From an uncultured Candidatus Saccharibacteria bacterium (GTDB lineage Bacteria > Patescibacteriota > Minisyncoccia > UBA10092): a stretch of DNA of 36,723 nt. Shown here piece by piece: positions 1 to 36,723 of the stretch. Every line of letters starts with the position of its first letter. Within the stretch, counting starts at the first letter, position 1. The notes under the pieces were generated by a model that saw nothing but the letters and a program-made list of their open reading frames with translations, was not told the origin of the DNA and made no database searches. The DNA is taken from positions 1-36,723 of the forward strand of contig CAZKLP010000004.1 in assembly GCA_964553885.1 (NCBI GenBank), given 5' to 3'. A program made the position numbers and the translations under genes.

Positions 1-98
1 TTTTCGGCTAAAAATTCGGAACCGACCGGCCGCGCCGATTTTATAAATTCCTCAATCACTATTTCAAATATTTCCTGTTGCCTGCCATCTAAATGCAT
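1..98 (-). CDS. hrcA: HrcA heat-shock repressor, N-terminal fragment (gene runs off the left edge)
   Basis: Not in the ORF track. Minus-strand reading from the ATG at 98-96 gives MHLDGRQQEIFEIVIEEFIKSARPVGSEFLAE. This matches the HrcA N-terminal winged helix with its PVGS motif. A CIRCE operator lies just upstream. Confidence 0.7.
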   Translation of the reverse strand, partial: MHLDGRQQEIFEIVIEEFIKSARPVGSEFLAE

Positions 99-107
99 AA
101 CAAGGGC

Positions 108-137
108 AGTATATCAAACCGTTAGCACTCATGTCAA
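108..137 (-). promoter_or_regulatory. Sigma-70-like promoter of hrcA, overlapping CIRCE
   Basis: Minus strand reads TTGACA (132-137), an 18-nt spacer, TATACT (108-113), then 9 nt to the ATG. Confidence 0.55.
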
Positions 138-148
138 TAGATTGCTAA
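122..148. promoter_or_regulatory. CIRCE inverted repeat (HrcA operator)
   Basis: TTAGCACTC-N9-GATTGCTAA against the consensus TTAGCACTC-N9-GAGTGCTAA, with one mismatch. It lies 24 nt upstream of the hrcA ATG. Confidence 0.8.
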
Positions 149-158
149 TTATGTAAAC

Positions 159-199
159 AAAAAAGGGTCCGCTGTTTTCAATTGAAAACTAACGAACCC
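159..199 (-). terminator. Hairpin plus T-run after the deaminase gene
   Basis: Minus strand reads gggttcg..gttttcaattgaaaac..cggaccc followed by TTTTTT. The hairpin covers the TAG stop at 189-191. Confidence 0.5.
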
Positions 200-635
200 G
201 CACATATTTGAGTTTTAAAAACTCCCAGTTACCGGATGGCGTGATAAATTCAATTTCCGAAATGCCCAAATTTTGTACCATAGGCAAACACTTTCTTTCG
301 CATGGCCTTGATAAAACCCAATTACCGTTCTTCTGTTTCCTGCCGGCAACAGTTAGTCGCGCTCCATTGAGCCGATAATGATTGGCGCGGGAAACAGCAT
401 GTGCTTCGGCATGTTGTGTTAAACCATCGACCGAGGGATGATTCCATCCCCATGCAAAAATTTTGCCATTTTTATCAGTCAAAACCGCCCCAACTTGAAT
501 CTTATAAGTGGAACGAACGCAAATATCCATTGACAGCGCCCTCGCGCCATTATTCGTATTCACGACAACCGCCTCCATTGTTAAAGATAATATTATAATA
601 GCATAATACAATATTTTAATTATAAAGTCAATCAT
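189..635 (-). CDS. Cytidine/deoxycytidylate deaminase-fold zinc protein, divergent
   Basis: HAEAHA and PCERKC motifs (H-A-E ... P-C-x2-C). The N-terminus is hydrophobic. The start is uncertain, either M1 or M20. Confidence 0.7.
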   Translation of the reverse strand: MIDFIIKILYYAIIILSLTMEAVVVNTNNGARALSMDICVRSTYKIQVGAVLTDKNGKIFAWGWNHPSVDGLTQHAEAHAVSRANHYRLNGARLTVAGRKQKNGNWVLSRPCERKCLPMVQNLGISEIEFITPSGNWEFLKLKYVRVR

Positions 636-704
636 TTGTTTTTAATAGCGCTTTATTACCGATTTATGATAAAATAAATTATTGTTATCATTAAACTTTC
701 TAAA

Positions 705-1622
705 ATGAATACTATAACCGAAAATAATTTAACCTGGGTTGATATTGAAAAACCGACCCAAAAAGATATTGACTGGCTTATAAATAATTTTAATTTTCAT
801 CCGGTAACTTTAAGCGAACTGATACCATCTTCCCAAAGGGAAAAGGTGGAACATTTCAATGATTATCTTTTTTTGGTAACTTACGTTCCTATATTCAACG
901 AGAAAAAGCACACTACTACCCCCGTTGAAGTTGATTTTCTAATAACCCGAGACCATCTTATTACGGTTCATAATGAATCACTTGAACCAATAAAAAATTT
1001 CATGGAAAAATTCCAGAACAAACCGGAGTTAAAAAATAAATATTTCGGCTCTACAACCGGCCATCTTTTTTACTGGTTAAACGAAGAGTTTTTGAATTTT
1101 GCCGAGCGAGAGCTGGTTCATATCAGCAAAAATATCCAGCATATTGAAGACGGCATATTTAAAAGCCTTGAACGCGATATGATAAGAGAAATTTCAATGA
1201 TTAAGCGCGACATTCTGGATTTTAGAATCGCCATAAGGCCGCTTCGCCGAATTTTTGAATCACTCGGCAACAAGGCGTTAAAATTCTTTAAAGACGAAAC
1301 GGATTTGGCTGTTTATTTCAGCGATCTCTTGGATGATTATGAAAAAGTCTGGAACGAAATTGATAATTATACCGATACGATTAACGCGCTTGAAAATACT
1401 AACGCCAATCTGCTCAATGATAAAACAAACGCCATTGTAAAAACTTTTACTATATTATCTTTTATTACCTTTCCGGCGATGTTAATCGCCACAATTTTAC
1501 AAATTGACACCGCGACCAATCCTATTCGAGGCTTGCCTTACGGTTTCTGGATAATTTCCGGATTAGTCGCGCTAACCGTACTCGTAATGTGGCTTTACTT
1601 TAAAACCAGAAAATGGCTTTAA
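705..1622 (+). CDS. CorA-superfamily divalent cation transporter-like protein lacking the GMN signature
   Basis: CorA-like N-terminal domain (WVDIEKPT..HPVTLSEL..REKVEHFNDYLFLV) and two C-terminal TM helices. The position of YGMNF reads ATILQIDTATNP. Confidence 0.75.
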   Translation: MNTITENNLTWVDIEKPTQKDIDWLINNFNFHPVTLSELIPSSQREKVEHFNDYLFLVTYVPIFNEKKHTTTPVEVDFLITRDHLITVHNESLEPIKNFMEKFQNKPELKNKYFGSTTGHLFYWLNEEFLNFAERELVHISKNIQHIEDGIFKSLERDMIREISMIKRDILDFRIAIRPLRRIFESLGNKALKFFKDETDLAVYFSDLLDDYEKVWNEIDNYTDTINALENTNANLLNDKTNAIVKTFTILSFITFPAMLIATILQIDTATNPIRGLPYGFWIISGLVALTVLVMWLYFKTRKWL

Positions 1623-2983
1623 AATTTTACAATTACCTAACCAAAAGAAAAGAAAATTTTAAGTCGTTAAGGCTGCTAAAAGTGGGTCTGTATACCTGTG
1701 GGCCAACGGTATATAACTACGCCCATATCGGCAATCTGCGGACTTATATTTTTGAAGATATTTTGCGCCGCGCGCTGGAATACAGCGGCTATAAAGTAAA
1801 ACACATAATGAATATCACGGACGTTGAAGATAAAATCATCGGCGGCGCCAAAAAAGCCGGAAAAACTATTTATGAATTTACCGAACCGTATGAAAAAGCG
1901 TTTTACGGAGATTTAAAAAAATTAAATATTAAAGAAGCGAGCAAATATCCAAAAGCCACGGCGCATATTCCAGAAATGATAAAAATTATTGGGACACTTC
2001 TTAAAAAAAGGCTGGCATACAAAGCGGACGGCTCAATTTATTTTGACGTTTCAAAGTTTAAGAAATACGGCCGTCTTTCGGGCATAAAATCGCGGGAACT
2101 TAAGGCCGGAACGAGAGCGGATGCTGACGAATATACAAAAGAAAACGCCGAAGATTTTGTTTTATGGAAAAAGGCAAAAGCCGGTGAACCATGGTGGCAA
2201 GCGCCGTTTGGCGAAGGTAGGCCAGGATGGCATATTGAATGTTCGGCAATGTCAATGAAATATCTCGGCGCCACTTTTGATATTCACGCCGGAGCGGTTG
2301 ATTTGATATTTCCCCACCATGAAAATGAAATCGCCCAATCGGAATGCGCGACCGGAAAATTATTTGTAAAATATTTTATTGAAGGCGAACACTTGTTGGT
2401 TGATGGCGAAAAAATGGCAAAATCGCTCGGCAATTTTTTTACCTTGCGCGATATTGAAAAAAAAGGTTTTGATCCGCTGGCTTTCCGCTATTTAGTTTTG
2501 ACCGCACATTACCGCTCAAAATTGAATTTTACTTGGAAATCGCTTGAGGCAACGCGAAACGCGCTTGAAAAACTACGAGAAGCGGTAAAAAATTTAAAAA
2601 CAGCAACACAACATCCCAACATACTTGAGAATGTAAGGGTATTGTCAAAGAAAGATTTTATTGCAAAATTTAAAAATTATATAAACAATGACTTAGAAAC
2701 TCCGCGCGCTTTAGCGCTTTTGTGGGAAGTTATTAAATCAAAAAAAATAGATATTGAAACAAAATACGCGTTGATTATTGATTTTGATAAAGTTTTAGGG
2801 CTAAATCTTTCTGAAATAAAAACCGAAAAAATTCCAACAGAAATTTTAAAACTGGCAAAAGAACGAGAAAAATATCGCCAAGAAAAAAATTTCAAAAAAT
2901 CCGACGAACTCCGCAAAAAAATTGAAGCGGCTGGCTGGCTAGTTGAAGACACCCCGCTCGGACCAAAATTAAAAAAGAAATAA
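1613..2983 (+). CDS. cysS: Cysteine--tRNA ligase
   Basis: CGPTVYNYAHIGNLRTY (HIGH-type motif), KMAKSLGN (KMSKS) and WHIECSAM. Overlaps the CorA-like gene by 10 nt. Confidence 0.95.
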   Translation: MALKFYNYLTKRKENFKSLRLLKVGLYTCGPTVYNYAHIGNLRTYIFEDILRRALEYSGYKVKHIMNITDVEDKIIGGAKKAGKTIYEFTEPYEKAFYGDLKKLNIKEASKYPKATAHIPEMIKIIGTLLKKRLAYKADGSIYFDVSKFKKYGRLSGIKSRELKAGTRADADEYTKENAEDFVLWKKAKAGEPWWQAPFGEGRPGWHIECSAMSMKYLGATFDIHAGAVDLIFPHHENEIAQSECATGKLFVKYFIEGEHLLVDGEKMAKSLGNFFTLRDIEKKGFDPLAFRYLVLTAHYRSKLNFTWKSLEATRNALEKLREAVKNLKTATQHPNILENVRVLSKKDFIAKFKNYINNDLETPRALALLWEVIKSKKIDIETKYALIIDFDKVLGLNLSEIKTEKIPTEILKLAKEREKYRQEKNFKKSDELRKKIEAAGWLVEDTPLGPKLKKK

Positions 2984-2993
2984 AAAAAATAAA

Positions 2994-3009
2994 ACGGACC
3001 GAAGTCCGT
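2994..3009. terminator. Short hairpin between convergent cysS and the 3014..3340 gene
   Basis: acggac-cgaa-gtccgt, preceded by an A-run. Confidence 0.45.
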
Positions 3010-3013
3010 GATT

Positions 3014-3340
3014 CTAAACAGGAAATTTTAATTGTGACTGTGATTCTATTGTTTTATCTAAGCAGATATATTTATAAGGAAAAATCCGTTCCTTGTAAAT
3101 ATATCTACAATAACTACAAATCATCAGTATCAAGAGTTGCAATTTACTTTTATCAAATACTTGTTGATCAGGATGTACATATCCCTGCAACACCGGAATG
3201 AAAACTCCTTTTTCACACGCTCCGCAATGAATGAGGCGCAACATCTTATTTGTTTCCGCTTTTGAAATTAAAAGATCGGTAAGCTGTAAAATATCTTCGG
3301 GAACAAAGTCAGTTTTTATCATAAGATCATTAAGGACCAT
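3014..3340 (-). CDS. Hypothetical Cys-rich protein (two CxxC pairs)
   Basis: ATG preceded by AGAGGA. HCGAC and CSYC pairs suggest a zinc ribbon. No family recognised. Confidence 0.45.
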   Translation of the reverse strand: MVLNDLMIKTDFVPEDILQLTDLLISKAETNKMLRLIHCGACEKGVFIPVLQGYVHPDQQVFDKSKLQLLILMICSYCRYIYKERIFPYKYICLDKTIESQSQLKFPV

Positions 3341-3462
3341 AAATAATTTTCCTCTAGATATTTTTTTTCCTTGTCTGCCATTTCATTCTCCACTCTTAAA
3401 TTGTTAAATATCAAGTCGTTAAAGTTAATATAAAATACTACGCTAGTAATAAATATGTTAAG

Positions 3463-3496
3463 TTATACTATAAAAACGATCGTTTTTATAGTATAA
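3463..3496. repeat. 34-bp perfect palindrome centred on CGATCG (site A)
   Basis: ttatactataaaaacga|tcgtttttatagtataa. Its first 23 nt are identical to 4127-4149. Confidence 0.9.
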
Positions 3497-3544
3497 GTAA
3501 AATTAAAATTTACCTTATATTCAACGTGGCAATCGCAACAGCAA

Positions 3545-4096
3545 TCACAAATAGAATTTTTGTTTAAGCCACTCGTCGCCTTCGATTTTTTGAGCTTCAA
3601 TAAAATTTATATAAGGGCCGACTTTAAAAATTTCTTCAATAAATTGAATTTCGCTAAGGCATGGATACGGATAAATAAATACGCTTTTCTGCAATTGATA
3701 AAATCCCAATTCTTTTAACTTCAAACGCAGAGCGTTGCGCGCGATTTTTTCGCCTTCCGGGATATCAAAGATTACAATCCGCCAAATGCCATCCCATTTT
3801 TTTGGTTTTTTGATCTCTAAACTATCAAGATTATATTTTAATAATTTTTCCCTGCCCTTTTCTAAAATAACTATTTTAGAAATTTCTCCATCTTCTTTAA
3901 AATCAATTAATCTGTCTCGTTTCATCGCTTTTATTGATTTTACAAAACTTTGTTTCTTGGTCTTAAACTTTTTAATTAACTTAATCAAGGGCCTAAACAT
4001 TTCGGCAGACCCTGGTAATACCATTACAGTGGTAATTACAAATCCAGCGCCTAGGACTAATAAAATTTGTTTTGTTAGTTCCCCTCTTTTATTCAT
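3545..4096 (-). CDS. PaaX/Cas2-like fold putative DNA-binding protein, paralog 1
   Basis: WDGIWRIVIFDIPEGEKIARNALRLKLKELGFYQLQKSVFIYPYP signature, with an N-terminal hydrophobic segment. TGA stop. Confidence 0.7.
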   Translation of the reverse strand: MNKRGELTKQILLVLGAGFVITTVMVLPGSAEMFRPLIKLIKKFKTKKQSFVKSIKAMKRDRLIDFKEDGEISKIVILEKGREKLLKYNLDSLEIKKPKKWDGIWRIVIFDIPEGEKIARNALRLKLKELGFYQLQKSVFIYPYPCLSEIQFIEEIFKVGPYINFIEAQKIEGDEWLKQKFYL

Positions 4097-4126
4097 ACCT
4101 TAAAATATTTATTTTATAATTCATGA

Positions 4127-4160
4127 TTATACTATAAAAACGATCGTTTAGTTAGTATAA
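4127..4160. repeat. Imperfect CGATCG-centred palindrome (site B), copy of site A
   Basis: ttatactataaaaacgatcgtttagttagtataa, 31 nt upstream of the paralog 1 ATG. It overlaps a minus-strand TATAAT. Confidence 0.9.
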
Positions 4161-4180
4161 ATTCAATTATTTATCTTTTA

Positions 4181-4633
4181 TTAATTTAATAATTCGTCAA
4201 CCATTTTTATTTCGTCAATCAACCCCTCAACCATGTCGTAATTTTTTACTTCTTCGTAAGTTACCCAAGCGTAGTTAATACTGTCTTTATCAAGCTTCAC
4301 CTCTCCGTTTTTGTACGGCGCGTAAAAGCTTAAAATCACAACGGGGATATTATCGGGTCGGATAAATGTCATGTCGCAAAGATATTTCAAACCCTCCACT
4401 TCAATTCCCGCCTCTTCTTTTATTTCCCGCCGCAGAGAATTTAGAACCGCATAATACCAATGTTCGGATGTGGTTTTGGGCGTATTAATATAATCATCAA
4501 CAGAAAGCCCGCCGCCGGGAACCGTCCATTTGCCCGGAAACGCCTTCTTTTCAAGGCTTCTTTGCAATAATAAGTATTTTTTGTCCTTGTATATAATGCA
4601 AGTAGAAGTAATTCTGTGTAATTCTTTATCCAT
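4181..4633 (-). CDS. Nudix hydrolase
   Basis: PGGGL...RREIKEEAGIEV Nudix box, with an extra segment (VDDYINTPKTTSEHWYY) inside the box. Confidence 0.85.
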   Translation of the reverse strand: MDKELHRITSTCIIYKDKKYLLLQRSLEKKAFPGKWTVPGGGLSVDDYINTPKTTSEHWYYAVLNSLRREIKEEAGIEVEGLKYLCDMTFIRPDNIPVVILSFYAPYKNGEVKLDKDSINYAWVTYEEVKNYDMVEGLIDEIKMVDELLN

Positions 4634-4639
4634 TGCTAA

Positions 4640-4668
4640 ATTCTACCGACTAATTCACAGGTTTTCAA
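4640..4668 (-). promoter_or_regulatory. Promoter of the Nudix gene; predicts a leaderless mRNA
   Basis: Minus strand reads TTGAAA, a 17-nt spacer, TAGAAT, then 6 nt to the ATG. No SD. Confidence 0.45.
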
Positions 4669-4676
4669 CTTTTTAT

Positions 4677-4705
4677 TTGCGATAATTTTTTTTAACAATT
4701 ATACT
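4677..4705 (+). promoter_or_regulatory. Promoter of dnaB; predicts a leaderless mRNA
   Basis: TTGCGA, a 17-nt spacer, TATACT, then 9 nt to the ATG at 4715. No SD. Confidence 0.55.
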
Positions 4706-4714
4706 TTTACTATC

Positions 4715-6085
4715 ATGCCGACTAAAACATTTAAAAAATCACCGCCGGTCGACCCCAATCGCCTTCCGCCACAGGATATTGAAACCGAACAATCGGTTTT
4801 GGGTTCGCTTTTAATAGACAAAGACGCCATCGTTAAAATTGCCGATATTGTCGCGCCGAAAGATTTTTACCGTAAAGTTCATGAAATAATTTTTGAAGCC
4901 ATGATCGGGCTTTACGGTAAAAGCGAACCGATTGATCTTTTAACGGTTTCGAGCAAACTTAAAGAAAAAAAACAATTTAAAGAAATCGGCGGGATGTCGT
5001 ATCTTACGACGCTCATGAATTCCGTTCCGACCGCTTCAAACGTTATCCACTACGCTAAAATCGTTAACCAAAAAAGAGTATTACGCGATTTAATCGGCGC
5101 TTCATATGAAATATCGTCACTCGCCTGGGAAGAAAATAAAAATATAGATGAAATTATAGACGAAGCGGAAAAGAAAATTTTTGGAGTTTCCCAATCGTCT
5201 TTGGTTTCTGAATTCCAGCACATTAAGCCCCATCTAGGCGAGGCCTTTGAACGGTTTGACCGACTTCATAAAGGTGATGACATTTGGCGTGGCATTCCCA
5301 CTGGTTTTATAGATTTAGATAAAAAACTTTCCGGTTTACAAAAAGCCGACTTAATAATCTTAGCCGGCCGGCCTTCTTTAGGAAAAACTTCTTTGGCCCT
5401 TGATTTCGCGAGATTTGCCGCCGTCAGCGAAAAAGTGCCGGTAGGCATTTTCAGTTTGGAAATGAGCAAGCAACAGCTTATTGAACGCCTTATTTCCGCC
5501 GAAGCGAACGTTGATCTGTGGCGACTTAGAAGCGGCCAGTTGTCGGACGAGGGAAAGGATAATGATTTTGAAAAAATAAGCAGAGCCCTTGATTCACTAT
5601 CATCGGCGCCAATTTATATTGATGATGCCGCCAGTCCAAACGCCTTACAGATAAGAACAATGGCTCGCCGCCTTCAATCGGAGCATGGGTTGGGACTTTT
5701 AGTTATTGATTATCTTCAACTAATGCAGGGAAGCGGCCGGATAGAAAACCGAACCCAGGAAGTCAGCGAAATTTCCCGGTCGCTAAAAAACTTATCAAGA
5801 GAATTAAACATCCCAATTCTGGCAGTTAGCCAACTTTCCCGCGCTCCGGAAGCCAGAACCGACCAGGTGCCAAAACTATCAGACTTAAGAGAATCTGGCT
5901 CTATTGAACAGGACGCTGACGTGGTTTTATTTATTTACCGGGAAGATAAGGTAAAAAAAGACAGCGACAGAAAAAATATCGCTGAAATTCACATTTCCAA
6001 ACATCGCAATGGCCCAACGGGTAAAATTGAACTATATTTCAACGAGGACTACACTAGTTTCAAGAACTTAGACAAGTTACATTAA
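4715..6085 (+). CDS. dnaB: Replicative DNA helicase DnaB
   Basis: PPQDIETEQSVLGSLL N-terminal domain, Walker A GRPSLGKTSLAL, and IDYLQLM, SQLSR motifs. Confidence 0.95.
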   Translation: MPTKTFKKSPPVDPNRLPPQDIETEQSVLGSLLIDKDAIVKIADIVAPKDFYRKVHEIIFEAMIGLYGKSEPIDLLTVSSKLKEKKQFKEIGGMSYLTTLMNSVPTASNVIHYAKIVNQKRVLRDLIGASYEISSLAWEENKNIDEIIDEAEKKIFGVSQSSLVSEFQHIKPHLGEAFERFDRLHKGDDIWRGIPTGFIDLDKKLSGLQKADLIILAGRPSLGKTSLALDFARFAAVSEKVPVGIFSLEMSKQQLIERLISAEANVDLWRLRSGQLSDEGKDNDFEKISRALDSLSSAPIYIDDAASPNALQIRTMARRLQSEHGLGLLVIDYLQLMQGSGRIENRTQEVSEISRSLKNLSRELNIPILAVSQLSRAPEARTDQVPKLSDLRESGSIEQDADVVLFIYREDKVKKDSDRKNIAEIHISKHRNGPTGKIELYFNEDYTSFKNLDKLH

Positions 6086-6087
6086 AA

Positions 6088-6133
6088 TACGAATATACGA
6101 ATTATTACTAATATACCAATTTGTATATTCGTA
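6088..6133. terminator. 11-bp stem hairpin after dnaB, with no T-run
   Basis: tacgaatatac ... gtatattcgta with a 24-nt loop, followed by a taattag tandem. Confidence 0.3.
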
Positions 6134-6156
6134 AATAATTAGTAATTAGTAATCTT

Positions 6157-6807
6157 ATGTATCCTAAACCAATCCAAAATTTTATTGAAAAGTTTTCAAA
6201 ATTGCCAGGCGTTGGCCCGCGTCAGGCCGCCCGATTGGCTTTTTGGCTGCTTAATGGCCCGAAAGAAATTCGCCAAAATATAAAGCATGCGCTTGAGAGT
6301 TTGGATAAAGATGCTCGAACGTGCGAGTTATGCCATTATGTAATTGAAAATAATGGAAATAATCAATGCCATTTTTGCGACAATCCCACGCGCGACCACG
6401 CGATTATTTGCGTTGTTGAAAAAGAAACCGACTTGGCAACCATTGAAAAATCCGAAGCTTATAAGGGCCTATATCATGTTTTAGGCGGATTATTTTCGGC
6501 TCTGGATACCTCGGTGCCAAAAAATCTGAAAATACCGGAGCTCGTAAAAAGAATTGAAAATTCTCAGTCAAAGGCGGACCAGTTTCTGGCTGGAAAAAAA
6601 GGCGATAAAAAAATAGAAGAAATCATCTTGGCAATTTCTCCCACTCACGAAGGAGATTTAACCGCTTATTATTTGGAAAAATTATTAAAACCGCTAAAAG
6701 TCAAAATAACCCGCCTCGGGCGAGGCCTTCCTTACGGCTCCGACGTGGAATTCGCCGACGCCAAAACTTTATCGGGAGCTCTCGAAAATAGAAAAGAAAT
6801 AAAATAA
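6157..6807 (+). CDS. recR: Recombination protein RecR
   Basis: HhH motif LPGVGPRQAARLAF, Cys4 finger CELC..CHFC, Toprim segment ICVVEKETDL. Carries an extra segment NSQSKADQFLAGKKGDKK. Confidence 0.9.
   Translation: MYPKPIQNFIEKFSKLPGVGPRQAARLAFWLLNGPKEIRQNIKHALESLDKDARTCELCHYVIENNGNNQCHFCDNPTRDHAIICVVEKETDLATIEKSEAYKGLYHVLGGLFSALDTSVPKNLKIPELVKRIENSQSKADQFLAGKKGDKKIEEIILAISPTHEGDLTAYYLEKLLKPLKVKITRLGRGLPYGSDVEFADAKTLSGALENRKEIK
6561..6596 (+). repeat. GC-rich twin-hairpin mini-element, copy R (inside recR)
   Basis: ttctcagtcaaaggcggaccagtttctggctggaaa. It shares an exact 14-mer (caaaggcggaccag) and an exact 11-mer (tctggctggaa) with the ddl copy. Confidence 0.85.
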
Positions 6808-6826
6808 CCCCGCAGTTGCGGGGTTA
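6805..6826. terminator. Bidirectional hairpin between recR and rplU
   Basis: taaccccgca-gt-tgcggggtta, flanked by A and T runs. Confidence 0.7.
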
Positions 6827-7132
6827 TTTTATTTCTAAAATTTCAACCTTGGTGAAATGCTGGCGATGGCCGGCTTTTTTCTTGTAACGGGTTTTAGAGT
6901 GGTAATGAAAAATAACGATTTTTTTACTTCGGCCCTGTTTTAAGACCTTAGCAGAAACCTTAGCGCCCTCAAGCATTGGCGCTCCTATTTTTACTTCTTT
7001 ATCGGCGACTAATAATACTTTATCAAAATCAAAGTTATCGCCTTCTTGGGCGTTGATTTTTTCAATCTTTAATTTATCCCCTTCTTTAATGAGATATTGT
7101 TTTCCTCCGGTTTTAATTACGGCAAGTTTCAT
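6824..7132 (-). CDS. rplU: 50S ribosomal protein L21
   Basis: MKLAVIKTGGKQYLIKEGDKLKIEK ... HRQHFTKVEI. Confidence 0.95.
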   Translation of the reverse strand: MKLAVIKTGGKQYLIKEGDKLKIEKINAQEGDNFDFDKVLLVADKEVKIGAPMLEGAKVSAKVLKQGRSKKIVIFHYHSKTRYKKKAGHRQHFTKVEILEIK

Positions 7133-7149
7133 AATTTTTCAATATATCA

Positions 7150-7491
7150 TCATGAGTTAATAATGTAAAGCGAGATACTTGCTAGCCACAAAAAAACTTC
7201 TGAAATTAAAGATGTAACTGCCAAAAAATAAGCCAGGCCTTTTACTTTAAACCATAATCTTAAAGCCAAAACGCTGTTTAGCAAAAAAATTATTAAACCG
7301 GCAATCGGCAAAATAAATATATTTTTAACCTCGCCGAAATAATCAACGCCCCAATCAACATTATAGTGAAGCACAATCGGAATATCGCTTCGTTTTATAA
7401 AAAAATAAAAAAATAAAAAAAGTCCGAGATTTAAAATCAAGCTTAAAATTAAAAGCGGTTTAATAATTTTATCTCTTAAAAATTCTTTCAT
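7150..7491 (-). CDS. Small multi-pass membrane protein, hypothetical
   Basis: Three to four hydrophobic helices. TGA stop. No family recognised. Confidence 0.5.
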   Translation of the reverse strand: MKEFLRDKIIKPLLILSLILNLGLFLFFYFFIKRSDIPIVLHYNVDWGVDYFGEVKNIFILPIAGLIIFLLNSVLALRLWFKVKGLAYFLAVTSLISEVFLWLASISLYIINS

Positions 7492-7507
7492 AGTTTATAT
7501 GGGGGGT

Positions 7508-7600
7508 AATAATATTAAGATTTTAAAATTGTAGGTGGGGTCGTGCCGTCCCGCCGCAGGCGGGATGGGGCTACGATAATTTTAAAATTTTAATATTATT
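7508..7600. repeat. Composite hairpin: 23-bp AT-rich inverted repeat enclosing a GC-rich core
   Basis: The arms 7508-7530 and 7578-7600 match at 22 of 23 positions. The core contains tcccgcc-gcag-gcggga. The right arm overlaps the last codons and stop of the presenilin-like gene. Confidence 0.7.
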
Positions 7601-8409
7601 GCCAGCGCAAACCCTAAAATCGAAAAAGCGGCCAAGGGCGGCAAGGCCGGCATTGGCCGGCGAACTTTTTGCAAACTGAATATTAGATGCATCAATAAAA
7701 GCCCGAACAAAGAAGCGGCTAAAACCGTCCAAGCCGCCGGAGCACTTACAGAGTAAGCCGAAGTCGCCATAATAATCGGGAAAACAAAATCTCCGGTGCC
7801 AAGCATCATAAAACCCTCTCCCGGATGCGCTTCATTAAGATGCGATTTAAAACCGTGCCAGTGTTCTGGATAAATCATTGCGAAAATCGCCCGACCGACA
7901 ATCATGGCCTTAGCCATTTTAACCATATGTTTTGTTTTGTAAACCGCGATATAGTCATAAACTGACATAAAAATCAAAAGAATTACCACAACGTAAGGAC
8001 TTAAAGAGGCGCCAAGTACTGCCGCAATGCCGGGCAAGGTTAAAATTAAAATTAAATTATGAAACCAGACATACGGATAAAAACTGTAAATCGCCACTAA
8101 AAGTAATGAAAAAACTAAAGACCAAATATCATTTAAGAAAATATTTAACGTTATCAATGTTCCGGAAAATAACGCCAAAAGAAAAAAGATCCGCAAAAAA
8201 AGACCGCCGTGCATAATACGAATCAAACCCAAAATAACTGCCGTGCCGATGCCGAAAGCCAGTAAAAACTGCCACCAGGAAATAGGCGCTTTTGAAATTT
8301 CTCCAAATTCATAAATTTTAGCGGCGGAAAAAATACTAAAAATTCCGATCAGAAAAAAAGAGACAAATTCTTGTAAAAATATTTTTAAATTTAGATTGTG
8401 TGAAAGCAT
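7582..8409 (-). CDS. Presenilin/signal-peptide-peptidase-like intramembrane aspartyl protease (A22 family)
   Basis: Polytopic membrane protein with SVYDYIAVY (YD), MLGTGDFVFP (GxGD) and PALPPL (PAL) in canonical order. The ORF-track start at 8496 was trimmed to the ATG at 8409 because upstream codons overlap tRNA-Glu. Confidence 0.75.
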   Translation of the reverse strand: MLSHNLNLKIFLQEFVSFFLIGIFSIFSAAKIYEFGEISKAPISWWQFLLAFGIGTAVILGLIRIMHGGLFLRIFFLLALFSGTLITLNIFLNDIWSLVFSLLLVAIYSFYPYVWFHNLILILTLPGIAAVLGASLSPYVVVILLIFMSVYDYIAVYKTKHMVKMAKAMIVGRAIFAMIYPEHWHGFKSHLNEAHPGEGFMMLGTGDFVFPIIMATSAYSVSAPAAWTVLAASLFGLLLMHLIFSLQKVRRPMPALPPLAAFSILGFALAIILKF

Positions 8410-8417
8410 ATGTTTTG

Positions 8418-8492
8418 TACCGCCACCGGGATTTGAACCCGGGTTCCAGCGTTGAGAACGCCGTGTCCTAGACCGGGCTAGACGATAGCGGC
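8418..8492 (-). tRNA. tRNA-Glu (anticodon CUC)
   Basis: Hand-folded cloverleaf: acceptor GCCGCTA/TGGCGGT with two G-U pairs, D arm GTCT..GGAC, anticodon loop TTCTCAA, T arm CCGGG-TTCAAAT-CCCGG. CCA is not encoded. Confidence 0.8.
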
Positions 8493-8545
8493 CCAATTAT
8501 ATTTCCTTATATTATACTCCATTAAAAAACTATTTAACAATAAAT

Positions 8546-8564
8546 AAAGCCCCCAAGGGGCTTT
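8546..8564 (-). terminator. Hairpin plus T-run after the phosphorylase gene
   Basis: aaagcccc-caa-ggggcttt immediately after the stop at 8565. Confidence 0.65.
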
Positions 8565-10205
8565 TTAATCCTTATAAAGCAATTTCTGATATTCAGAAAC
8601 CATTCTATCGGATGTAAAATATTTTTCAACTTCAAGTTTCGCGGCCAAAGTTTTTTTATACCACGCTTCCTTGTCTCCATAAAAAAGAGGCATTACAACT
8701 GTTTCAAGGCAACGTTTTAACTCTTCGGCATCAAAAGAATCTTGATCGCCTCCCGGAATTTGAGTGCCAAATGGAAAGAAATTTTCCGGATCGGCTTCGC
8801 ACTGCCAACCGTCAACTACGGACAAATTAAGCGCGCCGTTCATGGCGGCTGACATCCCCGAAGTGCCGCTGGCTTCCAAAGGAAAACGCGGATTATTTAG
8901 CCAAACATCGGCTCCGGCTTTAAGCAATTTACTAAGCCAAAGCTCGTAACCGGCAAGCACGACCATATTCGGAAGTTCGTAACTCGCGCAGAGAAGCCGA
9001 TTGAAAGCGTGAATCATGTTATCATCGTCGGGATGCGGCTTGCCGGCATAAATTATCTGCAATTTATTTTCCCTTAGTTGTGATTTAATCCATTCCGATT
9101 TTTTCTGGTTAAAATTATAAAAAAGAAGATGCGGGCGCTTGTATTCGGCAAATCGTCTGGCCCAGACAATAGTTAAAACGTTTTCGCTCAAACACCGCCC
9201 AGTTTTCTCCATAATATATTGTGTCATCTCTCTTTTGTGTTTGAGTTTTGCTTCTTCCATTTCTTTGGAAGCGGCGGCGGTTCCAAAATCTTCACACTGC
9301 CAATAGTCGCGGCTAACGCCATTGGTAATAGCTATAATCCGTTTGGTAACACTGCTGCTATTCACCCAATGCCAAAGCTTTTGCGTTGTTTTTAGATGTT
9401 CTTTAGAAACGGCATTGGCCTTTTTGGAAAGCCGCAAACAAGCAGCCGTCATATTGAAAGGATCGCCTCCAATTTTTATAAGCGTTTCTTCGTCAAAAAA
9501 TTTGTCGTAGCCGCCTATTCTTATTACCGAACTGACGCTGTACTCCGGATTGCCCTCGCGTACCGGCGTGTGCGTTGTAAATACGAACTTTGACTTAGCA
9601 TACTCAACTGCTTCGCGAAAAATTTTTCCTTCTTTAATCGCCTCTTGTATCAATTCTATCGGAACAAAAGCGGTATAGCTTTCGTTGCCGTGATATTTTG
9701 AAACAGAAATATGAAGACGTTTCAGCGCTTCAATGCCCCCGCGCGCAAGCAGCAATGATTGCGCAATTTTTCTTTCAAGATTAGCGCCAGAATCGCGGGA
9801 ACCGCCGTACAGCTGTATTGTGTTTAATCGCGAAATATGGTCATTAGGATCAATATCGGCATCAAGAAACAAAGTTTGCGCCGCGCCGAATTTCCCTTCC
9901 GGTAAGCGCCACACTTCAACCCAAACCGGTGAAGAACAAATATTAACAGTGAACTTAATGCCCGTTCTTTCAAGAACACCATCGTAATAACGGTTGATAT
10001 ATCTGATCCCCATAGAACCATTATCAATAACCTGATCATAATAACCTTGCCTCGGGAGAATTGTTATGCCGACTACCGGCAAGCCAAGTTTGCGTGCGGA
10101 CCTTAGAAAATCTCCGCTGACAACGCCCAGTCCTCCGCTATAAGTATGCAAGTCCTCATCAAGCGCGACTTCAGGAGTAAAAAATGCGATCATATCCTTT
10201 TCCAT
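8565..10205 (-). CDS. Alpha-glucan phosphorylase family (GT35, short archaeal/bacterial type) with the PLP lysine replaced
   Basis: YSGGLGVVSGDFLRSARKLGLPVVGI and PLEASGTSGMSAAMNGALNLSVVDGW. The expected GMK lysine is Ser (TCA, complement of 8850-8852). Confidence 0.8.
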   Translation of the reverse strand: MEKDMIAFFTPEVALDEDLHTYSGGLGVVSGDFLRSARKLGLPVVGITILPRQGYYDQVIDNGSMGIRYINRYYDGVLERTGIKFTVNICSSPVWVEVWRLPEGKFGAAQTLFLDADIDPNDHISRLNTIQLYGGSRDSGANLERKIAQSLLLARGGIEALKRLHISVSKYHGNESYTAFVPIELIQEAIKEGKIFREAVEYAKSKFVFTTHTPVREGNPEYSVSSVIRIGGYDKFFDEETLIKIGGDPFNMTAACLRLSKKANAVSKEHLKTTQKLWHWVNSSSVTKRIIAITNGVSRDYWQCEDFGTAAASKEMEEAKLKHKREMTQYIMEKTGRCLSENVLTIVWARRFAEYKRPHLLFYNFNQKKSEWIKSQLRENKLQIIYAGKPHPDDDNMIHAFNRLLCASYELPNMVVLAGYELWLSKLLKAGADVWLNNPRFPLEASGTSGMSAAMNGALNLSVVDGWQCEADPENFFPFGTQIPGGDQDSFDAEELKRCLETVVMPLFYGDKEAWYKKTLAAKLEVEKYFTSDRMVSEYQKLLYKD

Positions 10206-10301
10206 TTGAGCAACCTTTTGTATTTATATTTTTAAATAACAATTGAAATTAAAATACAATATTACAACAATATTGTCAATTCTGGAAAAAATAATAATTT
10301 T

Positions 10302-11036
10302 GTGTCATTATTCAGCTTAATGAACTCTCAAAAAACATTGGTTTTTCTCCACGGCTGGGGCGCTACAGCAAAAATATTTGAACCAATTATTTATTTGCTA
10401 AAAAACTTAGTCTATTCGGCTGAAGAAAATTTAGAAATTATTGCTTTAGACTTACCCGGTTTTGGCAATACTCCAATAGAAAAAGTGACGACTTTAAAAG
10501 ATTACGCTGATTTTATTTATGAATTTTTAAGAAAAAATAAAATAGAAGAACCGATAATAATCGGACATTCTTTTGGCGGCGCGGTGGCGGCAAAATTAGC
10601 ACTGTTTTATCCGGAGAATATTTCAAAATTAGTCTTGGTTTCCGCCAGCGCCGTTCGTCAGCCGCGCCGCAAAATTGTTTTATTCAAAAAAATAGCGGAT
10701 ATTTTAAAGCCGCTGTTGCCGGAAAAATTCAGGAGATTCACTTTAAAATTATTAAAATATGATAAAAGCGATTACGCTCAAATTAAAAGTCTAGAACTTA
10801 AAGAAACATTCAAAAAAGTTATCAACGAAGATTTAACGCCCAACTTATCTCAAGTAAAATCGCCAACTCTTGTTATCTGGGGAGAAAACGACGCCATAAC
10901 TCCTCTTAGAGAAGGCGAACTTATAGCCAAGACAATTCCCGGCGCTAAACTGGCTGTCATAAAAAATGCCGGTCATTTTGTATTTTTAGAAAAACCGGAA
11001 GAATTTACTAAATTGATAAAAGATTTTATTAAATAA
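10302..11036 (+). CDS. Alpha/beta-fold hydrolase
   Basis: LVFLHGWG, nucleophile elbow GHSFGG, C-terminal NAGHFVFLEKP. The start is either GTG 10302 or ATG 10320. Confidence 0.8.
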   Translation: MSLFSLMNSQKTLVFLHGWGATAKIFEPIIYLLKNLVYSAEENLEIIALDLPGFGNTPIEKVTTLKDYADFIYEFLRKNKIEEPIIIGHSFGGAVAAKLALFYPENISKLVLVSASAVRQPRRKIVLFKKIADILKPLLPEKFRRFTLKLLKYDKSDYAQIKSLELKETFKKVINEDLTPNLSQVKSPTLVIWGENDAITPLREGELIAKTIPGAKLAVIKNAGHFVFLEKPEEFTKLIKDFIK

Positions 11037-11040
11037 TATT

Positions 11041-11078
11041 TGTACCATAACCATTGCTATAGCATAAGTTAGGGTACA
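11041..11078. terminator. 38-nt hairpin after the hydrolase gene, with no T-run
   Basis: tgtaccataac..ttgctatagca..gttagggtaca. Its apex ttgctatagca is identical to the apex of the palindrome at 17037-17070. Confidence 0.35.
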
Positions 11079-11128
11079 ATGGAAAATTTCACATCAATAA
11101 ATTTCGTACAGAAAAAAACGGAAAAAAT

Positions 11129-12355
11129 ATGAATTCAACTCGCAATCTTTTATATCTTCTTCAGCTTGAAGAATATGATTTAAAACGCTTTAATGCTTGG
11201 TTAAAAAATAATCCCGGCCGCGTTGTTTTAGAAAAAAAAAGGAGAATTGACTGGACACTGAAAGCGCGACTAATTTTCATTATGTCCGGATTTTTTAGTA
11301 TTTTTACAAATGGACCAATGGCGATTAGAACGGCAACAAAAGTTTTGTCGCCAGTTGATGCTTTGGCCAAAAAAATTTTAGTGTTTCTGGCAAATCATAA
11401 AATAAATAAAATATCCGGCTTAACCGTTATTGGCATAACCGGCTCTTACGGAAAAACGACAACCAAAAACGCAATCGCACATGTATTAATACATAAATAT
11501 AAAACGCTAAAAACCGAAGGAAATTATAATACGCCTTTAGGTATCGCCAAAACCATTCTCCGAAATCTCCGGAAAAATCACGAGATTTTTGTCTGCGAAA
11601 TGGCCGCTTACCAAATTGGAGACATTAAAGCAATATCGGAATTAATAAAACCAGAAATTGGAATAGTTACTGCCGTCGGCCCAATGCATCTTGAAAGATT
11701 TGGTTCAGAAGAAAATATTCTAAAAACAAAGTTAGAACTTATTGAGTCGCTTCCAGAAAAAGGCATTGGTTTTCTGCCTAAAGAGTTAGAACCTCAATTA
11801 TCCAAATACTACCATAATCCAAATTATGGGAGTAAATGTAAAATAGAATTTTTTTCTTCAAAAGAAGAATTGATTATAAAAATCGGAAAATTTTTTGATA
11901 TGACGGAAGAAGAAATTTTTGGATATATTAAAACCGCGCCGCCAACTCCCCATCGGCAACAGATTATTAAAACTTCGGCCGGCATTACGATTATTGACGA
12001 TACTTATAATTCCAATCCGGCCGGATTTAATTCGGCTTTAGAACTTCTGAAAAACACTCCGGCACAAAGAAGAATTCTGGTTACGCCGGGGATGATTGAA
12101 CTTGGCAAAAAACAATTTGAATTAAATAAAGAAGCGGCGCGAAGCGCCGCAAAAATCGCCGACTATATAATCATAGTCGGCGAAACAAACAAAAAAGCGC
12201 TTAGAGAAGGATTGAAAGAAGTTTATGGGAACGATTATATTTCTAAAGTTTATGAAGTGATTGATTTAGACGCGGCCAAATCAAAACTTTCCGAACTCAC
12301 AATCCCCAATTCTGCAATTTTACTGGAAAACGACCTTCCCGATCATTATTTTTAA
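11129..12355 (+). CDS. murF: Mur ligase, MurF-like (UDP-MurNAc-tripeptide--D-Ala-D-Ala ligase)
   Basis: GITGSYGKTTTK P-loop and DDTYNSNP. Convergent with ddl. The N-terminal ~90 aa are atypical. Confidence 0.75.
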   Translation: MNSTRNLLYLLQLEEYDLKRFNAWLKNNPGRVVLEKKRRIDWTLKARLIFIMSGFFSIFTNGPMAIRTATKVLSPVDALAKKILVFLANHKINKISGLTVIGITGSYGKTTTKNAIAHVLIHKYKTLKTEGNYNTPLGIAKTILRNLRKNHEIFVCEMAAYQIGDIKAISELIKPEIGIVTAVGPMHLERFGSEENILKTKLELIESLPEKGIGFLPKELEPQLSKYYHNPNYGSKCKIEFFSSKEELIIKIGKFFDMTEEEIFGYIKTAPPTPHRQQIIKTSAGITIIDDTYNSNPAGFNSALELLKNTPAQRRILVTPGMIELGKKQFELNKEAARSAAKIADYIIIVGETNKKALREGLKEVYGNDYISKVYEVIDLDAAKSKLSELTIPNSAILLENDLPDHYF

Positions 12356-13530
12356 CGCTTAGCGCCGCCGACTTTTGAAATCAAATTGGAATCGTAACTG
12401 AAAGTCAGTTCTTGGCGTTTTTTGTGGCATTCGAAGCCAAGATTTATAAGCCGGTCTAACAATTCACTAAAACTAACCCCGGATTTTTCCCAGAGATAAA
12501 AAGATAAAGAACCCGGTAGAGTATTTATTTCAGTTATCCAAAAATCTTCGGTATCGAGACGAACCATAAAATCAACGCGGGCAATGCCCGCGGCATCAAT
12601 CGCCCAAAACGCTTTTTTTGCCGTTTCCTGAATTTTTTTAGTCAGTTCTTCGCTTATCGGCGCCGGCACAAATCGCGACAAACCAGCCATGCCTTTAATT
12701 TTGCCATCTTTCAAGTATTTATCTTCATAAGAAAGCATTTGTTCGCCTTTTATCGGCTGTTCGCAAACCGAGGCGATTAGTTCGTCGTTGCCCATCACCG
12801 AACAATTGATTTCAATAATTCCCTCTTTTCCCTCTTCAACAATAATCCGCCTGTCAAAACTGGAAGCGATTTCTATAGCGCTTTCCAGTTCTTTCAAGCC
12901 AGCGGCTTTGTTTATGGCAATACTTGAGCCTAAATTTGCCGGCTTAACAAAAACCGGATAACCAAGAGTTTCTTCAATATGTTTGATAATTCTGATCTTG
13001 TCGTTTTGCCATTCGTTTTTTAAAAACCAAACGTACTTCACAACCGGAATGTTATTATCTTTAAAAGCCGATTTTTGAATAATTTTATCCATGCCGACAG
13101 CCGAACCAGTAACGCCGCTTCCGATATAAGGAACGTCTGCCATTTCAAATATGCCTTGAATCGTCCCATCTTCACCATACGTGCCGTGAATAACGGGAAA
13201 ATAAATATCGGCTTTGATACTCTTAAAAAATTTAAACGCCGATTTCGGCGAAAGCGCTTTACTGCTTGGCGACGCTTCAAAAAAATATTCCTGCGCTTTT
13301 ATAGACGAATTCTTCCAGCCAGAGGCTGGTCCGCCTTTGGCGGAAAAACTCTCAATTTTCCCGAGCTTTTCATCAACCAGCCAGCGCCCTTTCTTATCTA
13401 TATAAACCGGAATAATATCATATTTATCGCGATTTATATTTTCAAAAACCTGCATCGCCGTCACAATAGAAACTTCATGCTCTACCGAGCGACTTCCGAA
13501 CACTATTGCGACTTTTAGTTTATTTGCCAT
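12352..13530 (-). CDS. ddl: D-alanine--D-alanine ligase
   Basis: KVAIVFGSRSVEHEVSIVTA, HGTYGEDGTIQG, ATP-grasp C-terminal half. Longer than usual, with an extra segment around SFSAKGGPASGWK. Confidence 0.92.
   Translation of the reverse strand: MANKLKVAIVFGSRSVEHEVSIVTAMQVFENINRDKYDIIPVYIDKKGRWLVDEKLGKIESFSAKGGPASGWKNSSIKAQEYFFEASPSSKALSPKSAFKFFKSIKADIYFPVIHGTYGEDGTIQGIFEMADVPYIGSGVTGSAVGMDKIIQKSAFKDNNIPVVKYVWFLKNEWQNDKIRIIKHIEETLGYPVFVKPANLGSSIAINKAAGLKELESAIEIASSFDRRIIVEEGKEGIIEINCSVMGNDELIASVCEQPIKGEQMLSYEDKYLKDGKIKGMAGLSRFVPAPISEELTKKIQETAKKAFWAIDAAGIARVDFMVRLDTEDFWITEINTLPGSLSFYLWEKSGVSFSELLDRLINLGFECHKKRQELTFSYDSNLISKVGGAKR
13312..13348 (-). repeat. GC-rich twin-hairpin mini-element, copy Y (inside ddl)
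   Basis: Minus strand reads tttttccgccaaaggcggaccagcctctggctggaag. It forms two perfect 6-bp hairpins, tccgcc-aaa-ggcgga and ccagcc-tct-ggctgg. Confidence 0.85.
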
Positions 13531-13550
13531 ATCAATGGATTATATGCGCT

Positions 13551-15197
13551 TTACCGCTGATTTTCAACAGGTTTGTCAGGCGGTATTTGCAAATAACTGA
13601 AAATAAACTCGGCTAAACCCTTAAACGCCGGCACCACCGTACCTTCGGCAAAACGGACGCCCTTGGGATTATCAATTTTAATCAAGACAATAAATTTCGG
13701 ATCATAAGCCGGCGCGAAAGCCACAAAAGTGTGGATATATTCATCTAAATACGGCCCTCCTTTTAAATTAGGCACCTGGGCCGTGCCGGTTTTGCCGGCA
13801 ATGGTATAACCCTTAACTTGAGCGCTTCGGCCGCTGCCGTTTTCAACTACTTTAATCATCATATTTATCAGCTTGGCCGAAGTTTCGGAAGAAATTATTT
13901 GTTTTTCCGGCTCATCTTTTACTTCGTAATTTTTTCCATTATGATATACGATTTTTTTTACCAAACGCGGTTTAATTAACTTACCGCCATTAGCGATAAC
14001 CGCGAGCGCCCTGATAAGTTCTATCGGCGTCATTGCCACTCCTTGTCCGAAAGAAGCGGTAGCGAAGTTGATATCCCTCATATTTTTTAAGACCGATAAA
14101 TCACCGGCGGTTTCAGCAACGTCAATGCCGGTTTTACTGTCAATGCCAAAATCCTTTAAGTATTTGAGAAAAACATCTTTAGAAACTTTTTGCTCCACAA
14201 AAACAGCGCCAGTATTTAATGATTGTTCCAACACCTTTGTCATCGTCTGCCAGCCCAAAACCGCGTTCGGAATGGAATTAGAAATAACTCTATCCGCGAC
14301 TTTAACAGTTCCTGTATTATAATATTCTGTTTCCGGACTGACGGCACCGGTTTCAATGCCAATGGCCATAGTTATAGGTTTAAAAACTGAACCGGGTTCA
14401 TAGCGTTTTAGAGTTGCCGAATTTGTAAAAAAGTCCGGATTTTTAACCGAGAAATAATTATTGGCGTCAAAATCCGGAAAGGAAGCCATCGCTAAAATAC
14501 TGCCGTCTTTAGGGTTCATTACAATAACGGATCCACTATCAGCTTTCCAATCATTTACAACCTTAAATAGTAAAGTTCCGGCTTGGGATTGAATTGCCGA
14601 ATCAACCGTTAAAATCAAATCGGCACTAGTGATCAATCCTGTCAATTCTTTATCGTAATATTCTTCAAGCCCGTATTGGCCGCTTTGGCCATTTTTATTA
14701 AAACCTAAAAATCCAATAACATGAGAAAGATAAAGACCTTCGGGATAATATCTTAAGGTTTCATCATCAACGCCAATGCCAGTTTCATTTAAATTTTTAA
14801 TGATACCAACAGTTTCTTCCGAAACTCTCTTTTTTAAAATTTCGTAAGGATCGCCGGTTTTAGATAACTTTTCAATTAATGTCTCTTTGCTTAGTTCCAA
14901 AATTGGAGTCAGTTTACCCGCCAAGATTTCTGGTTCCTTTATTTTCGCTGGTACGGCGTAAACAAGCGGGAATTCCTTATTTAAAGCCGCGGCGTAAGGC
15001 AAGGCGTCTTTATCGGTTAAAAAAATACTGCCACGGGGAGCAGCGCTATTACTAGCAGCGCTTAAAATCTTTGCCTTAGCCAAATAATATTCATGGCGAA
15101 TAACGGAAAGATAAAAGAAGCGCCCCCAGATAAGGAGGCCTAACGATATAAAGATGATGAGTAAAATTAAAATCCTGTTTTCAATGTTTTGTTTCAT
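13551..15197 (-). CDS. ftsI: Penicillin-binding protein 2 / FtsI-type transpeptidase
   Basis: N-terminal TM anchor, SVFKP (SxxK) and KTGTA motifs, dcw-cluster context. Confidence 0.9.
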   Translation of the reverse strand: MKQNIENRILILLIIFISLGLLIWGRFFYLSVIRHEYYLAKAKILSAASNSAAPRGSIFLTDKDALPYAAALNKEFPLVYAVPAKIKEPEILAGKLTPILELSKETLIEKLSKTGDPYEILKKRVSEETVGIIKNLNETGIGVDDETLRYYPEGLYLSHVIGFLGFNKNGQSGQYGLEEYYDKELTGLITSADLILTVDSAIQSQAGTLLFKVVNDWKADSGSVIVMNPKDGSILAMASFPDFDANNYFSVKNPDFFTNSATLKRYEPGSVFKPITMAIGIETGAVSPETEYYNTGTVKVADRVISNSIPNAVLGWQTMTKVLEQSLNTGAVFVEQKVSKDVFLKYLKDFGIDSKTGIDVAETAGDLSVLKNMRDINFATASFGQGVAMTPIELIRALAVIANGGKLIKPRLVKKIVYHNGKNYEVKDEPEKQIISSETSAKLINMMIKVVENGSGRSAQVKGYTIAGKTGTAQVPNLKGGPYLDEYIHTFVAFAPAYDPKFIVLIKIDNPKGVRFAEGTVVPAFKGLAEFIFSYLQIPPDKPVENQR

Positions 15198-15508
15198 TAT
15201 TCATTTTTAGCAACCGGACCTGCAATTTTAATATACTGGATACTTTCATTTACCACAAGATTAAGTCTTCCCGCCGCTTCTTTTAAAAAACCAATGCTCC
15301 GTTTATCGGCTAATTCCAAGTTAAGAGTCCGGATCTCCATTCTTAAACTATCAATATATTTTTGCAGAGAAGTTTTCCGGTAATTAGCCATTGCCGCGTT
15401 ATTGGCGACAAACAAATAAACAATAACCAAAACAGTGGCAGCTAAAAGCGCGAAAATATTGATTTGTTCCGTACTTAAATTTTTATAAGCTATTTTAATC
15501 AAAGTCAT
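15197..15508 (-). CDS. FtsL-like small bitopic cell-division protein
   Basis: Single TM helix followed by a coiled-coil-like segment, positioned between rsmH and ftsI. Start trimmed to the ATG at 15508. Confidence 0.5.
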   Translation of the reverse strand: MTLIKIAYKNLSTEQINIFALLAATVLVIVYLFVANNAAMANYRKTSLQKYIDSLRMEIRTLNLELADKRSIGFLKEAAGRLNLVVNESIQYIKIAGPVAKNE

Positions 15509-16409
15509 ATGTTTTTTTCTCCCTTCGGAAGATCTCCCGTAGAGAGACAACTATTCTTAATTTCGCGCTCCGGCTTCGGGGATTAATTTTTAGTTCCATA
15601 ATTGAAGCGGTTATTGGTTTTTTATTTATTATTTTTATAATGCCTTTTTTACTTAAATTTTTTGTCCAATTTTTTATTATTCTATCTTCTAAAGAATGGA
15701 ATGAGATAAAAGCCGCGCGACCACCTTTTTTTAAAATTTCAGGAACAACCCTTAAAGCTTTTTCTATCTCGTCAAACTCTTTGTTAACCTCAATCCTTAA
15801 CGCCTGGAAAATTAGAGTCGCGGGATGAAGATGTCCCCGTCTTCTTACTGCCTTACTGATAACTTCTACCAATTCTCCGGTTGTCTTAAGGCGATTTTTT
15901 CTGCGACTTTGAACAATGGCGTGGGCAATCCGAAAAGCATATGGCTCCTCGCCCAATTTTTTAAAAATTTCCGCGAGCCCTTTTTCGTCGCATCCGTTGA
16001 TAATATCTTCGGCGGTAATTGGATTTTTAATGTCATAGCGCATGTCAAGAATTTCATCTTTAGCGAATGTGAATCCTCTGCCGGAATTTTCCAGCTGGCT
16101 GGAAGACATTCCAAAGTCAAATAATACGCCGTTCGCGAGATTAAAATTATTTTCTCCGGCAATACTCGCCAAATTGCCGAAAGAATCGTTTATAAAAAGA
16201 ACTCTGTTTTCAAACTCTCTCAGTCTGCTTCTAGCGCGGATAATTGAATCGGAATCGCGGTCTATGGCTAACAATCTGCCGTTTGGCGATGTTTTTTCTA
16301 AAATTGCCGCCGCGTGTCCGCCGTCGCCAACCGTCGCGTCAATGAAATTCTGATTCGGCTTTGGATCAAGGTACTGTATAACTTCTTTTATAAGAACTGG
16401 GGTGTGCAT
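15495..16409 (-). CDS. rsmH: 16S rRNA (cytosine1402-N4)-methyltransferase RsmH
   Basis: MHTPVLIKEV..DATVGDGGHA..DFGMSSSQLE. The ATG at 16409 follows the mraZ stop; GTG at 16427 is an alternative start. Confidence 0.92.
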   Translation of the reverse strand: MHTPVLIKEVIQYLDPKPNQNFIDATVGDGGHAAAILEKTSPNGRLLAIDRDSDSIIRARSRLREFENRVLFINDSFGNLASIAGENNFNLANGVLFDFGMSSSQLENSGRGFTFAKDEILDMRYDIKNPITAEDIINGCDEKGLAEIFKKLGEEPYAFRIAHAIVQSRRKNRLKTTGELVEVISKAVRRRGHLHPATLIFQALRIEVNKEFDEIEKALRVVPEILKKGGRAAFISFHSLEDRIIKNWTKNLSKKGIIKIINKKPITASIMELKINPRSRSAKLRIVVSLREIFRREKKTYDFD

Positions 16410-16410
16410 A

Positions 16411-16842
16411 TTAAATCCCGAATTCACTTAATCCTTCCGCCAAACTCTCTGATTCTTTTTCCGCCGCAACGATATATTTATTCCACGTATTTTCACTCCA
16501 TAATTCAACTCTGTCTCCGACTCCAATTATCACAATTTCTTTTTTAAGGCCGGAATACTTTTTAAGCGGCTCAGAGATAAGAACGCGGCCCATTTCATCA
16601 ATATCAATTTCTGACGCGCCAGATAAAATAAATCTTTTAAAATTTCTGGCTTTTGTCTGTCCTAACGGAAGCTTATTGAGTTTTTCCATAAAGAGCTGCC
16701 AGTCGCGGTTGGGATAAATAAATAAACAATTATCCAAGCCCCTTGTTAAAACCGGTTTTTCTCCGAGTTCTGTCCTTAACTTTGCCGGAACCGTAACTCG
16801 GTTCTTTGAGTCCAAATTGTGCTTAAATTCGCCTAATAGCAT
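16411..16842 (-). CDS. mraZ: Transcriptional regulator MraZ
   Basis: MLLGEFKHNLDSKNRVTVPAKLR and a second SpoVT/AbrB-like repeat. Start trimmed to the ATG at 16842. Confidence 0.9.
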   Translation of the reverse strand: MLLGEFKHNLDSKNRVTVPAKLRTELGEKPVLTRGLDNCLFIYPNRDWQLFMEKLNKLPLGQTKARNFKRFILSGASEIDIDEMGRVLISEPLKKYSGLKKEIVIIGVGDRVELWSENTWNKYIVAAEKESESLAEGLSEFGI

Positions 16843-16869
16843 ATAGTTTATCAACAGATTAGCATACTT

Positions 16870-16897
16870 ATCCACAAATTTACCCACAATCTCCCAC
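16870..16897 (-). promoter_or_regulatory. Three direct GTGG[GA]-type repeats, putative MraZ boxes
   Basis: Minus strand reads GTGGGA-N4-GTGGGT-N6-GTGGAT (periods 10 and 12), 28-55 nt upstream of the mraZ ATG. A possible promoter, TTGATT-N17-TAATCT, lies just upstream. Confidence 0.5.
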
Positions 16898-16958
16898 CGG
16901 ATGATTTAAGATTATTATAATAAGAACAATTAATCAAGGGCTTAATTGTGGATAAGTT

Positions 16959-17124
16959 AAAAAGACCAGATATAACTTTCCTTGCGCACTCGGTCGCCCA
17001 GCGGCGACCTCGCTGTCCGATGAAAACGTTTTATTAGCCTCAATTCCTTGCTATAGCAAGGAATTGAGGCGAAACCATGCTAAAACGCTTTCATAAGCTT
17101 CGGAAAGTTACATCTGGTCTTTTT
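16959..17124. other. 166-nt structured palindromic element (candidate sRNA or MITE)
   Basis: A 23-bp closing stem (22 of 23 paired) joins 16959-16981 to 17102-17124. Inside are the hairpin ggtcgcc-cagc-ggcgacc (16992-17009) and a 34-nt perfect palindrome (17037-17070). No ORF. Confidence 0.6.
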
Positions 17125-17143
17125 ATAATTTGGATTGATAGGC

Positions 17144-17184
17144 AAAAAAAATACAGCCACGCAATTGCGTGGCTGTATTTTTTT
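17144..17184. terminator. Bidirectional rho-independent terminator
   Basis: A7, then atacagccacgc-aatt-gcgtggctgtat, then T6. It lies immediately downstream of the RRM gene. Confidence 0.8.
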
Positions 17185-17193
17185 CGAGATATT

Positions 17194-17511
17194 TTAATAA
17201 TCTCTTCTACCGCCACCACCCCTAAAATCCCGATTGAAACCGCCTTCTCTTCGAGGGCGCTCTTCCATCGGCCGAGCTTCGTTTACGGTAACTGATCTTC
17301 CATCAAGCTCTTTGCCGTTGAACATTTCAATAGCTTTTTGAGCTTCCTCTTCGGTAGACATTTCCACAAAACCGAATCCTTTGGAACGGCCGGACATTTT
17401 GTCAGTGATGACAACCGCCGATTCCACGGTTCCGGCTTGAGAAAATGTGTCTTTCAGGGTTTCCTGGGTTGTGTTGTATGACAACCCGCCTACATATAAT
17501 TTCTTAGCCAT
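17194..17511 (-). CDS. RRM-type RNA-binding protein with a Gly/Arg-rich tail
   Basis: RNP2 LYVGGL, RNP1 KGFGFVEM, C-terminal RGGGGRRDY. Confidence 0.9.
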   Translation of the reverse strand: MAKKLYVGGLSYNTTQETLKDTFSQAGTVESAVVITDKMSGRSKGFGFVEMSTEEEAQKAIEMFNGKELDGRSVTVNEARPMEERPRREGGFNRDFRGGGGRRDY

Positions 17512-17643
17512 TTTATTAACTATTTATTTTATAGCGTAAGTCGACCTCTCTTTGAGTATCTCCTCACACGCATACACTTCAACTTAGCTCGGTGTAAAAA
17601 ATGGCGGAATTGAAAACTCACAAGAAAAACTTACTTAAGTTCG

Positions 17644-17672
17644 AGTATACTCTTCGTCTGTTAAAATGTCAA
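17644..17672 (-). promoter_or_regulatory. Near-consensus promoter of the RRM gene
   Basis: Minus strand reads TTGACA (17667-17672), a 17-nt spacer, TATACT (17644-17649). It abuts the tRNA-Val 3' end and predicts a ~125-nt leader. Confidence 0.65.
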
Positions 17673-17744
17673 TGGGCATTGCAGGTATCGAACCTGCGGC
17701 CTCTTCGATGTGAACGAAGCGCTCTACCACTGAGCTAAATGCCC
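17673..17744 (-). tRNA. tRNA-Val (anticodon CAC)
   Basis: GGGCATT acceptor, GCTC-AGTGGTA-GAGC D arm, anticodon loop TTCACAT, GCAGG-TTCGATA-CCTGC T arm. Confidence 0.9.
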
Positions 17745-17749
17745 TGTTT

Positions 17750-18331
17750 TTATATTTTTAATTTATTGATTAATTTTTCGTGTTTAAAATCCAAGAGGTC
17801 GCGGACAAAGCGGTCGTAAATACCGTAACGATAATGAAATTCTTTGGTTGTCATAAGAGCGCAATTAATTTCTTTTCCAACTTCCGCCTCCAAATTTTTC
17901 AAAAATTTATTAAACTTCGCCGACTTAATATTATCCCCCACTATCATAAGATCGGCATGCGAGTTGTCAAAATTCACGAATATCCCAGAAATTATTGCGA
18001 GCTTTATTTTCCCCAATAATGAAATCCGCTTAATTAGTTTTTCTTTTGACGCAGGATTGGCTTTCAAAACTAATTCTTTAAGTTCGTTATAAAAATAGAA
18101 ATCTGAATTTGTTTTAAAAACATACTTGCCTTTTACTGTTTTTTGGCCTACAAATTTAATTTCTTTCAAAACCTTGAGATGTTTATTCGCAATTACCGAA
18201 CCAATATTTAACAACTTTGATATGGTTTTCGGTTCAAAACTCGTTTCTGGATTGTACAAAAACAATTTTAAAATACGCGCCCTGACAGGCGAATCAAAAA
18301 GAACGTCTAAGGTTGGCGCGGATTTTTTCAT
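17750..18331 (-). CDS. Winged-helix (ArsR-like) protein with a possible nucleotidyltransferase-like C-terminal part
   Basis: SPVRARILKLFLYNPETSFEPKTISKLLNIGSVIANKHLKVLKEIKFV; C-terminal GIFVNFDNSHADLMIVGD. Confidence 0.5.
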   Translation of the reverse strand: MKKSAPTLDVLFDSPVRARILKLFLYNPETSFEPKTISKLLNIGSVIANKHLKVLKEIKFVGQKTVKGKYVFKTNSDFYFYNELKELVLKANPASKEKLIKRISLLGKIKLAIISGIFVNFDNSHADLMIVGDNIKSAKFNKFLKNLEAEVGKEINCALMTTKEFHYRYGIYDRFVRDLLDFKHEKLINKLKI

Positions 18332-18349
18332 ATAACAGCGAAATCGCCG

Positions 18350-18730
18350 CTATTTTATTTCAACTGCCGCGCCGACGGTTTCGAGCTTCACTTTTAGCTC
18401 ATCGGCTTCGGCCTTAGGAACTCCGCTTTTAACAACTTGCGGCGCGCTGTCAACCAATTGCTTAGCCTCCTGAAGCCCCTTGCTGGTTACTTCGCGGATA
18501 ACTTTAATAACGGCAATTTTTTGCTCTCCAGCTTTTGTAAGAACCACATCAAACGCGGATTTTTCCTCCTTGTCCGCCGAAGCTTCAACGGAAGCGGAGG
18601 CCGGAGCAGCCATCATCGGCGCCGACGCCGAAACTCCGAATTTTTCTTCAAGCGCCTTAACTAATTCGGAAAGTTCAAGAACCGTAAGCTTTTCAACTTC
18701 CTCTATAATTTTATCAAATTTGTTAGACAT
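18350..18730 (-). CDS. rplL: 50S ribosomal protein L7/L12
   Basis: [26 protein letters not shown] ... Ala-rich hinge ... [19 protein letters not shown]. Confidence 0.95.
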
Positions 18731-18772
18731 AAATTTTATACTTTATATTGTTTATTTTCACGACCTTTTTAA

Positions 18773-18808
18773 TTTTTCAGCCATAGGCGGATCAGCCTCT
18801 GGCTGAAA
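18773..18808 (+). repeat. GC-rich twin-hairpin mini-element, copy X (rplJ 3' end and rplJ-rplL spacer)
   Basis: tttttcagccataggcggatcagcctctggctgaaa. It matches the ddl copy at 32 of 36 positions by hand alignment. It contains the last five codons and the TGA stop of rplJ, read on the opposite strand. Confidence 0.85.
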
Positions 18809-19340
18809 ATTTACCTTTTATCTGAGTTAACACATTAATTAAATCGCGCGTATTGCCGAAAAGTACATTAACCAGTTCTATAAGAGGAGAAGCAATTATG
18901 CTAACAACGCGGCCGAGCAAAATTTCACGAGACGGCAGTTTTGCTATCTCTATAATTTCTGTTTTGTCATGCCAATTAAAACCTATAAAGCCGCCTAAAA
19001 TTTTTAACGCTTCATTTCCGCCCTTGGCGGCAATTTTTGAAAACTTGAAAATAGAACTGGCCGCCGGCACCGGATCGCCATAGCTGAAAACAACCCCCAC
19101 TTGCGTTTTTAATTTATCAAGATCAATACCTTTATAATCACCTAATTTTAAAACACGGCTTATCAATGTTTTTTTAGAAACTTTATACTCGGCGCCTATT
19201 TGTTTAAGCAAACGGCGCAATTCCATTGTTTTAGCAACGGAGAGTTTATTAAAATCAACCAAAATCGCCGCCTTGGCCCGGCTAAACTTGTCGGTTAAAT
19301 CTTTCAAAATATTATCTTTTTTTTCTCGCGTAATGGCCAT
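18792..19340 (-). CDS. rplJ: 50S ribosomal protein L10
   Basis: MAITREKKDNILKDLTDKFSRAKAAILVDFNKLSVAKTMELRRLL. Start trimmed to the ATG at 19340. Confidence 0.92.
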   Translation of the reverse strand: MAITREKKDNILKDLTDKFSRAKAAILVDFNKLSVAKTMELRRLLKQIGAEYKVSKKTLISRVLKLGDYKGIDLDKLKTQVGVVFSYGDPVPAASSIFKFSKIAAKGGNEALKILGGFIGFNWHDKTEIIEIAKLPSREILLGRVVSIIASPLIELVNVLFGNTRDLINVLTQIKGKFSARG

Positions 19341-19443
19341 AAAAAAATACGAGCAAACGCCCGCAGACACAAAACACATAAATGTCTTGATAATCCTCGG
19401 AGGGGCTTCTGCCTTTTGTCTGACCGCCCTCTGTCTGCGGAAT
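19341..19443 (-). promoter_or_regulatory. ~100-nt structured 5' leader of rplJ (possible L10 autoregulatory leader)
   Basis: GC-rich hairpin-forming segment between the predicted promoter and the rplJ ATG. Not matched to a covariance model. Confidence 0.3.
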
Positions 19444-19449
19444 ACTTAA

Positions 19450-19478
19450 AGCATATTCTATATTAAAAATCTTGTCAA
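19450..19478 (-). promoter_or_regulatory. Promoter of the rplJ-rplL operon
   Basis: Minus strand reads TTGACA (19473-19478), a 17-nt spacer, TATGCT (19450-19455). Confidence 0.6.
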
Positions 19479-19488
19479 CAAAAATAAA

Positions 19489-19511
19489 ATAAGGGCTTTT
19501 ATTGCCCTTAT
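19489..19511 (-). terminator. Hairpin plus T-rich tail after the HNH-like gene
   Basis: ataagggc-N7-gcccttat, followed on the minus strand by tttatttttg. Confidence 0.6.
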
Positions 19512-19984
19512 TACTTGCCCTCCGTAGCTTTGTGCGAAGGAAGGTTATTTAACTTGAATTTTTTAACAGGAATGCCACCTTTAACATCGCTATTCAAAAC
19601 TTTTAAAAGCGCCGTAAGCTTGTCTGAATGCTCTTGCTTGTATTTGTCAGATAAATCCCATTCTTTTAAAATTTCCGCCATACCGTTAAAAGAAATATTG
19701 CCGCCAAATAAAATATCAAACAATTCTTTGTAAGCGGCATAAATATTGATGTTAAGAATGCCGTCATTACAAATTTCTTTTAAGAATTCTGATTGCTCTT
19801 CGGGAGTCCTGTTCCCAAAAATCGCGTGAAGCGCGTTATGAGATACAATAGAGGTATCCGGTAAAATCAGCCAATTGCCTAACAGTTTCCGTTTTCCCGC
19901 CCGATACGGCATAGGAACCCGGCTTTTAGGATAAACATGATGGCGATTACTATGTTTTTGGCCCAACGGATTTTCTAGACTCAA
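19511..19984 (-). CDS. Small HNH-like (beta-beta-alpha-Me) nuclease-family protein
   Basis: RHHVYPKSR ... N37 ... SHNALHAIFGN. TTG start 8 nt after GGAG, 13 nt downstream of the 782-aa ORF. Confidence 0.6.
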   Translation of the reverse strand: MSLENPLGQKHSNRHHVYPKSRVPMPYRAGKRKLLGNWLILPDTSIVSHNALHAIFGNRTPEEQSEFLKEICNDGILNINIYAAYKELFDILFGGNISFNGMAEILKEWDLSDKYKQEHSDKLTALLKVLNSDVKGGIPVKKFKLNNLPSHKATEGK

Positions 19985-19997
19985 GTTGTTCTCCGGC

Positions 19998-22346
19998 CTA
20001 TGCTCTTAAAAGTCCGAGCGAATCTTTAAACTTGTCAACATCAATTGACTTTTTAAAAGGCTCTTTAAGCATCGGCTTATTAAAATAAGCGCTTTCATCC
20101 ATATAAATCCTCTTATTGTGTGAAAGAACTTTTAAGAATATGGGACCGAAATCAAGTTTTTTCATTTTACTGCCTTCAAAAGGCGTATAAATAACCTGCG
20201 TTGCCGCTTGAACCGCGACACATTGGCCCAAATCCGGCCGCCATTTGCGAACCGTGGTCGCCACGTGGAAATTGGCAATGCCAACAACTTGAGTGCCTAA
20301 GGCGTCTAACGCTTTTTGCGCGCGCAGCGAAGTGGTATCGGCTCTGGCCATGCCAGGATGGCGAGCGCCTAAAGTTAAACCCGAAGACAATGTGTATATC
20401 GGCTCAAAATCAGGCAATTTAACAACTTTCTTATTCACTAAGTCATAAAAATCAATAACCGGAAGACTGTGAGCAACAAAAAGAGCGCTGATTTCCCGAT
20501 ATAAAATTCTTGTTAATTTATCTCGGAAAGTTTCTAAAGGCGTGGTGCCAACACTCAATGCCCATGCATCATGATTGCCATCAATATAAATAAAGACAAC
20601 AAGACAACCGTTAACTATTAATTTTAATTCTTCAGCGGTTGGTTTAACTTCGGTAAATTTTGAAAGCGCGTCTTCAAATCGTTTTTTAAATGGCTCAAAA
20701 ATGACTGTGGAAACGAGTTCTGCGGCAAAAATTTGCTGATCGGTTTCATTTAAAGCGCCGATGATTTCACCGCGATGCATTAGATCATGTTTTAAACCGG
20801 CGACAAAATCGCCCAAACCAACTAAGATTTTTACTTTTTGATTTAAAATAATTTCGGGATATTTTGAAACGAAATGCTCATAATCGGTTACCGTATAGCC
20901 GGCATGAAGACAGCCGAAGAAAAGAAATGTGTCTTCAAGATAATCTTTTGGCAGGTTGTACCTCAGCCGCTCTTGCAGCCAATCAAGATGAAAATCATAT
21001 CTTTGGGATTTGGGATTGTAAAAAAGACCGGGCCAGGTTTTTCTGGGGAGCATTTTCGGCTCTTCCAAAAACTTTATTTCCCGTTCAATAGTTTGCCGAT
21101 CAATTTCAAGCTTGTCGGCTAAAACACCGGCAGTGATGGCCCCGCGATCTTTAATAACATCAACAATTTTCTTATGAAGTTCTGAAGCGCCGTCTTTAAT
21201 GCCCGTAATAAATTGCTTCTCCTTGTGAATCAGATCTTTAAAATTCCAAAATTTTACAAAACGATTGCCGTTAACGGATTCAACAATAGCTATTCCTTCC
21301 TGATTTTCGGCGACCGTTGTCGCTTCAAGACGACAAGAAGCGGGAAGAGTTATGTACGGACGATCTTTTTCGCCGCTGGTTTTATGAATAGCGGAAGCTG
21401 AAGTCCCCACTACCCAAAGATCAGGAAGCGGCTGATCCGACTGGCCAGCCTTATCCTCAATTTCACGCTCAGCGGCCGCGCTGTGATATTTGCTCGGCAA
21501 ACGGCTCTTCATCGGACTAATTACCCAATCAATTTCACCAACGCCTTTTACCTCAAGGCGGGTGCTGCCTTCATTTTCAAGCCGAATATCGTCAGGCCTC
21601 AAAACCTGAAGTCGACGAGCGATTTCTTCACCACAGGTACTCTCATAACGTTCACTGTATGGACCGTCGTAAACCCGGCTGGTTGAAATGTAAAACCTGA
21701 CAAATTCCGGTTTATTGGGATCGACCCAAATGCTGATCGGTTTCTTAATTTTAGGAATAATAGAAGCCAACTCTTTTGCCGACTCGGTAAGAAAATGATC
21801 CATTACTTTATCTCTTAAACCCGGCTTAACCGCCTTAAAACGACGCCGTAATTCTTTTTTAATATATTCTTTACTAATAATGCCGCCGGCAATGCCATTA
21901 AAATGGTTCCCCTCTTCGACAAACTTCAGGCAATCTTGCAAAATAATACCGCTGCGGTATCCAGGTCCTTTATAGTCCCAGCGCGAAGTATAGCCGCGCC
22001 TCGTTCCGGGCCGGCGCCAAGCCTCTTCGCCAACTTCCAAAATTTCCGGATCGGACCAAGAGCGCTCTTCTTTTTTTAATTGCGCTACAAACTTTGCCTC
22101 TTCTTTTTCTTTAATTTTTTCTCTGGATTTTTTAACATCTTCTGATCTTCCGATAAATATTGCCGGCAATCTTACGCCTGAACGTTTATAAATATTATGA
22201 ACCGCAACTTGACTCTTATCTAATATTTTGCCAATATCATCGGCGCTTAAACCTTTGGCAGCTAAGGTCTTTAAAATTTTTTTTCCTTCCGGCTTTAAAT
22301 AAAAACCGGCGGGCCAGGGTTTTGGAATTTTTAATTTCTTAACCAA
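19998..22346 (-). CDS. 782-aa multidomain protein: N-terminal HTH, internal winged-helix-like segment, C-terminal calcineurin-like metallophosphoesterase
   Basis: HTH ILKTLAAKGLSADDIGKILDKSQVAVHNIYKRSG. wHTH-like ELHKKIVDVIKDRGAITAGVLADKLEIDRQTIEREIKFLEE. Phosphoesterase motifs in order: C479-L-H481, G512-D513, G590-N-H-D593 (codons 20568-20579), H663, N692-F-H694. TTG start; the start is uncertain. Confidence 0.65.
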   Translation of the reverse strand: MVKKLKIPKPWPAGFYLKPEGKKILKTLAAKGLSADDIGKILDKSQVAVHNIYKRSGVRLPAIFIGRSEDVKKSREKIKEKEEAKFVAQLKKEERSWSDPEILEVGEEAWRRPGTRRGYTSRWDYKGPGYRSGIILQDCLKFVEEGNHFNGIAGGIISKEYIKKELRRRFKAVKPGLRDKVMDHFLTESAKELASIIPKIKKPISIWVDPNKPEFVRFYISTSRVYDGPYSERYESTCGEEIARRLQVLRPDDIRLENEGSTRLEVKGVGEIDWVISPMKSRLPSKYHSAAAEREIEDKAGQSDQPLPDLWVVGTSASAIHKTSGEKDRPYITLPASCRLEATTVAENQEGIAIVESVNGNRFVKFWNFKDLIHKEKQFITGIKDGASELHKKIVDVIKDRGAITAGVLADKLEIDRQTIEREIKFLEEPKMLPRKTWPGLFYNPKSQRYDFHLDWLQERLRYNLPKDYLEDTFLFFGCLHAGYTVTDYEHFVSKYPEIILNQKVKILVGLGDFVAGLKHDLMHRGEIIGALNETDQQIFAAELVSTVIFEPFKKRFEDALSKFTEVKPTAEELKLIVNGCLVVFIYIDGNHDAWALSVGTTPLETFRDKLTRILYREISALFVAHSLPVIDFYDLVNKKVVKLPDFEPIYTLSSGLTLGARHPGMARADTTSLRAQKALDALGTQVVGIANFHVATTVRKWRPDLGQCVAVQAATQVIYTPFEGSKMKKLDFGPIFLKVLSHNKRIYMDESAYFNKPMLKEPFKKSIDVDKFKDSLGLLRA

Positions 22347-22419
22347 TTCGGCAATCTTTGTCTTTTCAATCCATTTCCCCTTTTTATTAAATTTTAAACG
22401 AGCAAATGATTTATTTCAG

Positions 22420-22449
22420 TGTATAGTTTAATTATCTATCCGTCAACAA
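22420..22449 (-). promoter_or_regulatory. Possible promoter of the 782-aa gene
   Basis: Minus strand reads TTGTTG or TTGACG, an 18- or 15-nt spacer, then TATACA. Weak. Confidence 0.3.
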
Positions 22450-22456
22450 CAAAAAT

Positions 22457-22479
22457 AAAACTCCGGTTATCGGAGTTTT
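22457..22479 (-). terminator. Rho-independent terminator of guaB
   Basis: Minus strand reads aaaactccg-ataac-cggagtttt followed by a T-run, starting 4 nt after the guaB TAG. Confidence 0.75.
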
Positions 22480-22482
22480 TGA

Positions 22483-23988
22483 CTAAATTATTTCAATATC
22501 ATGCGGCTTACTTTCTTCCCAAGCCGCTTGGCTCATGCGCACAAACTTACGATGGAAAGGTTTCTGTAAATCTTCAATTGTTGCCGCTCCGGCGTAAGTC
22601 ATTCCGGAGCGAAGGCCGCTTACTAAAGCGCCTAAAACGCGAATAAGAGGACCGCGGTAAGACACATGTCCGGTAACTCCTTCCGGTTGAATCATATCTT
22701 TAAGGCCAGATTTAATAAAATCATCCCCTTTGATACCAAGATTGACATTTAAAGAAGACATTCCCCGCACAACTTTAACTAACTTGCCATTATCATCAAT
22801 AATATCACCGGGACTTTCATCGGTGCCGGAAAATAAAGTGCCGATCATTACGGTTGAAGCGCCGCAAGCGATGGCAATTGAAATATCGCGAGGATAACGA
22901 ACTCCGCCGTCGGCAATAATCGGAATTCCATGTTTTTTCGCCTCGCGGGCACACTCCAAAATCGCCGAGACCTGCGGCACGCCAGCTCCAGCGATAATTC
23001 TTGTAGAACAAGTGGCGCCAGGACCAATGCCGATTTTTATACCATCAATACTTACGAGTTTGACGTAATCGCACACCGCTTCAAATGTGACGACGTTCCC
23101 AACAATAAGTTCGCATTTTGGAAAATTGGTTTTAATGGCTCTTGCTGTTTCTATTGGCTTTCTGGCGTGAGCATGAGCAACATCAAGAACTAAAACATCG
23201 GCGCCGGCAAGTAAAAGTTGATCTACGCGACCAAGCAAGCCGGCAACGCCTTTTTCAATACCGATAGCGGCGCCAACGCGCAGCCTGCCGTTTTCATCTT
23301 TTGTCGCGTCAGGAAAAGACGCGTAGCGAAACAAATCTTTTTTAGTCATCAGCCCAAGAAGTTCTCCGCGTTCGTTAATAAAAGGAAGTTTCCCCAAAAG
23401 CGGTTGTTCTTTGAAAACATGCTCGGCAAGTTTTTTGGCTTTTTTCTCGGTAAGCGAAATATTGTCTGTCTCTATAACGATAAGCTGTTCGCGGAGTTTC
23501 ATGTATTTGCCGACCATTTCGGAATCTTCCGCGTTTGCGATTTCATATTTTGTGATAAGGCCAAGAAATTTTTTAGAAATATCTGCATCGATAATAAGGA
23601 CGCTGTCAATCTGATGTTCCGTCATCAATTCGCGGGCGCGACTAACTGAATCGCCGGGGAAAAGCGTGTAAGGCCCCCTAATAAGACCTTCTTCGGCCGT
23701 TTTAACTTTTTTAACTTCTTCAACTTGCCTTTCAATATTCATATTTCTATGAATAATACCCATACCGCCGTATCGCGCCATGGCAATTGCCATTTTGCTT
23801 TCAGTAACGGTGTCCATATTGGCGCTTATAATCGGAATCGCCAACTTAATTTTAGCGGTAAGACGAGTCGCGGTTGTCGGCCCGCCTTCTTTTTCCGCCC
23901 GAGTCTCTAAATCCGAATATTGCGGTCTTAAACAAATATTTGAAAAAGTGAGGCCTTCTTTTATGAATTCGTCACGCCAATCGGGCAT
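22483..23988 (-). CDS. guaB: IMP dehydrogenase with a CBS pair
   Basis: GLTFSNICLRPQYSDL, CBS insert, catalytic loop GIGPGATCSTRIIAGAGVPQ. Start trimmed to the ATG at 23988, preceded by AAGGGG. Confidence 0.93.
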   Translation of the reverse strand: MPDWRDEFIKEGLTFSNICLRPQYSDLETRAEKEGGPTTATRLTAKIKLAIPIISANMDTVTESKMAIAMARYGGMGIIHRNMNIERQVEEVKKVKTAEEGLIRGPYTLFPGDSVSRARELMTEHQIDSVLIIDADISKKFLGLITKYEIANAEDSEMVGKYMKLREQLIVIETDNISLTEKKAKKLAEHVFKEQPLLGKLPFINERGELLGLMTKKDLFRYASFPDATKDENGRLRVGAAIGIEKGVAGLLGRVDQLLLAGADVLVLDVAHAHARKPIETARAIKTNFPKCELIVGNVVTFEAVCDYVKLVSIDGIKIGIGPGATCSTRIIAGAGVPQVSAILECAREAKKHGIPIIADGGVRYPRDISIAIACGASTVMIGTLFSGTDESPGDIIDDNGKLVKVVRGMSSLNVNLGIKGDDFIKSGLKDMIQPEGVTGHVSYRGPLIRVLGALVSGLRSGMTYAGAATIEDLQKPFHRKFVRMSQAAWEESKPHDIEII

Positions 23989-24431
23989 ACTATCCCCTTT
24001 CTTCCTTTGGATAACACCACTTCGTATCCTCCTTCTCCTTCCCATAACGCAAAACGAATCCAGATATTATTTTCTTTCTCTCTTGCCCATATATTTGGTT
24101 TGCAAATGCTTTTTGAATTGTAGAAAAGCGAAACGCAAAAAATTCCTTGTTCTATGTAATGAAGTATGGTTTTGCCGGTATCAACGATATCTTCCGCAAT
24201 AATGCTGCGCTTTGTCGGCGCTAGAAGCAGAGGTAGATCCAAGCGATAATGCAAACATACGGCGAAAACTGTTCCTCCGGCCGGGATACCGTAAACACCG
24301 TCAAAATAATAACCTAAAATAGGCACTATATTTTCCGGCTTTAATTTTTCAACAATTATGGGCAGATCTTCAAAAAAATCTTCAATTTCATAAACAACTT
24401 CCGCCACTCCGTTGTGAAAGCTTTCGTACAT
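23961..24431 (-). CDS. Purine phosphoribosyltransferase (Gpt/Hpt-like)
   Basis: PRPP loop SIIAEDIVDTGKTI and a C-terminal WIRFALWE resembling the Gpt WI.FPWE. GAGGAG SD. Overlaps guaB by 28 nt. Confidence 0.7.
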   Translation of the reverse strand: MYESFHNGVAEVVYEIEDFFEDLPIIVEKLKPENIVPILGYYFDGVYGIPAGGTVFAVCLHYRLDLPLLLAPTKRSIIAEDIVDTGKTILHYIEQGIFCVSLFYNSKSICKPNIWAREKENNIWIRFALWEGEGGYEVVLSKGRKGIVCPIGVTNS

Positions 24432-24474
24432 TTTCTCTCCTCATTTTTTAAAGATCTAAATTTAGAATTTAATA

Positions 24475-24502
24475 ACTATACCAAAAAATAAACTTTTTGC
24501 AA
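24475..24502 (-). promoter_or_regulatory. Possible promoter of the PRTase-guaB operon
   Basis: Minus strand reads TTGCAA, a 16-nt spacer, TATAGT, followed by a ~37-nt leader with GAGGAG. Confidence 0.4.
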
Positions 24503-24531
24503 TTTTTATAACTTTTACAATTTTTATAATT

Positions 24532-24555
24532 TTACCACTTAATTTCCGATCGGTT
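24532..24555. repeat. Left 24-bp inverted repeat (site C), CGATCG-containing
   Basis: ttaccacttaatttccgatcggtt is the exact reverse complement of 25265-25288. It is also part of a local imperfect palindrome. Confidence 0.9.
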
Positions 24556-24656
24556 ATTAAGTTGTTAAAAATTAAAATATACAATTAAAAGAAAAAGTGT
24601 AGTTTAAAAAATTAAAAAATTATTAGAGTACTTGCAATAAAAAATGTTCACGGTAC

Positions 24657-25190
24657 TTACAATAAATGGAATTTATTTTTAAGATCTAAATCAATATCCG
24701 TGTTTTTAACTCGCAAAAATCTGACATACGGCGAGAGATTGAAAATTTCAATTATAAAATCAATTTCATTTTTGCATTCGTAGGGATGAATAAATACGCT
24801 TTTTTGCACAGGATAAAATCCGAGTTCTTTTAATTTTTCAACCAACGCCACCCGTCCCCGTCTTTCATCTTCTGGAATATCAAAAATAACCAAGCGCCAA
24901 ATGCCGTCCCATATTATCGGTCTTTTTATCCGAATTTTGTCTAAATCATACTTTAAAATTCTCTTCTTCCCGCTGTCTGTTAAAATAATATTTACCGTTC
25001 CATCGCTACTTTCTTTGTAATCCACCATCTTTGACCGATACAATTCCCTTATCGCCCGTTTTAAATTTCTTTCATTGATTTTTTTTCACTCCTTGACCAT
25101 GCTTTTAACAATTCTAAAATAATGATCCGGCCTTCTTGTTAAACTCAAAGAAGCTCCTCCTATTAAGAGGAGCATAACTTTTTTAGACAT
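24657..25190 (-). pseudogene. PaaX/Cas2-like paralog 2, interrupted by an in-frame TGA
   Basis: The track ORF 24657..25043 (WDGIWRLVIFDIPEDERRGRVALVEKLKELGFYPVQKSVFIHPYE) continues upstream in frame as MSKKVMLLLIGGASLSLTRRPDHYFRIVKSMVKE-TGA-KKINERNLKRAIRELYRSK. The TGA is the complement of 25086-25088. Confidence 0.7.
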
Positions 25191-25237
25191 TGATCCCATC
25201 CGTTCCATATCTATAATTGTTTCGTATTTATAAAAAT

Positions 25238-25266
25238 AGTATATTTCAAAAATTACCACTTTGCAA
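25238..25266 (-). promoter_or_regulatory. Promoter of paralog 2, overlapped by palindrome site D
   Basis: Minus strand reads TTGCAA (25261-25266), a 17-nt spacer, TATACT (25238-25243). Confidence 0.5.
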
Positions 25267-25479
25267 CCGATCGGAAATTAAGTGGTAAATTACAAATATA
25301 ATAGAATTATTTTTAGTGAAAAGTTTGAAACGTTTTTGTATACGATAGGCATGCGCAAATCTTCTAAGCCATGTTCCTGTCGCATCGGAAGAAAGCGCCC
25401 AAATTAAATCCTGGTGTTGAACAAAAATTAACCGAAGAAGCTCTCGCAACAGCGCATTAGTCTTTTGCAGTTCGGTCAT
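25246..25479 (-). CDS. Doubtful small ORF (77 aa from the ATG at 25479)
   Basis: Only ORF evidence. The 3' end runs through palindrome site D. No recognisable family. Confidence 0.2.
   Translation of the reverse strand: MTELQKTNALLRELLRLIFVQHQDLIWALSSDATGTWLRRFAHAYRIQKRFKLFTKNNSIIFVIYHLISDRLQSGNF
25253..25288. repeat. Right inverted repeat / imperfect palindrome (site D), CGATCG-centred
   Basis: ttaccactttgcaaccgatcggaaattaagtggtaa. Its last 24 nt are the reverse complement of 24532-24555. Confidence 0.9.
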
Positions 25480-25552
25480 CAGATATCCCCCATTAGTATA
25501 TTTATTGAAAGAATAATAATTGTAATCAATCACATCAAACGCAATTAAATTG

Positions 25553-26332
25553 TCAAATCGTTTTTTGATGTTTCTTTCGCCATTCCTCCCGCCCATTATG
25601 GGCGAGGCTCGACTGGCGAGCTTCTCGCCAGGCGGCTATTTTTTTATGATTCCCGGAAAGAAGAACTTTTGGAACGGCGTATTTTTTATCGCGCTTGCCC
25701 CGCCCTGGCGATGACCATTTGAAAACTTCCGGACGGGTGTAAACCGGAACGCCAACTCCAAATCGCTTTTCTTCAAGCGATTCGTTTTTTCCCAAAACAC
25801 CGGTAATATGACGCGATACCGCGTCAATAACAACCATCGCCGGAAGTTCGCCTCCGGTAAGAACATATGGACCTATGGATATTTCACCAAAATTAAAACC
25901 TAAATTCTGAATAATTTTTTTAATCCTGTCATCAACTCCTTCGTAGTGGCCGGCAATCATTATTATATGATCATATTTTTTTGAGAGTTCTGTGGCCATT
26001 TTTGAATCAAATTGCTTTCCGGCCACTGAAAACAGCACAACCTTAATTCCTGCGGCCGCAGGAATTAAGGTTTGATTAGTTTTTCTTTTTAAATTATTTT
26101 TTCGTTTTAAAATTGAATAGAGCGCTTTTGCAAGCGGCTCGATTTTGAAAACCATCCCCGGACCGCCGCCGAAGGGTTTATCATCAACTTTATTGTGTTT
26201 ATCGGTTGAAAATTTTCTTAAATCAATAATATTTATATTTATCTTCCCGTTTTTTTGGGCGCGCCGAATTATACTCTCATTTAAATAAGATTCAAAAATT
26301 TTTGGGAAAATTGTTATAACGTCAAATTTCAT
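25553..26332 (-). CDS. trmD: tRNA (guanine37-N1)-methyltransferase TrmD
   Basis: MKFDVITIFPKIFESYL, DDKPFGGGPGMV, LTGGELPAMVVIDAV. Has an extra segment between the conserved blocks. Confidence 0.93.
   Translation of the reverse strand: MKFDVITIFPKIFESYLNESIIRRAQKNGKININIIDLRKFSTDKHNKVDDKPFGGGPGMVFKIEPLAKALYSILKRKNNLKRKTNQTLIPAAAGIKVVLFSVAGKQFDSKMATELSKKYDHIIMIAGHYEGVDDRIKKIIQNLGFNFGEISIGPYVLTGGELPAMVVIDAVSRHITGVLGKNESLEEKRFGVGVPVYTRPEVFKWSSPGRGKRDKKYAVPKVLLSGNHKKIAAWREARQSSLAHNGREEWRKKHQKTI
26039..26072. repeat. 34-bp perfect palindrome inside trmD (NotI-site centre)
   Basis: aaccttaattcctgcgg|ccgcaggaattaaggtt, translated as TLIPAAAGIKV in the trmD extra segment. Confidence 0.9.
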
Positions 26333-26377
26333 GGGTTATAACCAAATAATAATGAATTTTAGGAAAATTTAAAAGCC

Positions 26378-27457
26378 CTATTGCGTTAGGGCCTTTCTAT
26401 TATAGTTACTTCCGGCATTCCACAGCATAAAACCGGTAATACCAAGATCTTTCGATGCCCTAATCTGAGCCTTCACTTCTTGCGGACCATAGTAAACAAC
26501 CGGGCCACAGCTGTAAATATTGGTAATGCTAAAATCCTGAATCCACGGCCTAACTTCTATTTTAAATCCTGCCACATGAAGCCTTTTAAGACCGAGTTCA
26601 AGGGTTTTGCTGTAAACAATATACGGGTGGGCGTTTGGATCTCTAAGCCCGAATTCTCCGCATTTGTAATGCGACGGATAAGCCATTGGGCTTATCACGT
26701 CAAAGAATTCGGCGATATCAGAAAGTTTTTGTCCAATACCGGGTTCTGACCCGTTAGCAAATACCTCGCCGAAAATATCTACGGACAGAATAACGTTGAC
26801 ATTATTTTTGGCAGCGTAATTTTTAAGCTCCTTATTAAGAGTGGAAAAAACTCGCCGCATTACCTGATACCGATCTTTTCCGTCCCAAACTGGATACAAA
26901 ATATTATTTTTCAGATTACAATTGCCAAGATCGGATGGAAATCTTATGTAATCAAAGTTTATTTCATCAAGACCCATGTCAATTCCGGTCTTGGCAATTC
27001 CAATATTGTAATCAATAACTTCATCCGAAGCCATATCAACCCAATACCTTTGCCAAGCTTTTCTGCCTGAAAAACACATGTCATCGTTTTTATTTCTTAT
27101 GGCGAGATACGGCCGTGTTTTGGCAAGATATGAATCCTGAAACATAACCAAGCGTCCAATAACATAAATTCCTTTTTGGTGAAAGCGAGTGATCAGATTT
27201 TTAACGTATTGATTAACCTGGGGTTTATCCACCTTAAAATCAATAACAACGGCGTTTAATTCCGTGCCGTCAAAAAGCGAAAAAATATATTCAATTTTCG
27301 AAGAGTTATAAAGATGGTCGGCGCTAATATATACCGCTTTAATTTTACCGGACTGAAATACCGATTCAGAAATAGCATCAGTCGACTTTAACAAAAAAGC
27401 CTGAATTAAAAAAAAACTGCTTAACGAAAATAGTAAAATTCCTGCCAGGCGCTTCAC
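26378..27457 (-). CDS. Secreted or anchored TIM-barrel glycoside-hydrolase-like protein (DUF4015-like, tentative)
   Basis: N-terminal signal or anchor, then LNAVVIDFK and INFDYIRFP segments that I recall from putative glycosyl hydrolase-like families. GTG start. Confidence 0.5.
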   Translation of the reverse strand: MKRLAGILLFSLSSFFLIQAFLLKSTDAISESVFQSGKIKAVYISADHLYNSSKIEYIFSLFDGTELNAVVIDFKVDKPQVNQYVKNLITRFHQKGIYVIGRLVMFQDSYLAKTRPYLAIRNKNDDMCFSGRKAWQRYWVDMASDEVIDYNIGIAKTGIDMGLDEINFDYIRFPSDLGNCNLKNNILYPVWDGKDRYQVMRRVFSTLNKELKNYAAKNNVNVILSVDIFGEVFANGSEPGIGQKLSDIAEFFDVISPMAYPSHYKCGEFGLRDPNAHPYIVYSKTLELGLKRLHVAGFKIEVRPWIQDFSITNIYSCGPVVYYGPQEVKAQIRASKDLGITGFMLWNAGSNYNRKALTQ

Positions 27458-27527
27458 CGGTTTTACCTCTTATTTTAAAGATCAATAAAAAATAATTGTA
27501 AATCTAATAAATTGAAATAGCAAAAAT

Positions 27528-27557
27528 AAAACCGACCTGCAATTGCGGGTCGGTTTT
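27528..27557 (-). terminator. Rho-independent terminator after the KH-protein gene
   Basis: accgacctgc-aatt-gcgggtcggt with flanking A and T runs. Confidence 0.75.
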
Positions 27558-27570
27558 ATTTTTTCATGGA

Positions 27571-27897
27571 TTAAAGCTGCTTCAAATCTTCCACAACTTC
27601 ATCCATCATATTTCTGGGTCTTTCCCTTTGGGGACGAGGCGCGGCGCCTTCCGGCTCTTCTATCTTTAAGTTAACGCGCGCGTTGTGGCGAGCGCCAACT
27701 ATGCGAAGAAGAGTCCGAAGAGCTTTCGCGGTAGAACCCTGTCGTCCAATGAGCATGCCCATATCTTCTTGATGAACCCTTAGGTCTAACAGAACCCCCA
27801 TCTCGTCAACCTTGCGCTCAACTTTGACATCGTCGGGATGATCAACAATTGACTTTACAAGGTATTCAAGAAATTCCTGATCAACTGGTTTAGCCAT
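27571..27897 (-). CDS. KH-domain RNA-binding protein (YlqC/UPF0109 type)
   Basis: LVKSIVDHPDDVKVE..LIGRQGSTAKALRTLLRIVG. Has an Arg/Pro-rich C-terminal extension. Confidence 0.88.
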   Translation of the reverse strand: MAKPVDQEFLEYLVKSIVDHPDDVKVERKVDEMGVLLDLRVHQEDMGMLIGRQGSTAKALRTLLRIVGARHNARVNLKIEEPEGAAPRPQRERPRNMMDEVVEDLKQL

Positions 27898-27984
27898 TTC
27901 TTTTCTAGTAAATACTGATTAAAGTTTTAGTAGGTCGACCTATCTACTAATTTCTGATTAGTATAGCAAACGCGGGATGTTTTG

Positions 27985-28278
27985 TCAACTAATAACCGCT
28001 TCTTTAATATTTTTAGCTTTTTTATGAACCGGGATTTTTTTTCCGGAAATTACGCCCTGTGAAATTAAAAGATTGTGAACTGTCGCCGATGGCTGGGCGC
28101 CTTTAGAAATCCAATATAAAATTCTGTCTTTATTTAAACTAATCGCTTTCGTTTTGCGATTGACGTTGCCTAAGAGTTCCAAATATTTCCGCTTGGCGGC
28201 AGCGGTTTTTTGTGTAACCACAACCCTAAAAGTCGCGGTATGAATTTTCCCAACTTTTTGCAAGCGTATTACAAGCAT
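27985..28278 (-). CDS. rpsP: 30S ribosomal protein S16
   Basis: MLVIRLQKVGKIHTATFRVVV. Confidence 0.95.
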   Translation of the reverse strand: MLVIRLQKVGKIHTATFRVVVTQKTAAAKRKYLELLGNVNRKTKAISLNKDRILYWISKGAQPSATVHNLLISQGVISGKKIPVHKKAKNIKEAVIS

Positions 28279-28282
28279 AGTT

Positions 28283-29923
28283 TTACATTCCCATATCGCC
28301 TATACCGGGCATTCCTCCGGCTGGTGGGTTATTTTTTTCAGGGCTGTCGGCAACCAGCGTCTCGCTCGTCAGAAGCATTGAAGCGATTGAAGCGGCATTT
28401 TGCAAAGCGGTTCTGGTTACCTTTAAGGGGTCGATGACTCCATCTTTAATTAAATCGCTATACTCTCCGGTAACAGCATTAAAACCAATGCCTTTTTCTT
28501 TAGCGCTTACCATTTGAATCACTTCGTTATCATCTTTATTTGAATTTCTCGCGATAACCCTCATCGGCGACTCAAGTGCGTTTAATACCAAATTAATACC
28601 CTTGGCTTCATCGCCGAATTCAGCGGCATTCGCAGAAATTTTAAGATTTTTTATTTCTCTAGCCGCTTCAAAAAGCGCCACGCCGCCGCCGGCGACAATC
28701 CCTTCCTCAATCGCCGCTTTTGTGGCAGAAACTGCGTCTTCAATTCTAAACTTTTTTTCTTTCATCTCCGTTTCGGTTGCCGCCCCGACTTTTATAACCG
28801 CGACACCTCCGGAAAGTTTCGCTAGCCGCTCCTGCAGTTTTTCCCGGTCAAACTCCGATTCGGTTTTTTCAAGCTGGATTTTTATTTGTTTCATTCTCTT
28901 CTCTATTTCCGATTTAGAGCCGCCGCCACCGACAATGGTGGTATTATCTTTACCAGCAACCACTCTTTTGGCTTCTCCCAAAAAATTTAGCTCAATGTTT
29001 TCAAGCTTCATTCCTTTATCTTCCGAAATAACATCTCCATTAACCACCGCCGCAATGTCTTCCAAAAGTTCTTTTCTTCTATCTCCAAATCCGGGTGCCT
29101 TAACCGCCAAAACATTAAATACGCCCCTAAGTTTATTAACAACCAAAGTCGCAAGCGCCTCTCCTTCAATTTCATCAGCGATAATAACCAAATTTTTACT
29201 TCCGGACTTTACTACTTTTTCCAATAAAGGCATTATTTCAGCAAGCGATGATACTTTTTTATCGGTAATTAAAATATATGGTTTTTCCATGACCGATTCC
29301 ATCCGTTCGGCATCGGTTACCATATAGGCGCTGACGTATCCTTTGTCAAATTGAAGGCCCTCAACCAATTCATAAGCGATGCCCATTGTTTGCCCCTCTT
29401 CAACGGTAACCACGCCTTCTTTGCCAACCTTATTTATCACTTCAGCGATAAGCGATCCTATTTCTTCATCATTAGCGGAAATCGCCGCCACGTCTTTTAT
29501 TTTTTCTTTAGTTACCGGTTTGGAATTTTTTTTCAAAATTTCGGAAACCCTGGCAACCGCTTTGTCCATTCCGCGTTTTAAAACCATCGGGTTGGCGCCG
29601 GAATTTATAAGGTTTATTCCTTCGGCAATCATCGCCTGCGCCAAAACAACGGCCGTAGTAGTGCCATCGCCGGCAATATCGTTGGTTTTTGAAGCCGCTT
29701 CTTTAACCAGTTCGGCGCCGATATTTTCAAATTTATCTTTGAGTTCAATCTCTTTAGCGATGGTTACGCCATCGTTAGTGATTACTGGCGCCCCGAATCC
29801 CTTGTCTAAAATCACGTTGCGACCGCGAGGGCCAAGCGTAATTTTTACCGCGTTAGCCAACAGGTCAACGCCTTTTTTTATGGATTCTCTGGCGGAAACG
29901 CCGCTGATTATTTGCTTAGGCAT
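28283..29923 (-). CDS. groEL: Chaperonin GroEL
   Basis: Full-length Cpn60: [27 protein letters not shown], and a GGM-type tail. Confidence 0.98.
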
Positions 29924-29927
29924 ATAT

Positions 29928-30215
29928 TTATTCTAAAATTGCGAGGATCTCTTCCTCTTTTAAAATTTTATAATCAACACCGCCGATTTTAAATTCGGTG
30001 CCGCTGTATTTTTCATAAACCACTTCGTCGCCCTTTTTAACGCCGGATTTTTTTATTTTTTCACCCGCTCCAACCGCCACCACCCGGCCCTGGGCCGGTT
30101 TTTCCTTATCTACCGTTTCCGGCAAAATAATGCCCGATTTGGTTTTTTCCGTTTCTTTTATCGGCGCGATAACCGCCCGATCACCTAAAGGTTTAATTGA
30201 TAATTGTCTTGCCAT
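29928..30215 (-). CDS. groES: Co-chaperonin GroES
   Basis: [27 protein letters not shown]. Confidence 0.97.
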
Positions 30216-30224
30216 AGACTTTAA

Positions 30225-30252
30225 AGTATAATGTAGTAAGAAAACTTGTCAA
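30225..30252 (-). promoter_or_regulatory. Promoter of groES-groEL; predicts a leaderless mRNA; no CIRCE
   Basis: Minus strand reads TTGACA (30247-30252), a 16-nt spacer, TATACT (30225-30230), then 9 nt to the ATG. Confidence 0.6.
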
Positions 30253-30260
30253 GTTTTTAA

Positions 30261-30617
30261 TTGTTTGATATTATGATTATACGCTTTTTGCTACACATTA
30301 TTGCTAACGCTGTGGCTGTTTTAGCTGCTAAGTGGCTGATACCGGGCGTTTCTTACGAATATGAACTTACCAGCTTAATAAAGATTGCTTTCATGCTGGC
30401 GGCGGCAAACGCTTTGCTTAAACCAGTATTGAAAATGATTTTTAGCCCCCTTATTCTCATCACGCTTGGACTTTTCACCTTAATTATAAATATTTTTCTG
30501 ATTTGGCTGGTCGCTTACTTCGCGCCAGAACTTTCCATTGCCGGACTCAACGCTTACTTTTGGACAATGATTACAGTCAGTTTTTTTAACTTATTTGTTT
30601 CGGCGATAAAAAATTAA
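30261..30617 (+). CDS. YvlD/DUF360-type (phage-holin-4-like) small membrane protein
   Basis: Four hydrophobic helices with ANALLKPVLKMIFSPLILITLGLFTLIIN. The start is TTG 30261 or ATG 30274. Confidence 0.6.
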   Translation: MFDIMIIRFLLHIIANAVAVLAAKWLIPGVSYEYELTSLIKIAFMLAAANALLKPVLKMIFSPLILITLGLFTLIINIFLIWLVAYFAPELSIAGLNAYFWTMITVSFFNLFVSAIKN

Positions 30618-30620
30618 TTT

Positions 30621-30836
30621 ATGTCCAACTACCTTCCGATAGCTCAAATAATTATTTCAACGCTTCTGATAATAGCTATTCTTCTTCAGGCGCGCGGTTC
30701 TGGCCTCTCATCAGTTTTCGGCGGCGAATCAACTTTTTATCACACCCGCCGGGGAATGGAAAGGATGATTTTTTGGGCAACAATTATTTTAGCGATTTTA
30801 TTCATAATTACCGGCATTGCCTCATTTTTACTTTAA
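30621..30836 (+). CDS. secG: Preprotein translocase subunit SecG
   Basis: Two TM helices with LLQARGSGLSSVFGG between them. Confidence 0.85.
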   Translation: MSNYLPIAQIIISTLLIIAILLQARGSGLSSVFGGESTFYHTRRGMERMIFWATIILAILFIITGIASFLL

Positions 30837-32520
30837 AATTAATTATTGGATAAGAATTTGGCGCTACCTTAATTTTAGAGAAAAGGTTTGGTTTGGCGTT
30901 TTTTCCATTGTTATTCTTTTTTCTATTTCTTTTTTGATTGGTAATTTTTATCGCAGCCAGACAGAAATAATGCCGGCCCAAGGCGGCACTTACGTTGAAG
31001 CGCTCTCGGAATCACCCCATAACTTCAATCCGATTTTATCAACAAACGACGCCGACAGAGACGTTTCCCGTTTGATATTTTCATCGCTTCTTAAATATAA
31101 CGAGCGCGGCGAGTTAGCGCTTGATCTAGCTTCAAGCTACGGTATTTCAAAAGACGGAAAAACCTACACCATAAAATTGAAAGAAGGAGTCAGCTGGCAC
31201 GATGGCGAGCCGTTTAACAGCGAAGATGTTGCTTTCACTATTAACGCGGTGCAAAACTCGGAATATGCCAGCCCGATACGAACCAGTTGGCAAGGAGTAA
31301 AAGTTGAGGCGCCAGATAAAAACACAATAATTCTTACCTTAAAAACGCCCTATGGCGCATTCGCTCAAAATTTGGCTTTGCTCGGCATATTGCCGAAGCA
31401 TATCTGGAAAATAGTAATACCTCAGAATTTCCCTTTAGCAGAATTTAATTTAAAACCGATTGGCACCGGTCCATATAAATTTAGCAAGCTCCAAAAAGAT
31501 TCGCTCGGCCGCATTGATTCGGTAAATTTATCCGCTAATGAAAACTATTTTGCCGGAGCTCCAAACATAAAAAATATAATTTTAAAATTTTATCTTTCCG
31601 AAGAAGAAGCGATGTCGGCTTTTAACCGGAAAGAAGTTGACGGCCTCTTGCTTCAAAATGCTCAAAACAAAAGTCAGATTCGCGGTCTTGATAATTCGCA
31701 ACTTTTTTCACTCCCCTCACTGCGGGTTTATGGATTATTTCTGAATACCGACCATAAATTACTTGGAGCGGAATATATAAGAAAGGCCGTAAACTACGCC
31801 ATAGACCGCGAGGAGATACTAAATAAGGTATTTTCAGGCGACGGTAAAATTGCCATTGGCCCGATTCCTCCCACACTCTCCGGTTCAAGCCCAAATCTTG
31901 TCGGATATTCTTTTGATCCTCAAAAAACAATTGAAATTTTAGAAAAAAATAAGTGGGTAAAAAACAATGCGGGAATTTATGAAAAAAAATTGGGGAAAGA
32001 CAAAGAACCAACGCCTCTAAAATTTACTATTATCACCACTAAATCGATCCAGCTTGCGGCGACTTTAATAAGGGATGATTTGAAAAATACCGGAATTGAC
32101 AGCGAACTAAAAATCGTTTCGCTCGGAGAACTCCAGCAAAGCTACATTAAAACGAAAAATTACGAAGTAATACTTATAGGAGAATCTTACACAACGGAAG
32201 CCGATCCTTACGTTTTTTGGCATGGCGCCGCCATAAAAGATCCGGGACTCAACCTTAGTTTATACAACAATAAAAAGGTCAATAAAATTTTAGAAGACGC
32301 GCGGCTGATTTCGGATCCGGTAAAGAGAGCTTTGAAACTGGAAGAATTTCAGAAATTAGTGTTAATTGACGCGCCGGCAGTTTTTCTGTATTCTCCAAAC
32401 TATATTTATGTCGTTAAAAATAACGTTAAAAATACAAATCTTTTGAAACTCAACGTTTCTTCGGCGCGTTTTTCAAAAATTAACGAATGGAACATAGAAA
32501 CGGAAAGGGTATGGCGATAG
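30817..32520 (+). CDS. ABC-transporter family-5 (peptide/nickel type) substrate-binding protein, membrane-anchored, orphan
   Basis: N-terminal TM anchor plus SBP_bac_5-like sequence (SWHDGEPFNSEDVAFT..GTGPYKF). No permease or ATPase gene nearby. TTG start. Confidence 0.8.
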   Translation: MPHFYFKINYWIRIWRYLNFREKVWFGVFSIVILFSISFLIGNFYRSQTEIMPAQGGTYVEALSESPHNFNPILSTNDADRDVSRLIFSSLLKYNERGELALDLASSYGISKDGKTYTIKLKEGVSWHDGEPFNSEDVAFTINAVQNSEYASPIRTSWQGVKVEAPDKNTIILTLKTPYGAFAQNLALLGILPKHIWKIVIPQNFPLAEFNLKPIGTGPYKFSKLQKDSLGRIDSVNLSANENYFAGAPNIKNIILKFYLSEEEAMSAFNRKEVDGLLLQNAQNKSQIRGLDNSQLFSLPSLRVYGLFLNTDHKLLGAEYIRKAVNYAIDREEILNKVFSGDGKIAIGPIPPTLSGSSPNLVGYSFDPQKTIEILEKNKWVKNNAGIYEKKLGKDKEPTPLKFTIITTKSIQLAATLIRDDLKNTGIDSELKIVSLGELQQSYIKTKNYEVILIGESYTTEADPYVFWHGAAIKDPGLNLSLYNNKKVNKILEDARLISDPVKRALKLEEFQKLVLIDAPAVFLYSPNYIYVVKNNVKNTNLLKLNVSSARFSKINEWNIETERVWR

Positions 32521-33233
32521 ATTTACAAAAAATATCCGGCCTTCCAATTTCTTTTGACGAAAAGAAAATGGATTTAGAGTTTCATGGAGATTTCCCGGCT
32601 ATAAAAAAATCTGAAAGAAGCTTGGAAGAGTTAAAACCCTATTTAAAAAATTTCAATATTAAAAACGGGCCTAGTCCGATCTACCGCGTCTGGCGCTATG
32701 TTCATTTGGCGTCCAATCTGCGGTATGACTTAACGCTTGTGCCGTCGGGAATTATCGGTGACGAATTTGTTAAAACCGCCGGCCATTACCACAAACCGTA
32801 TCCGGAAGTTTACGAAGTGCTTTTGGGACGCGCCTATTTTTTAATTCAATCGGAATCAGAGGTCTATTTGGCCGAGGCCGATCCCGGAGAAAAATTCATA
32901 ATTCCGCCGGGTTTTGGCCATAATACGATAAATGTTTGGAACGAGCCTCTTTTAATGGCCAACTTTATAAGTGAAAAAGCCGAATATGATTACGAACCCT
33001 ATAAAAATAATCATGGCGCAATGTATTATTTTCTAAAAAATGACAATTTAATTGACATTGTTAAAAACCCGAATTATGATTCCGTTCCGGAAATCCAAAA
33101 AATCAGGACTCAAGAATATCCCGAATTTGGTTTGGTAAAAAACCAACCGATTTATAGCTTGGTTAACGATTTGGAGAAGTTAAGATTTTTGAATTATCCT
33201 GAAGCATTTGAGGGCGAGTGGCGAAATTGGTAG
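32511..33233 (+). CDS. Cupin-type (archaeal-type) glucose-6-phosphate isomerase
   Basis: TAGHYHKPYPEVYEVLLGRAYFLIQ and PPGFGHNTINV cupin metal motifs. Start trimmed to the ATG at 32511 after GGAAAGGG. The last 22 nt overlap tRNA-Leu. Confidence 0.7.
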   Translation: MAIDLQKISGLPISFDEKKMDLEFHGDFPAIKKSERSLEELKPYLKNFNIKNGPSPIYRVWRYVHLASNLRYDLTLVPSGIIGDEFVKTAGHYHKPYPEVYEVLLGRAYFLIQSESEVYLAEADPGEKFIIPPGFGHNTINVWNEPLLMANFISEKAEYDYEPYKNNHGAMYYFLKNDNLIDIVKNPNYDSVPEIQKIRTQEYPEFGLVKNQPIYSLVNDLEKLRFLNYPEAFEGEWRNW

Positions 33234-33295
33234 ACGCGCAGCGTTCAGGGCGCTGTAATCGAAAGGTTGTGGGAGTTCGACTCTCCCCTCGCCCA
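33212..33295 (+). tRNA. tRNA-Leu (anticodon CAG), class II
   Basis: Acceptor GGGCGAG/CTCGCCC, anticodon loop TTCAGGG, 15-nt variable arm, GGGAG-TTCGACT-CTCCC T arm. Confidence 0.9.
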
Positions 33296-33300
33296 TAAAC

Positions 33301-33329
33301 TTGTTTTTATTTTATTATAGTGATAAACT
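33301..33329 (+). promoter_or_regulatory. Possible promoter of the TA operon; predicts a leaderless mRNA
   Basis: TTGTTT, a 17-nt spacer, TAAACT, then 9 nt to the ATG at 33339. Confidence 0.4.
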
Positions 33330-33338
33330 AAACCTAAT

Positions 33339-33566
33339 ATGACAACAATCACTATCCCTCAGAAGTTAAAAGAAACCGACCTTATTGCCATTCCTCACAA
33401 AGAATATGTGGAGTTTTCTAACTGGCGCAAATTTATAAAATCATTTAAAACTTTTACTCCCACGACCACTGAAAAAAGAGCGCTTCAAAGAGCTAGAGAA
33501 GATTACAAAAAAGGTAAGTATCTCACTATTAGTGAACTCAAACATAAACTGGGCATTAAGAGTTAG
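33339..33566 (+). CDS. Putative type II antitoxin
   Basis: 75-aa ORF overlapping the RelE/ParE-like toxin gene by 35 nt. No specific family recognised. Confidence 0.55.
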   Translation: MTTITIPQKLKETDLIAIPHKEYVEFSNWRKFIKSFKTFTPTTTEKRALQRAREDYKKGKYLTISELKHKLGIKS

Positions 33567-33801
33567 AAGTAGTGTTTACAAAGAACTCTCTAAATTACCT
33601 CTGGAAGAACAAGGGCGAATTACTGAAGTGATTGAAAATTTGCCGCATAATCCTTATGCCGGTGATTTGGAAAAAATAAAAGACGAAGAAAATACATGGC
33701 GGAGACGAATTGGGAATTACCGTATTTTTTACGAGATTATTCCTATAAATAGAGCAATATACGTTTTTCATATTGAAAGACGAACTTCAAACACATATTA
33801 A
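33532..33801 (+). CDS. RelE/ParE-family type II toxin
   Basis: WRRRIGNYRIFYEIIPINRAIYVFHIERRTSNTY matches the RelE/ParE C-terminal pattern. GTG start. Confidence 0.75.
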   Translation: MNSNINWALRVRSSVYKELSKLPLEEQGRITEVIENLPHNPYAGDLEKIKDEENTWRRRIGNYRIFYEIIPINRAIYVFHIERRTSNTY

Positions 33802-33804
33802 TTT

Positions 33805-36653
<2,849 letters not shown>

Positions 36654-36658
36654 TTAGT

Positions 36659-36687
36659 ATTATCCCACTTCTTTTACAATTTATCAA
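36659..36687 (-). promoter_or_regulatory. Possible promoter of trpS
   Basis: Minus strand reads TTGATA, a 17-nt spacer, GATAAT, then 14 nt to the first ATG. Confidence 0.45.
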
Positions 36688-36723
36688 TATGGAGAACAAA
36701 ATGCCACGACTACTCTAGCTTGT

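Follow-up and report, generated by a model that had tools for sequence, protein, structure and literature searches.

Palindromes flanking a short PaaX/Cas2-like gene belong to a dispersed family of candidate private protein sites in a Patescibacteria genome

Two palindromes that bracket a short PaaX/Cas2-like gene of an uncultured Candidatus Saccharibacteria bacterium are, as judged from sequence comparisons, very probably the cognate sites of the winged-helix/Cas2-fold protein encoded between them. We think it probable, with some reserve, that they form the home pair of class A, one of several classes in a genome-wide family of ~38-bp palindromes, that each class would be the private double-stranded DNA site of one paralog, and that the whole is a REP/RAYT-like repeat family with turnover and not a promoter regulon. 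The pattern resembles a protein-repeat partnership, so far undescribed, more closely than a simple switch by which a gene regulates itself. The source genome (G000) comprises 500 kb in 24 contigs, with 39.6% GC and ~94% completeness; the window, i.e., the whole stretch of DNA analyzed (36,723 nt), is its contig C4. The relatives sampled were Parcubacteria and other Patescibacteria.

The gene, which we call mini-PaaX paralog 1, occupies positions 3545..4096 on the minus strand and encodes 183 aa, with a winged-helix-like part (residues ~1-98) followed by a PaaX_M domain (residues 99-174). The downstream member of its home pair, site A (3463..3496, no strand assigned; TTATACTATAAAAACGATCGTTTTTATAGTATAA), is a perfect 34-bp class-A palindrome made up of arm TTATACTAT, spacer AAAA, and core ACGATCGT. 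Upstream lies site B (4127..4160, likewise without strand; TTATACTATAAAAACGATCGTTTAGTTAGTATAA), an imperfect class-A palindrome whose gene-proximal half is perfect and whose distal half carries 3 changes. The arrangement given in a preliminary description of this DNA was confirmed: a perfect site A and a site B that shares its first 23 nt exactly bracket the gene, site B, ending 31 nt ahead of the ATG, overlaps a TATAAT (ATTATA at 4126-4131, which reads TATAAT on the gene strand), and site A lies 49 nt beyond the stop codon and upstream of a CxxC ORF (gap 123 nt). The hexamer count also held. There are exactly four CGATCG in the window (3477, 4141, 24547, and 25268), all flanking the two paralogs, compared with 9.0 expected from shuffles. 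The second pair falls within class-B palindromes (no strand assigned) located downstream (24531..24568; arm TTACCACTTAA, core CCGATCGG) and upstream (25252..25289) of mini-PaaX paralog 2 (24657..25211, minus strand), which has an in-frame TGA at a conserved Trp (KEW read as KE-stop). Two solo palindromes with a CTATAG core, again without strand, complete the set: a class-L site at 11042..11077, whose cognate gene is on contig C19, and a class-J site at 17036..17071, which forms the center of a larger repeated element and whose cognate gene is on contig C10. A strain variant (X3) found in one metagenome has 12 substitutions and 11 gap positions at 4098-4125 and none inside site B. We found no supported joint for an inversion or excision between sites A and B in Logan contigs from four groundwater metagenomes, contigs that break at the palindromes.

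Paralog 1 matched PaaX_M (PF20803) at E = 4.9e-22, with 78 bits versus a Pfam cut-off of 24, and the same profile was matched by all 42 aligned homologs. The Cas2 profile (PF09827) overlaps this match and was scored at 21.5 bits by paralog 1, below the cut-off of 23.8, and at 24.5 bits by paralog 2. There was no match to the PaaX_C domain (PF08223), paralog 1 ending 9 residues after PaaX_M, nor to the PF07848 winged helix in paralog 1 or the aligned homologs; the N-terminal domain gave weak matches to MarR/SlyA (E = 0.015) and, in a few members, to assorted winged-helix families. AF2, run with alignments of 42 and then 85 sequences, returned a helix-helix-helix-strand-strand pattern for the N-terminal 98 residues, but with a pLDDT of only ~45-50 both times, and modeled residues 100-183 with a pLDDT above 90. 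The top Foldseek match was PaaX 8A39 (132 columns, with a TM-score of only 0.37), followed by many Cas2 structures with a TM-score of ~0.6 to the target. Residues invariant over 85 homologs include D111, R120, K137, S138, P143, and C146, and D111 (in the motif FDIP) is the Asp at the Cas2 active-site position, at the end of strand 1. Mean pairwise identity is 34% in the N-terminal part versus 51% in the Cas2-like part. In the paralog-1 orthogroup and a small number of others, but not elsewhere, an N-terminal segment resembles a transmembrane helix (Kyte-Doolittle 2.2-2.3); because it is charged in many paralogs, we provisionally take the segment to be helix 1 of the domain and not a membrane anchor.

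Paralog 1 is one of 11 mini-PaaX paralogs in G000, mutually 32-46% identical. CGATCG occurs 70 times in this genome, with ~42 occurrences at the center of long palindromes, and CTATAG and CTCGAG are a second and third core with the same behavior. Requiring at least 12 of 18 matched arm positions, we listed 71 palindromes with one of these three cores, falling into ~14 arm classes. The site lists vary with the palindromy threshold. In the genome as a whole, 118 palindromes match at 13 of 18 arm positions or more, versus 6-17 in shuffles, and at 15 of 18 or more a shuffled genome contains 2. The pairing between gene and arm class is one-to-one, all 11 paralogs being flanked by their own class, with a CGATCG core in five, CTATAG in five, and CTCGAG in one. 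Classes F, G, and C' have sites and no gene in this assembly, and class B has 12 sites, its cognate gene being the TGA-bearing paralog 2. Copies per class are few (2-12), and different classes abut in arrays, e.g., four classes within 260 bp at C3:29850-30108. A genome-wide search with the class-A half-site returned the members that flank paralog 1, but the half-site is not confined to them: it recurs in perfect form at C9:10155-10186 and with 1 mismatch at C20:8339. The class-A palindromes are four in all, namely site A, site B, a perfect one at C9:10170, and a degraded one at C20:8354.

To describe the anatomy of the sites, we averaged palindromy over 64 of them from 10 classes. Positions 1-4 from the dyad (the core) are 97-100% palindromic, positions 5-8 (the spacer) 39-56%, and positions 9-17 (the arm) 77-100%, while positions beyond 19 (the flank) are at background. 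The layout is therefore an arm of 9-10 bp, a free spacer of 4 bp, a core of 8 bp, a second spacer, and a second arm, 36-40 bp in total. Symmetric double changes in the spacers number 12 versus 20.6 expected, i.e., below chance. Because the spacers are less symmetric than chance, a hairpin would contain a 4 x 4 internal loop; the unpaired spacer and the bipartite pattern therefore favor the site of a dimeric protein on duplex DNA over a hairpin. Arm variants that are symmetric within a site are in excess (24 versus 15.9 expected, p = 0.014). With only one protein present, such variants hint at a process at the DNA level, such as hairpin formation or copying, which simple dimer binding would leave unexplained. 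They also differ between the two sites of one gene, an observation that fits no model so far. Likewise, classes H and I share an anti-symmetric central motif, TA-CCTATAGG-AT, that fits none. Among the four arms of a module, inverted, direct, and within-site symmetric patterns all occur, with equal means of ~8/10, and we rejected a single rule for the four arms given these three equal means; this, too, fits no model so far. The module at C7:136 has hybrid flanks, in that its outer arms are class C and its inner arms belong to a different class.

We then followed the paralog-1 locus across relatives. Its orthologs comprise 70 proteins at 64-92% identity, and in G010 (75%), L063 (85%), and L065 (77%) the gene occupies the equivalent position, in the order dnaB-NUDIX-[site-gene-site]-cysS-corA. 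On both sides of the gene these three loci have the arm TTAnnCTAT together with the core ACGATCGT, and their spacers have diverged (AAAA, AGAA, TCTG, CACG, TTCA, and others), as has all the remaining intergenic DNA. The DNA beyond the downstream site is not conserved: it carries the orphan CxxC ORF in G000 (3014..3340, minus strand, 108 aa, 3' of site A); L063 has a membrane ORF there, G010 has yet another ORF, and L065 has none, its site lying between convergent genes. The CxxC ORF has no Pfam match and no homolog at the L063, L065, and G010 loci or elsewhere in the genome; on sequence grounds, it is an orphan and not a conserved target or partner of the module. The proposal that site A controls the CxxC gene was thus not borne out, and from the non-conserved gene after it we take site A to be part of the module, not an operator for the next gene. 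The broader proposal of cognate operators survives in its protein-site half, to which the 11/11 pairing of arm class and gene, the arms and core kept in syntenic orthologs, and the ~39-bp length of the PaaX operator all point, and is unsupported in its downstream-gene half.

Flanking palindromes are common in this gene family. As the preliminary description had asked of homologs elsewhere, 25 of 28 homologous loci, taken from 20 relatives, have them, with private arms and with CGATCG, CTATAG, or CATATG as cores. A second set of 80 loci, drawn from many Patescibacteria lineages and scored at a strict threshold, has at least one palindrome at 47 loci and both at 20, compared with 3 of 160 flanks in shuffles. 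Arm similarity follows protein similarity (Mantel p <= 0.0005, 31 gene-site pairs), with r = 0.29 for the N-terminal and the Cas2-like domains alike, so that the N-terminal domain is not singled out; in sequence terms, this is co-divergence and does not identify the residues that read the arms. The number of genes varies patchily, with 0 to 13 per genome and 0 to 7 among members of a single genus. In four genomes compared, palindromes and genes come and go together: G000 (500 kb sampled) has 11 mini-PaaX genes and 60 palindromes of these cores, G002 (342 kb) has 9 and 23, and G007 (231 kb) and G009 (380 kb) have none of either. The only hairpins in G007 and G009 are GC-rich terminators.

Away from the genes, G000 has 53 solo sites. 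Their distribution over tandem, divergent, and convergent spacers (23/7/8) is that expected from spacer length (23.2/7.6/7.2, p = 0.93), i.e., this test gave no concentration at promoters, and 8 solo sites lack an expected promoter because they lie in convergent (3'-3') spacers. At least nine copies are in frame within genes (uvrA, uvrC, folD with two, mnmA, ksgA, ychF, trmD, and a gene for a 360-aa protein), and the in-frame class-C copies always encode YP(S/T)xRRSSxNGI. Occurrence at many unrelated loci, which the preliminary description had set against its own operator reading, is thus found in part, in the form of a dispersed family with no promoter bias and with in-frame copies in housekeeping genes.

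Several copies are young. In uvrA, a perfect palindrome sits in a 63-nt (21-aa) insertion confined to G000; three congeners and two other members of the family, with flanks 84-92% identical, lack it. None of the 11 relatives examined has the perfect class-A copy that lies upstream of gatB in G000, and these relatives include the two close congeners as well as G010, a carrier of the class-A gene. Judged from these comparisons, the uvrA and gatB-upstream copies are lineage-specific gains. The two folD insertions, of 11-12 aa, are common to G002 and absent from other families, and are 92-94% identical in DNA versus 77% for the whole gene. Across 21 positions comparable between G000 and G002, 8 have the same class, ~8 have no palindrome in G002, and 1 or 2 have a different class, which makes ~10 positions that differ in presence or class; one of these is a precise swap, in which class J is replaced by class F between conserved flanks. 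Half-sites are retained in G002 at deletion edges. In G003, G004, and G008, a solo palindrome from a different class occupies the cysS/NUDIX slot. No clean target-site duplication was found at uvrA, at gatB, or in the G000/G002 comparisons, the uvrA and gatB flanks being A/T-rich and ambiguous. Filled and empty positions differ in length by 55-77 nt, which exceeds the palindrome and which no model yet explains.

Our preferred reading assembles these observations as follows. A mini-PaaX protein would dimerize through its Cas2-like domain and sit on the dyad, over the conserved 8-bp core (ACGATCGT in class A), while its two variable N-terminal winged-helix domains would read the 9-10-bp arms that lie ~13 bp away on each side, beyond a 4-bp spacer that is not read. 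The promoter-adjacent site B would then probably bring about autorepression as in PaaX, and by this analogy autoregulation via site B is plausible. The palindromes themselves come, go, and replace one another at intergenic slots and enter genes in frame, and among the four genomes compared they are found only where the gene family is.

The plainest alternative is an ordinary autoregulated transcription factor with a small regulon, in which site B would repress the promoter of the gene itself, site A would control the next gene, and the solo copies would mark other promoters under regulation. Several observations suit it: PaaX autorepresses and binds a 39-bp split inverted repeat, site B overlaps the -10-like TATAAT and is spared in the strain variant, orthologs keep arms and core, and solo copies also keep these better than their spacers. 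What makes this alternative unlikely, in our estimate, is the behavior of the sites as a set. The ORF after site A is an orphan and the corresponding site in L065 lies between convergent genes, 8 solo sites lie in 3'-3' spacers with no promoter bias overall, at least nine copies are in frame inside housekeeping genes, G010 carries the orthologous regulator but not the gatB site, no gene accompanies the sites of classes F, G, and C' in this genome, and a stop codon interrupts the class-B gene. A hairpin explanation, in which the palindromes function as hairpins in RNA or DNA (as terminators, processing sites, or cruciforms) with no involvement of the neighboring protein, is the least probable of those we weighed. 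Site A has a predicted fold of -14.5 kcal/mol (z = -7), the cores have the form C-NNNN-G and resemble closed tetraloops, arm variants are symmetric within sites, and the G003 solo copy lies between convergent genes with A/T-rich flanks; but the spacers are not complementary, even less so than by chance, the real terminators of the genome are GC-rich hairpins, and the one-to-one map of classes to paralogs and the absence of the palindromes from gene-less genomes would go unexplained. No U-tract follows site A on the gene strand, and with this and the unpaired spacers we rejected the terminator reading.

Two further alternatives concern the movement of DNA. The preliminary description had offered, as its second choice, that the palindromes are the ends of a small duplicated cassette; this duplication reading is unsupported because the paralogs are only 32-46% identical and have different arms, and the idea of a module as such stands. 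The related view that the two sites are terminal repeats of a small transposable cassette carrying the gene itself we regard as very unlikely, if slightly less so than hairpins. The bracket layout recurs in most family members, gene counts are patchy (0-13 per genome), and G000 and G010 have the module at a slot that in G003, G004, and G008 holds a solo palindrome and no module; against this, orthologs at 64-92% identity share a syntenic place, paralogs within a genome are old and their arms differ, near-identical gene copies are absent, and the solo palindromes in that slot are of other classes. It is more conceivable, though still doubtful, that the wHTH-Cas2-like protein is an enzyme (a nickase, nuclease, or strand-exchange helper) acting at the dyad or spacers and creating, homogenizing, or moving copies. 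The thought that the protein might act on DNA arises because Cas2-type residues are invariant (D111, R120, K137, S138, and C146 in 85 sequences), no transposase is at hand, the recent insertions are perfect palindromes, hypervariable spacers adjoin the core, the C7:136 flanks are hybrid as expected after crossover at a shared core, and one class was precisely swapped for another. The Y1 transposase (PF01797) was absent from G000 and Cas1 was absent from the whole genome, with controls positive in both searches, and mini-PaaX is the only gene consistently linked to the palindromes. On the other side, we know of no activity for the PaaX_M domain, Cas2 nuclease activity is dispensable in CRISPR adaptation, the modules are stably syntenic, the inserted segments exceed the palindrome in length, few modules have the hybrid pattern, and other integrases or host recombination could do the same work. 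In its fullest form, which we put forward as equally tentative, the winged helix would target a Cas2-fold dimer to its private palindrome, and the invariant Asp, Lys-Ser, Arg, and Cys would nick or exchange DNA at the shared core or the spacers and so create, homogenize, swap, and spread the palindromes; the bracketed gene would be the home copy of a transposase-free Patescibacteria system.

The closest analogs of this module are PaaX with its operators and the REP/RAYT elements. PaaX, the phenylacetyl-CoA-responsive repressor of E. coli and Pseudomonas, composed of PF07848, PF20803, and PF08223 (PDB 8A39 and 3L09), is ~305 aa long, with an N-terminal DNA-binding winged helix and a ligand-responsive PaaX_C. 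Its operator is a split inverted repeat of 39 bp, TGATTC-N27-GAATCA, and PaaX represses its own promoter (PMC9493321). Mini-PaaX shares the PaaX_M Cas2-like domain and has 8A39 as its best structural match, and its 36-40-bp sites with their outer arms fit the 39-bp operator in length and layout. Unlike PaaX, it is only ~180 aa long, lacks the PaaX_C ligand domain and any PF07848 match, has no paa genes nearby, and is present as 4-13 paralogs per 0.5-0.8-Mb genome, and its sites have a conserved 8-bp core, occur on both sides of the gene, and exist as dispersed and in-frame copies.

REP/REPIN sequences and their RAYT transposases (Y1 HUH) reportedly form units known as REPtrons; REPs are present in hundreds of copies and fold as single-strand hairpins with a GTAG head. 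The likeness lies in a gene flanked by its own palindromes, one repeat class per gene class, dispersed intergenic copies of which several are in arrays, and the co-occurrence of repeats with the gene across genomes. However, mini-PaaX is a wHTH plus Cas2-like protein and not an HUH transposase, none of which is encoded in the genome, its palindromes number 2-12 per class and not hundreds, the site anatomy points to duplex recognition, and in-frame genic copies exist too. The Rickettsia palindromic elements (RPEs) are said to be 100-150 bp long, with no cognate flanked gene and no class-specific protein partner. They resemble the present family as short palindromic repeats in frame in conserved housekeeping genes, adding a loop of 12-21 aa; the mini-PaaX palindromes are shorter and do have a cognate flanked gene and a class-specific protein. 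Finally, Cas2 dimers bind the middle of a ~30-bp DNA duplex, and mini-PaaX has the same ferredoxin-like fold (TM-score ~0.6) and the invariant Asp at the end of strand 1. It differs in that its genome has no Cas1, a repeat search found no CRISPR array in the window and none is near either paralog, and its Cas2-like domain is fused to a DNA-binding domain.

In the full-text literature searched, we found no description of short PaaX/Cas2-like proteins with flanking palindromes in CPR bacteria. New for this locus are the full one-to-one map of paralogs to classes, the position-wise site anatomy, the series of syntenic orthologs, the dated uvrA and gatB insertions, the class swap, and the test on gene-less genomes. 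To our knowledge, CPR/Patescibacteria have tiny genomes, few recognizable regulators, and no genetic system, and very little is known for this reason about how they control or reshape their DNA. The palindromes matter for the annotation of metagenome-assembled genomes (MAGs), as they break short-read assemblies, whose contigs end there, and lengthen essential proteins by in-frame loops. With eleven natural variants of specificity, each with its candidate private 38-bp site class, one 0.5-Mb genome supplies directly testable protein-DNA pairs. If the proteins only bind, they are probably the dominant DNA-binding family of these organisms and would offer a clean model of how two-part specificity diversifies, the core being fixed while the arms vary. 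Should they act on DNA as well, they would constitute a new Cas2-fold repeat-mobilizing system, with a bearing on the origin of Cas2 in CRISPR adaptation.

The class-J palindrome, one of the classes distinguished by their arms (window 17036-17071), lies in the middle of a longer repeat (window 16959-17124), whose flanks are conserved on either side in the order ...CGCTGTCCG..GTTTTATT, palindrome, AAACCATGCTAAAACGC.... Further copies of this element were found on other contigs of the same genome, at C2:20484, C5:26609, and C22:146. In the relative G002, the orthologous counterpart of the C2 copy has, in the identical slot, a palindrome of class F with a CGATCG core. A 36-bp palindrome with core GCGGCCGC lies in frame within trmD (window 26038-26073), where it is translated as QTLIPAAAGIKVV; its arms, CCTTAATTCCTG, are similar to class J. 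We also observed a further in-frame copy in a housekeeping gene of another relative, G004: a CTCGAG-core palindrome within the cysS coding region (L040:2157-2192; TAACACTCTGACATTCTCGAGAATGTCAGAGTGTTG; 17/18 positions matched). Upstream of gatB, most relatives share a conserved promoter-like motif, TTTATTTGAAATTTTGTGTTATTTT (C9:10190-10250; orthologous spacers L068-L078). In the present genome, G000, a class-A palindrome is inserted with an upstream terminator on one side and this gatB motif on the other.

Class-A palindromes also bracket the gene for paralog 1, a mini-PaaX protein with winged-helix-like and Cas2-like parts. Residues 11-29 of this paralog (window 4040-4070; ILLVLGAGFVITTVMVLPG) are transmembrane-like in its orthogroup, with a Kyte-Doolittle value of 2.28 and no charges; in many other paralogs, the equivalent stretch bears charges and has values of about 0.8-1.4. 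Two readings of this N-terminal segment are possible: helix 1 of the winged-helix domain, or a membrane anchor. In one metagenome (run X3), a strain variant has 12 substitutions and several small deletions at window 4098-4125, i.e., changes limited to the 28 nt that separate the ATG from site B, the upstream palindrome, which is itself intact. Downstream of site A, the other palindrome, the 108-aa CxxC ORF (window 3014-3340, minus strand) had no match in a Pfam search, and homologues are absent from the orthologous loci of relatives and from the rest of the genome. This ORF might not represent a genuine gene.

Paralog 2 (window 24657-25211, minus strand) is associated with class B, the commonest class in the genome (12 sites). 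Its reading frame contains a TGA exactly where homologues have Trp (KE*KKINE versus KEWKKINE). The cause is either a recent nonsense mutation or a variant stemming from sequencing or from strain differences.

In class H, and partly in class I (C14:8957, C14:9820, C3:20778, C13:9877, C21:3516, and C12:547), positions 5-6, which adjoin the core, are palindromic in no site. These sites have a polarity, because their central 12-mer, TACCTATAGGAT, is asymmetric; it is found in both orientations. Two hybrid sites, C7:116 and C7:787, flank the paralog at C7:136-714 and have class-C arms (TATCCCATTT) on their outer halves and a different arm (TGTACxAC) on their inner halves. This layout is the pattern expected from two palindromes crossing over at a shared core.

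Follow-up and report, generated by a model that had tools for sequence, protein, structure and literature searches.

The recR gene analyzed here carries a 30-nt sequence that is very likely a mobile insertion, both translated and decaying. It belongs to a family of GC-rich double-hairpin elements with copies in many phyla, and the element is tightly linked, physically, to a UPF0213-type GIY-YIG gene that lies immediately upstream of tRNA genes.

Three copies in one window

The window, meaning the whole 36.7-kb stretch of DNA that we analyzed, holds three copies of the element, which lie in recR, in ddl and at the 3' end of rplJ. Their features are listed here by position.

6157..6807, + strand: recR ORF of 216 aa, host of an element copy (Pfam RecR_HhH, Toprim_4 and RecR_C; ortholog alignment)
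6562..6563, + strand: left target dinucleotide TC, which exists in the empty orthologous recR site
6564..6593, + strand: recR copy of the 30-nt element, TCAGTC AAA GGCGGA / CCAGTT TCT GGCTGG, decayed (filled versus empty orthologous sites)
12352..13530, - strand: ddl ORF of 392 aa, host of the second copy (Pfam Dala_Dala_lig_N and Dala_Dala_lig_C)
13315..13344, - strand: ddl copy, intact consensus, C-G variant, TCCGCC AAA GGCGGA / CCAGCC TCT GGCTGG
18777..18806, + strand: rplJ-rplL copy, variant with the first 5' arm TCAGCC (consensus scan, nhmmer and folding)
18792..19379, - strand: rplJ (L10) ORF, 3' end supplied by the element (Pfam Ribosomal_L10; translation)

A 26-nt consensus allowing up to three mismatches matched exactly these three sites in the window, where 100 dinucleotide shuffles gave an expectation of 0.00, and an nhmmer profile run across the whole window found no copy beyond them. 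Rfam 15 recognized only two tRNAs in the window. The element is exactly 30 nt long and consists of two GC-rich hairpin modules of 15 nt, each of which has a 6-bp stem, a 3-nt loop and an invariant apex, GCC-NNN-GGC. In the RecR frame the recR copy reads as SQSKADQFLA, within the surrounding peptide SQSKADQFLAGK, and is positioned in a linker within the Toprim region. The ddl copy reads as SAKGGPASGW (Ddl peptide FSAKGGPASGWK), one frame off from the RecR peptide, and occupies an insertion-tolerant loop of the Ddl N-terminal domain. The third copy, read on the minus strand, forms the final five codons of rplJ (FSARG) and its TGA stop, with the remainder in the spacer between rplJ and the downstream gene for L7/L12 (Pfam).

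To ask how the sequence arrived, we compared filled with empty sites. Among 22 aligned close orthologs of RecR (74-88% identical), three have the 10-codon insert and the others lack it exactly at the element. At the nucleotide level, filled recR sites have gained exactly 30 nt, between TC and A, without a target-site duplication; as 30 nt make 10 codons, the reading frame of recR is preserved. These comparisons show that the insertion entered a small Azambacteria-like clade as a precise 30-nt event. The three orthologous copies differ from each other by transitions within the stem arms, with no frameshifts, and the recR copy is now unmaintained and eroding via C>T and G>A changes. The Ddl insert is likewise lineage-specific, being present in 5 of 116 orthologs, and the Ddl orthologs also reveal a second, independent 30-nt insert 8 nt away, in the same loop and in a different frame. 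A precise 30-nt gain was also found in tRNA copies, judged against the intact tRNA alongside. The comparison of filled and empty sites thus covers the recR, ddl and tRNA copies, and the rplJ-rplL copy is without an ortholog comparison.

A sequence-only reading had picked out three related sequences in the window, and these were confirmed where it had placed them. It was also right that the element is in frame in recR, that the RecR and Ddl peptides are as it gave them and one frame apart, that the similarity is at the nucleic-acid level and not the protein level, and that the RecR segment is absent from most orthologs. The 36-nt length that it proposed is refined to 30, the extra bases being target flanks according to the filled and empty recR sites. 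The third copy is not within L10, of which only the last five codons are overlapped, and the G-U pairs that it credited with keeping the second recR hairpin are more plausibly a result of neutral decay than a sign of conservation. The reading would have been refuted by orthologs carrying the same peptides encoded by other nucleotides, or by an absence of further copies, and neither was the case. Its ‘three-copy family’ is a large underestimate, because the family spans many phyla and has many further copies. Collectively, its proposal that a miniature palindromic element, similar to but shorter than the Rickettsia palindromic elements, has colonized coding sequence is supported in each part that could be checked; what it missed was the spread over many phyla, the exact construction of 30 nt from two 15-nt modules, and the coupling to a GIY-YIG gene and tRNAs.

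Spread, structure and target sites of the family

We found 151 copies in 125 loci with unrelated flanks, and more than 100 bona fide copies in other genomes, at loci that range from 35 to 67.5% GC. The hosts are labeled as Patescibacteria, Omnitrophota, Planctomycetota, Elusimicrobia, Bacteroidota and Chloroflexota, among others; these phylum labels are the titles of MAG records, and the exact-pattern scan of the 596-Gb collection is biased toward young, intact copies. Twin hairpins and multi-hairpin chains are both seen, with modules shuffled, and one locus (L017) has inverted pairs about 100 nt apart. Insertion was mostly at 5'-TY^NR-3': over 107 sites, T occupies position -2 in 90%, T or C occupies position -1 in 96%, and a purine occupies position +2 in 97%. 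The preferred flank bases are part of the empty site, not of the element.

The three copies in the window fold differently. In DNA, the ddl copy forms a clean twin hairpin (-12.4 kcal/mol, z = -3.5), whereas the recR copy is at shuffle level (DNA z = 0.0; RNA z = -1.7). The rplJ-rplL copy folds with z = -6.2 to -6.9 and prefers one long hairpin because its first 5' arm is TCAGCC. When intact copies are folded with RNA parameters, a single long hairpin is likewise the most stable structure, as the two modules are near-complementary. Covariation distinguishes the two structures. Positions 16 and 30, the latter outside the search pattern, pair as T-A in 64 copies and as C-G in 38, with 3 others. 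In 38 copies ascertained via the neighboring protein only, 97-99% of cells were paired, and there were 22 double-change cells compared with 11.1 +/- 3.8 in shuffled data (0 of 500 shuffles reached 22). Compensatory change in support of the long-hairpin alternative was looked for and not seen. Thus, covariation favors the twin hairpin that the sequence-only reading had drawn, and across the family the stems are kept through compensatory change.

Long ORFs contain 31 of 136 copies, distributed over 23 gene families, with the element in the sense orientation in 20 families and antisense in 3. The SAKGGPASGW frame is over-represented across unrelated proteins. Most copies outside ORFs have the T-A form, which contains a TGA, but the 17 copies in the SAKGGPASGW frame are all free of it. 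The variant with the stop codon is avoided inside ORFs, so the copies there are translated. From this family-wide avoidance, we infer that the ribosome reads through the recR copy and adds SQSKADQFLA to the linker. Intergenic copies have no favored position or orientation (25 vs 18, all intergenic types). Replication-strand bias was considered as a cause of the ORF orientation bias and rejected: GC skew is negative over the entire window, yet the recR and ddl copies point in opposite ways, and intergenic copies are unbiased. A mobile-element model leaves this excess of one orientation and one frame among ORF copies unexplained.

Searches of Rfam at gathering and at permissive thresholds (E up to 10) returned no match at the copies. 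The exact core was absent from IMG/VR viral contigs, BLAST found no match to the element in PLSDB plasmids or INPHARED phages, and the nuclease described below had no match in phages; therefore, no phage or plasmid vector has been identified. A literature search by the literal core sequence and by related concepts returned no description of the 30-nt element, so the family is likely to be undescribed. Three familiar identities were also rejected. The sequence after the element is A-rich, not T-rich, on either strand, and has no U-run or U-tract as an intrinsic terminator would. On inspection, the CUGANGA...GAAA required for a hammerhead-like core is absent, and there are no spacer arrays as for a CRISPR repeat.

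A nuclease gene and a tRNA fragment beside the hairpin

Only one gene family recurs within 2 kb of copies, and it encodes a GIY-YIG protein (11 loci; Pfam PF01541, E 1e-13 to 1e-16). Residues Y6, Y17, G19, R28, H32 and E64 are invariant, and the conserved Tyr, Tyr, Arg, His and Glu of GIY-YIG nucleases are present. Its relatives in the PDB, 1zg2 and 1ywl, are both UPF0213, a family of 4126 clusters at 50% identity (E ≤ 1e-3). The protein is a stand-alone catalytic domain of about 80 aa with no separate DNA-binding domain. A single-sequence AlphaFold model of it was poor (pLDDT 57). Annotated nuclease genes often start too early, because the gene calls read through the hairpin.

In 869 kb around copies, 9 of 11 GIY-YIG genes are within ≤130 nt of a copy. 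When 80 loci were fetched through the protein alone, a hairpin was found ≤150 nt upstream in 58 of 76 UPF0213-type GIY-YIG genes. The data are mostly short-read MAG assemblies, and many of the contigs that carry the nuclease are very short. In 67 of 71 loci the next gene after the nuclease gene is a tRNA gene, of which 54 are intact and 13 have a group I intron motif; 9 of these 13 introns were confirmed as RF00028 (60-91 bits). The 36.7-kb window itself, with its three hairpin copies, has no GIY-YIG gene.

Upstream of the nuclease gene, the hairpin interrupts a partial duplicate of the downstream tRNA. The duplicated portion is the 5' part of the tRNA, and the hairpin-bearing pieces are all fragments beside an intact copy. 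Hairpin positions in this tRNA-like sequence include the D-loop and the anticodon-loop, and at each of five tRNA positions the hairpin precedes the start of the nuclease cassette by a similar distance, 3-15 nt with a median of 9. In most cassettes the hairpin is 9-39 nt ahead of the nuclease start codon. Its orientation relative to the nuclease gene is mixed (38 vs 25), and several different hairpin modules are often gathered in the pseudo-tRNAs. Pseudo-tRNA, hairpin and nuclease also occur as tandem arrays. There is only weak support for co-divergence of the nuclease with hairpin type (p = 0.03).

Mechanism, rival explanations and significance

By a modest margin, we favor a model in which the recR copy is a decaying solo of a non-autonomous double-hairpin mobile element that probably rides nuclease breaks. 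In this model, the nuclease would be a free-standing homing-type endonuclease aimed at tRNA genes, an inference made without cleavage data. The hairpin would be a tiny hyperparasite that is cut-and-pasted or copied at nuclease-made breaks; a less favored option is that it is a cis-acting end of the nuclease cassette. The solo copies in recR, ddl and at the end of rplJ would be off-target events, and we propose that they survived because they are located in tolerant loops or gene ends. Whether the element depends on the GIY-YIG nuclease at all could go either way, as there are no biochemical data and the cleavage specificity is not established. One counterpoint is that the bare ~80-aa catalytic domain is unlike characterized GIY-YIG homing enzymes. 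Another is that the hairpin occurs in both orientations beside the nuclease, so the pseudo-tRNA may merely be a neutral landing pad.

A bolder reading, toward which we are mildly skeptical, is that the element is a pan-bacterial hyperparasite of a tRNA-targeting UPF0213-type homing endonuclease. Here, the nuclease would cut TY^NR sites off target in addition to tRNA genes, and its cuts would be where the hairpin is inserted. Some of these tRNA genes also contain group I introns without ORFs, and hairpin, nuclease and introns together may make up a mobilome like that of mitochondria, shared by Patescibacteria and several further phyla. The element may then be the smallest known mobile element to insert in frame, and would have written the same 10-residue peptides into essential proteins; UPF0213 would gain its first biological role.

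Of the alternatives to the favored model, the one that survives best is a REP- or IS200/IS605-like single-stranded DNA element mobilized in trans by a Y1/HUH RAYT-type transposase or another host enzyme, which remains possible. The GIY-YIG link would then be secondary, the tRNA duplicates being neutral DNA with TY^NR sites where insertions accumulate and persist. The lack of target duplication, the left-flank preference and the paired hairpins recall IS200/IS605 ends and REPs, and the two hairpin orientations beside the nuclease gene and the gathering of differing modules in pseudo-tRNAs are also in its favor. IS200-type Y1 transposase (TnpA) genes were found in 2 of the 80 nuclease loci, so another enzyme is not excluded. 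However, no Y1 transposase was present in 120 hairpin-selected loci (869 kb) or among the recurrent neighbor families, and the hairpins that flank the TnpA genes in the nuclease loci are unrelated to the element. IS200/IS605 ends, as known from IS608, require guide and cleavage sequences, but the element ends exactly at the hairpin feet and leaves no space for them. At five tRNA positions, hairpin and junction are separated by an almost constant distance of about 9 nt, which independent landing would hardly produce. REPs, moreover, are extragenic and lineage-specific.

It is very unlikely that the element instead works mainly as an RNA or DNA motif that the host or the cassette retains for its function, with copies that are selected and not selfish. 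The roles proposed for such a motif are a 5' stabilizer or processing signal for a nuclease mRNA made from a tRNA promoter, transcription or translation punctuation, and a flexible peptide linker. The stems are maintained by compensatory change, the hairpin precedes the nuclease start by 9-39 nt, the rplJ copy falls exactly at a gene end, and the SAKGGPASGW frame is in excess among unrelated proteins, all of which would fit. In contrast, recR copies decay freely, most RecR and Ddl orthologs have no insert, intergenic copies are placed and oriented without preference (25 vs 18), and the element has no U-tract, no Rfam match and either orientation upstream of the nuclease.

A mini-intron, with the 30 nt removed after transcription so that host proteins and tRNAs are unaffected, is all but ruled out. 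The element does occur at D-loop and anticodon-loop positions of tRNA-like sequence, beside genuine group I introns. However, the hairpin-bearing tRNA pieces are always fragments next to an intact copy, and ORF copies strictly lack the stop-containing variant, decay without frameshifts and have a length that is a multiple of three; no known ribozyme fits in thirty nucleotides. We reject this explanation on the grounds that stop codons are avoided and that intact tRNA copies lie next to the fragments. That the similarity arose by chance, or as an artefact of assembly or sequencing, can be set aside just as firmly: the data do come mostly from short-read MAG assemblies with many very short nuclease contigs, but no chance matches are expected in the window, the ~9 estimated for the 596-Gb collection fit the ~10 hits, of at least 120, that lack the first hairpin, and orthologous copies have independent substitutions across samples and assemblers.

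How does the element compare with known systems? Like the Rickettsia palindromic elements, it is palindromic, lies in frame in unrelated housekeeping genes of a reduced AT-rich genome, and is translated, adding peptides to tolerant surface regions (PMC10969869). Those elements, however, are ~100-150 bp long, confined to Rickettsia and without an enzyme gene, whereas the 30-nt element has hosts in many phyla and is coupled to a nuclease and tRNAs. Along with these, its nearest analogues are the mitochondrial double-hairpin elements (Allomyces; Paquin, Laforest and Lang 2000), yeast GC clusters and the repetitive hairpin-forming elements of sponges (PMC4478555; PMC2800124). These are also short, GC-rich and dispersed, with one or two hairpins and units that merge and shuffle, and they populate the spacers and rRNA, and now and then the protein genes, of AT-rich genomes. 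The mitochondrial hairpins coexist in the genome with homing endonuclease genes and group I introns, and endonucleases encoded by introns are the mobilizers that have been suggested for them (PMC4478555; PMC2800124). They differ in that their hosts are organelles, their sequences are lineage-specific and their length is 26-79 bp or more, with a putative AG target duplication in GC clusters; the 30-nt element makes no duplication, is in bacterial chromosomal contigs of several phyla, and has a measured link to one nuclease family.

REP/REPIN-RAYT systems and IS200/IS605 ends share with the element short imperfect palindromes in pairs or clusters, no duplication and a short left-flank motif. REPs, though, are extragenic and species-specific with a GTAG head, whereas the 30-nt element is also found inside ORFs (31/136). 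IS200/IS605 ends (PATE) have cleavage sites apart from their hairpins and depend on TnpA, whereas the boundaries of the element are its hairpin feet and no TnpA association was seen in the loci searched. With a classical MITE it has in common that it is non-autonomous and multicopy with unrelated flanks, but it lacks both the terminal inverted repeats from a parent IS and the target-site duplication; no parent IS with ends matching the element was found. The nuclease cassette resembles Seg/Tev GIY-YIG systems in placing a GIY-YIG gene between or beside tRNA genes. Seg and Tev enzymes, however, are ≥200 aa with DNA-binding domains, unlike the ~80-aa UPF0213-type catalytic domain, and the hairpin-bearing 5' tRNA duplicate of the present cassette is undescribed for Seg genes. 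In CPR rRNA genes, GIY-YIG ORFs were reported in non-intron insertions, together with many ORF-less insertions of <200 bp at the tops or bases of stem-loops (Tsurumaki et al. 2024, PMC11270868). That study concerns the same host group, but it deals with rRNA genes and has no conserved hairpin element, protein-coding hosts or tRNA cassettes.

If our reading is correct, one 30-nt sequence would explain many short, puzzling protein insertions in ultra-small bacteria, and perhaps those in rRNA, which would bear on the annotation, alignment and phylogeny of their genomes. The reading would also connect the widespread, functionally uncharacterized nucleases of UPF0213 with a hairpin element as well as with tRNA genes and group I introns, and would provide a testable hypothesis as to what UPF0213 proteins cut, with enzyme and substrate adjoining in a cassette small enough for synthesis. 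The element would then be a bacterial counterpart of the GC-rich hairpin elements of mitochondria, whose mechanism of mobility has been unsettled for decades.

Definition of a 30-nt element in recR and ddl

The sequence-only reading had described a 36-nt palindromic element, in three copies, that had colonised coding sequences. Its positions for the three sequences held, as did the peptides it assigned to them, which were checked by translation of the copies. Scanning with a 26-nt consensus (≤3 mismatches) returned these three window sites only, with 0 expected from 100 dinucleotide-preserving shuffles, and a profile built from the three copies found no fourth copy anywhere in the window. The copies and their host genes are:

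Element copies in the window and their host genes
6564-6593, + strand: element copy in recR (boundaries from filled versus empty recR sites)
13315-13344, - strand: element copy in ddl (core coordinates)
18777-18806, + strand: element copy at the rplJ 3' end (core coordinates)
6157-6807, + strand: RecR host gene (Pfam)
12352-13530, - strand: Ddl host gene (Pfam)
18792-19379, - strand: L10 (rplJ) host gene (Pfam); L7/L12 comes next

The third copy covers just the final five codons and stop of rplJ (FSARG + stop), with the remainder in the rplJ-rplL spacer.

Close RecR orthologs (74-88% identical) are usually 205-206 aa long; among them, an insert of 10 residues at the element's position is confined to the window protein and two relatives. 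In DNA comparisons the empty site reads GAAAATTC|ACAAAAAAA and the filled sites read GAAAATTC[30 nt]AAAAAA, with no target duplication at filled relative to empty recR sites. Thus, the element is 30 nt long, not 36 nt. It consists of two 15-nt modules, each a 6-bp stem with a 3-nt loop, in the order TCCGCC-NNN-GGCGGA, then (T/C)CAGCC-NNN-GGCTG(A/G). C>T and G>A changes in the arms distinguish the three orthologous recR copies, with the least departure from the consensus at locus L123 and the most erosion in the window. Consistent with that erosion, the window copy in recR shows no folding advantage over shuffled sequence (DNA z = 0.0, RNA z = -1.7). In DNA, the ddl copy folds cleanly into the twin hairpin (-12.4 kcal/mol, z = -3.5).

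SAKGGPASGW-like inserts are found in 5 of 116 Ddl orthologs, all at one shared point after AGTTT. In a sixth ortholog, P0141, an independent insert of 30 nt lies 8 nt beyond that point and in a different frame; it encodes PPKADSPMAK, with TTCGCC-TAT-GGCGAA as its second module. One surface loop has therefore been struck at least twice; in other orthologs this loop holds unrelated short inserts. Alignment therefore confirmed lineage-specific inserts exactly at the element in RecR and Ddl; the copy at the rplJ end lacks such a comparison. The element is a precise, heritable 30-nt unit that has been inserted repeatedly and decays once fixed, and we are confident, short of proof, that these insertions reflect mobility.

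Other short lineage-specific inserts occur in RecR orthologs (P0033, P0052, P0100, P0110 and P0113; e.g. DSSTS..LTIK, LPAGRHG, SAGRQ) and Ddl orthologs (P0124 and P0166; e.g. NPLKFWKNF, NPPKFWRKFRR), and read as though other palindromic elements, for example CCTGCCGGCAGG and CCGCCAAAATTTTGGCGG, had been translated. The window as a whole has 35 perfect GC-rich 6-bp hairpins with 3-5-nt loops, compared to 2.3 expected from shuffles. Terminator-like hairpins lie at 6808-6823 (directly 3' of recR), 8547-8563, 22460-22476 and 30084-30098, others lie within ORFs at 12134-12150 and 12576-12592 or are paired at 25590-25630, and one at 7549-7565 (TCCCGCC GCA GGCGGGA) shares the GCC-NNN-GGC apex of the element family.

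Family spread, structural constraint and translation

Scanning one genome per species (596 Gb) for the exact pattern identified at least 120 loci. Full two-hairpin cores with unrelated flanks make up ~100 of these, and ~10 lack the first hairpin, a number that fits our own estimate of ~9 chance matches in 596 Gb. By record title, the hosts span many Patescibacteria classes, Omnitrophota, Planctomycetota, Elusimicrobia, Bacteroidota, Chloroflexota/Dehalococcoidia, Stahlbacteria, Binatia, Bdellovibrio-like bacteria and several 'Pseudomonadota' MAGs. Assignment to phyla relies on MAG labels and base composition; element loci span 35% to 67.5% GC, so mis-binning of Patescibacteria DNA cannot account for all of them. 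Profile searching across the retrieved loci gave 151 copies, in which stems are almost invariant, loops are free to vary, and modules recombine (CCGCC+CCGCC, CAGCC+CAGCC) and chain into three to five hairpins. Beyond the three copies first noticed, there is thus a large family that is not lineage-bound.

As the exact-pattern scan is biased to intact copies, claims of conservation are safest for protein-ascertained copies. For covariation we used 38 distinct copies, ascertained solely via the neighbouring protein gene. Under the twin-hairpin model 97-99% of cells pair, three pairs show compensatory changes, and double-change cells number 22, versus 11.1 +/- 3.8 in shuffles (0/500 as high). The RNA fold of lowest energy is a single long hairpin, yet no compensatory change backs it and one of its pairs is broken in 34/38 copies. 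The twin hairpin of the sequence-only reading is thus supported by compensatory change. The closing pair of hairpin 2 (positions 16/30) takes the form T-A in 64 copies and C-G in 38, and 3 copies leave it unpaired; position 30 lay outside the search pattern. A structure-only scan of those loci found 69 adjacent 6-3-6 hairpin pairs with YNNGCC 5' arms. The element is constrained to form two hairpins. Its flanks (n=107) prefer T at -2 (90%), T or C at -1 (96%) and a purine at +2 (97%); because empty sites retain these bases, they belong to the target (5'-TY^NR-3') and not to the element.

Long ORFs contain 31 of 136 copies, spanning 23 unrelated gene families. The T-A variant, which creates TGA in the SAKGGPASGW frame, accounts for most copies outside ORFs and for 0/17 canonical copies in that frame, a probability of about 1e-10 by our own calculation. 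The element is translated when it lies within genes. Avoidance of the TGA form, the 30-nt length and decay without frameshifts disfavour removal at the RNA level, and a mini-intron reading was rejected on these grounds. Gene-borne copies (loci L002-L115 and window 13315-13344) are sense in 20 families versus antisense in 3, and the SAKGGPASGW frame predominates even though the C-G variant is open in all six. Since intergenic copies show no orientation bias (25 vs 18) or positional preference, the sense bias arises after insertion; our model does not explain the cause of the sense and frame excess.

Four different Patescibacteria lineages (L008, L036, L115 and L124, 2409-2449) have the element in the glycine/phenylalanine-rich linker of DnaJ, and two (L029, L050) have it at an identical point of MiaA; either common ancestry or repeated insertion could account for these recurrences. 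Some non-Patescibacteria MAGs have the element at the apex of repeats, inverted or direct, that are longer, lineage-specific and themselves dispersed (loci L003, L043, L045, L054 and L069 in one MAG; L023, L030, L051, L087, L088; L014, L061, L094, L095, L021, L120), for example GGATCCCCGC...GCGGGGATGAC and, in Omnitrophota, TTCGGATTT...CGTGCTTCGGATTT. At locus L017 (3774-3922), two inverted copies ~100 nt apart make a long REPIN-like hairpin that spuriously matches plant microRNA precursor models below threshold.

Coupling to a tRNA-adjacent GIY-YIG gene

When ORFs within 2 kb of copies were clustered, the sole recurrent family was an ~80-aa protein (11 loci) that Pfam identifies as GIY-YIG (E 1e-13 to 1e-16). 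Among solved structures, the UPF0213 proteins 1zg2 and 1ywl are nearest to it in sequence; its database names go no further than 'GIY-YIG nuclease family protein' or the like, and the family comprises 4126 50%-identity clusters at E ≤ 1e-3. Within 869 kb, 9/11 nuclease genes have a hairpin copy at <=130 nt. To remove ascertainment via the hairpin, we gathered 80 metagenome loci by the nuclease protein alone. Where enough flanking sequence was available, a hairpin in either orientation lies <=150 nt upstream of 58/76 nuclease genes, mostly ending ~10-35 nt ahead of the start codon, and a same-strand tRNA gene lies directly downstream of 67/71. These 67 tRNAs are intact in 54 cases and a tRNA 5' exon plus group I intron motif in 13; 9/11 introns tested were confirmed as RF00028 (60-91 bits). 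The element is physically coupled to a tRNA-adjacent GIY-YIG gene. No GIY-YIG gene lies within the window.

The region 5' of the nuclease gene duplicates the 5' part of the very tRNA located 3'. Relative to the intact tRNA, the hairpin in this copy is an exact 30-nt gain, after tRNA nucleotides 8, 12, 17/18, 28/29 or 36/37. Past the hairpin, tRNA homology persists for 3-15 nt (median 9) and ends, and the nuclease start codon follows 9-39 nt beyond the hairpin. In tRNA-Asn cassettes the pseudo-exon end, GGCTGT|, is the exact group I intron site of intron-bearing neighbours. Fuller cassettes (L196, L128, L189, L187) read [pseudo 5' part + hairpin + a few nt] - nuclease - [intact tRNA] - [about 20 nt] - [a few nt + hairpin + pseudo 3' part to acceptor end]; thus, a hairpin-bearing tRNA copy has been split by nuclease and intact tRNA, and the hairpin with its context occurs twice, once on either side. 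In L186 (1095-1760) and L160 (285-1215), two to three pseudo-tRNA-hairpin-nuclease units lie in tandem ahead of one intact tRNA; these arrays probably arose by unequal crossing-over between tRNA 5' copies. Loci L031, L109 and L112 hold remnants that lack the nuclease.

Several further features were seen at these loci. The tRNA-Asn genes directly 3' of the GIY-YIG gene (L125-L204) are interrupted in the anticodon loop by ORF-less group I introns (RF00028, 60-91 bits; e.g. L150 1775-2005, L147 1749-1996, L139 1868-2149), and ARAGORN overlooks these tRNAs. Many database entries for the nuclease (P0362-P0510; ORF stretches) have 20-50 extra N-terminal residues that look like too-early gene calls through hairpin and pseudo-tRNA, e.g. 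...SAVGGPASGWGCN-MEYS.... Other hairpin module types (CCTGCCTGCCGGTAGGCAGG; TTCGCC/CTCGCC stems; CCCGCC stems with long loops) occupy equivalent pseudo-tRNA positions beside more divergent GIY-YIG genes (L019 300-370; L041 4420-4470; L160; L176; L195; L201; L167).

Known systems and a proposed route of mobilisation

In form and company, the element is closest to mitochondrial double-hairpin elements (Paquin et al. 2000, cited in PMC4478555, PMC2800124), sponge repetitive hairpin-forming elements and yeast GC clusters, whose units also merge and shuffle and for which intron-encoded endonucleases have been proposed as mobilisers (PMC4478555, PMC2800124). The likeness to Rickettsia palindromic elements claimed by the sequence-only reading held, in that the recR copy is likewise in-frame, translated and tolerated (PMC10969869); the element is five times shorter and has no lineage restriction. 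It does not pass the defining tests for a classical MITE (no TIR/TSD), a REP (not confined to extragenic DNA; no RAYT found in the 869 kb around copies), IS200/IS605 ends, an intrinsic terminator (no U-run) or an Rfam family. A survey of insertions in CPR rRNA, published in 2024, reported GIY-YIG ORFs within non-intron insertions and many unexplained ORF-less inserts <200 bp at stem-loop tops or bases (PMC11270868); the 30-nt element is not described there, and we found no description in the literature searched, which had limited coverage.

We propose that the nuclease gene is a free-standing homing endonuclease-like gene, an inference from its tRNA adjacency, the ORF-less group I introns nearby and the pseudo-exon end at the intron site, with no enzyme activity data behind it. 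The layout matches 'intronless' and 'collaborative' homing (reviewed in PMC3984707), and T4 SegB within a tRNA cluster is an additional parallel (PMC2330249). The hairpin would exploit this nuclease, either as the cassette's cis end or, more likely, as a hyperparasitic mini-element inserted at nuclease cuts. Mechanistic coupling is itself inferred; what points to it most strongly is that, at five different tRNA positions, the offset between hairpin and cassette junction is nearly constant. We put dependence of the element on the nuclease at slightly below even odds, in the absence of enzyme activity data and of evidence on whether hairpin and nuclease co-occur in the window organism.

A Y1/HUH enzyme (RAYT or IS200-type) mobilising the hairpin in trans remains possible. 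Consistent with this, target duplication is absent, a left-flank motif is preferred, and IS200/IS605-type Y1 genes lie within 1.3 kb of cassettes at 2/80 nuclease loci (L185 915-1292; L178 2-220). However, no Y1 gene lies near hairpin-selected loci, the hairpins flanking those IS200-like genes are unrelated to the element, and the element has no space for guide and cleavage sequences. That the hairpin is a purely functional motif is unlikely, as copies decay freely, are patchily present, and show no positional preference or U-run. Artefact or chance was rejected, given ~100 full cores against the ~9 matches estimated. Under the nuclease-exploiting model, solo copies such as that in recR would be off-target events, retained only where ten added residues are harmless.

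Follow-up and report, generated by a model that had tools for sequence, protein, structure and literature searches.

A 30-bp double-hairpin insertion in a Ddl surface loop: probable copy of a small selfish DNA element found across bacterial phyla

The window analysed here, the whole 36,723-nt stretch of DNA, carries three copies of a short, GC-rich double hairpin: in ddl, in recR, and at the 3' end of rplJ. The genes and features are as follows.

6157..6807, + strand: recR, host gene of the second copy (open reading frame and orthologue alignment).
6564..6593, + strand: decayed copy in recR, TCAGTC-AAA-GGCGGA and CCAGTT-TCT-GGCTGG (pattern match, orthologue alignment).
12352..13530, - strand: ddl, D-alanine--D-alanine ligase, 392 aa, host gene of the first copy (open reading frame; PDB Ddl matches down to E = 7e-69).
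13309..13314, - strand: A-rich AAGAAT, 3' half of the target, already in empty ddl alleles; no target-site duplication.
13315..13344, - strand: 30-bp double-hairpin element in ddl (exact match; limits from the empty-site comparison gaaagtttt^aagaattt).
13345..13350, - strand: T-run agTTTT, 5' half of the target TTT^AAG, already in empty ddl alleles.
18777..18806, + strand: T..A-variant copy at the rplJ 3' end, TCAGCC-ATA-GGCGGA and TCAGCC-TCT-GGCTGA (pattern match, orthologue comparison).
18792..19379, - strand: rplJ, ribosomal protein L10 (open reading frame, orthologues); last codons replaced by element-derived ...FSARG*.

Read directly from the minus strand, positions 13312-13348 are tttttccgccaaaggcggaccagcctctggctggaag. 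The element consists of two adjoining 15-nt hairpins, TCCGCC-AAA-GGCGGA and CCAGCC-TCT-GGCTGG, each with a perfect 6-bp stem and a 3-nt loop, just as an earlier note on this DNA described for the ddl sense strand. The twin hairpin is the exact minimum-energy fold of the single-stranded DNA (-12.4 kcal/mol; z = -4.2; 0 of 200 shuffles as good). As RNA, the copy can instead pair its outer arms in one long hairpin, which is more stable still (-22.5 kcal/mol). The GC-rich patch noted earlier is also real: the 30-bp core is 70% G+C by count, against about 40% in the surrounding region. Translation within the 392-aa Ddl holds as well; the segment is read as FSAKGGPASGWK (Ddl residues 62-73), in which the peptide added by the element is SAKGGPASGW (residues 63-72).

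The earlier note proposed an in-frame insertion in a tolerated surface loop, and called for structure-based placement and for a comparison of ddl alleles. Both support the proposal. Ddl orthologues carry the name Ddl of Candidatus Azambacteria, and the window enzyme is Azambacteria-type; most of them (70-85% identity) read ESF-K(D/N)LKLK.I-KAPEY where the window reads ESF-SAKGGPASGW-KNSSI-KAQEY. At the DNA level, the window allele differs from empty alleles by exactly 30 bp between agtttt and aagaat, with nothing between the two in most close orthologues (agtttt^aagaat). Conservation of the segment at protein level across Ddl lineages was not seen: P0002 and P0003, the closest to the window enzyme (85% identical, full-length alignment), already lack it. 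Solved Ddl structures contain no counterpart of the segment, which falls in a gapped, variable part of the alignment with Staphylococcus aureus Ddl. The AlphaFold2 model places residues 63-72 in a coil (62-79) with pLDDT below 50 at residues 65-75, the remainder of the enzyme being modelled confidently. These observations support an in-frame insertion in a floppy surface loop of Ddl. The same loop is a recurrent target in related genomes, where insertions differ from that of the window in frame or orientation, or occupy a second site; it also holds further palindromic 30-nt insertions, for example CCGCTTAAATTTTGGAAAAATTTTCGGCGG.

The 17-base core pattern has three sites in the window, against 0.03 expected from shuffles; nhmmer found no copies in the window beyond those in ddl, recR and rplJ, which are spaced 5-7 kb apart. 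The two further copies span 6561-6598 and 18773-18808. The ddl copy matches the second of these at 32 of 36 positions, as claimed; the first exists too, but the match is 32 of 38 positions rather than the claimed 30 of 35. Translation in a different frame was likewise correctly called: in recR the element is translated in the +1 frame to give (S)QSKADQFLAG (segment SQSKADQFLAGKK), and rplJ reads the reverse complement of its copy.

The element is missing from all 11 of 11 recR orthologues, in which the empty site is gaaaattt^aaaaaaaa. The DNA fold of the recR copy is no better than shuffles (z = -0.3); with both stems lost, this copy is undergoing neutral decay. The ddl copy is indeed the best preserved, with no mismatch to the C..G consensus across phyla (see below). 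The rplJ copy has the opposite orientation, relative to its host gene, from that in ddl. The rplJ stop codon is now the TGA of the element (18792-18794, - strand); orthologues end ...K(T)KRS*, and the displaced old C-terminal codons (aaaaaggtcgtga) lie directly downstream of the element, which entered at aaattt^aaaatt. Judged by orthologue sequences, the recR and rplJ copies are also lineage-specific insertions.

Empty sites are available for comparison at five insertions: the window ddl site, the site in locus L126, the second Ddl site in loci L134 and L139, recR, and rplJ. All five share three features: a junction between a T-run and an A-run (TTT^AAR); a gain of exactly 30 bp; and no target duplication. 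L126 carries an independent ddl insertion, 8 nt downstream of the window site and in another frame. Its second hairpin, TTCGCC-TAT-GGCGAA, has three stem differences from the CCAGCC/GGCTGG of the window, all compensated. The insertion in L134 and L139 is in reverse orientation. The flank logo from 72 copies shows T-T/C to the left of the element and A-A/G to its right, with T at position -2 in 65 of 72 and A or G at +2 in 70 of 72. The element enters in either orientation. Its length of 30 bp always leaves the reading frame unchanged, and the peptide that results, one of six, is set only by orientation and by the codon phase of the junction (TTT^AAA).

Five filled ddl alleles (the window, P0006, P0022, P0050, and P0057) occupy separate places in the Ddl tree, each beside empty alleles. 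Third-codon-position identity among them is 95% in the stem codons, against 57% gene-wide and 56% in the flanks, and synonymous change between them is close to saturated (third-position identity 49-57%). The hairpin loops differ (AAA, AGA or GAA; TCT, TTT or TAT), and the two stem changes are both C-to-T, giving G-T/G-U pairs. A single ancient, vertically inherited insertion is ruled out by the scatter of the filled alleles, together with flanks that have diverged like the rest of the gene. A recent recombination tract carrying the element is unsupported, since the 20 flanking codons on each side are at background divergence. The stems are thus far more conserved than neutral sites, which tells against the cargo reading given below: pure neutral cargo from one old insertion would not look like this, and the copies must have been re-inserted repeatedly, converted from other copies, or selected for their structure.

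About 70 near-identical full copies occur in many phyla: Patescibacteria, Omnitrophota, Planctomycetota, Elusimicrobia, Bacteroidota, Ignavibacteria, Chloroflexota, and other metagenome-assembled genomes. A 17-base pattern in 596 Gb would give an estimated 70 or so random matches; those with anything other than CC or TC at the two free positions (GC-rich genomes, unrelated flanks) were discarded as chance. On these sequences the element is a cross-phylum family and not lineage-specific, so that the earlier reading of the ddl element, borne out as far as it went, understated both this breadth and the recurrence of the Ddl loop as a target.

The general form is two 15-nt modules, YCNGCC-NNN-GGCNGR, with a covarying closing pair in the second stem (T..A in 47 copies, C..G in 23, T..G in 2, and T..T in 1). 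The T..A variant contains a TGA stop, and 43 of its 47 copies are intergenic. Of the 23 C..G copies, 13 lie in long open reading frames, 10 of them in the single frame that gives SAxGGPASGW. Pfam-confirmed host genes encode DnaJ, MiaA, RNase R, HisRS, NusB, TopA, and an FAD oxidase. In 311 kb of related loci there are 78 perfect GC-core hairpins, where shuffled sequence gives 2.8.

An exact scan of IMG/VR viral contigs for the element (25 specified bases) gave no matches, and hence no sign of phage carriage. Rfam 15 returned no gathering-threshold match except tRNAs in the window and 18 element-bearing loci, and none at E <= 1 over the ddl region (13230-13430). Neither the element nor a bacterial double-hairpin counterpart is described in the literature that was searched, by topic and by sequence string.

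Taken whole, the evidence is best explained, with a probability of about 0.72, by the ddl segment being one copy of a selfish DNA element, small, non-autonomous, and built as a double hairpin. The distribution of copies suggests that they would last only where 10 extra residues are harmless: the disordered loop of Ddl, the RecR linker, and the final codons of L10. In frame 0, presumably only the C-G-closing variant can last, because it reads CCA...TGG (Pro...Trp), whereas the T-A variant reads TCA...TGA (Ser...stop). The ddl element itself would be tolerated cargo with no role for the enzyme.

Four familiar classes were considered and set aside. A MITE is ruled out by the five filled/empty comparisons, which lack a target-site duplication. 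An intrinsic terminator is ruled out by what follows the hairpins, AAGAAT on the ddl sense strand and AAAAAC on the reverse strand. A CRISPR array is ruled out by the distance between the window copies and, elsewhere, by adjoining modules that abut without spacers. An uptake sequence was rejected on anatomy.

The element resembles Rickettsia palindromic elements (RPEs), intragenic REPs, and mitochondrial double-hairpin elements (DHEs), and is a member of none. RPEs, roughly 100-150 bp long and confined to Rickettsia, are palindromic selfish repeats that lie in intergenic DNA as well as in frame in essential protein genes, where they add a tolerated peptide. The resemblance is functional only: both enter protein-coding genes in frame, at surface positions where the protein tolerates them. 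The present element differs in size (30 bp), in its two 15-nt hairpins, in its many phyla, in its unrelated sequence, and in its host here, a Candidatus Azambacteria-like CPR bacterium. RPEs are cited in a review of MITEs (PMC10969869).

REPs are GC-rich palindromes of 20-40 bp, present in high copy number and in some cases within genes, including replication and repair genes; they flank a gene for a trans-acting nuclease, and the palindrome carries an unpaired GTAG or CGTC tag (PMC3733652). The present element shares with the REP/REPIN-RAYT systems the short GC-rich palindrome, the intragenic copies, and an associated nuclease gene. However, it has neither tag; its hairpins are tandem, not inverted; its associated gene encodes a GIY-YIG protein, not a Y1 transposase; and the family is kept across phyla.

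DHEs, found in chytrid and Schizosaccharomyces mitochondria, are GC-rich units of about 30-40 nt made of two adjacent hairpins, in AT-rich genomes, and presumed mobile (PMC10085805). Copies in different species are identical or differ only in the loops, much as the filled ddl alleles keep their stems and vary their loops. DHEs are reported in intergenic DNA and rRNA genes only (PMC10085805), whereas the present element also lies in frame in protein genes. Since DHEs are mitochondrial and the likeness is one of anatomy rather than sequence, they are analogues of this dispersed double hairpin, which is not a member of their class.

Palindromic repeats that lie in frame in essential genes have been described chiefly in Rickettsia, with a few REP families besides. 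New here are the much smaller unit, whose 2 x 15 nt length guarantees preservation of the frame; the defined target TTT^AAR without duplication; and the near-invariant sequence across distant phyla, reduced CPR genomes included. Alignments, domain annotation, and the calling of novel insertions in CPR proteins should treat the peptides SAKGGPASGW, PPKADQPLAE, and PARGWSAFGG as scars of a mobile element and mask them.

A possible source of mobility is a GIY-YIG nuclease. The only recurrent non-housekeeping families among the 120 open reading frames nearest 70 elements are GIY-YIG and 23S_rRNA_IVP. GIY-YIG reading frames, supported by PF01541 matches at related loci, lie about 100 nt or less from the element in six hairpin-picked loci (L041, L111, L116, L066, L037, and L029); at the end of a longer hairpin array in a seventh (L027); and beside related hairpins in a Ddl-selected locus (L155). 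Six of six distinct loci chosen by GIY-YIG homology have one arrangement: the 5' part of a tRNA-Asn gene, the hairpin pair, about 6 nt of tRNA sequence, the GIY-YIG reading frame, and an intact tRNA-Asn gene. The hairpins sit within a duplicated 5' tRNA-gene fragment. The neighbouring gene encodes 81 aa, the catalytic core alone without a DNA-binding domain; the closest structures are UPF0213 proteins (1zg2, 1ywl). This layout of a homing cassette, a GIY-YIG reading frame by a conserved target gene plus a displaced target fragment, is present at related loci and not in the window, where jackhmmer found no GIY-YIG reading frame in 36.7 kb. The insertion points in tRNA context (GCT^CAA, GTT^GAC, and TCG^GTT) fit TTT^AAR loosely.

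Free-standing GIY-YIG homing cassettes are exemplified by T4 SegB in a tRNA gene cluster (PMC2330249), and rRNA insertions in CPR bacteria encode GIY-YIG or 23S_rRNA_IVP proteins (PMC11270868). The loci described here resemble the former in having a small GIY-YIG gene in or beside a structural RNA gene, with duplicated target fragments; they resemble the latter in that the same two families recur beside the hairpins. They differ from known cassettes in the 81-aa core nuclease and in the conserved hairpin pair alongside, which also occurs in many solitary copies. The association could also be passive, with hairpins gathering in dispensable DNA such as pseudo-tRNA fragments. To our knowledge, characterised GIY-YIG enzymes are homing or repair nucleases, not transposases, and we know of no biochemical precedent for hairpin mobilisation by such an enzyme.

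We suggest that the element may be copied from master copies on horizontally spreading cassettes, each with a stand-alone, UPF0213-like 81-aa GIY-YIG gene immediately 5' of a tRNA gene and the hairpins in the displaced 5' tRNA fragment. Solitary pairs would be mobilised in trans by the nuclease, or by the break repair that it provokes; the universal conservation of tRNA targets might explain the near-identity of hairpins across phyla. More tentatively still, and on balance doubtfully, the 15-nt modules may serve in cis as the ends, or as landing pads, of an undescribed phylum-crossing system, in which minimal GIY-YIG nucleases would home into tRNA genes with the hairpins aboard and the hairpins would then be mobilised in trans to TTT^AAA sites throughout the genome. 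In such a system the hairpins, being 30 bp long, would colonise Ddl, RecR, L10, DnaJ, MiaA, HisRS, TopA, and NusB in frame. If the link between the element and GIY-YIG/tRNA cassettes is causal, it would supply a driver for a class of hairpin elements that have moved by unexplained means ever since the mitochondrial DHEs were described, and would account for some of the insertions that abound in CPR proteins and some of the fragmentation of CPR assemblies. If the trans-mobilised system is real, it would be a bacterial counterpart of DHEs with an identifiable driver.

It is rather unlikely that GIY-YIG is incidental, and that a single-strand HUH tyrosine transposase (RAYT or IS200/IS605 TnpA-like) moves the hairpins in trans. 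Single-strand transposition of the IS200/IS605 type leaves no target duplication, favours a short neighbouring sequence, and acts on small-hairpin ends, a signature that fits the anatomy of the element. One GIY-YIG locus (L184) also has a PF01797 Y1_Tnp reading frame about 300 nt downstream, with several other hairpins ahead of it. Y1_Tnp is, however, not among the recurrent families in the 120 nearest reading frames; neither end of the element carries the GTAG or CGTC tag of REPs (PMC3733652); and the element is near-identical across phyla, whereas REP/RAYT pairs are usually lineage-specific. Mobilisation in trans by such an enzyme has been proposed for REP elements.

Less likely again is that the ddl copy is retained for a function, as an mRNA or DNA hairpin that modulates expression of ddl or the dcw cluster, or as a Gly/Ser/Pro loop used by the enzyme. 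The conserved stems of the five filled alleles favour such a role, as do their variable loops, the C-to-T changes that keep pairing, and the covariation of the closing pair across phyla. Yet most Ddl orthologues, the closest included, work without the element, and sister lineages carry it in another frame, orientation, or site of the loop. It also turns up in unrelated genes and between genes, both with and against the direction of transcription; in recR it is decaying; and the ddl copy has no Rfam match and no T-run for termination.

A very improbable origin is one in which the hairpins are not mobile but are re-made in place, by template switching or fold-back repair at T-run/A-run junctions. 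The exact junction preference, the lack of target duplication, and the other palindromic 30-nt insertions in the Ddl loop would suit it; fold-back, however, copies local sequence, and one 30-nt sequence that comes back in dozens of unrelated settings, across phyla, requires templated copying from existing elements. Finally, although the contig is of metagenome type and repeats can mis-join, an assembly or chimera artefact is hardly credible: ddl is intact and colinear on both sides, and the same insertion occurs at the same site, with its own substitutions, in independent JGI, ENA, and Logan assemblies.

The double hairpin that the earlier note described lies within a D-alanine--D-alanine ligase gene (ddl); on the minus strand, window 13312-13348 reads tttttccgccaaaggcggaccagcctctggctggaag. 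The host gene and the element copies are as follows.

12352..13530, minus strand: ddl, a 392-aa ORF enclosing 13312-13348
13315-13344, minus strand: element copy in ddl
6564-6593: element copy in recR, matching the ddl copy at 32/38 positions
18777-18806: element copy at rplJ, in opposite orientation to the ddl copy and matching it at 32/36 positions

The ORF matches solved Ddl structures (best E = 7e-69), and its orthologues carry the name Ddl of Candidatus Azambacteria. As claimed, the minus strand encodes two perfect hairpins with 6-bp stems and 3-nt loops (TCCGCC-AAA-GGCGGA and CCAGCC-TCT-GGCTGG); the peptide is FSAKGGPASGWK, residues 62-73. The twin hairpin is the minimum-energy fold as single-stranded DNA (-12.4 kcal/mol, z = -4.2). 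As RNA, a long hairpin is more stable (-22.5 kcal/mol), pairing the first arm and upstream T-run with the last arm and downstream A-run. Arm 1 resembles arm 3 and arm 2 resembles arm 4; the alternative pairing of the outer arms indicates that all four are interchangeable.

Boundaries were defined by comparing 120 Ddl homologues, and by fetching and aligning 43 related ddl loci. Most homologues at 70-85% identity read ...GKIESF-KDLKLKEI-KAPEY..., with no extra segment; the window protein reads ESF-SAKGGPASGW-KNSSI-KAQEY. Related alleles without the element (empty) have gaaagtttt^aagaattt, where ^ marks the insertion point, and the window's filled allele has gagagtttt[TCCGCCAAAGGCGGACCAGCCTCTGGCTGG]aagaattc. 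This comparison of alleles, suggested by the earlier note, yields a gain of exactly 30 bp without target duplication. In an AlphaFold2 model built from 41 homologues (mean pLDDT 82, pTM 0.83), residues 62 to 79 lack secondary structure, with pLDDT <50 at 65-75; the inserted residues, 63-72, lie within this coil. Placed on a solved enzyme, S. aureus Ddl, the insertion region aligns as a gapped, variable stretch of the N-terminal domain. The earlier observation is thus confirmed overall, and its reading as an in-frame insertion in a tolerated surface loop is supported by the empty orthologues, the exact gain, and the modelled coil.

A search of the whole window found no copies beyond these three; the chance expectation is approximately zero. 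The match count at rplJ equals the 32/36 previously given, and that in recR is close to the earlier 30/35. All recR orthologues compared (11/11) lack the element, and their empty site is gaaaattt^aaaaaaaa. Since the junction falls inside a codon, recR reads its copy in the +1 frame (SQSKADQFLAG), bearing out the claim of translation in a different frame from ddl. At rplJ the insertion (aaattt^aaaatt) lies a few codons ahead of the former stop. The element's TGA is the present L10 terminator (...GKFSARG*), and the former C-terminal codons, aaaaaggtcgtga, are stranded directly downstream; orthologues end ...KTKRS*.

The Ddl loop holds further insertions in related loci. In L126 (protein P0021) an independent insertion lies 8 nt beyond this site, at aaaaattt^aaa, and is translated FPPKADSPMAK; three stem pairs distinguish its second hairpin, TTCGCC-TAT-GGCGAA, from the CCAGCC/GGCTGG of the window, and each change is compensated. 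L134 and L139 (P0056) carry a reverse-orientation element, PAQGWSAFGG, at a second Ddl site, aaatttttt^aat, which is empty in the window (aaatttttt^aagagt, ~13160-13175, minus strand, codons for KFFKSI). Many orthologues (L121-L124, P0046) hold another 30-nt palindrome, CCGCTTAAATTTTGGAAAAATTTTCGGCGG, in frame in the same loop, read as PLKFWKNFRR or PPKFWRKFRR; this looks like another hairpin family with units of equal length.

Filled and empty pairs at five sites (ddl, recR, rplJ, L126, and L134/L139) give one rule: a T-run^A-run junction, 30 bp added, and zero duplication at each. A flank logo of 72 copies from many genomes agrees, with T at position -2 in 65/72 and A or G at position +2 in 70/72. 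The element is therefore a 30-bp unit that enters TTT^AAR sites in one orientation or the other and leaves no duplication. We infer that it is confined to places that tolerate 10 additional residues or a new stop.

Five ddl alleles (the window, P0006, P0022, P0050, and P0057) are filled at the identical site and frame. They are scattered over a neighbour-joining Ddl tree that excludes the variable region, each beside empty alleles; the tree is crude and the scatter gross. Their stems are nearly invariant, with two C-to-T changes that each leave a G-T pair, and their loops vary (AAA/AGA/GAA and TCT/TTT/TAT). In pairwise comparison, third codon positions are identical in 57% of cases across the whole gene, in 49% at invariant Ala/Gly/Pro/Ser/Thr/Val/Leu/Arg codons, in 56% over the 20 codons on either side of the element, and in 95% in stem codons. 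The stem value, set against 57% gene-wide, is inconsistent with a single old insertion drifting neutrally, and flanks as diverged as the gene at large speak against a recent recombination tract carrying the element. Three explanations are left: repeated re-insertion from conserved master copies, gene conversion from other copies, and selection acting on the stems. Downstream of the element, filled alleles have module-like fragments at a second TTT^AAA junction (ttcgcctatgg in several; tccgccaaa in L179). These look like remains of further modules, which points to repeated hits and partial deletions at ddl.

The element extends well beyond this genome. One genome per species, 596 Gb in all, was scanned for GGCGGANCAGNNTCTGGCTG, whose 17 specified bases predict ~70 random matches; those from GC-rich genomes, with unrelated flanks and any base at the free positions, were assigned to chance. 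At least about 70 matches have the whole unit, TCCGCC-NNN-GGCGGA-Y-CAGCC-TCT-GGCTG-R. Among the matches listed, these come from Patescibacteria (many classes), Omnitrophota, Planctomycetota, Elusimicrobia, Bacteroidota, Ignavibacteria, Chloroflexota, a Leptospira metagenome genome (MAG), and several 'Pseudomonadota' MAGs; several genomes have matches on more than one contig. Covariation is seen at the pair that closes the second stem (T..A 47, C..G 23, T..G 2, and T..T 1 of those listed).

The two main variants also differ in setting. In frame 0 the T..A variant reads ...GGSASG-stop, and 43 of the 47 listed copies are intergenic. Long ORFs hold 13 of the 23 listed C..G copies, and 10 of these 13 are read in frame 0 (SAxGGPASGW); the binomial chance of at least 10/13 in one of six open frames is about 3e-6. 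The variant seen in frame 0 of coding sequence is the stop-free C..G form. Two sources of this bias are plausible: TTT|AAA is often an in-phase Phe|Lys in AT-rich genomes, and, of the six possible peptides, the Gly/Ser/Ala/Pro one is the least likely to do harm. Pfam-confirmed hosts are DnaJ, MiaA, RNase R, HisRS, NusB, TopA, and an FAD-linked oxidase.

TopA (L078) contains tandem hairpin modules in two different frames of one protein, KISAKGGSASGGKDQKSPPKADQPLAENI. The MiaA copies of two different lineages, L043 (Berkelbacteria) and L074 (Magasanikiibacteriota), coincide in position, directly after the P-loop helix (...LAKEF-SAKGGPASGW-(D/N)G.EI.SADSRQVY), reflecting either a common hot spot (gaattt^) or an old insertion. 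Elsewhere the hairpin pair caps longer lineage-specific palindromes such as ggatccccgc...gcggggatgac and cctgcctaccggcaggcagg (L004, L063, L067, L079, and L101, from 'Pseudomonadota' MAGs; L027, L042, and L060), and so appears nested in other repeat families in some genomes.

A candidate driver was found beside some copies. In L041 (Ignavibacteria), a tRNA-Ser 5' fragment is followed by the hairpin pair, a small ORF with a GIY-YIG domain, and an intact tRNA-Ser; the unit is tandemly duplicated. Across all fetched loci, jackhmmer found GIY-YIG ORFs in 10 hairpin-selected loci, within about 100 nt of the element in six (L041, L111, L116, L066, L037, and L029); in L027 the ORF follows a longer hairpin array. 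A GIY-YIG ORF also accompanies related hairpins in the Ddl-selected L155. Two families recur in the 120 ORFs closest to elements: GIY-YIG (4, and 2 more from the related T5orf172) and the four-helix-bundle 23S_rRNA_IVP (4); the remainder are unrelated housekeeping genes.

The reverse sample began from homologues of an 82-aa Uhrbacteria GIY-YIG protein, which are abundant in the Candidate Phyla Radiation (CPR); most have 81 aa, and their contigs are often very short. Six were looked up, one of them in two places, for six distinct loci, and all six have the arrangement tRNA-Asn positions 1 to about 29, hairpin pair, ~6 more tRNA nt, GIY-YIG ORF from its ATG, intact tRNA-Asn. In 5/6 the hairpins are variants of the same two modules (for example, TCCGCCAGAGGCGGA-CCAGCCTATGGCTGG in L183 and CCAGCCAAAGGCTGG-TCAGCCTATGGCTGA in L182). 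In L164 a 23S_rRNA_IVP ORF lies immediately upstream, and another hairpin pair, inverted, follows the GIY-YIG ORF. In the Moranbacteria-type contigs L164-L171 (about 1056-1746), the two ORFs are adjacent, between rpoD and tRNA-Asn, and the displaced tRNA fragment between them is broken by hairpin modules at three points. The same two families are encoded by non-intron insertions in CPR rRNA genes (PMC11270868), and T4 SegB is a GIY-YIG homing enzyme within a tRNA gene cluster (PMC2330249). Among structures, the cassette nuclease most resembles 1zg2 and 1ywl, which are stand-alone UPF0213 GIY-YIG proteins; against a group I intron endonuclease model it scored below threshold.

This suggests a model in which the element is a non-autonomous selfish repeat, whose conserved master copies would ride GIY-YIG/tRNA cassettes. 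Such cassettes could cross phyla via nearly universal tRNA gene targets, which would account for the cross-phylum identity of the hairpins. Structure-specific GIY-YIG enzymes recognise DNA structure; more speculatively, the minimal nuclease, having no DNA-binding domain, may itself recognise the extruded hairpin or cruciform. Against mobilisation by the nuclease, jackhmmer found no GIY-YIG gene in the window, and the tRNA insertion points match TTT^AAR only loosely. A REP/RAYT-type mechanism is alive as a rival: in L184 (1024-1365) a Y1_Tnp (PF01797) ORF lies ~300 nt downstream of the GIY-YIG/tRNA-Asn cassette, with five perfect but unrelated hairpins and another tRNA 3' fragment ahead of it. 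The element, however, has neither a GTAG or CGTC tag nor, among the recurrent families of the 120 nearest ORFs, a RAYT gene. The GIY-YIG association could also reflect passive accumulation in dispensable DNA.

Among known systems, Rickettsia palindromic elements work alike and differ in size and host. Intragenic REPs, noted by Di Nocera et al. (PMC3733652), behave similarly; MITEs differ, as the element makes no target duplication. Mitochondrial double-hairpin elements are a close structural analogue: GC-rich, about 35 nt, in AT-rich genomes, with interspecies copies differing only in loops (PMC10085805). The element matched no Rfam family, and literature searches by sequence string and topic found no description, with subscription journals largely outside their scope and an earlier description possible. 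The ddl copy itself is probably unremarkable: a selfish repeat inserted where it is tolerated. The double-hairpin family merits following up: it is unusually small, frame-neutral, and cross-phylum, with a defined target and a candidate driver.

Other repeats are present. In 311 kb (the window, L121-L151, and L162), perfect hairpins with a GC core (6-bp stem, 3-nt loop) number 78 against 2.8 in shuffles, about 28-fold, some counts perhaps being orthologous positions. Other recurrent stems there are CGGCGC/GCGCCG (14), AATCGC/GCGATT, and CCCGCC/GGCGGG; the first occurs at window 12135, in an ORF adjoining ddl (11129..12355) that has Mur_ligase_M/C domains in related loci. Two paralogous small ORFs with a PaaX_M/Cas2-like domain (3545..4096, minus strand, 183 aa; 24657..25043, minus strand, 128 aa) are each bracketed by 35-48-bp inverted repeats with CGATCG. 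The regions 3449-4174 and 24531-25289 have a 134-nt stretch in common at 70% identity, and resemble a small cassette bounded by inverted repeats and present twice. Finally, three terminator-like palindromes downstream of genes, at 6793-6835, 17142-17184, and 27520-27562, have in common both the core of the loop, GCAATTGC, and flanking A-run/T-run sequence, as in AAAAAATACAGCCACGCAATTGCGTGGCTGTATTTTTTT; their probable role is bidirectional intrinsic termination, the conservation of the loop being odd.

What the first reader, a model, noticed from the sequence alone, without database searches (positions are those of the whole stretch)
18773..18808. Third copy of the element supplies the last codons and the TGA stop of rplJ, in opposite orientation
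Seen: tttttcagccataggcggatcagcctctggctgaaa spans the rplJ-rplL spacer and the last 17 nt of rplJ. On the rplJ strand it reads ..AAA TTT TCA GCC AGA GGC TGA (KFSARG-stop). Relative to its host gene the element is inverted compared with the recR and ddl copies. Because of its quasi-palindromic nature it again yields an FSA-type peptide. Inference: the insertion replaced the native 3' end of rplJ. The hairpins may also act as an intercistronic RNA structure in the L10-L7/L12 operon.
Basis: partly seen in the sequence, partly recalled or inferred. Interest (0 to 1): 0.65.

Follow-up and report, generated by a model that had tools for sequence, protein, structure and literature searches.

The report
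Mobile double hairpin ends ribosomal gene rplJ
A 30-base GC-rich "double-hairpin" repeat has inserted into the last codons of the essential ribosomal protein gene rplJ (L10) of an ultra-small groundwater bacterium, and its own TGA now ends the protein, which shows how a tiny selfish repeat can rewrite a gene's end at almost no cost.

Summary
Window 18773-18808 is one of three in-window copies, and about 16 genome copies, of a palindromic double-hairpin repeat. Its consensus is TTT-TCCGCCnnnGGCGGA-TCCGCCnnnGGCGGA-AAA. On the rplJ strand the copy reads TTT TCA GCC AGA GGC TGA, so L10 ends ...KGKFSARG-stop.

None of 119 other L10 homologues ends this way. Most end in tails such as ...KRS, ...IKK, ...KLKNN/KLKNL or ...RSKK.

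Removing the 30-nt core rejoins AAATTT|AAAATTAAAAA. An element-free relative has this 17-mer uninterrupted, in the same frame and at the same spot. Another lineage gives a clean filled/empty pair: exactly 30 nt, no target duplication, inserted at TTA|AAA.

The stop comes from the A-T stem variant (TCAGCC/GGCTGA). Copies of that variant are rarely found inside genes (9/43 against 54/82) and never in the Ser/Ala/Gly frame.

The element sits in the L10 tail in three separate lineages. Own rplJ also carries a 15-nt single hairpin at a second recurrent site. I found no terminator, no Rfam match and no RNA data to support a regulatory role. This genome has no candidate mobilising enzyme.

Verdict: a near-neutral selfish insertion. 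It belongs to a family that this scan has met often but that I did not find in the literature.

The parts
18777..18806 (-). 30-nt double-hairpin core. On the rplJ strand it reads TCAGCC-AGA-GGCTGA (hairpin 1, perfect) followed by TCCGCC-TAT-GGCTGA (hairpin 2, one C-T mismatch).
   Evidence: It matches the family pattern with 3 mismatches. The reversed-pattern control gave 0 hits in 12 genomes.
18774..18809 (.). 36-nt extended palindrome: the core plus TTT and AAA flanks. These flanks are partly conserved across the family and may be a target preference (TT|AA) rather than element sequence.
   Evidence: Flank logo of 125 sites: T at -2 in 80% and A at +2 in 80%, with nothing conserved beyond +/-3. 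In four metagenome runs, 30-80 unrelated contigs per run share only 18773-18812.
18792..18794 (-). The present TGA stop of rplJ. It is the last three bases of the 3' arm of hairpin 1 (GGC TGA).
   Evidence: TGA ends 60 of 320 long open frames in this genome, so it is a real stop codon here.
18777..18779 (-). Second in-frame TGA, in the 3' arm of hairpin 2. The G-to-T change that creates it breaks the hairpin 2 pairing, and the codon lies beyond the stop, so it is untranslated.
18795..19340 (-). rplJ coding sequence (L10, 182 aa). Residues 179-182 (SARG) are encoded by the element.
   Evidence: Pfam PF00466, E 9e-21. It aligns with T. maritima L10 (1ZAV) at residues 3-178 of 180.
18758..18769 (-). 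Relic of the family-typical L10 end, AAA AGG TCG TGA (KRS-stop). It now lies in the spacer, +1 out of frame with rplJ.
   Evidence: Seven family relatives carry AGG TCG at the end of L10, and in G009, G007 and G005 it reads AAA AGG TCG followed directly by the stop.
18350..18730 (-). rplL (L7/L12). It lies 61 nt downstream of the new stop.
   Evidence: Pfam PF00542 and PF16320.
19017..19031 (-). Half element inside rplJ: a single 15-nt hairpin, GCC GCC AAG GGC GGA, read as AAKGG (L10 residues 103-107).
   Evidence: The nearest homologue has the empty site GTT|AAT (L146). L142 has the exact consensus TCCGCCAAAGGCGGA at this site. Eight homologues have the full 10-aa insert here.
19333..19458 (-). 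L10 leader upstream of rplJ (context only).
   Evidence: Rfam RF00557, 36.4 bits, E 6e-4, below the gathering score of 44.
6561..6596 (+). Copy inside recR. It is decayed and is read NSQSKADQFLAGK.
13312..13347 (-). Copy inside ddl, read FSAKGGPASGWK.

Best explanation
A copy of a dispersed 30-nt double-hairpin repeat was inserted between TTT and AAA in the A/T-rich last codons of rplJ. The repeat consists of two adjacent hairpins, each with a 6-bp stem and a 3-nt loop.

This copy belongs to the stem variant TCAGCC/GGCTGA. In the usual Ser-Ala-x-Gly-Gly frame that variant reads GGC TGA, so translation of L10 now stops in the middle of the element. The protein ends ...KGKF-SARG, and the former tail codons (AAA ATT AAA ..., including the old KRS-stop motif) have become part of the rplJ-rplL spacer.

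Only the last few residues change, beyond the stretch that aligns with the solved L10 structure. The insertion is therefore effectively neutral and persists as selfish or fossil DNA.

Shown: the insertion, the source of the stop, the element-free states in relatives, and the recurrence at this site.

Inferred: that the TGA arrived with the element, that the change is neutral, and how the element moves. For the last point I favour hairpin-guided, duplication-free insertion by an enzyme acting in trans that is not encoded in this assembly.
For: - Repeat family: about 16 copies in the 500-kb genome, 14-15 of them inside long open frames and read in only two of three frames, 10 as FSAKGGSAFGGK and 5 as FPPKADPPLAEK. 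Family relatives hold 0-28 copies, and the reversed-pattern control gave 0.
- Spread: more than 120 loci across CPR and other phyla.
- Tails: none of 119 L10 homologues ends in FSARG.
- Empty site: the own flanks rejoin to AAATTTAAAATTAAAAA, which is uninterrupted and in the same frame (KFKIK) in L142.
- Filled/empty pair: L144 and L146 differ by exactly 30 nt, with no target duplication, and share a 31-nt word across the junction.
- Stem covariation: 82 C-G and 43 A-T pairs, 0 mismatched of 125, where 56 would be expected under independence. The TGA is therefore part of a compensated subfamily state.
- Selection against the stop-bearing variant: A-T copies are inside long ORFs in 9/43 cases against 54/82 for C-G copies (Fisher p 1.8e-6). 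None of the A-T copies is in the SAxGG frame, against 45 of the C-G copies.
- Position in the protein: the insertion point matches residue 178 of 180 of T. maritima L10.
- Reality of the junction: four independent assemblies reproduce it.
Against: - The stop used before the insertion is not settled. In the rejoined frame there is no stop until a TAA that overlaps the rplL start. The KRS-stop relic is +1 out of frame, so an extra one-base change in an A run must be assumed.
- The 17-nt junction word is low-complexity A/T sequence.
- No empty-site allele of this strain was seen. Contigs drop rare variants.
- Neutrality is inferred, not measured.
- No mobilising enzyme was identified. The only GIY-YIG domain in this genome is UvrC, and there is no Y1 transposase.
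Confidence: 0.82

Rival explanations
1. The hairpin has been recruited as a functional RNA structure between rplJ and rplL. It might protect the rplJ message from 3' exonucleases, or it might tune re-initiation on rplL and so the L10:L12 ratio.
For: - The junction RNA folds more stably than shuffled sequence: -31.1 kcal/mol, z = -3.7, with this copy forming one long 10+4-bp hairpin.
- GC-rich hairpins have landed at the rplJ-rplL junction repeatedly. This element occurs there in three lineages, and a different hairpin repeat occurs there in G001 and G008.
Against: - At least 116 of 119 homologues lack the element in the L10 tail.
- Relatives have 4-5-nt spacers or overlapping stop/start codons.
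- The hairpin is followed by A, not U, and no terminator-like site was found on either strand.
- There is no Rfam match.
- The hairpin ends 43 nt upstream of the rplL AUG and does not cover it.
- Hairpin 2 of this copy has decayed.
- No RNA data are available.
Confidence: 0.1
2. The element landed in frame and was first read through as FSARGGSAYGGK plus the native tail. The stop arose later by a GGA-to-TGA mutation, so it was not donated by the element.
For: - P0013 and P0047 carry read-through copies at the L10 tail, LSA(K/R)GGSALGGKN.
- The second TGA of this copy is clearly an uncompensated later G-to-T change.
Against: - The first TGA sits in a perfectly compensated stem (TCAGCC/GGCTGA). 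Making it after insertion would need two matched changes.
- The A-T state is a widespread subfamily: 43/125 sites, never mismatched. Near-identical copies exist in this genome (C1:11533) and in G009 and G010.
Confidence: 0.06
3. The sequence is not an insertion. It is either a native, selected Ser/Gly-rich peptide motif of these proteins or an assembly or adapter artefact.
For: The peptide SAKGGSAFGG recurs in many proteins.
Against: - The same DNA is read in two frames and also occurs between genes.
- Conservation is at the level of DNA base pairing.
- Filled and empty alleles differ by exactly 30 nt.
- Independent assemblies of four runs agree.
Confidence: 0.02

Closest known systems
Rickettsia palindromic elements (RPEs)
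   Same: Both are dispersed palindromic repeats that insert in frame into unrelated housekeeping genes and are translated as extra peptide (PMC10969869).
   Different: RPEs are about 150 bp and are restricted to Rickettsia. This element has a 30-nt core, spans many phyla, has perfectly covarying mini-hairpins, makes no target duplication, and here truncates the host protein instead of being read through.
Double-hairpin elements (DHEs) of fungal mitochondria (Paquin et al. 2000; Bullerwell et al. 2003, as summarised in PMC10085805)
   Same: Both are short GC-rich units in an AT-rich genome that can fold into two adjacent hairpins. Both are thought to be mobile, are near-identical across species, and are found in spacers and inside genes.
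   Different: DHEs are mitochondrial, and in fission yeasts they lie mostly in spacers or rRNA genes. I did not test sequence relatedness. The bacterial element lies mostly inside protein-coding genes, in one preferred frame.
REP/REPIN repeats mobilised by RAYT (Y1/HUH) transposases, and IS200/IS605-type single-strand transposition
   Same: Both involve hairpin repeats arranged as inverted doublets. IS200/IS605 insertion leaves no target duplication and occurs next to a short target motif (from my own knowledge).
   Different: REPINs are extragenic and much longer, and the genome carries a RAYT gene. Here there is no PF01797 hit in this genome, and PF01797 hits do not correlate with copy number across 12 relatives (rho -0.20).
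The 30-nt double-hairpin insertions noted by earlier agents of this scan (recR and ddl copies of this genome, and other CPR genomes)
   Same: Same element, same preferred frame, and the same seamless 30-nt insertion at T|A sites.
   Different: This copy is the stop-bearing A-T stem variant at the very end of a gene, so it truncates the protein. I could not reproduce the proposed link to small GIY-YIG nucleases for this genome or for this hairpin type within the family.

Membership tests
CPR 30-nt double-hairpin insertion element (scan-internal family; not found in the literature searched) | Two adjacent hairpins of 6-bp stem and 3-nt loop, 30 nt in all | tested here: met
   TCAGCC-AGA-GGCTGA / TCCGCC-TAT-GGCTGA. 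Hairpin 1 pairs 6/6 and hairpin 2 pairs 5/6.
CPR 30-nt double-hairpin insertion element (scan-internal family; not found in the literature searched) | Stems covary within each mini-hairpin | tested here: met
   125 sites gave 82 C-G and 43 A-T pairs and 0 mismatched. The own-genome copies C2:10722, C4:13315 and C5:17023 keep each mini-hairpin but not the long palindrome.
CPR 30-nt double-hairpin insertion element (scan-internal family; not found in the literature searched) | Clean 30-nt insertion at T|A with no target-site duplication | tested here: met
   L144 and L146 differ by exactly 30 nt at TTA|AAA. The own flanks rejoin to a 17-mer that is intact in L142.
CPR 30-nt double-hairpin insertion element (scan-internal family; not found in the literature searched) | Dispersed, multi-copy, variable between close relatives | tested here: met
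   Copy counts are 11 in the own genome, 1, 0 and 3 in the same genus, and 0-28 across the family. The control gave 0.
Rickettsia palindromic elements | About 100-150 bp palindromic unit encoding a conserved peptide, in Rickettsia | tested here: not met
   The core is 30 nt and the host is a groundwater Parcubacteria lineage whose homologues are labelled Azambacteria. RPE size is from PMC10969869.
MITE (classical) | Terminal inverted repeats plus a target-site duplication | tested here: not met
   The filled/empty pair shows no duplication. I also found no convincing direct repeat flanking the own copy.
REP/REPIN-RAYT system | A cognate Y1 (RAYT) transposase gene in the genome, with repeats lying outside genes | tested here: not met
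   The own genome has no PF01797 hit, and 14-15 of 16 copies lie inside open frames.
Intrinsic (Rho-independent) terminator | GC-rich hairpin followed directly by a U tract | tested here: not met
   The hairpin is followed by AAAAAUUAAAAA on the rplJ strand, and the scan finds no site at 18774-18809 on either strand.
GIY-YIG/tRNA cassette-linked hairpins (proposal of earlier agents) | A small stand-alone GIY-YIG nuclease gene beside a tRNA gene, with the hairpin adjacent | tested here: inconclusive
   - Relatives do have 0-9 small GIY-YIG genes. Six of 10 loci have a tRNA gene, and one has a tmRNA gene, within about 400 nt of the nuclease gene. One locus has a GC-rich palindrome between a tRNA fragment and the nuclease gene.
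- The own genome has only UvrC.
- No TCCGCC-type double hairpin lies within 1.5 kb of 11 such loci.
- Copy numbers do not correlate (rho -0.36).
Mitochondrial double-hairpin elements | GC-rich unit of about 35 bp that folds into two hairpins, in organelle DNA | not tested
   The form is alike. No DHE sequences were compared, and the host compartment differs.

The most novel reading that the evidence does not exclude
The 30-nt double hairpin (with a 15-nt single-hairpin form) would be the smallest known bacterial mobile DNA. It would insert seamlessly at TT|AA-like sites through its hairpins, without target duplication.

Its stem variants would then have different fates. The C-G form survives as a ten-residue Ser/Ala/Gly loop inside essential genes. 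The A-T form is a portable stop codon that is purged from gene bodies but can re-cut protein C-termini, as in L10 here.

The two recurrent sites in rplJ would then mark true insertion hot spots and not only tolerated positions.
Probability: 0.3. Interest if true: 0.8.

Novelty: new variant of a known kind. Interest (0 to 1): 0.55.

Why it matters
This is a clean natural example of a repeat only ten codons long remodelling the end of an essential, highly expressed ribosomal protein gene.

It also yields tests that apply to the whole family. The stems covary perfectly. Insertion is seamless. The stop-bearing variant is excluded from gene bodies, which is direct evidence that translation filters where copies survive.

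For annotators of CPR genomes, such elements explain odd C-termini, 5- or 10-residue Ser/Ala/Gly inserts and GC-rich spikes inside AT-rich genes.

The mechanism of movement is still unknown. If it proves to be a new one, the family would be of wide interest.

Tried and rejected
1. My first reading was a 43-nt insertion (36-nt element plus ATTAAAA) between GGT AAA and AGG TCG, based on G009-type relatives. I dropped it when L142 showed the extra A/T bases uninterrupted and in frame. A clean 30-nt insertion is simpler.
2. I looked for a target-site duplication around the own copy, using TAAA(A) and 13-nt candidates. None was convincing, and the L144/L146 pair shows none.
3. A terminator or attenuator role is rejected. 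There is no U tract and no scan hit.
4. Rfam gave no family at the element. The AfaR hit at 22.9 bits against a threshold of 100 is chance.
5. UGA read as Gly (code 25) would make the copy read FSARGGSAYGGK. I rejected this because TGA ends 60 of 320 long frames, large genes are intact under table 11, and A-T copies avoid that frame.
6. A GIY-YIG or Y1 transposase as the resident driver is not supported in this genome or across the family.
7. I searched for RNA-seq runs and for empty-site alleles. There are no RNA runs and no joints in contigs.
8. Literature searches for a description of this element in CPR bacteria found none. The searches were not exhaustive.

Full report
**What is there**

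Window 18773-18808 reads tttttcagccataggcggatcagcctctggctgaaa, exactly as quoted. The minus-strand ORF that ends at 18792 is rplJ. Its product begins MAITREKK at the ATG at 19340, is 182 aa long and matches Pfam Ribosomal_L10 (E 9e-21). rplL follows at 18730-18350. A sub-threshold L10 leader lies upstream at 19333-19458.

On the rplJ strand the last codons are AAA TTT TCA GCC AGA GGC TGA. The stop therefore lies at + strand 18792-18794, in the centre of the repeat. With up to three mismatches the 36-mer occurs once in the window and in none of 100 shuffles. It pairs with two other copies, in recR (6561-6598) and ddl (13310-13347).

**The repeat family**

The window is contig C4 of a 500-kb, 24-contig, 39.6% GC genome. 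That genome holds about 16 copies of the element. The consensus is TTT-TCCGCCnnnGGCGGA-TCCGCCnnnGGCGGA-AAA, two adjacent hairpins with 6-bp stems and 3-nt loops.

Fourteen or fifteen copies lie inside long open frames.
- Pfam confirms the host genes glmS, rpsE, gltX, rpoD, fpg, a uracil-DNA glycosylase, a transketolase subunit and rplJ.
- I recognised gyrA, ftsK, valS, recR and ddl from their sequence motifs.

The copies are read in only two of three frames: ten as FSAKGGSAFGGK-like, five as FPPKADPPLAEK-like, and none in the Arg-rich frame.

Among 12 genomes of the same family the core pattern occurs 0-28 times, with 11 in the own genome and 1, 0 and 3 in the same genus. A reversed-pattern control gave 0 hits. 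A capped scan of species-representative genomes returned more than 120 loci. These come from many CPR lineages and from MAGs labelled Omnitrophota, Ignavibacteria, Kiritimatiellae, Verrucomicrobiota and others.

In those loci only the 30-nt core plus two to three flanking bases are conserved: T at -2 and A at +2 in 80% of sites. In four groundwater metagenome runs, 30-80 unrelated contigs per run share just 18773-18812 with the window.

**Which fold is maintained**

In 125 sites, position 3 of hairpin 1 and its partner are C-G in 82 cases and A-T in 43. They are never mismatched, although 56 mismatches would be expected if the two positions varied independently. The A-T state breaks the long whole-element palindrome but keeps the mini-hairpin. 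The two small hairpins are therefore the conserved structure.

The rplJ copy is atypical. Hairpin 1 (TCAGCC/GGCTGA) is perfect, but hairpin 2 (TCCGCC/GGCTGA) has one mismatch. As RNA, this copy is predicted to form a single long hairpin.

**Is it an insertion that replaced the end of rplJ? Yes.**

- *Tails of homologues.* Of 119 other L10 homologues at 64-82% identity, none ends in FSARG. Tails vary...K(x)KRS(S) is the commonest, and others end ...IKK...KLKNN/KLKNL...(I/L)RSKK or ...KLKK. Family relatives fetched from whole genomes show the DNA AAA AGG TCG TAA/TAG, followed by spacers from about 18 nt up to roughly 100 nt. Two same-genus genomes that end ...IKK have spacers of 4-5 nt.
- *Rejoined flanks.* Removing the 30-nt core from the own sequence joins AAATTT to AAAATTAAAAA. 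This 17-mer is present uninterrupted, at the same place and in the same frame (KFKIK), in an element-free relative, L142.
- *A second lineage.* Another lineage supplies a clean filled/empty pair. L144 has ...TTA[TCCGCCAAAGGCGGATCCGCCTTGGGCGGA]AAA AAT TAA, giving the tail NNLKLSAKGGSALGGKN. L146 has ...TTA AAA AAT TTA TGA. The two differ by exactly 30 nt, have no target duplication, and share a 31-nt word across the junction.
- *The old end.* The family-typical AAA AGG TCG TGA survives at 18758-18769, 3' of the element, but is +1 out of frame.

The stop used before the insertion therefore remains uncertain. Either one A was gained in the A run after that stretch stopped being translated, or the old tail ran on to the TAA that overlaps the rplL start. 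Either way the old stop lay downstream of the insertion point, and the element's TGA now pre-empts it.

My first reading, a 43-nt insertion, was wrong and was corrected by L142.

**Where the stop comes from**

In the frame used, the A-T stem variant reads GGC TGA where the common variant reads GGC GGA. Because the A-T pair is compensated, widespread (43/125 sites) and present in near-identical copies elsewhere (C1:11533 in this genome, and in G009 and G010), the stop most likely arrived with the element.

Selection against this variant inside genes is visible. A-T copies lie inside long ORFs in 9 of 43 cases, against 54 of 82 for C-G copies (Fisher p 1.8e-6). None of the A-T copies is in the SAxGG frame, against 45 of the C-G copies. 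TGA is a genuine stop in this genome: it ends 60 of 320 long frames, and large genes are intact under table 11.

Stop donation by the element is rare. In only 2 of 125 sites elsewhere does a long ORF end inside the element, both times through a loop triplet.

**Effect on L10**

Own L10 aligns with Thermotoga maritima L10 (1ZAV) over residues 3-178 of 180, and the insertion point is residue 178. Only the last few residues are exchanged, so I infer little or no functional cost.

**Recurrence**

Three of 120 L10 sequences carry the element in the tail: the own sequence, P0013 and P0047. On a maximum-likelihood tree they need three changes, and at least two are forced by well-supported branches. 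Each is closer to element-free sequences than to the others.

A second site, KFSK(I/V)|NEALK, is empty in 101 homologues. It holds a full 10-aa SA(R/K)GGSAFGG insert in 8 and a 5-aa single-hairpin insert in 11. This pattern needs ten changes on the tree, at least six of them forced.

Own rplJ carries the single-hairpin form at 19017-19031 (GCC GCC AAG GGC GGA, read AAKGG). L142 has the exact consensus TCCGCCAAAGGCGGA at that site, and L146 has the empty site GTT|AAT. The 15-nt unit may be left after slippage between the two halves of the element, which are near-identical direct repeats. That is inference.

**Function and mechanism**

I found no support for a regulatory RNA role.
- The hairpin is followed by A, not U, and no terminator-like site was found on either strand.
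- There is no Rfam family at the element.
- The hairpin ends 43 nt upstream of the rplL AUG.
- Most relatives lack the element.
- No RNA runs are available.

One observation leaves a small chance of benefit. Other GC-rich hairpins also sit in this spacer in G001 and G008.

The way the element moves is unresolved. Earlier agents tied the family to small GIY-YIG nuclease genes beside tRNA genes. Such genes do exist in relatives. Six of ten loci have a tRNA gene, and one has a tmRNA gene, within about 400 nt of the nuclease gene. One locus has a GC-rich palindrome between a tRNA fragment and the nuclease gene. Against the proposed link:
- the own genome has only UvrC;
- none of 11 such loci has this double hairpin within 1.5 kb;
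- copy numbers do not correlate (rho -0.36).

Y1 transposase hits do not correlate either, and the own genome has none. The copies here are probably fossils, or they are moved by something not encoded in this assembly, which is 94% complete.

**Comparison with known systems**

The behaviour is that of Rickettsia palindromic elements, which insert in frame into housekeeping genes (PMC10969869), but at one fifth of the size and without any lineage restriction. The form matches the GC-rich double-hairpin elements of fungal mitochondria (PMC10085805). The lack of target duplication and the hairpin ends recall IS200/IS605 and REPIN biology (my own knowledge), but no cognate enzyme was found. My literature searches found no description of this bacterial element.

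**Verdict**

The observation and the main interpretation are correct. The copy is a near-neutral selfish insertion of the stop-bearing variant of a family that this scan has met repeatedly. Its specific value is the evidence it gives on seamless insertion, on selection by reading frame and on recurrent target sites.

Noticed in passing
window 19017-19031 (minus strand, inside rplJ): A single 15-nt hairpin (GCC GCC AAG GGC GGA, read AAKGG) is a half copy of the same element at a second recurrent site of L10. Homologues at that site have nothing (101), five extra residues (11) or the full ten (8).
   Followed up: yes
window 19522-19540 (minus strand, last codons of the small gene 19511-19984); also L006 about 2040-2070, L004 about 1470-1500 and L005 about 2140-2175: A second small repeat, CCTTCGCATAAAGCT(T/A)CGG, is closed by a variable 5-6-bp stem that changes in a compensating way (CCGCC/GGCGG, CCTCC/GGAGG, CCTTC/GAAGG). 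It has 0-5 copies per family genome. It lies in the rplJ-rplL spacer of G001 and G008 and upstream of the L10 leader in G009 and in the own genome.
   Followed up: partly
protein P0047 (L10 homologue), residues about 115-125: This homologue has another 10-residue insert (LAHRSLGEGG) between ILGGFI and GFDW. Its closest relative P0020 lacks it. It is probably a different hairpin element in the same gene.
   Followed up: no
L147 (G002:C10), about 1700-1790 on the minus strand: A small GIY-YIG gene (106-aa open frame) lies between a 5' fragment of tRNA-Leu plus a perfect GC palindrome (CCTGCCTGCCGGCAGGCAGG) and a complete tRNA-Leu. This is the nuclease-in-tRNA layout that earlier agents described, but with a different hairpin.
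   Followed up: partly
window 18733-18761 (minus strand): A weak promoter-like match (GTGAAA-17-TAAAAT, 9 of 12) lies in the spacer between the element and rplL. It overlaps the relic of the old rplJ end.
   Followed up: no
own genome C1:11530-11565: The closest relative of the rplJ copy (2 differences in the core) lies 4 nt after the stop of the upstream gene and just before the likely true start of a transketolase subunit gene. This stop-bearing variant therefore sits between genes here.
   Followed up: partly

What the first reader, a model, noticed from the sequence alone, without database searches (positions are those of the whole stretch)
19511..22346. Insulated two-gene module: 782-aa HTH/wHTH-metallophosphoesterase fusion plus a small HNH-like protein, wedged between guaB and the L10 leader
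Seen in sequence: the two ORFs are 13 nt apart on the same strand. The second has a TTG start after GGAG. The pair is bounded upstream by the guaB terminator (22457-22479) plus a weak promoter, and downstream by its own hairpin terminator (19489-19511). The rplJ promoter follows immediately. The large protein has an N-terminal HTH (res ~23-56) and a Lys/Glu-rich linker. Next comes a ~300-aa region I cannot assign; it could be a degenerate copy of the C-terminal fold, but that is speculation. A second winged-helix-like segment sits at res ~388-430. The C-terminal domain carries calcineurin-like phosphoesterase motifs with canonical order and spacing: C479-x-H481 (the Asp of DxH replaced by Cys), G512-D513, GNHD 590-593, H663, and N692-x-H694 (the first His of GHxH replaced). 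The small protein carries HH...N...H..H (RHHVYPKSR / SHNALHAIFGN), typical of HNH nucleases. Inference: a DNA-binding phosphoesterase/nuclease paired with an HNH protein, as a self-contained transcription unit in the slot where rplK-rplA normally precede rplJ, looks like an acquired defence-type or mobile-element-derived module. I cannot match it to any named defence system.
Basis: partly seen in the sequence, partly recalled or inferred. Interest (0 to 1): 0.75.

Follow-up and report, generated by a model that had tools for sequence, protein, structure and literature searches.

The report
Parcubacteria-wide tandem metallophosphoesterase gene, not defence
The two genes are real, but they are not an acquired defence cassette: the large one belongs to an uncharacterised, vertically inherited Parcubacteria protein family with two phosphoesterase-fold domains (one dead, one with an unusual invariant Cys/Asn metal site) joined by a DNA-binding winged helix, and the small one is a lineage-restricted companion of unknown fold.

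Summary
The sequence observations hold: both ORFs, the 13-nt gap, GGAG-TTG, both terminators, the promoters and a sub-threshold L10 leader. The wHTH passes Pfam's cut-off. The C-terminal domain is a calcineurin-like metallophosphoesterase (MPE) by Foldseek. C479, H481, G512-D513 and G590-N591-H592 are identical in 175/175 family members; H663, N692 and H694 are identical wherever aligned. The unassigned ~300 aa is also an MPE fold without the metal motifs, so the protein is a tandem MPE.

The "acquired defence/mobile module" reading is not supported. There are ~196 clusters (50% identity), and every named one is from the Parcubacteria group. There is one locus per genome, in a recurring chromosomal slot: guaB – BIG – (small ORF) – pcm/mltG – rplJ-rplL – mraZ. 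Divergence tracks the flanking markers, composition is native, and nothing turns up in viral, phage, plasmid or PADLOC searches.

The small ORF occurs only in one subclade, always directly after BIG. No profile method supports HNH, and its fold was not modelled.

Most likely function (inferred): a housekeeping nucleic-acid phosphodiesterase with a built-in pseudo-dimer. It is a new architectural variant within a known superfamily, of moderate interest.

The parts
19998..22346 (-). BIG: 782-aa tandem-MPE protein. The real start is possibly ATT at 22370.
   Evidence: ORF. 77 close clusters and ~196 clusters in the exhaustive search. AF2 model pLDDT 91.2, pTM 0.85. Start-codon issue.
22179..22292 (-). 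N-terminal three-helix HTH (res 19-56). This is a clade-specific extension.
   Evidence: Helices 19-30, 35-42 and 46-56 in the model. Weak HTH_38 and sigma-70 r4 hits. 86 of 175 family members have fewer than 25 residues before the first MPE domain.
22062..22154 (-). Lys/Glu-rich linker helix (res 65-95)
   Evidence: Sequence. Single long helix 69-92, with low pLDDT at 61-80.
21192..22058 (-). Degenerate (metal-motif-less) MPE-fold domain (res 97-385)
   Evidence: Domain model pLDDT 84, pTM 0.86. Foldseek PDB top-50 hits are all MPEs: PolD DP1 1.8e-5, SbcD, purple acid phosphatase, Pol epsilon B-subunit, Vps29, LpxH. Conserved S121, R131, P198, D227, N348 and E376, but no DxH/GD/GNH/GHxH motifs. 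hhalign against the C-terminal domain is negative.
20991..21191 (-). Winged helix-turn-helix (res 386-452)
   Evidence: Pfam HTH_11 E 7.9e-8, above the cut-off. Csa3/CasR-type wHTH hits. H-H-H-beta-beta in the model. PDB profile hits are wHTH domains only.
20001..20954 (-). Catalytic-type MPE domain (res 465-782) with motifs C479-x-H481, G512-D513, G590-N591-H592-D593, H663 and N692-x-H694
   Evidence: Foldseek PDB: purple acid phosphatase 7e-8, PolD DP1 1e-7, Mre11/SbcD 2e-6 to 1e-4. Motif residues identical in all 175 members that align there, except D593, which varies. They are the only invariant columns, together with G517, E724 and K729, down to 20% identity. Sub-threshold Pfam Metallophos hits in two homologs.
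19511..19984 (-). SMALL: 157-aa subclade-specific companion protein. It has a His-rich N-terminal part (HH14-15, H49, H53, FGNRTPEEQ). Fold unknown.
   Evidence: ORF. 71 clusters down to 47% identity, all unnamed. Always directly downstream of a BIG-type gene. No family hit.
19991..19994 (-). GGAG Shine-Dalgarno sequence 6 nt before the TTG of SMALL. The 13-nt intergenic gap suggests co-transcription.
   Evidence: Sequence.
22457..22479 (-). Intrinsic-terminator-like hairpin after guaB
22418..22446 (-). Promoter-like site upstream of BIG (TTGACG-17-TACACT)
19488..19512 (-). Intrinsic-terminator-like hairpin overlapping the SMALL stop codon
19333..19478 (-). rplJ promoter-like site (19478-19450) and L10 leader (19458-19333). 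This is the downstream boundary, not part of the unit.

Best explanation
**What it is.** The unit is a native chromosomal operon of a Parcubacteria-group (Patescibacteria) bacterium.

**Family.** Its large gene belongs to an uncharacterised, lineage-wide, vertically inherited protein family.

**Architecture.** The family's core is [degenerate MPE fold] - [winged HTH] - [catalytic-type MPE fold]. This clade adds an N-terminal HTH and a charged helix.

**Shown:**
- Both folds and the wHTH.
- Strict invariance of an unusual set of metal-centre residues: Cys-x-His, Gly-Asp, Gly-Asn-His, His, Asn-x-His.
- The taxonomic restriction and the recurring gene order.
- The lack of any mobility or defence signal.

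**Inferred:**
- The C-terminal domain is an active phosphodiesterase. Its alpha-site metal is held by Cys/His/Asp/His (as in Dbr1, which also has Cys for the motif-I Asp). Its beta-site metal is held by Asp/Asn/His/Asn.
- The dead N-terminal MPE plays the part of the second subunit of an Mre11/SbcD-type dimer or of a polymerase B-subunit-like scaffold.
- The wHTH (plus the extra HTH here) holds a nucleic-acid substrate, so the enzyme acts as a housekeeping nuclease or phosphodiesterase on DNA or RNA (repair, processing or nucleotide salvage).

**The small ORF.** The 157-aa ORF is a later, subclade-specific addition. It is transcribed with the large gene (13-nt gap, own SD, shared terminator) and most likely acts as its accessory subunit or modulator.
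For: **Family size and taxonomy**
- 77 clusters by word search. Those that carry an organism name are named Paceibacterota, Parcubacteria group, Patescibacteria group, or Nealson-, Niyogi-, Sungii-/Sung-bacteria, plus one labelled only 'bacterium'.
- 196 clusters at 50% identity in the exhaustive search of 1.84 billion proteins, with no bleed into general MPEs.
- 19 species-representative genomes, one locus each. The lineage is the Parcubacteria group.

**Structure**
- Full model pLDDT 91, pTM 0.85. The C-terminal domain is an MPE. The middle-domain model is also an MPE.

**Active site**
- C479, H481, G512-D513 and G590-N591-H592 are identical in 175/175; H663, N692 and H694 in all members that align there.
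- Together with G517, E724 and K729, these are the only invariant columns down to 20% identity.
- Cys replacing the motif-I Asp is otherwise the hallmark of Dbr1, where it is essential for activity (PMC4176325).

**wHTH**
- Pfam HTH_11, above the cut-off.

**Synteny and vertical descent**
- guaB lies upstream in the window, L001, L004, L006, L007, L015, L036-L043, L046 and L055, and further upstream in L003 and L056. guaB remnants lie upstream in L029/L031/L042 and L026.
- pcm/mltG/Lon, then rplJ-rplL-mraZ, lie downstream, even in a 31%-identical member, L034.
- BIG identity vs flank identity: Spearman rho 0.65-0.87.

**Native composition**
- z(GC3) -0.13 (BIG) and +0.21 (SMALL). z(codon fit) -0.09 (BIG) and +0.96 (SMALL).

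**No mobility or defence signal**
-.

**SMALL**
- Present at +6 to +182 nt in every locus with BIG >=70% identity that has downstream sequence, except L044.
- Also present after the divergent BIG genes of L030 and L026-28.
- Absent from all loci with BIG 28-58% identity other than L030.
Against: - No biochemical data exist for any member. Substrate class (nucleic acid vs small nucleotide vs phosphoprotein) is not determined by anything shown here.
- Pfam Metallophos does not reach its cut-off on this protein. The MPE assignment rests on predicted structure plus motifs.
- Foldseek TM-scores to any single MPE are modest (0.3-0.5 per target), so no specific subfamily (Mre11, DP1, PAP, LpxH) is favoured.
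- The conserved neighbours (guaB, pcm, mltG, lon, rplJL) have unrelated housekeeping roles and give no specific functional clue.
- An Azambacteria relative (L026) has a hyper-divergent copy that may have lost motif I. The activity may therefore be dispensable in some lineages.
Confidence: 0.6

Rival explanations
1. Ligand-processing transcription factor. The wHTH (and the N-terminal HTH) bind operator DNA. The MPE domain hydrolyses or senses a small nucleotide (e.g. a cyclic or linear di-nucleotide, Ap4A or 2',3'-cNMP), coupling gene expression to nucleotide status. This would be analogous to enzyme-repressor fusions such as BirA, NadR or NrtR.
For: - The HTH_11-type wHTH is typical of transcription regulators, and its closest profile hits are Csa3/CasR and DeoR/GlpR-type regulators.
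- guaB and a phosphoribosyltransferase (purine salvage) recur upstream.
- Many MPEs are small-nucleotide phosphodiesterases (established knowledge). LpxH and Lmo2642-type enzymes appear among the structural hits.
Against: - guaB and BIG are separated by a terminator and a promoter here. guaB is absent or decayed next to BIG in many genomes while BIG is kept.
- The wHTH is embedded between two large domains rather than terminal.
- There is no evidence for an operator or autoregulation.
- A 650-aa two-MPE body is large for a sensor.
Confidence: 0.2
2. One reading: an acquired anti-phage defence or mobile-element-derived two-gene module (DNA-binding phosphoesterase/nuclease plus HNH nuclease) inserted between guaB and rplJ.
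For: - The transcription unit is self-contained, with its own promoter and terminator.
- It combines a nuclease-type fold with a His-rich small partner.
- A 14-nt exact direct repeat flanks the unit.
- Neither protein has a named family.
Against: - The gene sits in a recurring slot across the Parcubacteria group, down to 31% identity.
- There is one locus per genome, and divergence tracks the flanks.
- Composition is native.
- No PADLOC hit apart from the wHTH.
- No relatives on 2.9 million viral contigs, in phage genomes or on plasmids.
- The flanking 14-mer is absent from all 72 related loci, including those with the same gene order.
- The neighbours are housekeeping genes, not defence genes.
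- HNH is unsupported.
Confidence: 0.03
3. Phosphoprotein phosphatase or other non-nucleic-acid phosphoesterase, working in protein maintenance together with the neighbouring pcm (isoaspartyl methyltransferase) and lon genes.
For: - pcm lies directly downstream (65-299 nt) in many lineages. lon lies directly downstream in four of the 22 loci clustered (L001, L017, L018, L025).
- The MPE superfamily includes the PPP protein phosphatases, and the motif II form GD-x-x-[AE]-G resembles GDxVDRG (own knowledge).
Against: - Two HTH-type domains argue for nucleic-acid binding.
- The nearest structural hits are nucleases, DP1 and acid phosphatases rather than PPP phosphatases.
- Adjacency to pcm/lon is not universal and sits inside a long syntenic block of unrelated genes.
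Confidence: 0.07
4. Non-catalytic scaffold. Both MPE folds would be structural, as in eukaryotic polymerase B-subunits or Vps29.
For: - The N-terminal MPE is clearly degenerate, and the Pol epsilon B-subunit and Vps29 are among its hits.
- The canonical Asp and one His of the C-terminal site are replaced.
Against: All remaining metal ligands, the catalytic His592, and the replacement residues Cys479 and Asn692 are identical in every member that aligns there, down to 20% identity. That is the signature of a working active site. Cys at this position is catalytic in Dbr1.
Confidence: 0.03

Closest known systems
Calcineurin-like metallophosphoesterase superfamily (Pfam PF00149 clan): Mre11/SbcD, PolD DP1, purple acid phosphatase, LpxH
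   Same: - Both large domains adopt this fold.
- The C-terminal one has the five motifs in canonical order, with GD, GNH(D) and the motif-IV His intact.
   Different: - No member is detectable by sequence: no PDB sequence hit, and no Pfam hit above the cut-off.
- Motif I is C-x-H, not D-x-H. Motif V is N-x-H, not H-x-H.
- Two MPE folds lie in one chain with a wHTH between them.
- No Rad50/SbcC, DP2 or OB-fold partner is present.
Dbr1 RNA lariat debranching enzyme
   Same: Dbr1 is the MPE family in which an invariant, catalytically essential Cys replaces the motif-I Asp. [quoted passage not shown] BIG has the same substitution, and it is invariant.
   Different: - No sequence similarity, and Dbr1 is not among the top-50 structural hits.
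- Dbr1 keeps His-x-His in motif V (His230/His232), whereas BIG has Asn-x-His.
- The Dbr1 lariat-recognition loop and C-terminal domain were not identified here.
- Dbr1 is eukaryotic and has a single MPE domain.
Catalytically dead MPE domains (Pol alpha/delta/epsilon B-subunits, Vps29, GAP50)
   Same: The N-terminal MPE domain of BIG keeps the fold but none of the metal motifs. These proteins are among its structural hits.
   Different: In BIG the dead domain is fused in cis to a live-looking one. It keeps its own set of conserved residues (S121, R131, D227, N348, E376), whose role is unknown.
HNH (beta-beta-alpha-Me) nucleases, as candidate for the small ORF
   Same: The motif HHVYPKSR ... H49xxxH53 resembles the HH-x-x-P-x-S ... 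H pattern of HNH proteins such as McrA. This resemblance comes from recall plus the sequence.
   Different: - No HNH profile hit for any of 17 members in Pfam or PHROGs, and none for the window protein in NCBIfam or PADLOC.
- No PDB sequence hit with the family profile.
- hhalign against a true HNH protein gives probability 0.1%.
- There is no invariant Asn between the His residues and no Cys4 zinc site.

Membership tests
Calcineurin-like metallophosphoesterase superfamily (C-terminal domain, res 465-782) | Two-layer beta-sandwich alpha/beta MPE fold | tested here: met
   Foldseek PDB: all top-50 hits are MPEs, probability >=0.98 (E 7e-8 to 1.5e-4), on a model with pLDDT 91.
Calcineurin-like metallophosphoesterase superfamily (C-terminal domain, res 465-782) | Five motifs DxH / GD / GNH(D/E) / H / GHxH, in order, providing seven metal ligands | tested here: inconclusive
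   Order and spacing are canonical, and five of the seven ligands are canonical. Asp is replaced by Cys479 and His by Asn692. Both are identical in all members that align there (175/175 and 172/172). The Cys variant has a precedent in Dbr1.
Calcineurin-like metallophosphoesterase superfamily (C-terminal domain, res 465-782) | Match to Pfam PF00149 above the gathering score | tested here: not met
   No hit for the window protein at E<=1. There are only sub-threshold hits in homologs: P0188 at E 0.0016 and the L030 copy at E 0.08.
Calcineurin-like metallophosphoesterase superfamily (C-terminal domain, res 465-782) | Metal binding and phosphoester hydrolysis | not testable with these tools
   Requires purified protein.
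MPE fold, degenerate class (middle domain, res 97-385) | MPE fold without metal-ligand motifs | tested here: met
   Domain model pLDDT 84. Foldseek top-50 hits are all MPEs, including the inactive Pol epsilon B-subunit and Vps29. The motif positions are not D/H/N.
HTH_11 winged helix (res 386-452) | Pfam PF08279 above the gathering score; H-H-H-wing topology | tested here: met
   32.5 bits vs cut-off 25. Secondary structure in the model.
Dbr1 family | Sequence or structural similarity to Dbr1 beyond the generic MPE fold; His-x-His in motif V | tested here: not met
   No PDB sequence hit at E<=10 with the family profile. Dbr1 is not in the top-50 Foldseek hits. Motif V is N-x-H.
Dbr1 family | Invariant Cys in place of the motif-I Asp | tested here: met
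   C479 in 175/175. The Dbr1 feature is as described in PMC4176325.
Mre11/SbcD nucleases | Partner Rad50/SbcC ATPase gene adjacent; canonical DxH and GHxH | tested here: not met
   No SMC/Rad50-like gene in the annotated neighbourhoods. None appeared among the 25 largest conserved neighbour clusters across the first 22 loci. Motifs I and V are variant.
PolD DP1 / polymerase B-subunits | OB-fold N-terminal to the MPE; DP2 or catalytic-subunit partner | tested here: not met
   The domain preceding the C-terminal MPE is a wHTH, and before that comes a second MPE. No polymerase gene lies nearby.
HNH nucleases (small ORF) | Match to an HNH profile | tested here: not met
   no hit, even at permissive thresholds or with the family profile.
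HNH nucleases (small ORF) | beta-beta-alpha-metal fold | not tested
HNH nucleases (small ORF) | Conserved H ... N ... H catalytic pattern | tested here: inconclusive
   HH14-15 is conserved wherever the N-terminus is included in the gene call, apart from one aberrant sequence (P0110). H49 and H53 are invariant. No Asn between them is invariant (N37, N42 and N50 all vary).
Known anti-phage defence systems (PADLOC-DB 2.0) | Match of either protein to a defence-system model; location in a variable or mobile context | tested here: not met
   Only the wHTH segment matches CasR/WYL/CARF-associated HTH models, and the small ORF matches none. The chromosomal slot recurs across lineages. No viral, phage or plasmid relatives.

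The most novel reading that the evidence does not exclude
BIG may be a Parcubacteria-wide enzyme whose Cys/His-Asp-Asn/His/Asn metal centre is a bacterial counterpart of the Dbr1-type site. It would act on unusual phosphodiester bonds, such as the 2'-5' branches of group II intron lariats or other branched or cyclic nucleic acids.

This would fit a lineage known (from my own knowledge of the CPR literature) for intron-rich rRNA genes. The dead MPE plus wHTH would provide substrate recognition. If so, it would be the first bacterial debranching-type MPE, and a lineage-defining housekeeping function.
Probability: 0.06. Interest if true: 0.8.

Novelty: new variant of a known kind. Interest (0 to 1): 0.4.

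Why it matters
Patescibacteria (CPR) genomes are small, and a large share of their conserved genes have no assigned function.

This work turns one widely conserved 'hypothetical protein' into a defined family:
- a tandem metallophosphoesterase with a winged helix;
- a dead first domain;
- an invariant, unusual Cys/Asn-containing metal site.

The Cys substitution is described in the literature as a Dbr1 hallmark, so the family is a natural test case for how MPE metal sites are retuned.

It also gives enzymologists a clear target: about 200 sequence clusters, a high-confidence model and obvious point mutants.

Equally useful is the negative result. A self-contained nuclease-like two-gene unit next to ribosomal genes looked like a defence island, but it is ordinary conserved chromosome.

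Tried and rejected
- **Defence / mobile element.** PADLOC matched only the wHTH. PHROGs gave nothing meaningful. IMG/VR scans for both proteins found no relatives. tblastn of BIG against phage and plasmid collections found no match, and the small-protein segment against phages gave only E>0.5 noise.
- **Internal duplication by sequence.** hhalign of the middle domain vs the C-terminal domain gave probability 0.2%. Only structure shows the shared fold.
- **HNH for the small ORF.** Pfam, NCBIfam, PADLOC and PHROGs were run on the single sequence. Pfam and PHROGs were also run on all 17 aligned members. The PDB was searched by sequence and by profile. hhalign was run against a Pfam-positive HNH protein from L028. 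All were negative.
- **Sequence link to solved MPEs or Dbr1.** The family profile against the PDB returned only wHTH domains.
- **Extra domains in long family members.** None were found.
- **Broader metagenome survey of distant members.** Alignments A4 and A5 were too divergent for the pattern scan and gave errors. A1 was used instead.
- **Flanking 14-nt direct repeat as an insertion scar.** Rejected, because it is absent from all 72 related loci.
- **Literature.** Searches for Patescibacteria/Parcubacteria plus metallophosphoesterase/phosphoesterase, and for tandem MPE plus winged helix, found nothing relevant.
- **Viral structure library.** Only generic MPE matches.

Full report
**1. Observation**

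The window carries two same-strand ORFs: 19998-22346 (782 aa, 'BIG') and 19511-19984 (157 aa, 'SMALL'). They lie between an IMP dehydrogenase gene (22483-24045; Pfam IMPDH, E 1.7e-120) and rplJ-rplL (18792-19379 and 18350-18730).

- The gap between the ORFs is 13 nt, with GGAG before the TTG of SMALL.
- A 9-bp hairpin plus T-run lies directly after guaB (22479-22457). Another overlaps the SMALL stop codon (19512-19488).
- Promoter-like hexamers lie at 22446-22418 and 19478-19450.
- A full-length but sub-threshold Rfam L10_leader match (36.4 bits, E 1.2e-4) lies at 19458-19333.

One caveat concerns the start codon. Close homologs begin MEK(S/T)KIAEL. The window encodes IEKTKIAEL in frame from an ATT at 22370, behind AAAGGGG. 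The true start may therefore be 8 codons upstream of the TTG.

**2. What the large protein is**

By sequence only the central winged helix is recognisable: Pfam HTH_11 at res 393-429, 32.5 bits against a cut-off of 25. PADLOC and NCBIfam hit the same segment through Csa3/CasR-type HTH models.

An AlphaFold2 model built on 34 homologs is confident (pLDDT 91.2, pTM 0.85). Foldseek against the PDB returns only calcineurin-like metallophosphoesterases (MPEs): purple acid phosphatase 7e-8, PolD DP1 1e-7, Mre11/SbcD 2e-6 to 1e-4, Vps29 and GAP50. This confirms the C-terminal assignment.

I modelled the unassigned middle region (res 95-385) separately (pLDDT 84, pTM 0.86). Its top-50 PDB hits are again all MPEs. 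They include the catalytically dead Pol epsilon B-subunit and Vps29. hhalign finds no residual sequence similarity between the two halves.

The architecture is:
- HTH (res 19-56)
- K/E-rich helix (res 69-92)
- dead MPE (res 97-385)
- wHTH (res 386-452)
- MPE (res 465-782)

**3. Active site**

In 175 full-length family members, C479, H481, G512-D513 and G590-N591-H592 are identical in all. H663, N692 and H694 are identical in all that align there. In a 45-sequence alignment reaching 20% identity, these residues plus G517, E724 and K729 are the only invariant columns.

The two departures from the canonical motifs (Asp to Cys in motif I, His to Asn in motif V) are fixed features of the family. 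They are not signs of decay.

According to PMC4176325, an invariant, catalytically essential Cys replaces this same Asp in Dbr1. [quoted passage not shown] BIG is not a Dbr1 relative:
- the family profile finds no Dbr1 in the PDB by sequence;
- Dbr1 is not among the top structural hits;
- motif V differs.

The parallel nevertheless argues that the site is functional and may favour Fe or Zn.

The dead domain keeps its own conserved residues: S121, R131, P198, D227, N348 and E376. Their role is unknown.

**4. Distribution and context**

- The word-indexed search found 77 clusters. Those that carry an organism name are Parcubacteria-group or Patescibacteria lineages, plus one labelled only 'bacterium' (lineages).
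- The exhaustive HMM search of 1.84 billion representatives found only 196 clusters at E<=1e-3. Most are 650-740 aa and start at the dead MPE.
- 86 of 175 members have fewer than 25 residues before the dead MPE. The N-terminal HTH extension is therefore clade-specific.
- Nineteen species-representative genomes carry the gene, one locus each.

Across 72 fetched loci the gene sits in a recurring slot.
- guaB lies directly or closely upstream in many lineages (Sungiibacteriota L001, Nealsonbacteria L004, the window's clade, L015, L055). In L003 and L056 it lies 1.6-4 kb upstream. In several others an ~84-aa remnant of guaB remains.
- Downstream come pcm-type methyltransferase, mltG/yceG or lon, then rplJ-rplL, a 193-aa HTH protein, and mraZ-rsmH-PBP.
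- Even a 31%-identical member (L034) lies upstream of rplJ-rplL-mraZ. Two other distant members (L033, L035) sit elsewhere.

BIG identity to the window correlates with that of flanking L10, L7/L12 and IMPDH (Spearman 0.68, 0.65 and 0.87). GC3 and codon fit of both genes are within 1 SD of the window's genes.

Neither protein has relatives on IMG/VR contigs. BIG has none in phage genomes or plasmids. A 14-nt exact repeat flanking the unit is absent from all related loci, including those with the same gene order.

**5. The small ORF**

It is a real, conserved gene: 71 clusters down to 47% identity, with invariant H49, H53, the FGNR-PxE stretch (I55-R59, P61, E63), W38 and others.

- It is found directly after BIG (+6 to +182 nt) in every locus whose BIG is >=70% identical and that has downstream sequence, with one loss (L044).
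- It is also found after the fast-evolving BIG genes of L030 and Azambacteria L026-28.
- It is found in no locus with BIG at 28-58% identity other than L030.

It is thus a subclade innovation, stably linked to BIG, and probably a functional partner.

The HNH proposal received no support from any profile method, and no Asn between the His residues is conserved. The HHVYPKSR...HxxxH pattern is still suggestive. The point stays open.

**6. Mechanism**

*Shown:* two MPE folds, one with a strictly conserved variant metal centre; an embedded wHTH; vertical, lineage-wide inheritance.

*Inferred:*
- The C-terminal domain is an active phosphodiesterase.
- The dead domain substitutes for the second protomer or scaffold seen in dimeric MPE nucleases and polymerase B-subunits.
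- The wHTH/HTH domains present a nucleic-acid substrate.

I therefore favour a housekeeping nuclease or phosphodiesterase acting on DNA or RNA (overall confidence 0.6; the substrate class itself about 0.5). The main rival is an enzyme-coupled transcription factor that senses a small nucleotide (0.2). Protein phosphatase (0.07), inert scaffold (0.03) and defence module (0.03) are less likely.

**7. Novelty and interest**

No paper in the searchable library mentions the family, and the only names any source gives it are 'hypothetical protein', 'Uncharacte…' (truncated in the table, presumably 'Uncharacterized protein') or 'HTH domain-containing protein'. It is a new architectural and active-site variant within a well-known superfamily.

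It is interesting for CPR biology and MPE enzymology, but it is not the defence system proposed. Interest 0.4.

The most novel reading not excluded is a bacterial debranching-type (2'-5') phosphodiesterase. I give that about 6%.

Noticed in passing
window 22447-22460 and 19476-19489: There is an exact 14-nt direct repeat (TTTTATTTTTGTTG on the minus strand) at both ends of the two-gene unit. In each case it is the terminator T-tail running into a TTGAC -35-like box. These are the only two exact copies in the window, and there are none in 72 related loci.
   Followed up: yes
window 22346-22376: Homologs start MEK(S/T)KIAEL. Here the equivalent codon is ATT (22370), and the nearby ATG (22374) is out of frame. 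This suggests a non-canonical start, a small indel or an assembly error at the 5' end of BIG.
   Followed up: partly
L029 2911-3165, L031 3001-3255, L042, L026 3384-3641: In several close relatives the guaB gene upstream of BIG is reduced to a C-terminal remnant of about 84 aa, while BIG stays intact. IMPDH appears to be in the process of being lost in these lineages.
   Followed up: partly
L030 3764-5875; L026 3749-5884: Two lineages have flanking genes 59-83% identical to the window but strongly divergent BIG genes. L030 is 38% identical with all motifs intact. The Azambacteria copy is detectable only by hhalign (E 6e-5), and motif I is possibly lost. This points to accelerated evolution or replacement in situ.
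   Followed up: partly
L044 1724-1904: One close relative (BIG 79% identical) has rplJ only 180 nt after BIG and no small ORF. This is a secondary loss of the companion gene.
   Followed up: no
window 24657-25043 (-): A 128-aa protein has a PaaX central / Cas2-like domain (PF20803, E 2.9e-21; CRISPR_Cas2, E 3e-5). It is conserved near guaB in L006, L007 and L015. No CRISPR array was noticed.
   Followed up: no
window 19333-19458 (-): An Rfam L10_leader match is full-length but below the gathering score (36.4 vs 44 bits). It is probably a divergent Patescibacteria version of the leader.
   Followed up: partly
L028 291-773 vs L026/L027: A genuine Pfam-HNH 160-aa ORF is present in one Azambacteria contig and absent from otherwise identical sister contigs. 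This is strain-level insertion of a homing-type HNH gene, unrelated to the small ORF under study.
   Followed up: no
window 17750-18331 (-) and orthologs in L006, L007, L026, L029-L031, L037, L038, L040, L042-L044, L070: A 193-aa HTH protein (weak DUF4423 and HTH_20 hits) is conserved directly after rplL and before mraZ in this clade. It is another uncharacterised, syntenic Parcubacteria gene.
   Followed up: no
window 23961-24045: The longest guaB ORF overlaps the 3' end of the upstream phosphoribosyltransferase-like ORF (23961-24431) by 85 nt. The real guaB start is probably an internal Met.
   Followed up: no

Follow-up and report, generated by a model that had tools for sequence, protein, structure and literature searches.

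Why should a small gene be bracketed by two matched copies of a palindromic sequence? The question is raised by paralog 2, one of two related genes in the stretch of DNA analysed here (the window, 36,723 nt). Few Parcubacteria or other CPR bacteria are in culture, and to our knowledge next to nothing has been learned about how they regulate their genes. We favor the answer, with a probability of roughly 0.65, that both repeats are operator copies, bound by the protein whose gene they enclose. The locus contains the following features.

22483-24045, minus strand: guaB (IMP dehydrogenase; PF00478, E 1.7e-120)
23961-24431, minus strand: small phosphoribosyltransferase (PRTase)-like gene (PF00156 weak, 19.2 bits, below cut-off)
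24475-24502, minus strand: PRTase-guaB promoter, TTGCAA-N16-TATAGT with a TG extension
24495-24535, unstranded: 18-nt tandem repeat, 2.4 copies, a duplication of the PRTase promoter's -35 region TTG(C/T)AAAA
24529-24570, unstranded: site A, downstream of paralog 2, TTTTACCACTTAATTTCCGATCGGTTATTAAGTTGTTAAA
24657-25208, minus strand: paralog 2, predicted mini-PaaX of 183 codons (winged helix and Cas2-like PaaX_M domain) with one nonsense codon
25086-25088, minus strand: in-frame TGA, codon 41 of paralog 2
25238-25266, minus strand: paralog 2 promoter (-35 TTGCAA 25266-25261, 17-nt spacer, -10 TATACT 25243-25238)
25246-25479, minus strand: truncated small-ORF remnant, whose sequence diverges past RIQKRF and continues into site B
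25250-25291, unstranded: site B, upstream of paralog 2, 42-bp palindrome AAATTACCACTT-TGCAA-CCGATCGG-AAAT-TAAGTGGTAAATT

Two matched sites around paralog 2

The initial annotation had described a perfect 24-bp inverted repeat around paralog 2. This repeat is real and even 1 nt longer (25 nt exact, 24531-24555 versus 25265-25289), and it lies within longer arms of 35 nt (24531-24565 and 25255-25289) with 89% complementarity. It is far above chance: in 30 shuffles of the window, exact inverted repeats within 1 kb had a maximum length of 12-15 nt, and the expected number of 24-mer inverted repeats by chance is 3.7e-7. Each copy had also been seen as part of a local imperfect palindrome, which we could locate around CCGATCGG at 24546-24553 and 25267-25274. 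The exact repeat copy proved to be the best arm of a three-part site of ~42 bp, composed of the 8-bp core CCGATCGG, unpaired 4-nt spacers and outer arms of ~11 nt. In the site profile, offsets 1-4 from the dyad are paired, offsets 5-8 are near unpaired (~0.45) and offsets 9-19 are paired again, which indicates that the site is modular like a protein site and is not a continuous hairpin.

Site B includes the exact repeat arm 25265-25289 and is conserved at the orthologous loci of two congeners, G001 and G002. The proposed TTGCAA-N17-TATACT promoter is present on the minus strand, with its -35 directly 3' of the core and with both -35 and spacer overlapped by site B; the -35 within the site is likewise conserved in these two congeners. 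A promoter scan by itself performed no better than shuffles (6 hits versus 5.8), and CGATCG-N-TTGxxx occurs in upstream flanks 16 times in gene orientation, all in the paralog-2 clade, versus twice in reverse. Site B is the predicted operator of paralog 2, and its binding would repress the gene because it covers the gene's own -35 and spacer. Site A lies 87 nt beyond the paralog 2 stop codon, and ~26 nt separate its PRTase-proximal end from the PRTase -35 downstream. Coupling of the PRTase operon to the regulator through this downstream site, as had been suggested, is plausible: site A could co-regulate PRTase-guaB from just upstream of its promoter, or could cooperate with site B. CGATCG itself occurs four times in the window versus 9.0 expected, and all four occurrences flank paralogs 1 and 2.

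A PaaX-like protein and its nonsense codon

Both paralogs match PF20803 (PaaX_M; cut-off 24 bits), paralog 2 with 74.8 bits (E 6e-21) and paralog 1 with 78.3 bits. Partial matches to TIGR02277 of 26-29 bits, versus a cut-off of 264.55, extend over the winged-helix and Cas2-like part (model positions 22-152 for paralog 1, E 1e-6). A Pfam search of the paralogs gave no match to PF07848 (PaaX_N) or to PF08223 (PaaX_C), and the protein ends ~15 residues past the Cas2-like fold. An AF2 model of moderate confidence (pLDDT 67, weakest in the N-terminal helices) has the order H-H-H-beta-beta, then beta-alpha-beta-beta-alpha-beta. Its top Foldseek match was E. coli PaaX (8a39; E 6.6e-5 over 139 columns, TM only 0.33), followed by Rv0674 and then Cas2/VapD; a PDB sequence search gave only a marginal Cas2 match, and PaaX was reached by the fold search. 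Judged by these profiles and the modeled fold, the protein is a “mini-PaaX”: a probable winged helix and a Cas2-like PaaX_M domain without the C-terminal effector domain.

The C-terminal half also scores with TIGR01573 (26.4 bits, cut-off 24.5) and PF09827 (23.9, cut-off 23.8). Its Cas2-type β1 Asp (D110), which aligns with the YDV motif in SSO8090 (PDB 3exc), an RNase of the Cas2 family, and its QxSVF motif are invariant among the mini-PaaX proteins. A true CRISPR Cas2 was rejected on the absence of cas1: Cas1 (PF01867) was not found in the genome, in a search that recovered it as a positive control from 7 of 14 reference genomes. A tandem-repeat scan of 24300-25400 found no CRISPR array there. 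Pfam and NCBIfam returned only PaaX_M and Cas2 matches, with no transposase and no HUH domain, and a phage origin was rejected because IMG/VR contains no relatives of the protein on viral contigs.

A binding mode is proposed in which a dimer would occupy the ~40-bp site, with the Cas2-like pair over the 8-bp palindromic core and each winged helix reading one ~11-nt outer arm, ~15 bp from the dyad. Occupation of site B would then shut down the gene's own promoter.

In this genome, paralog 2 has probably lost its function recently, and leaky read-through would be the most that still allows its expression, because it has a nonsense codon at a conserved Trp and the truncated remnant of a conserved small ORF upstream (114 aa in a relative). 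In an alignment of 52 family proteins, made up of both window paralogs and 50 homologues from databases, at least 90% have Trp at the codon 41 position, and the paralog 2 orthologues carry TGG at the position of the TGA, which probably reflects a TGG-to-TGA mutation and a recent inactivation. An alternative genetic code was rejected, as TGA is the stop codon of 69 of 448 ORFs, paralog 1 among them, and the orthologues have TGG. The only tRNA-Trp has the anticodon CCA, and no suppressor tRNA is present. An assembly error is unlikely: Logan contigs from two runs on different samples cover the codon without differences, where the runs and the MAG may share a source study and rare variants are concealed in contigs.

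Private arms across the family

The claim that paralog 1 has the same site-gene-site layout could be substantiated. Its arms, TTATACTATAAAAACGATCGTTTTTATAGTATAA, are different, and the two proteins are 41% identical over their full length.

3459-3500, unstranded: paralog 1 downstream site, perfect 34-bp palindrome with a ACGATCGT core
3545-4096, minus strand: paralog 1, intact 183-aa predicted mini-PaaX
4123-4164, unstranded: paralog 1 upstream site, an imperfect copy 31 nt ahead of the paralog 1 ATG

The 0.5-Mb Parcubacteria genome encodes 11 paralogs, and 11/11 have palindromes with private arms both up- and downstream; the closest relative of paralog 2 among them is 68% identical and the most distant ~33%. 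Several relatives with genomes of 0.4-0.8 Mb have 6-13 paralogs each. In a census of 62 family genes from 13 genomes, upstream and downstream flanks share at least 18 of 20 nt at 40 genes (65%) versus 4 of 412 control genes (1%). Arm similarity follows winged-helix identity (Mantel p=0.001): all eight gene pairs with at least 80% N-terminal identity have arms in common, and no identity bin below 70% contains more than 6% of pairs with shared arms. The hypothesis that specificity and operator have co-diverged in a duplicated family therefore holds and generalizes. The arms are indeed paralog-specific, as had been stated, but CGATCG is not the one shared element; it is one core among several, which include CTATAG, CTCGAG and CATATG. 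Expansion of the family probably proceeded by duplication of site-gene-site units, after which protein and arms would have co-diverged to give each paralog its private code.

These data also bear on whether the palindromes could be structural elements of RNA or DNA (for example hairpins for termination or processing) that are unrelated to the protein and lie near its gene as a by-product of intergenic location. The genome does contain 66 long palindromes versus 0-1 in shuffles, some solitary copies are perfect palindromes of 34-40 nt whose inner positions vary yet remain complementary (CTGA/TCAG, CTTG/CAAG, TTTG/CAAA), and several copies lie at convergent 3' ends. However, the arms are private to each paralog, match on both flanks and co-vary with the protein, and offsets 5-8 are mostly unpaired. 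No T run follows site A, a terminator scan of 24350-25650 flagged neither site, and Rfam gave no match at E<=1; GC-rich true terminators form a class apart from the sites. We consider this explanation very improbable.

The initial annotation had alternatively proposed a 757-bp cassette with terminal inverted repeats. The orientation of the flanking copies is mixed, with a better direct match in ~16 relatives and a better inverted match in ~8, and such a cassette is not supported because the inverted orientation is not general. A terminal-inverted-repeat transposon, IS or MITE was rejected owing to the direct orientation in many relatives and the lack of target duplication, of extended flank similarity and of near-identical gene copies.

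Comparison of the loci revealed that the paralog 2 orthologue is syntenic in three congeners (88% identical in G002). Adjacency of regulator and PRTase recurs in G001, G002 (one extra gene between) and a metagenomic contig, which marks the PRTase-like gene as a conserved downstream partner of the regulator; the metagenomic relative has an orf114-regulator-PRTase module with different outer neighbors. The PRTase-guaB promoter is conserved in G002 and G003, and in the latter it adjoins the trmD stop codon. G003 lacks the whole cassette, both sites included. A search for empty sites in related genomes had been suggested; such a locus does exist, but neither site remains there. Since no solo site is left, excision between the flanking pair cannot account for the locus in G003, and excision by recombination between flanking sites is thus unsupported.

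The role of the downstream copy can be approached through its neighbors. At 53 family loci, the next gene is co-directional in 35 and convergent in 18, and several of the 18 convergent loci retain the downstream site, which therefore cannot be solely the operator of the neighbor. One explanation is that the site pair acts as a unit, where a tetramer or two dimers would bridge the copies and loop out the ~700-bp gene, or insulate it as roadblocks. Such a role would account for a downstream copy that accompanies the gene, and it is consistent with retention at convergent loci, with copies that remain matched while arms diverge between orthologues, and with a spacing fixed at the length of the gene; certain relatives (L017) have both copies identical over 38 nt, spacers included. 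On the other hand, at co-directional loci the downstream site lies ~50-140 nt before the next gene start and six such sites bear their own -35, which fits an ordinary second operator, and solitary sites would work without a partner. Bridging is accordingly regarded as unlikely.

Dispersed sites and known systems

Sites also occur away from family genes; each type has 2-12 copies, and 31 of 36 sites in the genome are intergenic. Two solitary sites in the window carry the arms of other paralogs.

11039-11080, unstranded: solitary site with paralog C19 arms (GTACC..CTATAG..GGTAC), which precedes a Mur ligase gene by 49 nt
17033-17074, unstranded: solitary site with paralog C10b arms (CCTCAATTCC..CTATAG..), upstream of mraZ

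The paralog-2 site is not private to the flanks of its gene. This type has 11-12 copies in this genome versus 1-3 in congeners, near genes that include SOD, peroxiredoxin, FtsH and PRTase-guaB, and the position upstream of SOD is conserved in G002. The presence of the same site type at ~10 further intergenic places suggests a small regulon.

Some observations count against the operator reading. The supposed reader of the paralog-2 sites is itself interrupted by a nonsense codon here. No promoter would be expected between convergent genes, but several solitary sites are located there, and downstream sites can face convergent neighbors. The 11-12 copies are near-identical over 44 bp and agree even in the non-palindromic spacers; this and the copy excess (11 versus 1-3 in congeners) would arise more easily by copying than by independent point mutation.

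Such features could reflect a selfish or recombination module like RAYT/REP, composed of protein and palindromes, for which regulation is secondary. The winged helix would steer the Cas2-fold nuclease to hairpin or cruciform palindromes, which it would nick or copy, thereby dispersing sites and moving the cassette. In a related formulation, the proteins would be both repressors and maintenance or mobilization factors of their own ~44-bp palindromes, each nicking or copying its private type; this would explain gene bracketing, dispersed copies, copies at convergent junctions, arm replacement, and gain and loss of the cassette. Beyond the near-identical copies with their asymmetric spacer, mobility is suggested by the C12:7998 copy, located at a convergent junction whose orthologues, as read in G001 and G002, lack the site, and by the position orthologous to C12:3265 in G001, which has a site with different arms. 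The cassette-free locus of G003, the changed outer neighbors in the metagenomic relative and the invariant Cas2-type residues point the same way. In contrast, there is no transposase or HUH domain, no flank similarity past ~44 bp and no target-site duplication among the site copies, and no genome has two near-identical gene copies. Synteny in three congeners, the mixed orientation of flanking copies, the unpaired 4-nt spacers that would interrupt any hairpin, the absence of relatives on viral contigs and the lack of a solo site in G003 argue likewise. A selfish module is therefore judged quite improbable, and the combined role of repressor and mobilization factor equally doubtful.

The operator reading gains from comparison with PaaX, the phenylacetyl-CoA-responsive repressor of paa catabolic genes. 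In PaaX (E. coli, 8a39, TIGR02277), an N-terminal winged helix is followed by a central Cas2-like domain, an order that mini-PaaX probably shares, and PaaX also occludes and represses its own promoter, as is proposed for mini-PaaX. The E. coli operator is TGATTC-N27-GAATCA (PMC9493321). Both operators are long, with inverted half-sites ~25-30 bp apart, although that of mini-PaaX is predicted from sequence only (outer arms that span offsets 9-19, an overall length of ~40 bp, and a -35 contained in the site). Mini-PaaX differs in its length of 183 aa versus ~305-316 aa, in the missing C-terminal effector-binding domain, in the extra conserved 8-bp palindromic core of its predicted operator and in the bracketing of its gene by two sites. 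It has expanded to 6-13 paralogs per genome in several relatives (11 here) with private arms, and has no paa genes nearby; paralog 2 neighbors trmD, the PRTase-like gene and guaB, and the window contains no paa genes.

Like Cas2/VapD ferredoxin-fold nucleases, the C-terminal half keeps the β1 Asp and QxSVF, but it is fused to a DNA-binding domain in a genome without cas1, and a nuclease role is putative. The REP/RAYT system (TnpA_REP) is similar in that the gene is flanked by cognate short palindromes, each paralog has its own palindrome class, and further solitary copies are intergenic, 3' ends included. Mini-PaaX lacks the HUH/Y1 transposase fold, however, and has 2-12 copies rather than hundreds, at modular sites with unpaired spacers, of which the upstream one bears a promoter -35. 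Autoregulated local repressors that loop DNA between duplicated operators, such as the lac, gal and deo systems, also have a matched operator pair, with a spacing of a few hundred bp and one member overlapping the promoter. In mini-PaaX, however, it is the regulator gene that lies between the two, and a whole paralog family inherits the arrangement as a unit.

Mini-PaaX with its bracketing sites looks like an undescribed regulator family; literature on PaaX-like/PF20803 proteins, in which few subscription journals were covered, contained no description of the family or layout. The family, which has at least 650 homologues, makes up ~2% of the genes in this genome, and each member appears to bear its own ~40-bp recognition code beside its gene. 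If the operator reading is true, regulons could be read from sequence by matching flanking arms to solitary sites; if the sites are mobile, the family would represent a new kind of palindrome-propagating system on the Cas2 fold. It also offers many natural protein-DNA specificity pairs that could be used to study the evolution of winged-helix specificity, or as orthogonal repressor/operator parts. Public databases currently label its members “hypothetical”, and often mislabel them “CRISPR-associated endonuclease Cas2”.

Repeat and site design around paralog 2

Paralog 2 is one of two 183-codon mini-PaaX genes in the window; the other, paralog 1, lies at 3545-4096 (minus strand).

24657..25208, minus strand: paralog 2
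24529..24570: site A, downstream site of paralog 2
25250..25291: site B, upstream site of paralog 2
24531-24565 and 25255-25289: arms of the inverted repeat, 35 nt, 89% complementarity
25266..25238, minus strand: paralog 2 promoter, TTGCAA-17-TATACT
25088..25086, minus strand: in-frame TGA, codon 41 of paralog 2

The initial annotation described a perfect inverted repeat flanking the gene, and its exact portion proved to be 25 nt (24531-24555 versus 25265-25289); the longest exact inverted repeat in 30 shuffles of the window was only 12-15 nt, and the expected number of 24-mers is 3.7e-7. Both copies sit within local imperfect palindromes centered on CCGATCGG. The CGATCG core proposed to be common to both paralogs' sites occurs four times in the 36.7-kb window (9.0 expected), and all four occurrences flank paralogs 1 and 2.

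The genome (G000; 500 kb in 24 contigs, 94% complete) contains 11 family members, all of which have a palindrome of ~36-44 bp upstream, with a second copy just downstream of nearly all. The arms are paralog-specific and the cores are 6-8-bp palindromes (CGATCG, CTATAG or CTCGAG). A genome scan for this design revealed 51 sites, versus 0-1 in shuffles; 36 of them feature one of the three cores, and 31 of these 36 are intergenic. The paired fraction is 1.0 at offsets 1-3 from the dyad (imposed by the scan), about 0.9 at offset 4, about 0.45 at offsets 5-8 and 0.75-1.0 at offsets 9-19, thus indicating a three-part site of core, unpaired spacer and arm. Judged by its sequence, this resembles a modular protein site and not a continuous hairpin, and it is very improbable that the palindromes are purely hairpins. 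Grouped by arm, each site family comprises one paralog's flanks and one to several solitary copies.

Other repeats were also observed in G000 (contig:position). Three palindromes of three arm/core types (CTCGAG, CGATCG and CTATAG), at C2:33099-33310, are stacked within the 370 bp of intergenic DNA that precede a 210-aa gene; this could mean combinatorial regulation or a hot spot for insertions. Downstream of paralog C10a, a partly N-masked array of ~24-nt tandem repeats (ATTTTAATATTACCTAGAAAGAT; C10:5700-5870) replaces the usual palindrome. A separate palindrome family, the twin-hairpin element TTTCCGCCAAAGGCGGATCCGCCTTTGGCGGAAA, has at least nine copies (for example, C10:4279, C9:22727, C16:11722 and window 18774-18809), and the very long perfect or near-perfect palindromes at C5:23644 and C6:26291 (48-52 nt; ATTGATGTCCGACATCAATAAT..) are of a different design.

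The mini-PaaX protein and its promoter

The paralog 2 frame (25208..24657, minus strand) shares 41% full-length identity with paralog 1. Both match PF20803, the PaaX central Cas2-like domain (75-78 bits; cut-off 24), score only just above the cut-off of Cas2 models, and align partially with TIGR02277 (PaaX). An AF2 model built from 52 sequences (mean pLDDT 67) features three helices and a beta-hairpin (a predicted winged helix) followed by a beta-alpha-beta-beta-alpha-beta fold, and a PDB fold search returned E. coli PaaX (8a39, E 6.6e-5) as the top match, then Rv0674 and many Cas2/VapD structures. In contrast to PaaX, mini-PaaX has no C-terminal effector domain. A search of G000 did not find cas1. 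There are at least 652 public homologues, all from Parcubacteria or Patescibacteria (some Azambacteria), named hypothetical, "Cas2" or "PaaX". Within paralog 2, a terminator-like GC hairpin with a T-rich tail (GCTCCTCTTAATAGGAGGAGC; 25153-25173) in the 5' coding part (LLLIGGAS codons) is probably a coding coincidence, and the stop codon is directly followed by a tandem repeat with a 25-nt unit in 2.2 copies (..GTACTTGCAATAAA.. / ..GTACTTACAATAAA..; 24613-24666).

The overlap of the upstream copy with a TTGCAA-N17-TATACT promoter, as initially annotated, is borne out by the sequence, and site B, including its -35, is conserved at the syntenic loci of congeners G001 and G002. Across the paralog 2 clade, the upstream site carries CGATCG-N-TTGxxx in 16 flanks when read in the direction of the gene and in two when read in reverse, with a -10-like hexamer about 17 nt further on. 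In E. coli, PaaX recognizes TGATTC-N27-GAATCA and silences its own Px promoter by occluding it (PMC9493321); the operator design matches that of the mini-PaaX sites, as does the repression logic proposed for them. We favor, at a probability of roughly 0.65, a lineage-specific expansion of PaaX-type repressors lacking an effector domain, each of which would act on its own promoter through a private wide-spaced operator and control a few other promoters. The sequences establish the repeat, the family, its layout, the arm-protein co-variation and the promoter overlap, whereas binding, repression and dimer geometry are what we infer here. The searchable literature yielded no account of this family or of its layout.

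Stop codon usage in G000 (TAA 312, TGA 69, TAG 67) shows TGA to be an ordinary stop, and the sole tRNA-Trp is tRNA-Trp(CCA). Codon 41 is Trp in the three closest paralogs, in orthologues and in at least 90% of 52 aligned sequences, and the TGA is unchanged in independent Logan contigs from two runs. We read this copy as probably recently inactivated; less probably, there is leaky UGA read-through, buffered by autoregulation. The interval from trmD to the regulator holds a conserved small ORF (25246-25596, minus strand; no Pfam match), with 59% aa identity in G001. This ORF spans 114 aa in a metagenomic relative (start MTELQKTN..) and is truncated here after RIQKRF, reading into site B.

Co-variation of arms and regulators in relatives

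Several genomes belonging to the same family or class carry 6-13 of these genes, and many others have none. The best 20-nt window common to the 230-nt upstream and 245-nt downstream flanks was determined for 62 family genes from 13 genomes: at least 18/20 nt were shared in 40/62 (65%), compared with 4/412 other G000 genes (1%), and at least 17/20 nt in 55/62 (89%), compared with 21/412 (5%). Orthologues of different genera differ in their arms (for example, AATTGCATGTT.., AATGCAGTTAT.. and AAATGACCGTT..). The suggested co-divergence of regulator and site is upheld: arm similarity follows identity of the N-terminal winged helix (Mantel p=0.001), and arms are common to 8/8 pairs at 80% identity or above, 21% at 70-80% and at most 6% in any lower bin. 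The inverted layout does not generalize, since the two copies match better as direct repeats in about 16 genes and as inverted repeats in about eight; the inverted repeat thus belongs to this orthologue group, not the family.

The downstream site, solitary copies and turnover

A promoter (TTGCAA-16-TATAGT) for guaB and the small phosphoribosyltransferase-like (PRTase) gene has its -35 about 26 nt from the PRTase-facing end of site A, which lies upstream of it; this promoter is conserved in G002 and in a further congener, G003. The regulator also neighbors PRTase in G001 and on a metagenomic contig with different outer neighbors, and in G002 the two are separated by one inserted gene. In the family as a whole, 35 loci have a co-directional next gene and 18 a convergent one; several of the convergent loci retain the downstream site, which is therefore more than an operator of the neighbor. 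The role of the second site is a proposal, and looping or insulation by the pair is a possible but unlikely reading.

The paralog 2 type site, AC[CA]ACTTAA-N3-CCGATCGG-N3-TTAAGT[TG]GT, has 11-12 copies in G000, three each in G001 and G002, one in G003 and none in nine other relatives searched; a reversed-pattern control gave none in any genome. The G000 copies are alike even in the asymmetric spacer (TTT..TTx), and similarity stops after about 44 bp. Copies lie upstream of SOD (position conserved in G002), flank a peroxiredoxin/tRNA cluster on either side, and also occur ahead of ftsH and between convergent genes; one at a convergent junction (C12:7998) is missing from the orthologous junction in both G001 and G002. 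At one orthologous position, the same core is flanked by TTGCAGGTT arms in G000 versus ACAACTTAA arms in G001. In G003, the PRTase promoter directly follows trmD, and the junction contains neither regulator nor site. Both cassettes and sites therefore come and go as whole units. These gain, loss and copy dynamics, together with the Cas2-type Asp that is invariant in the family, would suit a REP/RAYT-like mobile system, which we nevertheless regard as quite unlikely.

Orphan sites with TTGCAGGTT arms occur at C10:10670 and C12:3265; these arms flank no paralog in the 94% complete G000, and regulators that look cognate exist in G002, G004 and G008. Hybrid sites with one paralog 2 type arm (ACCACTTAA), one arm of another type (CTGATAATATGT) and the same core (C12:12396 and C5:25276 in G000, L094:3084, and the G001 downstream site) suggest independent reading of each half-site, or reading by heterodimers. 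Between an S1-domain gene and its convergent neighbor, where G001 has nothing and G000 an AT-rich stretch with the palindrome, G002 (L087) carries a structured, GC-rich insert of ~170 bp with inverted repeats (AAAGAGATATATTT..) at its ends; this intergenic position seems to be a hot spot of variation.
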